This document shows, piece after piece, positions 1 to 32,000 of a stretch of 32,000 nucleotides of DNA; position 1 is the stretch's first letter, and each line of letters starts with the position of its first letter. Origin of the DNA: Simonsiella muelleri ATCC 29453 (GTDB lineage Bacteria; Pseudomonadota; Gammaproteobacteria; Burkholderiales; Neisseriaceae); assembly GCF_002951835.1 (NCBI RefSeq), contig NZ_CP019448.1:707293-739292 (forward strand), in the 5' to 3' direction. The notes below the pieces were generated by a model, which did no database searches, was not told where the DNA came from, and was given only the letters and a program-made list of their open reading frames with translations. Made by a program: the position numbers and the translations under genes.

Positions 1-373
1 GCTCTTGTGAGCTGATTTCGCCATCGGCCGCTGCCGCCGCGACCATAGCGCGTAACACAACTTTACTGGATTCGGCAGTATCTGGGGTGTTTTCAGATGT
101 AAATGTGTTTTGCGGTGGAGTTTTGTCGGCAGCATATTTTTGGTATGCCTGATACGCCAATGCGCCTAAAGCCGCCGCCGAACCCAATTTTTTCAAAGCA
201 CTAGAACTTCCAGCTTTGCGTCCCAACAACGAACCCAACATACCTACCGATCCAGCAATACCACTCATTTTGTTGATGCTTTTGGTGTCGCCTTCGGCAA
301 TTTTACTGCCTAATTCTGCACCTGCTTTTTGGGCGTATTGCAATACGTCATTTAATAATGAATTGAATTTCAT
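1..373 (-). CDS. DUF533/TerB-like inner-membrane protein (YebE family); 3' end cut by the window edge
   Basis: Absent from the ORF track because it is open at the edge. A minus-strand ATG at 373 has GGAG 7 nt upstream. It translates MKFNSLLNDVLQYAQKAGAELG...GSAAALGALAYQAYQKY...VVLRAMVAAAAADGEISSQE. This shows the Gly/Ala-rich segment plus the start of a TerB-type domain typical of the family. Confidence 0.7.
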   Translation of the reverse strand, partial: MKFNSLLNDVLQYAQKAGAELGSKIAEGDTKSINKMSGIAGSVGMLGSLLGRKAGSSSALKKLGSAAALGALAYQAYQKYAADKTPPQNTFTSENTPDTAESSKVVLRAMVAAAAADGEISSQE

Positions 374-538
374 GTTATTACTCCAAGTTGTTTGGTTAAA
401 AGAATTGTATACTTAATATGGGATTAAATTTGCTTATTTCAATCAAATTCGCAAAATTTAATACGATGTCATTTCAGGCTGCCTGAAAAACAAATTCCGC
501 GTTAGAATAGCGCGTTTTATTTTTCCTCAAATTTGATT

Positions 539-1918
539 ATGAATTTACTCACTGTATTAGCAAAAGTCAGCAGCATGACCATGATTTCACGCATTTTGGG
601 ATTTGTGCGTGATGCCATCGTGGCGCGAATTTTCGGCGCAGGCATGGCGATGGATGCGTTTGTGGTGGCTTTCAGGCTGCCTAATTTATTGCGGCGTATT
701 TTTGCCGAAGGTGCATTTTCGCAAGCGTTTGTGCCAATTTTAGCCGACTACAAACAAAATCAATCTCATGAAAATACACAAATTTTTACGCAACACGTTG
801 CAGGTATGCTCATTTTTGCGCTGTTGATTGTAACTGCATTGGGGATTATCGCTGCGCCATTTATTATTTGGGCAACTGCAGCAGGTTTCACGCAAGGTGA
901 TGGTACACGATTTGAATTGGCGGTTCATTTATTGCGAGTGGTGTTTCCGTATATTTTATTGATTTCATTGTCATCCTTTGTAGGCAGTATTTTGAATACT
1001 TACGGAAAATTTTCCATTCCTGCGTTTACGCCAACATTTTTAAATATTTCATTTATTGTGTTTGCGGTATTTTTTGTGCCGTATTTTAATCCACCGATTA
1101 TAGCATTGGGTTGGGCGGTGTTTGTAGGGGGAATTTTGCAATTGGCGTTTCAATTGCCTTGGTTATTCAAACTGGGTTTTTTGAAAATGCCCAAATTGAG
1201 TTTCAAAGACCCTGCCGTTAATAAAGTCATGAAACAAATGGTGCCGTCTATGATTGGCTCATCTGTGGCACAAATTTCGTTGGTCATTAATACCATGTTT
1301 GCTTCATTTTTGGCGGCTGGGAGCGTGTCGTGGATGTATTACGCTGACCGTTTGATGGAGTTACCATCGGGTGTGATTGGCGCGGCTTTGGGGACAATTT
1401 TGTTACCAAGTTTATCCAAACACGCGGCAGCGAACAACATGACCGAATATTCTGCATTGCTAGATTGGGGTATCAAGCTGTGTTTATTGTTAATTTTACC
1501 TGCAGCGGTGGGGTTGGCGGTGTTGGCATACCCATTGGTGGCGACATTGTTTATGTATCATCGTTTTACGATTCATGACGCGCATATGACACAATACGCA
1601 TTGATGGCGTATTCGATTGGTTTGTTACCAATGATTATGGTTCGGATTCTTGCGCCAGCGTTTTACGCCAAAAAAGATGTCAAAACACCGATGCGTATTG
1701 CCATTATTTCGTTAGCTGGCACACAATTATTTAATTTATTATTGGTTTGGCAATTAAAACACGTTGGTTTGGCGTTGGCGATTGGTTTAGGCGCGATGAT
1801 TAATATGAGTTCGCTGCTGTATTTGTTACATAAAAAGAATATTTACCAATCTAAAGTGAATTGGCATATTTTTCTAATCAAATTGATGATTGCACTTGCT
1901 GTGATGACGGGGGTTTAG
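539..1918 (+). CDS. murJ: Lipid II flippase MurJ (MviN), N-terminal ~460 aa; the frame breaks at a G5 run
   Basis: [35 protein letters not shown]... is the canonical MurJ N-terminus. The track ORF starts at TTG 533, but ATG 539 is more likely. The stop at 1916-1918 follows directly after GGGGG at 1909-1913. Confidence 0.85.
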
Positions 1919-1920
1919 TG

Positions 1921-2082
1921 ATGGCGCAACGGTTCACGCCATGGCAATGGGAAACCATTAGCGGCGTATGGCGATGTCTACAACTGGCGGGTTTGATTGG
2001 TTTGGCGATGATTTTGTATTTTGCGGCTTTAGCCGTTTTGGGTTTTAGACCGCGTGATTTTAAACGTTCAGAAATTAATTAA
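1921..2082 (+). pseudogene. murJ: MurJ C-terminal fragment in the -1 frame relative to 539-1918
   Basis: The frame-1 ORF reads ...[55 protein letters not shown], which looks like the last MurJ TM helix and basic tail. The combined length of about 515 aa equals a normal MurJ. Confidence 0.7.
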
Positions 2083-2647
2083 TCATTCAAACAGCCTGAA
2101 AGAATTTTATTAAATTTAATCAATATAATTATCTAAAAATATGGCACAAAAAAATATTCCCAATATGATTATCCGTCAATTAGCCAATCCGAAAAATTGG
2201 ACCAAGAAAAAAATGGTGGCTTTAGGCGTGGCAGTGGCAACGGCATTGGTTGCCAATCAATTTCAAAATAAAAATACAACCACTACGTCTCAAAAAGGCA
2301 AAATCTATACTGCTAAAGTCATCAAAGTGGCAGATGGCGACACGGCCACCGTTGTGGACACGCATGGCGCACAACACAAAATCCGTTTCGCTTATATTGA
2401 TGCCCCCGAAAAAGCCCAAGCCTATGGCATGGCAAGCAAAGACGCATTAACCAAATTAATTGACGGTAAAAACGTAGAAATCCACGTTACCGACGTCGAC
2501 CGATACCAACGTGAAGTAAGTGTCATCAAATTCAATGGTATGGACATCAATTACGAACAAATTAAAAATGGCAACGCGTGGCATTACCAAACTTATGCGC
2601 AAAAATCTCAACCACGCACCGAATACAATCAATATGCCGCCGCTCTA

Positions 2648-3498
2648 GGGGCTAATGACAATTCAAAAAAAGAGGCAAAGGATTTAAGATATTGTTTCCA
2701 CGCAACCATCCCAAACCTTTGCCATGTCCCGAAACACGCTTACAAATGAAACATGGTCAAGACTGTTGCCTATTTTGAAACAGCTTGGCATTTATCGCAA
2801 GAAAAATTTACGCAAAACAGTAGAAGGTATCCTATTTCGCTTACGTACAGGCTGCCAATGGGCTGATATACCTAGTTATTTTGGTAAAGCAAACAGCCTT
2901 TACCAAAGTTTCAATCGCTGGTCTAAACGCGGTATTTTTACCCGATTATTCAAACATTTGGTAGATACACCCGATATGGAATGGGTCTTTATGGACGGTA
3001 GCCATATCCGCGTTCATCAACACGGTATGGGTAAACAATCCATTACGCATCAAGCTGTTGGTAAGAGTATCGGTGGTCATACGTCTAAAATTCATTTAGC
3101 GGTTGATGCTTGTGGTAATCCAATTGAATTTATCATTACAGCTGGTAATGTAAATGATATTGTTGTTGCGCCTGATTTATTGGCACAATTGGATTTAAGT
3201 GATAATGAAACCGTGTGTGCTGATAGGGGTTTTGACAGTGATACTTTTCGTCGGTTAATTCAGTCTAAACAAAGTAAAGCCAATATTCCATATAAGAAAA
3301 ATAGAGAACATCTTAATGTGGGCACAGATTGGTATTTATATAAAATCAGGCACTTGGTAGAAAACGCTTTTGCGCGATTAAAGCATTTTCGTGCGCTGGC
3401 AACACGGTACGATAAATTAAAACGTAATTATGAAAGTACTGTATCATTAGCTTGTGCTTTGATTTGGTTGAAATTATAGCTAAAATGTCATTAGCCCC
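2648..3498 (+). mobile_element. IS5-family insertion sequence (IS427-like group), 851 bp
   Basis: Perfect 13-bp terminal inverted repeats GGGGCTAATGACA (2648-2660) and TGTCATTAGCCCC (3486-3498). TA is duplicated within a CTAG target (2646-2647 and 3499-3500). It carries a single transposase ORF. Confidence 0.85.
2724..3479 (+). CDS. IS5-family DDE transposase (DUF4096 N-domain plus DDE_Tnp_1)
   Basis: 251 aa. WSRLLPIL...RTGCQWADIP...YQSFNRWSKRGIF...DGSHIRVHQH...ADRGFDS...YKIRHLVENAFARLKHFRALATRYDK is the typical IS427/IS1031-group signature. Confidence 0.9.
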   Translation: MSRNTLTNETWSRLLPILKQLGIYRKKNLRKTVEGILFRLRTGCQWADIPSYFGKANSLYQSFNRWSKRGIFTRLFKHLVDTPDMEWVFMDGSHIRVHQHGMGKQSITHQAVGKSIGGHTSKIHLAVDACGNPIEFIITAGNVNDIVVAPDLLAQLDLSDNETVCADRGFDSDTFRRLIQSKQSKANIPYKKNREHLNVGTDWYLYKIRHLVENAFARLKHFRALATRYDKLKRNYESTVSLACALIWLKL

Positions 3499-3603
3499 TA
3501 GCAGCTGCTGAAAAAAAACGTATCGGTTTGTGGGCGGACAAAAAACCACAAGAACCTTGGGTGTATCGTGCCAAAATTCGCGCCGAACAAAATTAGAACC
3601 TGT

Positions 3604-3641
3604 TTCAGGCTGCCTTGAAATCAAAATCAAGGCAGCCTGAA
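3604..3641. terminator. Inverted DUS pair hairpin between the convergent nuclease and mltA genes
   Basis: TTCAGGCTGCCTTGA (3604-3618) pairs with TCAAGGCAGCCTGAA (3627-3641), a 15-bp perfect stem. Confidence 0.6.
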
Positions 3642-3647
3642 CAATTT

Positions 3648-4946
3648 CTAACGTGGCAATACGCCATTCGGGAGTAATTCCCATACTTTGCCTTGATTTT
3701 TCATTTTGCCAGCTGTGTTGCCAGCTGCCGTGCCGTAACCCCAAAAATAATCCACGCGTACCGCACCTTTAATTGCGCTGCCTGTGTCTTGCGCCATGAT
3801 GAGTCGTTGGAGTGGGGCTTGTGTGTCGGGGTGAGTCGTGGCGATAAACAACGGCGCACCCAATTGAATATATTGTTTGTCTACCGCGCCCGAAAATTCC
3901 GCCATCAATGGCACACCCAATGCGCCTGTTGGACCATCGTTTACATCAGCCGAATGCGTTTTGAAGAAAATATAGCTGGGGTTTTGTGCCATGACTTCGG
4001 CTAATTTGTCTGGATTTTGCGCCAAATAATTTTTGATGCCTTGTGCTGATGCTTGCGCCAACGTCAAATAACCACGTTCTGCCATATATTTCCCAATAGA
4101 AACATATGGATAATCATTTTTATCAGCAAAGCCCAAGCGCAAATAATCACCATTGGGCATTTTCAGCCTGCCTGAACCTTGAACGTGCAAAAAAAACAAT
4201 TCAACAGGGTCATTGGCGTAACCCAATATGGGCGCAAGATGATTTAATGCACCGCCGTTGATTTGATTGCGCGTATAGTAGGGGACAAATTGATTGCCAA
4301 CAAATCGCCCTTTTAATGCGGTGGTGCGTTCGCTTAATGGAAACGTGGACAAATCTGCCACATACGCACCTGATTCGTTGATGACACCTTTATTGGCAGA
4401 GGTGGGCGACACGCGCACTGTTCTGGCGTAGCGTTGTTTAGCGGAAATCGGGATGCTGACAAAGTCGTTAGGAATACCGTAAATGGGGAAACGTGCTTGA
4501 GCGGTAGGTTTCAGGCTGCCGTCTAATACGGTTTCGTAGTAGCCAGTGATTAAGCCTTGCGCGTTACCGTTTTGGGTGATTTGCCAAGGCGTAAAATATT
4601 GTTCAAAAAAGGTTTTAGCTGTGTTGGGATTGTCGGGAATGCTGTTGGCTTGATGACACACGCTTAACCAAGCGGCTTGATTGCGCAATTGTTTACAACC
4701 GATGCGAAACGCTTTCAGGCTGCTGACAAAATCGTTCATTTGCCAATTAGGGAGTTGTTGATGTGGCACAACGGTGTAGGTGGCATCATTCCATTGTTGG
4801 CTGAAACCGACTGGTTTGGGGTCGCCAATGGGTTGAGGCATGGGTAAATTGCTGTTGCTTGTGGTGGTGGGTTTGGGGTATTGATTGGTACAAGCTGCGA
4901 AGAAGCAGGTAAAGGCGCAGAGTAGGGCGTATTGTTTGATTTTCAT
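3648..4946 (-). CDS. mltA: Membrane-bound lytic murein transglycosylase A (lipoprotein)
   Basis: 432 aa. It has a lipobox signal (LLCAFTCFFAAC). MltA and 3D-domain motifs are present: FFLHVQGSGRL, YVSIGKYM, AQDTGSAIKGAVRVDYFWGYG. Confidence 0.9.
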   Translation of the reverse strand: MKIKQYALLCAFTCFFAACTNQYPKPTTTSNSNLPMPQPIGDPKPVGFSQQWNDATYTVVPHQQLPNWQMNDFVSSLKAFRIGCKQLRNQAAWLSVCHQANSIPDNPNTAKTFFEQYFTPWQITQNGNAQGLITGYYETVLDGSLKPTAQARFPIYGIPNDFVSIPISAKQRYARTVRVSPTSANKGVINESGAYVADLSTFPLSERTTALKGRFVGNQFVPYYTRNQINGGALNHLAPILGYANDPVELFFLHVQGSGRLKMPNGDYLRLGFADKNDYPYVSIGKYMAERGYLTLAQASAQGIKNYLAQNPDKLAEVMAQNPSYIFFKTHSADVNDGPTGALGVPLMAEFSGAVDKQYIQLGAPLFIATTHPDTQAPLQRLIMAQDTGSAIKGAVRVDYFWGYGTAAGNTAGKMKNQGKVWELLPNGVLPR

Positions 4947-5011
4947 GGGTGAAATGCTCGTGAAATGGGAACGAGTTTTCAGACTGCACCAAGATAAGGC
5001 AGCCTGAAAAC

Positions 5012-5093
5012 TTAGAATCTGTATTCATAGTCAACGTGAAATGGATTTTAGTCCCAGTTGGTTCGAAGTGCTTGGCTGTGAATGCAGGTTTTT
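5012..5093. repeat. Copy 1 (degenerate right end) of a ~70-bp IR-bounded interspersed repeat
   Basis: TTAGAATCTGTATTCATAGTCAACGTGAAATGGATTTTAGTCCCAGTTGGTTCGAA... is near-identical to 29058-29125. It has a 12-bp insertion before the right arm GAATGCAGGTTTT. Confidence 0.6.
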
Positions 5094-5790
5094 ACTTCTT
5101 GATGAACACCAAATCCCACACACCGTGTCCCAAACGTTTACCACGCGCTTCAAATTTGGTTTCGGGACGATAATTAGGTGTGGGAGCGTAATCGGTGGCG
5201 GTGTTAGCTAATTGTTCGGGGAAACTACTCAATACTTCAAGCATTTGAACAGCGTATTCTTCCCAGTCGGTTGCCAAATGAATGTAGCCACCTTGTTTCA
5301 ATTTGGGTAATAATTTTTGAATAAATGGGATTTGAATTAAGCGGCGTTTGTTGTGGCGTTTTTTGTGCCATGGGTCGGGGAAAAAGATATGAATGCCATC
5401 TAAACTATTATCAGACAACATATTTTCCACCACTTCCACTGCATCATGACGCATGACGCGAATGTTGGTAAGCTGCTGCTCGCTGATGAGTTTGCACAAA
5501 TTACCCACGCCTGGCCCGTGTACGTCAATGGCGAGAAAATCTTTTTCAGGCAGCTTTTGGGCGATTTGTGCGGTTGCTGTGCCCATACCGAAACCGATTT
5601 CTAAAATTTTGGGATTTTCGCGTTCAAATATTTGATTTAAATTGATGAATTGATTAATGTAATCCACGCCAACACGTGTCCAATTGTCATCAATGGCTTT
5701 TTGTTGAGCGGCCGTCATGTGTCCTTGTCGCAAAACAAACGATTTAATTGAGCGATGATGTTCGGGATTGGATTGATTTTGTTCAGTCAT
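5092..5790 (-). CDS. trmB: tRNA (guanine46-N7)-methyltransferase
   Basis: 232 aa. EIGFGMG (SAM-binding motif) and FFPDPWHKKRHNKRR (TrmB signature) are present. Confidence 0.9.
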   Translation of the reverse strand: MTEQNQSNPEHHRSIKSFVLRQGHMTAAQQKAIDDNWTRVGVDYINQFINLNQIFERENPKILEIGFGMGTATAQIAQKLPEKDFLAIDVHGPGVGNLCKLISEQQLTNIRVMRHDAVEVVENMLSDNSLDGIHIFFPDPWHKKRHNKRRLIQIPFIQKLLPKLKQGGYIHLATDWEEYAVQMLEVLSSFPEQLANTATDYAPTPNYRPETKFEARGKRLGHGVWDLVFIKK

Positions 5791-5904
5791 AGAAAATAAA
5801 ATTTGCGGAAAAAAAGAGAGACGGAATTATAGACGATAGCGCGGATATTTGTAACAATCCTTGTTTTAAATAAACTTTCAGGCAGCCTGAAAAATCACGT
5901 CTTT

Positions 5905-6411
5905 ATGAAAAAACAAACCAAACATTTTCCTTTTTTGCGTATTCAACAACAGCGTTTCGCATTAAGCTACATCAACGAGAGCAGCGCAACGGATTTGCCA
6001 ACCGAAAAGCAGTTTTACCAATGGATTTGGCACGCACTGAAAAATTTTTATTACCGCGCGGAGATTTCGCTGGTGTTGCTGGACGAAGCCGCTGCCCGAC
6101 AATACAACCATGATTATCGTGGTAAAGATTACGCGACCAATGTACTTAGTTTTGCCCATAACGAAGGCGAGTTTTTATTTGTGGAACAAGATGATGTATT
6201 GCGTGGTGATTTGATTATTTGCCCGCGAGTTGTCGCCAAAGAAGCGACAGAGCAGGGTAAAGCTTTGCATGACCATTACGCGCATTTGGTCATTCATGGT
6301 ACGCTGCATTTAATTGGTTTTGACCACATGGAAGACGATGAAGCCGAAGAAATGGAAAATTTAGAAACTGAATTATTGGCACAATTGAATATTGTTAATC
6401 CGTATGAATGA
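5905..6411 (+). CDS. ybeY: rRNA maturation endoribonuclease YbeY
   Basis: 168 aa. HLVIHGTLHLIGFDH is the zinc-binding signature. Confidence 0.9.
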   Translation: MKKQTKHFPFLRIQQQRFALSYINESSATDLPTEKQFYQWIWHALKNFYYRAEISLVLLDEAAARQYNHDYRGKDYATNVLSFAHNEGEFLFVEQDDVLRGDLIICPRVVAKEATEQGKALHDHYAHLVIHGTLHLIGFDHMEDDEAEEMENLETELLAQLNIVNPYE

Positions 6412-6420
6412 GTTTTCAGG

Positions 6421-6606
6421 CAGCCTGAAACCTTTGCAAAACCCAAAAATTAACCTAAATCTCGTCATTCCCGCGAATGCGGGAATCCAATAGCAAAATT
6501 TAGATAATTGATTTTATTTGATTGATTAAAAATCTATTTGAGATTGAAAATGGATTACCGCCTACGCGGTAATGACGACGGATAGTTTTGCAAAGGTTTC
6601 AGCCTG
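6421..6606. mobile_element. MITE-like derivative (186 bp) of the IS5-group element at 14008-15211
   Basis: The ends GAAACCTTTGCAAAACCC (from 6426) and GTTTTGCAAAGGTTTC (6585-6600) match the IS termini. Both ends are flanked by AGCCT. There is no ORF. The interior carries two 8-bp-stem hairpins at 6467-6486 and 6554-6573. Confidence 0.7.
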
Positions 6607-6686
6607 AAATATTCACATAATTAAAACGCATTAAAAATCAGCATCAATGGAAGAACGTATTGATGCTGATTTTTGTTTTAATTGAA

Positions 6687-7889
6687 TTATTCCATGCGAA
6701 TATCCACTCGACGACCTTCAACATGATTGCCTGCTGCACCTATGGTGTTATTGGGTTTGCGTAATTCAATATTGGCGGCACTGACGTTTTGTTTTACCAA
6801 AAATGCTTTCACGGCTTCGGCACGTTGTTTGGCTAATTTAGCGTTTGTGGTTGCGCTGCCTGTGCCGTCGGTGTAGCCACTGATAATCAATTTTTTACCT
6901 GATTTTCCTGCATCAATTATTTGATTAGAAACGGTTTGTATGTTTTTGGCAATTTTGCTGCTGCCCACCGCAAAATAAATTTTGACGATACCATCTTCAT
7001 AGAATGCTTCAGACGTATTGTCTGCTAAAACACGCGCTGTTGTGGCAATATTATCGTTGACATCTGCTACCGTGCTGGCGGTGGCAGTTGCCATATTGGC
7101 AGTATTGTTGGCAGTGGTGGTGTTTTCTATGCTTTGAACATCTTGCTGTTTTGTGTTGGTTGTATCAGATGACGTGCAGCTTTTGATGCCCCAAATCGCT
7201 AATAAAGCCGCAATTGCTAACGCCACCCATCTTCCCATACTGGCACCATTGGCAGCCATCAGAGGTTCTGCAATCGGCGTGGCAGTACCACCCATTGTGT
7301 TACTGGTTCCTAAACCTGCCAATGCAGTCGCTGCAATGCCCTCAATGCTGCTAATACCCAAAGCGCGTAACAAACCTATTGGCAAAATGTTTTCTAACCA
7401 GTTTTTGGAATCTATATTGGTAAACAAACCAGCTAATTGTGCGCTGTTGCTGCCACTTTGTTCGCGTAATAACGCCAAAACCAATGGTAACACCAATGCC
7501 AACAATGAACCAGCTGTATTGCTGGAAATACCTGCTTCGGTAGCCAGTTCAGATGTGGTGTTGTCTACATGAGTTTGCGTTCCCAATAAAGTGGGCAGTA
7601 AACCTTTGCCTAACTCAATAATTTTGTCCCACACAACGCTTTCAGGCTGCGTGGTTACTTGATTCAATAAATCTTGAAATTGTTGTCCATTGCTGCCTGA
7701 AATTAAATGGAACAATTCGCTCACATGCGAGGGCTGTTTGCTCACATAATTTAACAAACCTGCTACCACCGTTGGTATCACCAATTGAATGGCTTTTTGG
7801 TTATTGGCTGGATTTTCATTTTGCTGATTCAAAAAGCCAGTTAAAATATCGGTTAATTTGGTATGCAACAAAGTATTTAAATCGGACAT
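6687..7889 (-). CDS. OmpA-family protein with a DUF937-like N-terminal region and a central TM segment
   Basis: 400 aa. The C-terminus ISGYTDGTGSATTNAKLAKQRAEAVKAFLVKQNV...GRRVDIRME is an OmpA_C peptidoglycan-binding domain. The TM segment is WVALAIAALLAIWGI. Confidence 0.8.
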   Translation of the reverse strand: MSDLNTLLHTKLTDILTGFLNQQNENPANNQKAIQLVIPTVVAGLLNYVSKQPSHVSELFHLISGSNGQQFQDLLNQVTTQPESVVWDKIIELGKGLLPTLLGTQTHVDNTTSELATEAGISSNTAGSLLALVLPLVLALLREQSGSNSAQLAGLFTNIDSKNWLENILPIGLLRALGISSIEGIAATALAGLGTSNTMGGTATPIAEPLMAANGASMGRWVALAIAALLAIWGIKSCTSSDTTNTKQQDVQSIENTTTANNTANMATATASTVADVNDNIATTARVLADNTSEAFYEDGIVKIYFAVGSSKIAKNIQTVSNQIIDAGKSGKKLIISGYTDGTGSATTNAKLAKQRAEAVKAFLVKQNVSAANIELRKPNNTIGAAGNHVEGRRVDIRME

Positions 7890-8101
7890 AATGCGCTCCT
7901 AAAACAAGTAGAAATATTTTCAGGCAGCCTGAAAATGAAAAATCATACTAACATAAATGATTCAAACACTAGATTTTTTACGATTTCTTAACATGTTGAA
8001 CACATCAATCAAATATTATGACGATTCATCATATAACAGCGTAATGATTTTATTCTGAATCGGCTATATAATCGCGCTATTCTTGTCATGCAAACCGTAT
8101 C

Positions 8102-10867
8102 ATGTCTAAACCAGTAGATTTTCTTTCACAACAACAACCCACCGAATTCACTGTTCGTGCTTTGTGGTATTTGCACCATTTTGCGCAACAGGGCGAGTGG
8201 GCAGACGGTTTTGCGTTTGAAAAACAGCTCCGTTCTTGTCAATTGGATTACACGCTCGGTAGCCTGCACCGAATTGACCATTTATTAGACCAAATTCGCA
8301 AACTCAAGCCCAATCCCGAAACATTTTTCAGGCAGCCTGAAAACCAAAATTTTTTGTTTACATTAGCATTTTATTGTGGAGAATTGCGTGGACGATTAAT
8401 TAAAAATGCGCCAGTTTGGTATAACTGGCAATCTTTTATCGCTGAATATCATGGCATGGAAAAAATATTTCCCAATGTCGTAGAATATGAAGTGGTAGCG
8501 CATTTTCGTGGTAAAAATGAAGAGTCCACGTATTTTCCATTAGTGTCCATTTTGGAACGCTTATTCCCCAAACAAGAAGAACCTGAAAAATCTGTGTATT
8601 CTGCTACCATCGTAGGGGATTATCAACAATATGATTTAAATGATAAATTACCTGAATCACCGATTCAAGGTTTAGCGTTGAATGTGCAAGATGCGTTGGC
8701 AGGCACTCATCCAACCGAATTGCCTTATTTGCAAATTTTGCCACCGCAATGGATTCACGGCGATGATTTAATGGCACAAATTCGTGCTATGCCCACGCTC
8801 TATACCAAAGGGCGCGTGGTTTGGGCGGCGTTGGTACAAGCTAATCAGCAATTATTTCAACACAATGACCCTGCCAGTTGCCCTGCCGAAGTCATCTATG
8901 ACAAAAGCGGACGCACACCGCCACGGCTATTGCGTCAATATGCTAAGGAATTGTTTGCGCTGAAACATAGCACGCCAGATGATCCCGAATTAGCCAAATA
9001 CGTCCACCACATCACAGACGAACGAACACGTTTTACAGGCCGCATTCCCACGAAAATCAGTCACATGAATTTACATGGCGCGACCGTGTTAATTTGGCGA
9101 CTGCATTTACCTAACGCTATTTTGACGCTGCCTATTTTTCCGATTATTGTGGCTGATGATTGCGATGAAGTGATGCTGTTGCCTGCTAAGTATTGGGCGG
9201 ACACCAGTTTTTATCGCGATTGGTTACGTGAACAAGCTGTTCTGAATGATGAACAGACTTTCAGGCTGCCTGAAAAAAATATGTTGAGCAGTCAAGAAAT
9301 GGTGTATGCGTTTCGTCAATATATTCAACGACACAATGATTTTTGGGCGGGTTATACCGAATTATTATCGCCACAAAGAGACGAGCTACCTCAGTTAGGT
9401 ACAAAAATTATTGAACAAAATCAAGTAATTCAATATGAGACCGACCAAGAGTTTTTGATGCGTTGTCGCAGTGTGGCGCAAAGCGAATATCGCCGCTGGT
9501 ATGAATTTTCAGACCACAATCAAAACAGGTTGCCTGAAAGCGTGTATCAAAAATTGCGCGATTTGAACCCCGATTCATTTTTGTCGCTGCTAACTGAACC
9601 ATTTGATGTACCCAAATTGGCAAATAGTCAGCCTCTACCGAAAATTGCGGCGTTAATGCGACAAAATCAGTTATCGCCGATACAGATTGCCAATATGGTG
9701 CAGTTTTTGTGGGCGCAAGGCACGATTTCGTTTGCCAAAGTGCTTGATAATGAGTCAGAACACTTATCAGTCATTAACACCACCGCTACGTTGTATTTGG
9801 CTTTTTTGTATTTGACAGGAAAATTTGTGCCACAAACCATTGAGGAAGGTGCGAGTTGGTTGAATTTGGCAGTGAATTTGGGCGATTATCGTGCGCTGCA
9901 TTGGGTAGCAGAATTGGTTATGCAAATTCCCGAATTAGCGCCAATTTTGTTCAAAAAAAAATTAATTAGTGAAATGTCGCCGTTGTCTATTCGTTTGATG
10001 AATGCGAGTTCTATGGGTTATTTGTCGTATTCCATTAGCGATGTGAATGCGCAAGAATCTGCTTATATTCATCATCCTGAAGCGCAAGCCGAATTGGCAC
10101 GACAATATTTTCAATTGGCAGCCGAATTAGGTGATACCAGCGCAAATACTCGTTTAAATGAATGGATTGCCGCAAAAAGGCTGCCTGAAAAAGCACGCGA
10201 ACAGCGATTTGAACACATTCAATTTTGGTTGATGGATTATTTCGCCAAACAAGGCGTGAATATTCGCCAAATTTTGGGTGATTTGGTTGCAGCAGAAAAT
10301 GAAGCCGATGACATCACATTTCATGAAAATTCGGATAATTTGGCTCATATTACCGAAGATGAAGATATTTTGCGTCCTGAATCTACTGTGTGGAAAAAAT
10401 GGGCGATTTGGAGTGGCGTGGGTGTGTTGATGTTGGGGTTGGTGGCGTGGGCAGTGTTGCCGACCGATGCGTCAAATGACCCTATTGCGTCAAAAGAAGT
10501 TTCAGGCAGCCTGAAAAATACGCTGCCTGTTGTACCGACTGTGCCGACATTGAGTGCGTCCCAGCCAACCGTATCGTTGAATCAGGTGATGACTGAATTG
10601 CAAACCAAATTGCCACTGACATTTTTTACCAATACGCATAAAATTCAATCTATTAAATTAGAAAATGGCGTGGTTTGGCTGACACTAACCGACAAAAGTC
10701 GTGGCATGATGAGTGTGGATGCGGCACAATCTTTGTATTGCAGTGAACCGCAATTAGCTGATTTACGCGTTACGAAAACGCCTGTGAATTTCACGGTACT
10801 TGCTGCACAAAATGTGCATTATGATGTCAAAGATGTGGGGAAGAATTGTTTGGAAAGTCAAAGGTAA
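8102..10867 (+). CDS. Large hypothetical protein with Sel1/TPR-like repeats and one C-proximal TM helix
   Basis: 921-aa uninterrupted ORF. Sel1-like segments are present (LYLAFLYLTGKFVPQTIEEGASWLNLAVNLGDYRA; ARQYFQLAAELGDTSA). The TM helix is WAIWSGVGVLMLGLVAWAVL. I recognise no family. Confidence 0.6.
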   Translation: MSKPVDFLSQQQPTEFTVRALWYLHHFAQQGEWADGFAFEKQLRSCQLDYTLGSLHRIDHLLDQIRKLKPNPETFFRQPENQNFLFTLAFYCGELRGRLIKNAPVWYNWQSFIAEYHGMEKIFPNVVEYEVVAHFRGKNEESTYFPLVSILERLFPKQEEPEKSVYSATIVGDYQQYDLNDKLPESPIQGLALNVQDALAGTHPTELPYLQILPPQWIHGDDLMAQIRAMPTLYTKGRVVWAALVQANQQLFQHNDPASCPAEVIYDKSGRTPPRLLRQYAKELFALKHSTPDDPELAKYVHHITDERTRFTGRIPTKISHMNLHGATVLIWRLHLPNAILTLPIFPIIVADDCDEVMLLPAKYWADTSFYRDWLREQAVLNDEQTFRLPEKNMLSSQEMVYAFRQYIQRHNDFWAGYTELLSPQRDELPQLGTKIIEQNQVIQYETDQEFLMRCRSVAQSEYRRWYEFSDHNQNRLPESVYQKLRDLNPDSFLSLLTEPFDVPKLANSQPLPKIAALMRQNQLSPIQIANMVQFLWAQGTISFAKVLDNESEHLSVINTTATLYLAFLYLTGKFVPQTIEEGASWLNLAVNLGDYRALHWVAELVMQIPELAPILFKKKLISEMSPLSIRLMNASSMGYLSYSISDVNAQESAYIHHPEAQAELARQYFQLAAELGDTSANTRLNEWIAAKRLPEKAREQRFEHIQFWLMDYFAKQGVNIRQILGDLVAAENEADDITFHENSDNLAHITEDEDILRPESTVWKKWAIWSGVGVLMLGLVAWAVLPTDASNDPIASKEVSGSLKNTLPVVPTVPTLSASQPTVSLNQVMTELQTKLPLTFFTNTHKIQSIKLENGVVWLTLTDKSRGMMSVDAAQSLYCSEPQLADLRVTKTPVNFTVLAAQNVHYDVKDVGKNCLESQR

Positions 10868-10872
10868 ATAAA

Positions 10873-10913
10873 TTTCAGGCTGCCTTGCTTGATACATAAA
10901 AGGCAGCCTGAAA
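10873..10913. terminator. Inverted DUS pair hairpin between the convergent 921-aa CDS and rnpB
   Basis: TTTCAGGCTGCCTT (10873-10886) pairs with AAGGCAGCCTGAAA (10900-10913). Confidence 0.6.
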
Positions 10914-10930
10914 CCTTAAAAATCAAAAAG

Positions 10931-11296
10931 CGCAGGGCAAACGATAAGCCGAGTTTTGTCATTGAACAGTCATTCCTCTAGGCGCAACATCGCTGCTGCG
11001 CTCAAGCAACCTACCCGAACACTCCGCGAGCAGCCTCAATGTGTTCTGTTTGGTCTTGCTACAAATGGGGTTTAGCCTGCCACAATCTGTTACCAGATGC
11101 GCGGTGCGCTCTTACCGCACCTTTTCACCCTTGCCTGTGCGCCCTTGGGGGCAGCCATCGGCGGTTTAGCTTTCTGCGCCACTTTCCGTCGTGTTACCAC
11201 GCCCAGCCGTTAACTGGCATTTTGCTCTGTGTAGCTCGGACTTTCCTCTCCGTATGCCGTGAAGCAATACGCAGCGACTGTTTGTCTGCCCTGCAA
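10931..11296 (-). ncRNA. rnpB: RNase P RNA, bacterial type A
   Basis: The reverse complement carries the universal blocks GAGAGGAAAGTCCGAGCTACACAGAGCA, ACCGCCGATGGC, AAGGGTGAAAAGGTGCGGTAAGAGCGCACC, GGGTAGGTTGCTTGAG and CCTAGAGGAATGACTGT...ACAAAACTCGGCTTATCG. P1 pairs GCAGGGCA with TGCCCTGC. The ends are good to about +/-5 nt. Confidence 0.9.
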
Positions 11297-11412
11297 GTTA
11301 GCGATTATACGCGACAAATCAGACTTTTCAAACAAAATAAATTGCCTAAATAACCTATTTTGTGGTATAAAGCGCGTTTTACTTTTTTAATTATTTCGTT
11401 TTGGAGAACAAC

Positions 11413-11649
11413 ATGGCTAAAGTTTGCAAAGTAACGGGTAAACGCCCGATGTCTGGCAACAACGTATCACACGCCAATAACAAAACCAAACGCCGTTTTT
11501 TGCCTAATTTGCAATCACGCCGTTTTTGGGTAGAAAGCGAAAATCGTTGGGTGCGCTTACGCGTATCAAACGCCGCTTTGCGTACGATTGACAAAAATGG
11601 TATTGATGTGGTTTTGGCTGACTTACGCGCTCGTGGCGAAGTTATTTAA
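11413..11649 (+). CDS. rpmB: 50S ribosomal protein L28
   Basis: [39 protein letters not shown]... The ATG at 11413 is preceded by GGAG. Confidence 0.95.
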
Positions 11650-11675
11650 TTTTTATTGAGGATTGGATTATTATC

Positions 11676-11831
11676 ATGCGCGATAAAATCAAATTAGAAT
11701 CATCTGCTGGTACAGGTCATTTCTATACCACCACCAAAAACAAACGTACGATGCCTGGTAAAATGGAAATCAAAAAATTTGATCCTGTGGCTCGTAAGCA
11801 CGTTATTTATAAAGAAACTAAATTGAAATAA
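11676..11831 (+). CDS. rpmG: 50S ribosomal protein L33
   Basis: 51 aa, below the ORF-track cutoff: [51 protein letters not shown]. It has the usual position after rpmB. Confidence 0.9.
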
Positions 11832-11847
11832 TTCGGTTTCTAAAATG

Positions 11848-11886
11848 AAAACCTTTGTTTTGTTATTAAACAAAGGTTTTTTGTTG
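11848..11886 (+). terminator. Rho-independent terminator of rpmB-rpmG
   Basis: AAAACCTTTGTT (11848-11859) pairs with AACAAAGGTTTT (11869-11880), followed by a T-rich tract. Confidence 0.75.
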
Positions 11887-11936
11887 TTTGTTTTTTCAGG
11901 CTGCCTGAAAGATTCTTTCATCAATAAGAGAATAAT

Positions 11937-12887
11937 ATGAAATACCGTAAACCCAAATTAGCTGATTTTCAAAAAGCCAAAGTATTGGTAGTGGGTGATG
12001 TGATGCTGGATCGCTATTGGTTCGGCGATGTAAACCGCATTTCGCCAGAAGCACCTGTTCCGATTGCTAAAATTGACAAAATTGAGCATCGTGCTGGCGG
12101 TGCTGCCAACGTGGCACGTAACATTGCTGCATTGGGCGGACAAGCTGCTTTGCTTTCGGTTGTGGGTAATGACGAAGCCGCCAACACATTAACTCAATTA
12201 TTACAAAATGATGGCATTGCTAATCATCTTCAATACAGTGCGTCTATGCCCACTACGTTAAAATTGCGCGTGTTGTCCCGAAATCAGCAATTAATTCGCT
12301 TGGATTTTGAAGAACGCCCTGATTCAGGCAGCCTGAATCAGGTTTATCACGAATACGGTCAATTGATGGGACAATACGATGCGGTGATTTTGTCGGATTA
12401 TGGTAAAGGTGTTTTGCATGATGTATCGGTGTTGATTGCGGCAGCGCGTGCCATTGGCAAACCTGTTTTGATTGATCCAAAAGGCGCAGATTTTACGCGC
12501 TATGAAGACGCTACTTTGCTTACGCCCAACCGTGCTGAATTGCACGAAGCCATCGGTGGTTGGTCAAACGAGCAGAATTTAACTGAAAAAGCACAAAAAT
12601 TACGTGAAGATTTAGGATTAGATGCTTTGCTGCTGACGCGTAGTGAAGAAGGTATGTCATTGTATCGTGAAAATAAAATTGAGCATCAAGCCACTCGCGC
12701 ACAAGAAGTGTATGATGTGTCGGGTGCAGGTGATACCGTGATTGCAGCGATGGGCGTGTGTTTGGCGGCAGGTTATGATTTTGCAGATGCCATGCACATT
12801 GCCAATTCGGCAGCCGGCGTGGTGGTGGCAAAATTGGGGACGGCGGTATGTTCATTTGATGAATTGACGCAGGCATTAAAAGATTAG
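11937..12887 (+). CDS. hldA: D-glycero-beta-D-manno-heptose-7-phosphate kinase (RfaE domain I type)
   Basis: 316 aa. VLVVGDVMLDRYWFGDVNRISPEAPVP...RAGGAANVARNIAALGG...DVSGAGDTV are pfkB/RfaE kinase motifs. Confidence 0.85.
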   Translation: MKYRKPKLADFQKAKVLVVGDVMLDRYWFGDVNRISPEAPVPIAKIDKIEHRAGGAANVARNIAALGGQAALLSVVGNDEAANTLTQLLQNDGIANHLQYSASMPTTLKLRVLSRNQQLIRLDFEERPDSGSLNQVYHEYGQLMGQYDAVILSDYGKGVLHDVSVLIAAARAIGKPVLIDPKGADFTRYEDATLLTPNRAELHEAIGGWSNEQNLTEKAQKLREDLGLDALLLTRSEEGMSLYRENKIEHQATRAQEVYDVSGAGDTVIAAMGVCLAAGYDFADAMHIANSAAGVVVAKLGTAVCSFDELTQALKD

Positions 12888-12968
12888 GGGTAATAATTTT
12901 TTATATCTTAGAACCTGTGTTATTAAGATTATGAATTCAACTTATTAAATTTTAAGGATATTTTCAAA

Positions 12969-13925
12969 ATGGCAAATAAATCAGGTAAGAAAGTGGTTGT
13001 GATTGGTACGGGTGCGGTGGGCATTAGCTACGCGTTTGCGGTATTGAATCAGGCCTTGTGTGATGAATTGGTGTTGATTGATTTGAATGAAAAAAGGGTG
13101 TCTGCTGAAGCGCGTGATTTGCGTCATGGTGTGCTGTACGCGCAGTCGCCCATTAAAGTAAAACAAGGCGATTACAGCGATTGTGCTGATGCGGATATTG
13201 TGTGCATTTGCGCGGGCGTGCCACAGAAAGTAGGCGAAACACGTTTGGATTTAATTGACAATAATCTGAAAGTTTATCATGCCGTGGTTAGCGAAGTGAT
13301 GAAAAATCATTTCAATGGCATTTTTTTAGTTGCGACCAATCCTGTGGATGTGTTGGCGTATGCTACTTGGAAATTCTCGGGTTTACCTGCTGAACGTGTG
13401 ATTGGTTCTGGAACGATTTTGGATACAGCGCGTTTGTGTAATTGTTTGGGCAAAGCGTTTGGCGTTGCGCCAGTGAGCGTGGATGCACACATGATTGGTG
13501 AACATGGTGACAGCGTGATTGCGGCGTGGAGTACGGCGTATATTGCTGGTGTACCATTAAAAGATGCGTTGGACAACTTGGGCAATGGTGCAGAACGCAT
13601 GGCGGAAATTCATGCCAATGTACGCGATGCGGCGTATTCCATTATTGAAGGCAAGGGGGCGACTTATTATGGGATTGCCATGGGTTTGGCACGTATTACA
13701 CAAGCCATTTTGCGTAATCAAAACGTGGTGTTGACTGTATCTGCATTATTAAATGGCAAGTATAATCAAGAAGATGTGTATATTGGTGTGCCAGCTGTGT
13801 TGAATAGCGATGGCATTGCGCGTGTGATTGAAAAACCATTGGACGAACAAGAACAAGCACAATTTGAAAAATCAGCCAATATTTTGCGCGGCTATCAAGA
13901 AAAAGTGGCGGATTATTTGAAATAG
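12969..13925 (+). CDS. ldh: NAD-dependent L-lactate dehydrogenase
   Basis: 318 aa. [10 protein letters not shown] is the Rossmann motif. [13 protein letters not shown] carries the LDH-type Gln rather than the MDH-type Arg. IGEHGDS is the catalytic His loop. Confidence 0.85.
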
Positions 13926-14007
13926 AGTGCTTAAAATTCAGATTAGTACAGTGTTGTTCATGTCTTTTTGAAACGACTGTATAAAATACATCAAAAAAAG
14001 GCAGCCT

Positions 14008-15211
14008 GAAACCTTTGCAAAACCCCAAAACAATTCATTTGTTTTGAGGTTTTCACTATTTCAACACAAACACAACAAAATCAAGCAAAATAATCACACC
14101 AATCTCACTATAACAGCCCATTTTCAGGCTGCCTTATGCCCTTTCAGGCAGCAATCGGCGCAACAAGCCTTAACTTGTTTGCCGCTTTGAGCAAATTCAA
14201 ACAAATCACTTTCAAACCCATTTGCCCTTTGACCTTTTCTAGCCCAAAATAACTCGCACGCTTACATCTAAATATGCGATGCAAAATGGCAAAACTCTGT
14301 TCTACACGATAACGGATTTTCGCCAACTCCTTATTGCGCTCAATATCTTCACGCATCAAAGGTTTCTTGCGATGTGCTTTACGCATAATACCGTCTACTA
14401 ATTGATTTTTATCCAAAAATTCGCGATTGGATTGACTGTCGTAACCTTTATCCGCGTACACTTTGACACCCTGTTCAACCTTGTCCAACACGGTTTCTAA
14501 ATTGTTCACATCAGATGCATTCGCTAGCGTAACGTGAAACCCCTCTTCATCGGTACGTGCATGAAGTTTGTAGCCCAAATACCAATGCTTGCTTTTGATT
14601 GTCCATCTTGCGTCTTTGTCTTTACTGGCGGGGGTTTGGATCACTTCTTCGTTCTCATTGATTTCAATGGATTTTTTAAGTTTTCCACCTGCAGTTTGAA
14701 TAATGGTCGCGTCCACAATCGCCGTTTGCGCTTTTTCTACTTTGAGTTGATTGTGGGCCAGTTGTTGGTTGATTTGTTGATAAAGTTCGTCTGCCAAACC
14801 TTCTTTAATCAACCAATTACGAAAGCGGTTGAGTGTGCTGTGGTCGGGTAGATTCATTTCATCTGGAAATTGGCAAAAAATGATGAAATCTAAACGCGTA
14901 ACCAAACTGCGTTCCAATTCTGGGTCAGACAAACTGTGCCATTGTCCGAGCAAAATGGCGCGGAACATCGGTAGTAACGGATAGGCAGGACGACCGCCGT
15001 TATTGCATACATAGTTTACTTTATGGTTGGCGAGCGTTTGTTCAATGGCTTGCCAATCCAGAAGTTGGGTGATTTTAAGTAATGGGAAACGGTCTGTGTA
15101 TTGGTTAAGTAGGGTTTGGGCGGTGTGATAGAAAAAGCTGGACATGGAAAAATCCTCTAAATTCTTGGTAACAGAAATTTAGCGGATTTTTTGGGGTTTT
15201 GCAAAGGTTTC
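14008..15211 (-). mobile_element. IS5-family (IS5 group) insertion sequence, ~1.2 kb, inserted in a DUS
   Basis: 23-bp inverted repeats: GAAACCTTTGCAAAACCCCAAAA (14008-14030) and its complement (15189-15211). AGCCT flanks both ends (14003-14007 and 15212-15216). It has a single transposase ORF. Confidence 0.85.
14144..15145 (-). CDS. IS5-group DDE transposase (DUF772 plus DDE_Tnp_1)
   Basis: 333 aa. GGRPAYPLLPMFRAILLGQWHSLSDPELERSLVTRLDFIIFCQF is the classic IS5/InsH-like N-domain. Confidence 0.9.
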   Translation of the reverse strand: MSSFFYHTAQTLLNQYTDRFPLLKITQLLDWQAIEQTLANHKVNYVCNNGGRPAYPLLPMFRAILLGQWHSLSDPELERSLVTRLDFIIFCQFPDEMNLPDHSTLNRFRNWLIKEGLADELYQQINQQLAHNQLKVEKAQTAIVDATIIQTAGGKLKKSIEINENEEVIQTPASKDKDARWTIKSKHWYLGYKLHARTDEEGFHVTLANASDVNNLETVLDKVEQGVKVYADKGYDSQSNREFLDKNQLVDGIMRKAHRKKPLMREDIERNKELAKIRYRVEQSFAILHRIFRCKRASYFGLEKVKGQMGLKVICLNLLKAANKLRLVAPIAA

Positions 15212-15240
15212 AGCCTGAAAACGATGGATTGGTTTTCAGG

Positions 15241-15344
15241 CAGCCTGAAATCTTTGCAAAACCTCATCTTTGGCGTATTTCTTTGTGATGTACTTTTTTC
15301 ACGCTGAAACATATTTCAATAAATTTAATGTCTTGCAAAGGTTC
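15241..15344. mobile_element. Degenerate ~100-bp miniature copy of the same IS ends
   Basis: The left end is GAAATCTTTGCAAAACC (from 15246). The right end is GTCTTGCAAAGGTTC (15330-15344). The left flank is AGCCT and the right flank is the decayed form TAGCT. The right end overlaps the maf stop codon. Confidence 0.5.
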
Positions 15345-15940
15345 TAGCTTGAAAAAAATGGCGGTGTTGTCCAACCAATTTGTTGCAGCAATTGCATGGT
15401 CTCAAACACAGGCAAACCCATCACACCCGTGAAACTACCCGACAAGTTCGCCACAAATACTCCACCCAAACCTTGAATACCATATGCGCCTGCTTTGTCC
15501 ATTGGTTCGCCTGTGGCAATGTAGGCATGAATTTCATCTTGAGTTAACGATTTAAATTGAACCTGATTTTTCTGAATGCACGCGTACTCATGCTCTTGAT
15601 ATGACACACAAACTGCCGTCAAAACTTGATGAACGCAGCCTGAAAGTGCTGTTAAAATGCGTTGTGCGTCTGCAACGTCTTTGGGTTTACCTAAAATTTG
15701 GTTGTGTAATGCTACCACTGTATCCGCCGACAAAATAGGCACGTCCAATATATGTCGGGTGGAATCAGATTGTGCTGCCTGATTTTTTTCCACTGCCATA
15801 CGTTTCACATAATCATCAACAGATTCATTGGGTTGTGATGTTTCATCAATATTTGTGGTGCAAGTATGAACTTCAAAACCCAAATTGGTTAAAATTTCGC
15901 GGCGACGTGGGCTGCCCGATGCAAGTAAAATTTTTGACAT
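15344..15940 (-). CDS. maf: Maf-like nucleoside triphosphate pyrophosphatase
   Basis: 198 aa. ILLASGSPRRREIL...DKAGAYGIQG are the Maf family motifs. Confidence 0.9.
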   Translation of the reverse strand: MSKILLASGSPRRREILTNLGFEVHTCTTNIDETSQPNESVDDYVKRMAVEKNQAAQSDSTRHILDVPILSADTVVALHNQILGKPKDVADAQRILTALSGCVHQVLTAVCVSYQEHEYACIQKNQVQFKSLTQDEIHAYIATGEPMDKAGAYGIQGLGGVFVANLSGSFTGVMGLPVFETMQLLQQIGWTTPPFFSS

Positions 15941-15974
15941 AAAAACGCCTTGAATTGATTAATCATTAAAACAA

Positions 15975-16010
15975 GGCAGCCTGAAAACATGATGATGTGT
16001 TTCAGGCTGC
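15975..16010 (-). terminator. Inverted DUS-type hairpin downstream of slyD
   Basis: GGCAGCCTGAAAACAT and ATGTGTTTCAGGCTGC form an imperfect stem. Confidence 0.5.
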
Positions 16011-16024
16011 TGAAAATGAAATGA

Positions 16025-16501
16025 TTAATGATGATGACCATGTGCGCCATGAACATGACCATGTTCAATTTCTTCTTCCGTGGCATCACGAACGCCGTCT
16101 ACTTTGGCTGTGAAACGAATCGGTAAACCTGCTAATGGGTGATTGCCATCAACAACCGCTTTCCCATCAGCAACATCGGTAACACGATACACAATCACAT
16201 CGCCTGTTTCAGGGTCATCGGCTTCAAACATCATGCCTACTTCCACATCAACAGGGAACACTTTCACATCTTCAATACGCACCAGTTGTGGGTCTTGTTC
16301 GCCGAATGCATCTTCAGGCTGCAATAACACTTCCACTGTATCGCCGACATTTTTCTCATGTAAAGCTTCTTCCACCAAAGGGAAAATGCCATCGTAGCCA
16401 CCATGCAAATATTCAATGGGATGGCTGGTTTCATCAATTAATTCGTTGTTTTCATCATACATTTTATAATGCAAAGATACCACAGAATTCTTTTTAATCA
16501 T
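16025..16501 (-). CDS. slyD: FKBP-type peptidyl-prolyl isomerase SlyD with a His-rich tail
   Basis: VVSLHYKMYDENNELIDETS...YLHGGYDGIFPLVEEAL...DGNHPLAG...HGHVHGAHGHHH. I prefer the ATG at 16501 (GGAG upstream) over the track start at 16531. Confidence 0.9.
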   Translation of the reverse strand: MIKKNSVVSLHYKMYDENNELIDETSHPIEYLHGGYDGIFPLVEEALHEKNVGDTVEVLLQPEDAFGEQDPQLVRIEDVKVFPVDVEVGMMFEADDPETGDVIVYRVTDVADGKAVVDGNHPLAGLPIRFTAKVDGVRDATEEEIEHGHVHGAHGHHH

Positions 16502-16913
16502 TACAATGACTCCAAAATTCAATTCAATCAATAATTGGGCTGATTCATGTATTTATTCAACCCAAAATATCACACGAAGTTTCAGTATAACACAGGCAGC
16601 CTGAAAAAATTGTCAGAAAAATACAACAAGTAATTTGATATGTATGAATTGATTGAAAATATTGATTTTAAATATATGATTAATTATTAATAGAAAACAA
16701 AATATTATGTAGAAAATAAGTTAAATAAAAATCCAATAACATTCAAGTGAATTGTAAAATATATTTACAAACCCAAATACATAATTGCAAAAATCAACAA
16801 TTTCAGGCAGAATACGTGGTTTCCAATAGCTGGGTGTCAATGAAGGCAGTTTGCGCATTGATGCGTGGCTATCGTTCATATAACTTCTCGTTGAAAATAT
16901 TAAGGTTTTTAAA

Positions 16914-17192
16914 ATGAAAAAATCACTGATTGCTGCTGCTTTATTGTCAATGTTCGTTGCTGCTTGTGGTGGCGAAAGCAACTCTGCACCTGCTGCTGAA
17001 CCAGTTAAAACTGAAACTTCTGCTGCATCTGAAGTGCAAGCTGCCGCATCTGAAGTTCAGGCTGCTGCATCTGATGTAGCTGCTGCTGCGTCTGCTGTTG
17101 AAGCTGTTGCTGCATCTGCCGCTTCTACTGCTGAAGCTGCTGCATCTGACGTAGCTGCCGCCGCTTCTGCTGCTGCATCTGCTGCAAAATAA
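16914..17192 (+). CDS. Small Ala-rich repetitive lipoprotein (H.8/Lip-like in character)
   Basis: 92 aa. The signal plus lipobox is LLSMFVAAC|GG. The rest is AASEVQAAASEVQAAASDVAAAASAVEAVAASAAS..., encoded by imperfect GCT/GCA-rich repeats. Confidence 0.75.
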   Translation: MKKSLIAAALLSMFVAACGGESNSAPAAEPVKTETSAASEVQAAASEVQAAASDVAAAASAVEAVAASAASTAEAAASDVAAAASAAASAAK

Positions 17193-17222
17193 TTGATGAC
17201 TAGAATAAGCACATAACAAGAA

Positions 17223-17261
17223 TTGCCTACACGAAATTGATTTTGTGTAGGCAATTTTTTT
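17223..17261 (+). terminator. Rho-independent terminator of the lipoprotein gene
   Basis: TTGCCTACAC (17223-17232) pairs with GTGTAGGCAA (17245-17254), followed by T7. Confidence 0.8.
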
Positions 17262-17381
17262 GCTGATATTGTGCTTTGATTATCGTCTTGCCCTAATTTG
17301 AATTTGCGGACAAACATAAACCGTATTTTTAGTTTTAAACGACTATAAAACACGATATTTTTTCAGGCTGCCTGAAATAGT

Positions 17382-24676: not shown

Positions 24677-24913
24677 TTAAGCACGACGCATCATGCGAAC
24701 AACCATTGCAACACCAACGCCAACCATAGCCAAACCAATTACAACGCCACCAACAGCATATAAATCAGTTTTGAAATCCGATGTTTCAGCCTTTACGGCT
24801 TCAGCCAATGGACCAGCAAAAGAGTTAGTTGCCAACAATGCGCTACCTACAATAACCGCAGATGTAGCTTTATCAGATACAGCACGACACACTTGTTTGA
24901 TATTTGCTTTCAT
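24677..24913 (-). CDS. Inovirus major coat protein (pVIII-type)
   Basis: 78 aa. The signal peptide ends NSFA|G. The mature ~45 aa have an acidic N-terminus (AEAVKAETSDFKTD), a hydrophobic core (GGVVIGLAMVGVGVAMVV) and a basic C-terminus (RMMRRA). Confidence 0.85.
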   Translation of the reverse strand: MKANIKQVCRAVSDKATSAVIVGSALLATNSFAGPLAEAVKAETSDFKTDLYAVGGVVIGLAMVGVGVAMVVRMMRRA

Positions 24914-25003
24914 AAGTAATCTCCGAAAGTTTAAAAAATAGGCTGCTTCGTGGGGTTTTTGACGCGGCAGCCCAACACGTCAAAATAAAAAATCTTTCAG
25001 GCT

Positions 25004-25312
25004 TTAAGACTGCGCTGTTTTCGGCTTTTCATTCTGTAATACTTGCAGCTTCGTTACTAAGTTAACAGTATTATTGCCTTTTTTCACTGGCGAAAATTCA
25101 ACTTCAACTAAACAAGGCAATTTGCCACGCAAATTAATTAATTCACTATGCTGCTCAGATTTGCCAAATTCCAACTCAACTACATCAACACCAAACTCTT
25201 TTTCCTGATGTTCATAAACTGGAACCTCGATATAAAGGCGTGTATAGTCGTATTCTTGACCGTTTTCCGTTTTTCCTTTGTTCCATTTGATTTTACGAAG
25301 TAATGTTTTCAT
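25004..25312 (-). CDS. Putative ssDNA-binding protein (gV-like)
   Basis: 102 aa. It is translationally coupled to Rep by an ATGA overlap at 25309-25312. Its size and position match gV. No sequence motif was recognised. Confidence 0.5.
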   Translation of the reverse strand: MKTLLRKIKWNKGKTENGQEYDYTRLYIEVPVYEHQEKEFGVDVVELEFGKSEQHSELINLRGKLPCLVEVEFSPVKKGNNTVNLVTKLQVLQNEKPKTAQS

Positions 25313-26922
25313 GATGTTTCCTTATGTTTAGGGTTTAAATTTTGTTGCTTATATTGTCCGTAACGAAGATGCAAATATTCATCATAAGTCATCGACTCTT
25401 GTAGCTCTCTTGTAAAACCTTTTCCAAATACTGCCCTTAAAAATAAATCCGATTTCAAATTGTTACGAAATTGCTTCAATTCTTCGGTATTCACTTTAGG
25501 CTTTTGTTCTTGTTGAATTTCTGATTCAACTAGCTTTTTTTCAAAAATATAATTTCTTAAATCAATATCGGATGGTTTTCTCTTGTTTTCTTTTATAAAT
25601 TCAACAAATGGATAACCAGCATCAAATGCGTTAGGGTGCAATCGTTTATTCATTTTTGCCCCTACGTTTTCAAGAAGTTGAACAATCTCTTGTTCTTCAA
25701 AACCCATAAACTTTAATGTTTTAATCGTTGGGCTAACTTGAATTGACGCGTGATGAAGCATATGCTCAACACTGATTTCTTTCATTTTTTGGAGTCGATC
25801 AGGCTTTTTTAAATCTTCTGAATATATCATGAATAATTCTTCACAAATTGGGTACGCCCCTGTTAAGTATTCACCGGGTTTCAATAAAATTTCATGCTCA
25901 AGCACAATATCGCGGTTTCGCATTTGCAGTTCAAAACGAACCCAAGGGCTACTCCTGTCTCCCTGTTCAATGCCTTTTTCATAAACGCGAACCACGCGAG
26001 AACCATTTTTACGACTTCCAATATACAAAGTCCGCCCACCGTCAGGCGCATTCAGCCAGCCCACTCCAGCCATTTCAGCGTTAGGCTGTGTATTTCCTGA
26101 TTTAAATTTACCAGCAGCCCAATCAGAATAGGCTTGTAATGGCGTATATTCGCCTTTTAAAAAATCATGTGCTAAATCAATTCGCGTTATTTTGCATGAT
26201 GGCGCATAATCCTTTATCCAGTCATAAAGACGATTTTCCCATCCGTCCAAAGCTGCCGCTAAACCAACACCCGAAACATAAATACAAACAGTCCCACCTT
26301 GTTTATCTCCATTACCCCAACCAAAAAATCCGTATTTAATGCGTTCATCAGATTTCAAACCCATATTAGCTGTTTTAGGATAACCATTACGACCGTTTCC
26401 ACGACTTGAAAAATAAAAACCAAAAATTTCAAAAAGCATGGCTTCAGCATTGGCTAAAACAAGCTCATCTTCAGCATCTTCACTTTCACATTGAACACTT
26501 TGTTCTAAAGTTAAAAGAGAATATTTTGAAAAAGTAATAGTGATGGTATCTATATGTGCAGACATACCTACACCTTTACGTAAAGGAACGGCTTTAATTT
26601 CGCCATTAACCATTACATAATGATTTTGTATTTCTGAAATATGACTTACCCCCCCTTGTTTCACAGGCTTAAAATTTTGTCCCCCCGTGTTACTAGTGGG
26701 GGGTGGCTGCACCGCTCCGCAGCCTGCCGCGCACGCGCTGTCTGTCTGCGCATCGGCGCAGCCACTTTCCACAGAACCTAAAGAAGCAATCAAGCGCTCG
26801 TATCCACGAATCGCACTAGATTTGCGTGTATAATCCTTTACAAATTCGCCATTAACATATAATGCAAATTTGCCTTGTTCAGTTTTTACAATTTCATAAT
26901 TCATGTTTTGTAAACTAGACAT
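25309..26922 (-). CDS. Rolling-circle replication initiation protein (Rep_trans / phage gII-like)
   Basis: The ITRIDLAHDF and GSRKNGSRVVRVYEKG regions are typical of the replication initiation factor family found in Nf/MDA phages and pT181-type plasmids. The track start at 26964 is a TTG inside a hairpin, so the ATG at 26922 is preferred. Confidence 0.8.
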   Translation of the reverse strand: MSSLQNMNYEIVKTEQGKFALYVNGEFVKDYTRKSSAIRGYERLIASLGSVESGCADAQTDSACAAGCGAVQPPPTSNTGGQNFKPVKQGGVSHISEIQNHYVMVNGEIKAVPLRKGVGMSAHIDTITITFSKYSLLTLEQSVQCESEDAEDELVLANAEAMLFEIFGFYFSSRGNGRNGYPKTANMGLKSDERIKYGFFGWGNGDKQGGTVCIYVSGVGLAAALDGWENRLYDWIKDYAPSCKITRIDLAHDFLKGEYTPLQAYSDWAAGKFKSGNTQPNAEMAGVGWLNAPDGGRTLYIGSRKNGSRVVRVYEKGIEQGDRSSPWVRFELQMRNRDIVLEHEILLKPGEYLTGAYPICEELFMIYSEDLKKPDRLQKMKEISVEHMLHHASIQVSPTIKTLKFMGFEEQEIVQLLENVGAKMNKRLHPNAFDAGYPFVEFIKENKRKPSDIDLRNYIFEKKLVESEIQQEQKPKVNTEELKQFRNNLKSDLFLRAVFGKGFTRELQESMTYDEYLHLRYGQYKQQNLNPKHKETS

Positions 26923-27047
26923 AATTAAAGCCCCACACTTTAAAAAATAAAGTAGGGGCTTCAATCAGCCTTAAATCAAATAATTGCTTAAAAGCAAAAG
27001 ATACTTGTTAGATTTACAGCCCCCACAGCAGAGGCTCTAATATATAA

Positions 27048-27103
27048 GGGCAGCCTGAAAAATTGGAGACAATCAGATTGTAACCGAATTTTTCAGGCTG
27101 CCT
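27048..27103 (-). terminator. Inverted DUS pair downstream of typA
   Basis: GGGCAGCCTGAAAAATT pairs with AATTTTTCAGGCTGCCT (16/17), with a 22-nt loop. Confidence 0.55.
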
Positions 27104-27129
27104 GAACATTTATTTATTCACATCAAAAA

Positions 27130-28947
27130 TTAATCTTTTTTCGCAGCGGAAAATTGGCGGCGGCGTTCGTGTTCGCTCAAATAGCGTTTACGCAAGCGGA
27201 TGGATTGAGGCGTGATTTCTACCAATTCATCATCATCAATAAACTCTACTGCGCTTTCCAACGTCAATTTGATGGGTGTGGTTAAACGCACGGCTTCATC
27301 TGTACCACTGGCGCGCACATTGGTTAATTTTTTGCCTTTTAATGGGTTGACCACCAAATCGTTATCGCGACTGTGAATGCCAATAATCATGCCTTCGTAG
27401 ATTTTATCGTTTGGCGACACAAACATACGGCCACGGTCTTCCAAGTTCCACAATGCGTAAGCCACCGCTTCGCCTTGTTCTTGCGATACCAATACGCCAT
27501 TATGACGACCCGGCATATCAGGTTTTACGGGGGCGTAGTCGTCAAACACATGGCTCATCAAGCCTGTACCGCGTGTCATGGTCATGAATTCGCCTTGAAA
27601 ACCAATCAAGCCACGCGCGGGAATATGGTACTCCAAGCGCGTACGACCGTTGCCATCACTTTCCATATTGGTTAATTCACCACGGCGACGACCGAGTTCT
27701 TCCATGACTGCGCCTTGGTTTTCATCGGGTACGTCTACGGTTAAATTTTCGTATGGCTCGCATTTTTGACCGTTGATTTCACGATAAACAACGCGTGGTT
27801 TGCCAACTGCCAACTCATAACCTTCACGGCGCATATTTTCCAATAAAATGGTTAAATGCAATTCGCCACGACCTGATACACGGAATACGTCTGCGTCTTC
27901 AGTATCTTCCACGCGTAACGCCACGTTGGTCAGTAATTCTTTGGTTAAGCGGTCGCGGATTTGGCGTGAGGTAACAAATTTGCCTTCTGTGCCTGCCAAC
28001 GGTGAGGTATTCACCATAAAATCCATTGTCAAAGTGGGTTCGTCCACGCTCAACATGGGTACGCCCATAGGGTTTTCTTTGTCGCAAATGGTAACGCCGA
28101 TACCGATGTCTTCAATGCCCGAAATGATGACGATGTCGCCTGCTTCTGCTTCATCTTGTGGCACGCGTTCCAGACCTTTAAAACCCAATAATTGGTTGAT
28201 GCGACCTGTGGCGATTTGCGTTTCGTGGTTCATAACAGCAACTTGCATACTAGGGCGAATTTTACCATTCAACACGCGACCAATACCCAAGCGACCTGTA
28301 TAGTTATCATAATCCAATTGTGAAATTTGCAATTGTAAAGGTGCATTTGCATCACCACTTGGCTCGGGCGTATGTTTCAAAATGGTTTCAAACAACACGC
28401 GCATATCGTCTTCCGTGCCGTCTTCTTCTAAACGCGCAAAGCCACTCAAACCTGATGCGTATACGATTGGGAAATCTAATTGCTCATCAGTTGCACCCAA
28501 AGAATCAAATAATTCAAAGGTTTGGTCAATGACCCAGCTTGCACGAGCCGATGGTTTGTCAATTTTGTTAATCACGACAATCGGTTTCAAACCCAAGCCC
28601 AAAGCTTTTTTGGTAACAAAGCGAGTTTGTGGCATCGGACCTTCTTGCGCGTCTACCAGCAAGACAACGCAATCTACCATACCCAATACGCGTTCTACTT
28701 CGCCGCCAAAATCGGCGTGTCCTGGTGTGTCTACAATGTTGATATGATAGCCGTTGTATTCAATGGCGGTATTTTTTGCCAAAATCGTGATGCCACGTTC
28801 TTTTTCAATGTCGTTGCTGTCCATCACGCGTTCATCAACCTGTTGGTTGTCGCGGAATGTGCCAGATTGGCGTAATAATTGGTCTACAAGCGTGGTTTTG
28901 CCATGGTCAACGTGGGCGATAATGGCAATGTTGCGAATATTTTTCAT
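27130..28947 (-). CDS. typA: Translational GTPase TypA/BipA
   Basis: 605 aa. [19 protein letters not shown]...[14 protein letters not shown]...NKIDK are the motifs. Its length and domain order match BipA. Confidence 0.95.
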
Positions 28948-29057
28948 GTTTCACTTCTTAGAAATAAAAATAAACTTTTCAGGCAGCCTGAAAAGTTAAA
29001 TAATCAAAAAACCGTGTATTGTAGCATGATTTTGTGTTTTTCAGGCTGCCTTATATT

Positions 29058-29125
29058 TTAGAACCTGTATTCATAGCCAACGTGAAATGGGTTTTTGTCC
29101 CAGTTGGTGCGAATACAGGTTCTAA
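29058..29125. repeat. Copy 2 (intact) of the ~68-bp IR-bounded interspersed repeat
   Basis: Perfect 15-bp terminal inverted repeats TTAGAACCTGTATTC and GAATACAGGTTCTAA. The core is shared with 5012-5093. Confidence 0.7.
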
Positions 29126-29127
29126 AA

Positions 29128-30048
29128 TTAATCTTGAATGATGCTTACACCCATGATATTAGCTAACGCAATGGCTTGTTTTAATGTTTCCAATGCTTTG
29201 GGGCGAACAAAATTACGGCGATATGCCAAAGATACGCGGCGATAAGGTACAGGCGGTTTAAATGGCACAATGGAAAATAACATATGGTCATTTTCCGTTA
29301 ATGCTGTCGCTGGCAACACACTAATCCCCAATCCACTGGCAACCATATGGCGCACCGTATTAATCGAACTACCCTGTAAAGTACTGGTTAAACCCGAAAT
29401 ACGTTGACGCGATGCTAATTCCATGCAGCTTCCCAACACTTGGTCACGCATACAATTACCTTCCGTCAACAGCAACAAACGTTCTTGACCGATGTCTTCT
29501 TTAGTAACTTCATCCAAATTTTCAAAATGATGTCCCTTAGGAACAATCACAAAAAATGGTTCATCATACAAAGGCATGGTCAATATGCCGCCTTCTTGAT
29601 ACGGTTCAGCGACCACAATTGCATCTAATTCACCACGTTTGAGCAAATCCGTGAGTACATGAGTGTAATTTTCTTCCAACATTAACGGCATTTTGGGCGC
29701 AACATCACGCAAAGACAAAATCAATTTTGGCAATAAATAGGGCGCAACCGTAAAAATTAGCCCCAATTTTAATGCGCCTTCTAATTCATCTTGCGCTTTA
29801 CTGGCAAGCGTGTAAATCACATTTGCAGCATCAATAACTTTTTGTGATTGTGCCACGATGCGTTGCCCAACATGAGTCGCCATCACTTCGCTGCCACTGC
29901 GATCAAACAGCGAAACCGCTAATTCTTCTTCCAACTTTTTGATAGCAATAGATAAAGTGGGCTGGCTAACATGGCAACGTTGAGCAGCACGCCCAAAATG
30001 GCGTTCTTCCGCCACTGCCACGATATAACGCAACTCAGTGAGTGTCAT
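29128..30048 (-). CDS. oxyR: LysR-family hydrogen peroxide sensor OxyR
   Basis: MTLTELRYIVAVAEERHFGRAAQRCHVSQPTLS is the HTH region. The redox Cys pair lies in EGNCMRDQVLGSC. Confidence 0.85.
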   Translation of the reverse strand: MTLTELRYIVAVAEERHFGRAAQRCHVSQPTLSIAIKKLEEELAVSLFDRSGSEVMATHVGQRIVAQSQKVIDAANVIYTLASKAQDELEGALKLGLIFTVAPYLLPKLILSLRDVAPKMPLMLEENYTHVLTDLLKRGELDAIVVAEPYQEGGILTMPLYDEPFFVIVPKGHHFENLDEVTKEDIGQERLLLLTEGNCMRDQVLGSCMELASRQRISGLTSTLQGSSINTVRHMVASGLGISVLPATALTENDHMLFSIVPFKPPVPYRRVSLAYRRNFVRPKALETLKQAIALANIMGVSIIQD

Positions 30049-30050
30049 GA

Positions 30051-30368
30051 TTAAGCTTCCGCAGTAGGTGCTGGTAAATCAATTGCTGATGATTCCAAAC
30101 GTTTGCTTTCAGGCAGCGTGATATTGAGTTCCAACATATCAATACCATCACGTTTTTCATGGGCAATATTGATGTCATTCAATTCAATTTTGACGTATTT
30201 AGACAAAACTTCCAACAATTCTTTTTGCAGAGTCGGTAAATAATCAGGCGTATCATTTTCTGAATCACGCGTATTTCGCTCTTGCGCAATAATAATTTGC
30301 AAGCGGTCACGCGCAACATTAGCGGTTTTATGTTCGCGTTTACCAAATAAGAATTCAAAAATAGACAT
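30051..30368 (-). CDS. minE: Cell division topological specificity factor MinE
   Basis: [31 protein letters not shown]... It lies immediately after minD. Confidence 0.9.
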
Positions 30369-30371
30369 GGC

Positions 30372-31187
30372 TTATCTGCCTCCGAATAATCGTTGGAAAA
30401 AGCTTTTTTTCACGGGTTCAAGGAAACGAATTTCACGATTTTCCCCTAATAAACGCGCCACAACATCTTTGTAAGCATCGGCAGCTGTTGCATTGTCTTG
30501 GTGAATCACAGGCGAACCCGAGTTAGACGCTTGCAATACATTTTGTGATTCTGGAATTACACCAATCAATGGAATGCGCAAAATATCTTGAATATCTTGT
30601 ACAGATAACATCTCGCCTTTTGCCACGCGCTCTGGCGAATAACGTGTAATCAGTAAATGCTCTTTCACAGCTTGCCCACGTTCTGCTTTGCGTGATTTGC
30701 TTTGCAAAATACCCAAAATACGGTCAGAGTCGCGTACTGAAGATACTTCTGGGTTAGTGGTAATAATCGCCTCATCAGCAAAATACAACGCCATTAACGC
30801 ACCCGTTTCAATCCCTGCTGGCGAATCACAAATAATGTATTCAAAGCGCAAACTTTGAATTAATTCAGCCAAAATACGCTCCACACCTGCTTTGCTTAAC
30901 GCTTCTTTATCGCGAGTTTGTGATGCGGGCAAAATGTACAAATTGTCGCAATGTTTGTCTTTAATTAGGGCTTGATTTAACGTTGCTTCTTTTTGAATCA
31001 CGTTAATCAAATCGTACACCACGCGGCGTTCGCAACCCATAATCAAATCCAGATTACGCAAACCCACGTCAAAGTCAATCACGCAAGTTTTGTGTCCGCG
31101 CAATGCTAAACCTGATGCAATGCTGGCTGAAGTAGTGGTTTTACCCACGCCGCCTTTACCAGAAGTTACTACAATGATTTTTGCCAC
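30372..31187 (-). CDS. minD: Septum site-determining ATPase MinD
   Basis: 271 aa. It has a GTG start with AAGGAG upstream. IVVTSGKGGVGKTT is the deviant Walker A motif. Confidence 0.95.
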   Translation of the reverse strand: MAKIIVVTSGKGGVGKTTTSASIASGLALRGHKTCVIDFDVGLRNLDLIMGCERRVVYDLINVIQKEATLNQALIKDKHCDNLYILPASQTRDKEALSKAGVERILAELIQSLRFEYIICDSPAGIETGALMALYFADEAIITTNPEVSSVRDSDRILGILQSKSRKAERGQAVKEHLLITRYSPERVAKGEMLSVQDIQDILRIPLIGVIPESQNVLQASNSGSPVIHQDNATAADAYKDVVARLLGENREIRFLEPVKKSFFQRLFGGR

Positions 31188-31257
31188 GTTATGGCTCCTT
31201 ACTGTAAAAATTAAAAAACTAAAATCATATCAAAAATCGTTTCAGGCTGCCTGAAAA

Positions 31258-32000
31258 CTATTCAGCCACAATAGATGAAATTGCTAAACGGTCGTCTTGC
31301 AACTCAATGCGGACAGGTTGTTTGTGCAGGTGTTGTGGTAATTTTTGTTCAAATGTGCGATAAATACCAGCAATGGAAACCAGTTCTGCTTGCATGGATT
31401 GCACAAAAATTCGGGCTTTGCGATCGCCTGATGCGCCAGCCAAAGCACGCCCACGCAAAGGCGCATAGATATGAATGTTGCCATCTGCGATGACTTCTGC
31501 CCCTGGACTCACAATACCCAGCACAATCAAATCGGCTTTTTCAGCATAAATTTGTTGTCCCGTACGAACAGGCGTGGAAACAACAATAGTTTGTTTGGCT
31601 TCACTGATGCTGACAATTTCGCCTTTGGCCTCACCGACTTGTCCAGATAGTTCACTGGGCATGGATTCAGCGATGCGGCGTGCTTCTTCAGCAGAGATTT
31701 CTACTAAATCAGCTTGTTGCTCTGCCATTTCAACGGTTTTGATGGCATCATTATCGTTCATCAAAATATCATTGTCTGCATCATTTATGTTGGTATCGGC
31801 ATCGGATTTGTTGGCAGCTGTGGTGGTTTCATGGGTAATTTCTTCGCCAAACAGTTCACGCGCAAAAGCTTCAGCATCACCTAAAATAGAATCGTCTTCC
31901 ACAAAATCCGAACCAGAATCCACAATTTCTTGTGGATTTTGTGCAACAGTTTCAATGGGTTTATCTGTAGAATTAGTTGATTCTTCATTGTCCAATTCAA
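31258..32000 (-). CDS. minC: Septum site-determining protein MinC; 5' end beyond the window
   Basis: The C-terminal domain [23 protein letters not shown] is present. The track 'start' at 31995 is a TTG and the frame stays open to the edge. The visible N-part is an acidic linker. Confidence 0.85.

Follow-up and report, generated by a model that had tools for sequence, protein, structure and literature searches.

The uptake sequence as a probable insertion hot spot for an IS1106-type element and its MITEs in Simonsiella muelleri

Introduction

No repeat is more abundant in the genomes of Neisseriaceae than the DNA uptake sequence (DUS), whose spread and persistence are still debated. Insertion sequences of the IS5 group are usually quoted as duplicating 4 bp of their target; IS5 itself targets YTAR with a 4-bp target-site duplication (TSD), and IS1301 targets AYTAG. 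The element described here resembles IS5 and IS1301 in the short palindromic target that its DDE transposase probably prefers, in this case C-AGSCT-G with a 5-bp duplication.

Insertion sequences that target REP repeats include IS1397, ISPpu9/10, ISPsy8 and ISRm22 (Tobes and Pareja 2006, PMC1525189). The same study found ISNm1106 to be loosely ('type 2') associated with REP-type repeats of Neisseria (Tobes and Pareja 2006). The system reported here is like the REP-targeting elements in that a palindromic repeat, abundant and for the most part intergenic, is entered at one set position, and in that the flanks allow the interrupted repeat to be put together again. Correia elements (NEMIS) are described in the Neisseria literature as having a TA duplication and 26-bp repeats. 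Like the MITEs described below, they are abundant non-autonomous inverted-repeat elements of Neisseriaceae intergenic DNA. However, their repeats are unrelated to those of the MITEs, which share termini with an autonomous insertion sequence (IS) in the genome and duplicate 5 bp.

Results

The element and its relatives

The window, by which we mean the whole 32-kb stretch of S. muelleri DNA that was analysed, contains an insertion sequence with the following parts:

14008..15211, minus strand: full-length IS5-family (IS1106-clade) insertion sequence, 1,204 bp, delimited by its inverted repeat, near-identical copies and an empty orthologous site
14144..15145, minus strand: transposase gene, 333 aa, with DDE_Tnp_1 and InsH N-terminal domains (Pfam, NCBIfam)
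14008..14030, plus strand: terminal inverted repeat GAAACCTTTGCAAAACCCCAAAA at the end distal to the transposase start, 23 nt, a perfect match to the opposite end
15189..15211, minus strand: terminal inverted repeat at the end upstream of the transposase start, 23 nt, perfect

The element has a single transposase ORF of 333 aa on the minus strand, named 'IS5 family transposase [Simonsiella muelleri]' in the source annotation. The protein matches PF01609 (1.2e-29, profile positions 5-200 of 200) and PF05598 (7.9e-20) in Pfam, scores 221 bits against NCBIfam NF033581 (transpos_IS5_4; cut-off 140), and is 54-58% identical over 100% of its length to Neisseria IS5-family transposases, one of which is named 'IS1106A3 transposase'. 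IS1106 and IS1106A3 of Neisseria have the same layout, a single-ORF DDE transposase of ~335 aa with the same Pfam architecture and ~55% identity in an element of 1.2 kb. The termini are also closely related (GAGACCTTTGCAAAA against GAAACCTTTGCAAAA), and relatives with intact flanks have 5-bp duplications as well. They differ in host genus and in the tip, which reads GAA here and GAG in IS1106 (the pattern GA(A/G)ACCTTTGC spans both variants), and the N. meningitidis copies that we examined lie outside DUS and have no clean duplication. The DDE domains, the inverted repeats with a single ORF at ~1.2 kb and the relationship to IS1106 all agree with the IS5 group and the IS1106 clade; the duplication is 5 bp instead of the 4 bp usually quoted for the IS5 group, and this is a property of the whole clade and not a quirk of this copy. 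An assignment of the tip GAGACCTTTGCAAAA to IS1655 was dropped, as IS1655 has been placed in the IS30 family (Neisseria literature) and the relatives found were of the IS1106 type.

Three copies of the IS are present in the S. muelleri genome and differ by 0-1 nt over 1,204 bp, indicating that transposition was recent. The element at 14008-15211 is an active IS of the IS5 family (IS1106 clade). Alongside it are non-autonomous derivatives, MITEs with the same 16-23 nt at their ends. The transposase, Ldh and Maf proteins encoded here map to the S. muelleri chromosome CP083930.1, an accession that a preprint gives for the genome of this species. An IS-internal DUS lies just 3' of the transposase stop codon (14122-14135, minus strand; exact match 14123-14134). 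Together with the flanking DUS at 13998-14011, to which it is complementary throughout, it forms a 14-nt inverted repeat (100%).

MITE and relic

The window has 7 occurrences of the 16-nt IS tip where 1.0 would be expected by chance, and tips of this kind bound the following derivatives:

6427..6600, plus strand: MITE, 174 bp, with 16-nt tips as in the IS and AGCCT at 6422-6426 and 6601-6605
15247..15345, plus strand: decayed MITE relic, 99 bp, with tips that match the consensus at 15/16 and 13/16 positions

The MITE sits within a perfect DUS dyad (TTTTCAGGCAGCCTGAAA), and its junctions read CAGGCAGCCT/GAAACC...GGTTTC/AGCCTGAAATA, where slashes mark the element ends. A second genomic copy (L003, 5865-6038) is identical at 169/174 positions. 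Being short and non-coding, with IS-type termini, an AGCCT duplication (5/5) and more than one copy, it has the features of a MITE of this IS. The junctions of the relic are CAGGCAGCCT/GAAATC...GGTTCT/AGCTTGAAAA, and its flanks are AGCCT (15242-15246) and AGCTT (15346-15350), the second repeat copy having decayed to 4/5. The relic was found in every strain or contig examined at this locus. Because it is present in all contigs that have an empty IS site (see below), it is older than the IS insertion.

Junctions and empty site

The insertion lies between the convergent genes ldh and maf, where the following features were recognised:

14003..14007, plus strand: left copy of the 5-bp target-site duplication, AGCCT, equal to DUS positions 5-9 (single AGCCT in the empty allele)
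15212..15216, plus strand: right copy of the 5-bp target-site duplication, AGCCT (single AGCCT in the empty allele)
13999..14010, plus strand: intact 12-mer kingDUS AGGCAGCCTGAA at the left junction, an exact match made up of 9 nt of flank and the GAA of the IS tip
15217..15249, plus strand: rest of the pre-insertion DUS inverted pair between convergent ldh and maf, from folding of the empty allele and the gene positions

The 12-mer AGGCAGCCTGAA has 26 exact copies in the 32-kb window, compared with ~0.07 expected for ≤1 mismatch, and these fall mostly within the dyad TTCAGGC(A/T)GCCTGAA. The kingDUS and simDUS forms (AGGCAGCCTGAA / AGGCTGCCTGAA) are strongly over-represented in the window and often form overlapping dyads. 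These counts agree with a previous survey, in which kingDUS and simDUS were about equally numerous in S. muelleri and 1,294 occurred as overlapping dyads; in that survey both forms were without functional verification (Frye et al. 2013).

The IS junctions read AGGCAGCCT/GAAACC...GGTTTC/AGCCTGAAAACG. In eleven contigs (L149, L150, L158-L166), which come from metagenomes and read assemblies encoding identical Ldh or Maf proteins, the site is empty and reads ...ATCAAAAAAAGGCAGCCTGAAAACGATGG... or, depending on the stretch shown, ...ATCAAAAAAAGGCAGCCTGAAAACGATGGATTGGTTTTCAGGCAGCCTGAAATC... Taking the IS and one AGCCT out of the window gives exactly this sequence, and the target is a perfect kingDUS, AGGCAGCCTGAA. 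The HMP draft assembly of S. muelleri (L148) carries the IS at this position. The insertion at the ldh-maf locus is polymorphic, with a precise empty site. The initial annotation of this DNA had written out the three junctions of the IS, the MITE and the relic, all of which matched when re-read. It had also proposed that removal of the element and one AGCCT restores a perfect DUS and had suggested a search for empty DUS at orthologous positions; the empty contigs supply both.

In the empty allele, the target DUS and a neighbouring DUS form an inverted pair that folds into a hairpin (-23.6 kcal/mol, z = -4.8). The IS occupies the left arm of this hairpin and the relic the right arm, where the DUS at 15238-15249 is completed by the GAA tip of the relic. 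Because the IS tip starts with GAA, the left junction rebuilds a complete DUS, as the initial annotation had stated, and the entire 15-nt king/sim dyad is kept (TTCAGGCAGCCT/GAAACC). At the right junction (GGTTTC/AGCCTGAA), 9 of the 12 DUS positions remain (CAGCCTGAA). At L003, the non-DUS site GCAGCCTGTA became GCAGCCT/GAA after insertion, yielding a perfect 10-mer DUS core from an empty site that matches at 9/10 positions. Judging from its sequence, the junction DUS may still work in uptake.

Length of the duplication

Because AGCCT is nearly palindromic, the ldh-maf locus by itself is ambiguous between a target duplication and an element end. The pentamer is almost its own reverse complement, and a repeat search reports an inverted repeat of 29 nt that contains one mismatch (97%). 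The direct repeat at this locus is formally AGCCTGAAA, 9 nt long, since the tail of the DUS and the IS tip both read GAAA. The repeats AGCCA, AAAAT, CGTCT and GGGCA at other copies establish that the duplication is 5 bp and that the first base of the element is G. Across the clade, direct repeats of 5/5 flank 20 insertions (11 full-length IS and 9 MITEs), with the pentamers AGCCT, AGGCT, AGCCA, AGACT, AGGCC, CGTCT, GGCCT, TGCTT, AAAAT, GGGCA and AAGCC. Where the pentamer changes on one side it changes on the other as well, and the centre base is the same on both, not complementary. Repeats at individual copies (left/right) are as follows:

L001, S. muelleri, same IS: AGCCA/AGCCA, non-DUS site TGCC-AGCCA-ATAC
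L003, S. muelleri, same IS: AGCCT/AGCCT, non-DUS site GCGC-AGCCT-GTAA, which holds the heptamer
L131, N. zalophi relative: AGGCC/AGGCC, AG-DUS
L132, N. zalophi relative: CGTCT/CGTCT, AG-DUS
L133, N. shayeganii: AGCCT/AGCCT, eikDUS
L136, 69%-identical element with the same tip: TGCTT/TGCTT, 11/12 DUS
L138, L136-type element: AAAAT/AAAAT, non-DUS
L174, 57%-identical element: GGGCA/GGGCA, in an organism without DUS, C-GGGCA-G
L175, L174-type element: AAGCC/AAGCC, in an organism without DUS, C-AAGCC-G
L322, Neisseria element: GGCCT/GGCCT, 10/12 DUS

For S. muelleri all three IS copies were viewed, and for N. zalophi 2 of at least 14. MAG contigs of the P0007 element are partly chimeric at the repeat (one left flank with differing right flanks), and from these only L136 and L138 were used. 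No clean TSD was found in the copies examined in N. meningitidis, N. weaveri, N. zoodegmatis and N. dumasiana; for each species only one or two sites were available, their flanks had been rearranged or had decayed, and they are neutral on DUS targeting.

AGCCT is a genuine 5-bp target duplication and not an element terminus, because the empty site has a single copy and the pentamers covary in 20 insertions. This agrees with the initial annotation, which read AGCCT as a target duplication in direct repeat and remarked on its length of 5 bp. A reading in which AGCCT or an outer T...A belongs to the termini, so that the true duplication is 3 bp (GSC) or absent and the ends carry DUS halves, is extremely improbable; the initial annotation had allowed for AGCCT as part of the termini. 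Such ends agree with the inverted repeat of 29 nt. They also agree with the MITE pairs L011, L028, L099 and L119, whose repeats are 4/5 with the mismatch at the dyad-centre, tip-adjacent base, and which fit a 3-bp model without any mutation, whereas the simple 5-bp model does not account for them. However, in L001, L131, L132, L136, L174 and L175 the tips would all have to have mutated in such a way that a perfect 5-bp repeat arose again, and AAAAT stands on both sides of L138. The single AGCCT of the empty site and the identical centre bases contradict such ends as well. A 3-bp TSD with T...A tips, which fits the irregular MITE pairs, was rejected because of the six full-length copies. It is possible that the irregular pairs, of the form TTCAGGCT/.../AGGCAGCCTGAA, reflect a king/sim flip of the dyad centre or conversion between junctions. 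The metagenome scan for intact MITE pairs yielded only 4 loci. A further locus, L218, reads AGGCT...AGCCT.

Target preference

Flanks were sampled from 8-kb loci around pattern hits and from MAGs, among the matches listed; the sample is opportunistic, and some orthologous sites may be counted twice. Among the matches listed, DUS-bearing Neisseriaceae loci gave 148 distinct tip-adjacent flanks, of which 58 lie in DUS and 90 (61%) do not. The 58 DUS flanks always have a register that would place the pentamer at positions 5-9 or 1-5 of the DUS: in 24 the tip is preceded by DUS positions 1-9, in 19 by positions 5-12 in reverse complement, and in 15 by the whole DUS in reverse complement. The 90 non-DUS flanks share a tip-adjacent consensus (C 50%, A 67%, G 51%, S, C 60%, T 63%), which is common to DUS and non-DUS sites, and 12/90 end in AGSCT. 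About two thirds of the matches listed in the genome-wide tip scan are chance matches in unrelated phyla, and these were reused as a negative control. The 149 control flanks obtained from such chance matches in unrelated genomes, among the matches listed, are without any consensus, and AGSCT is the final pentamer in 0/149. In most insertions the pentamer is preceded by C and followed by G, also at L174 and L175.

Landing in DUS was seen in at least five dialects. Many insertions are in king/sim DUS, and others are in AG-DUS (L131 and L132 in N. zalophi, L278, L292, L322, L323, L330), in eikDUS (L133 and L128 in N. shayeganii), in king3DUS (L321, with the TSD AGGCT within a perfect AAGCAGCCTGCA) and, in a rumen MAG (L086), in an over-represented repeat of the AGTCTGCCGGAA type. 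The register in each dialect tracks the position of the AGGCY/AGSCT pentamer, at positions 1-5 in AG and eik and 5-9 in king3; in king/sim, both pentamer positions are used, by dyad symmetry. CGTCT at L132 lies in an AG-DUS and is a poor match to AGSCT, which is more easily explained by DUS recognition.

Of the three IS copies of S. muelleri, a single one has landed in a perfect DUS, and non-DUS insertions by the same or related elements were found at L001, L003, L138, L174 and L175. The initial annotation had pointed to the flanks of the other copies as a check on its reading: a 5-bp repeat is present at both L003 (AGCCT/AGCCT) and L001 (AGCCA/AGCCA), and neither is in a DUS.

We compared these insertions with the background of motifs in king/sim-dialect loci. 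In these loci, 417/721 AGSCT pentamers (58%; DUS with up to 2 mismatches) and 388/427 CAGSCTG heptamers (91%) fall inside DUS, as do 15/17 rebuilt empty sites (88%). A preference for the pentamer only is rejected (p=0.008), whereas a heptamer preference fits the observed share (p=0.80): with 91% of heptamers in DUS, 15/17 is what preference for a 7-bp motif predicts. The initial annotation had concluded that the transposase targets the uptake sequence. What stands of this is the fixed register inside the DUS; the DUS itself as the target is not supported in that form, with 90/148 flanks outside DUS and p=0.80 for the heptamer background. The MITEs with perfect TSDs are in DUS-like sites (≥10/12) in 9/9 cases, a higher share than for full-length IS, and selection after insertion could also be the cause of this difference.

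Discussion

We consider it likely that a short intrinsic target motif, C-AGSCT-G, makes the DUS a hot spot for this family, with no recognition of the DUS as such. The DDE transposase would make 5-bp staggered cuts and would prefer a short, nearly palindromic target of about C-AGSCT-G, the pentamer of which would be duplicated. This motif coincides with the core of the host DUS, and the dyad offers it in both orientations. With most genomic copies of the motif belonging to DUS, these would become the dominant landing sites, in a constant register. Insertion after ...AGGCAGCCT by an element with a GAA tip leaves a complete DUS at one junction and the 9/12 copy at the other. We infer that the transposase reads the motif directly, and not the DUS as such, because non-DUS flanks share the consensus and because the heptamer background fits the DUS share.

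True homing to the DUS seems distinctly unlikely. The transposase or a host factor would then recognise more than a 7-bp core, or the hairpin or dyad, and would be co-adapted to each host dialect, so that the element would always travel with the uptake signal. The local DUS is indeed used in at least five dialects, including the poorly matching CGTCT in an AG-DUS, all nine MITEs with perfect TSDs are in DUS-like sites, and the GAA tip restores a DUS. Four full-length IS (that of the window, L131, L132 and L133) also lie in hairpin-forming inverted pairs of DUS. However, two of the three S. muelleri copies and 61% of the distinct flanks are outside DUS, the latter with an unchanged consensus, and the share inside DUS is accounted for by the heptamer null. 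The register in each dialect follows the pentamer, and motifs of this sort also serve as targets for a relative whose host has no DUS. The duplicated pentamer is also off-centre in the dyad, which is a misfit with targeting of a cruciform centre. Targeting of the hairpin or cruciform is not favoured on the same ground and because single-dyad and non-DUS sites are used too.

Selection by itself could also enrich for DUS if insertion were near-random and the survivors were copies in harmless places, such as intergenic DUS and terminators. DUS bases in the window are 60% outside ORFs of ≥120 aa, whereas only ~23% of all window bases are, and MITEs, which are older, are more often tied to DUS than the IS copies, which are young. 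Mere tolerance, however, would scatter insertions over intergenic DNA, whereas they occupy one exact phosphodiester register within the DUS, and the CAGSCT consensus at non-DUS flanks is absent from the controls. We therefore regard selection as the sole cause as very improbable.

In contrast to the REP-targeting IS, the repeat here is the DUS, the association with it is partial (58/148 flanks and 1/3 IS copies in the genome), and it is explained by a short motif at which insertions also occur elsewhere than in the repeat. A 'type 1' repeat-recognising element has every copy at the same repeat position, which is not the case here, and flanking halves that rebuild the consensus repeat, which is the case, as the sites, whether rebuilt or directly seen empty, are perfect DUS. 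In openly accessible full text, no description of the DUS as a target of an IS or MITE was found, in line with the initial annotation, which knew of no DUS-targeting IS. No published statement of a DUS hot spot for IS1106 was found in openly accessible full text, and the C-AGSCT-G motif and the 5-bp duplication of the IS1106 clade were not found documented there. The DUS hot spot of this IS/MITE family thus appears to be undescribed.

A useful and sober result is a defined target motif, C-AGSCT-G, with a 5-bp duplication for the IS1106 clade. Landing of the IS and its MITEs rebuilds a DUS at the junction, splits DUS-pair terminators such as the ldh-maf hairpin and adds incomplete copies of the DUS. 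In practice, the family confounds censuses of DUS, and it may contribute to their turnover. Landing in DUS would also give mobile DNA a built-in route to uptake by transformation. It may even be, though we find this rather doubtful, that the IS1106 clade is adapted to the uptake signal, its motif and GAA tip together placing a complete DUS beside every insertion. If so, the element and its MITEs would be taken up preferentially, would spread between strains and species by transformation, and would help to multiply the DUS.

The ldh-maf junction and its insertion site

The ldh and maf genes are convergent. The maf stop codon (TAG, minus strand, window 15344-15346) straddles the edge of the MITE relic, combining the relic's final two bases with the base that opens its decayed duplication; therefore, the old relic insertion sets the present 3' end of maf. 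Following insertion of the IS, the flanking DUS (window 13998-14011) and a DUS internal to the element (14122-14135) together make up I3, a new and perfect 14-nt inverted repeat whose arms lie 110 nt apart. The I3 repeat might substitute for the ldh-maf terminator hairpin that was split by the IS. In one strain that carries the empty-site allele (L167, about 3530-3545), AGGCTGTCTGAA is present where the IS target otherwise reads AGGCAGCCTGAA. This is natural variation in the target pentamer.

MITE and IS copies with irregular flanks

Four comparison loci contain MITE copies with non-matching flanks, TTCAGGCT preceding the element and AGGCAGCCTGAA following it:

L011, 5241-5440: irregular MITE pair
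L028, 920-1137: irregular MITE pair
L099, 1264-1465: irregular MITE pair
L119, 1419-1619: irregular MITE pair

The dyad-centre base is the sole difference between the repeat copies at these loci, and the tip-adjacent base is T in every case. A 3-bp duplication model would fit all four pairs, but it is refuted by the full-length IS copies. In an IMG/VR contig with an S. muelleri-type MITE (L218, 2402-2575), the flanks read AGGCT...AGCCT, with centre bases that are complementary, not identical. Recombination between inverted MITE copies, swapping their flanks, would yield this pattern. A collapsed IS contig from the Logan assemblies (L004, SRR016800_107) terminates on either side in GCAGCCT, read toward the tip that it borders. 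This probably stems from k-mer assembly of copies in both orientations, since the 23 nt of inverted repeat and the 7 bases of flank add up to k-1.

Palindromes, prophage-like neighbours and a possibly foreign flank

The MITE in the window contains two short palindromes (window 6467-6486 and about 6556-6576), one of which, ATTCCCGCGAATGCGGGAAT, has the same form as the Neisseria dRS3 repeat (ATTCCC-N8-GGGAAT), where Nf filamentous phages integrate in meningococci. An IS1106 copy of N. meningitidis (L147) is flanked by a repeat similar to this dRS3-form palindrome. In four MAG contigs (L134, L136, L137 and L142), the 69%-identical relative of the IS immediately adjoins an IS110-family (DEDD) transposase gene and Zot-like genes, a gene layout that resembles an Nf-type filamentous prophage.

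At position 5978 of L291, an IMG/VR contig of the AT/AG-DUS dialect, the kingDUS-type 9-mer AAGGCAGCCT adjoins an IS1106-type end (GAGACC tip); the DUS native to the locus are GCCGTCTGAA. One possibility is that a king-dialect species was the source of both this IS and the flank imported with it.

A candidate DUS dialect

The most over-represented 10-mers of L086, from a Neisseriaceae MAG of sheep omasum (RGIG6070), are AGTCTGCCGG, GTCTGCCGGA, TCTGCCGGAA and CTGCCGGAAA, with 6-7 copies in 8 kb. MITEs in this contig are located at the first five bases of the repeat AGTCTGCCGGAA. This repeat may be an undescribed DUS dialect, in which CGG replaces the usually conserved CTG.
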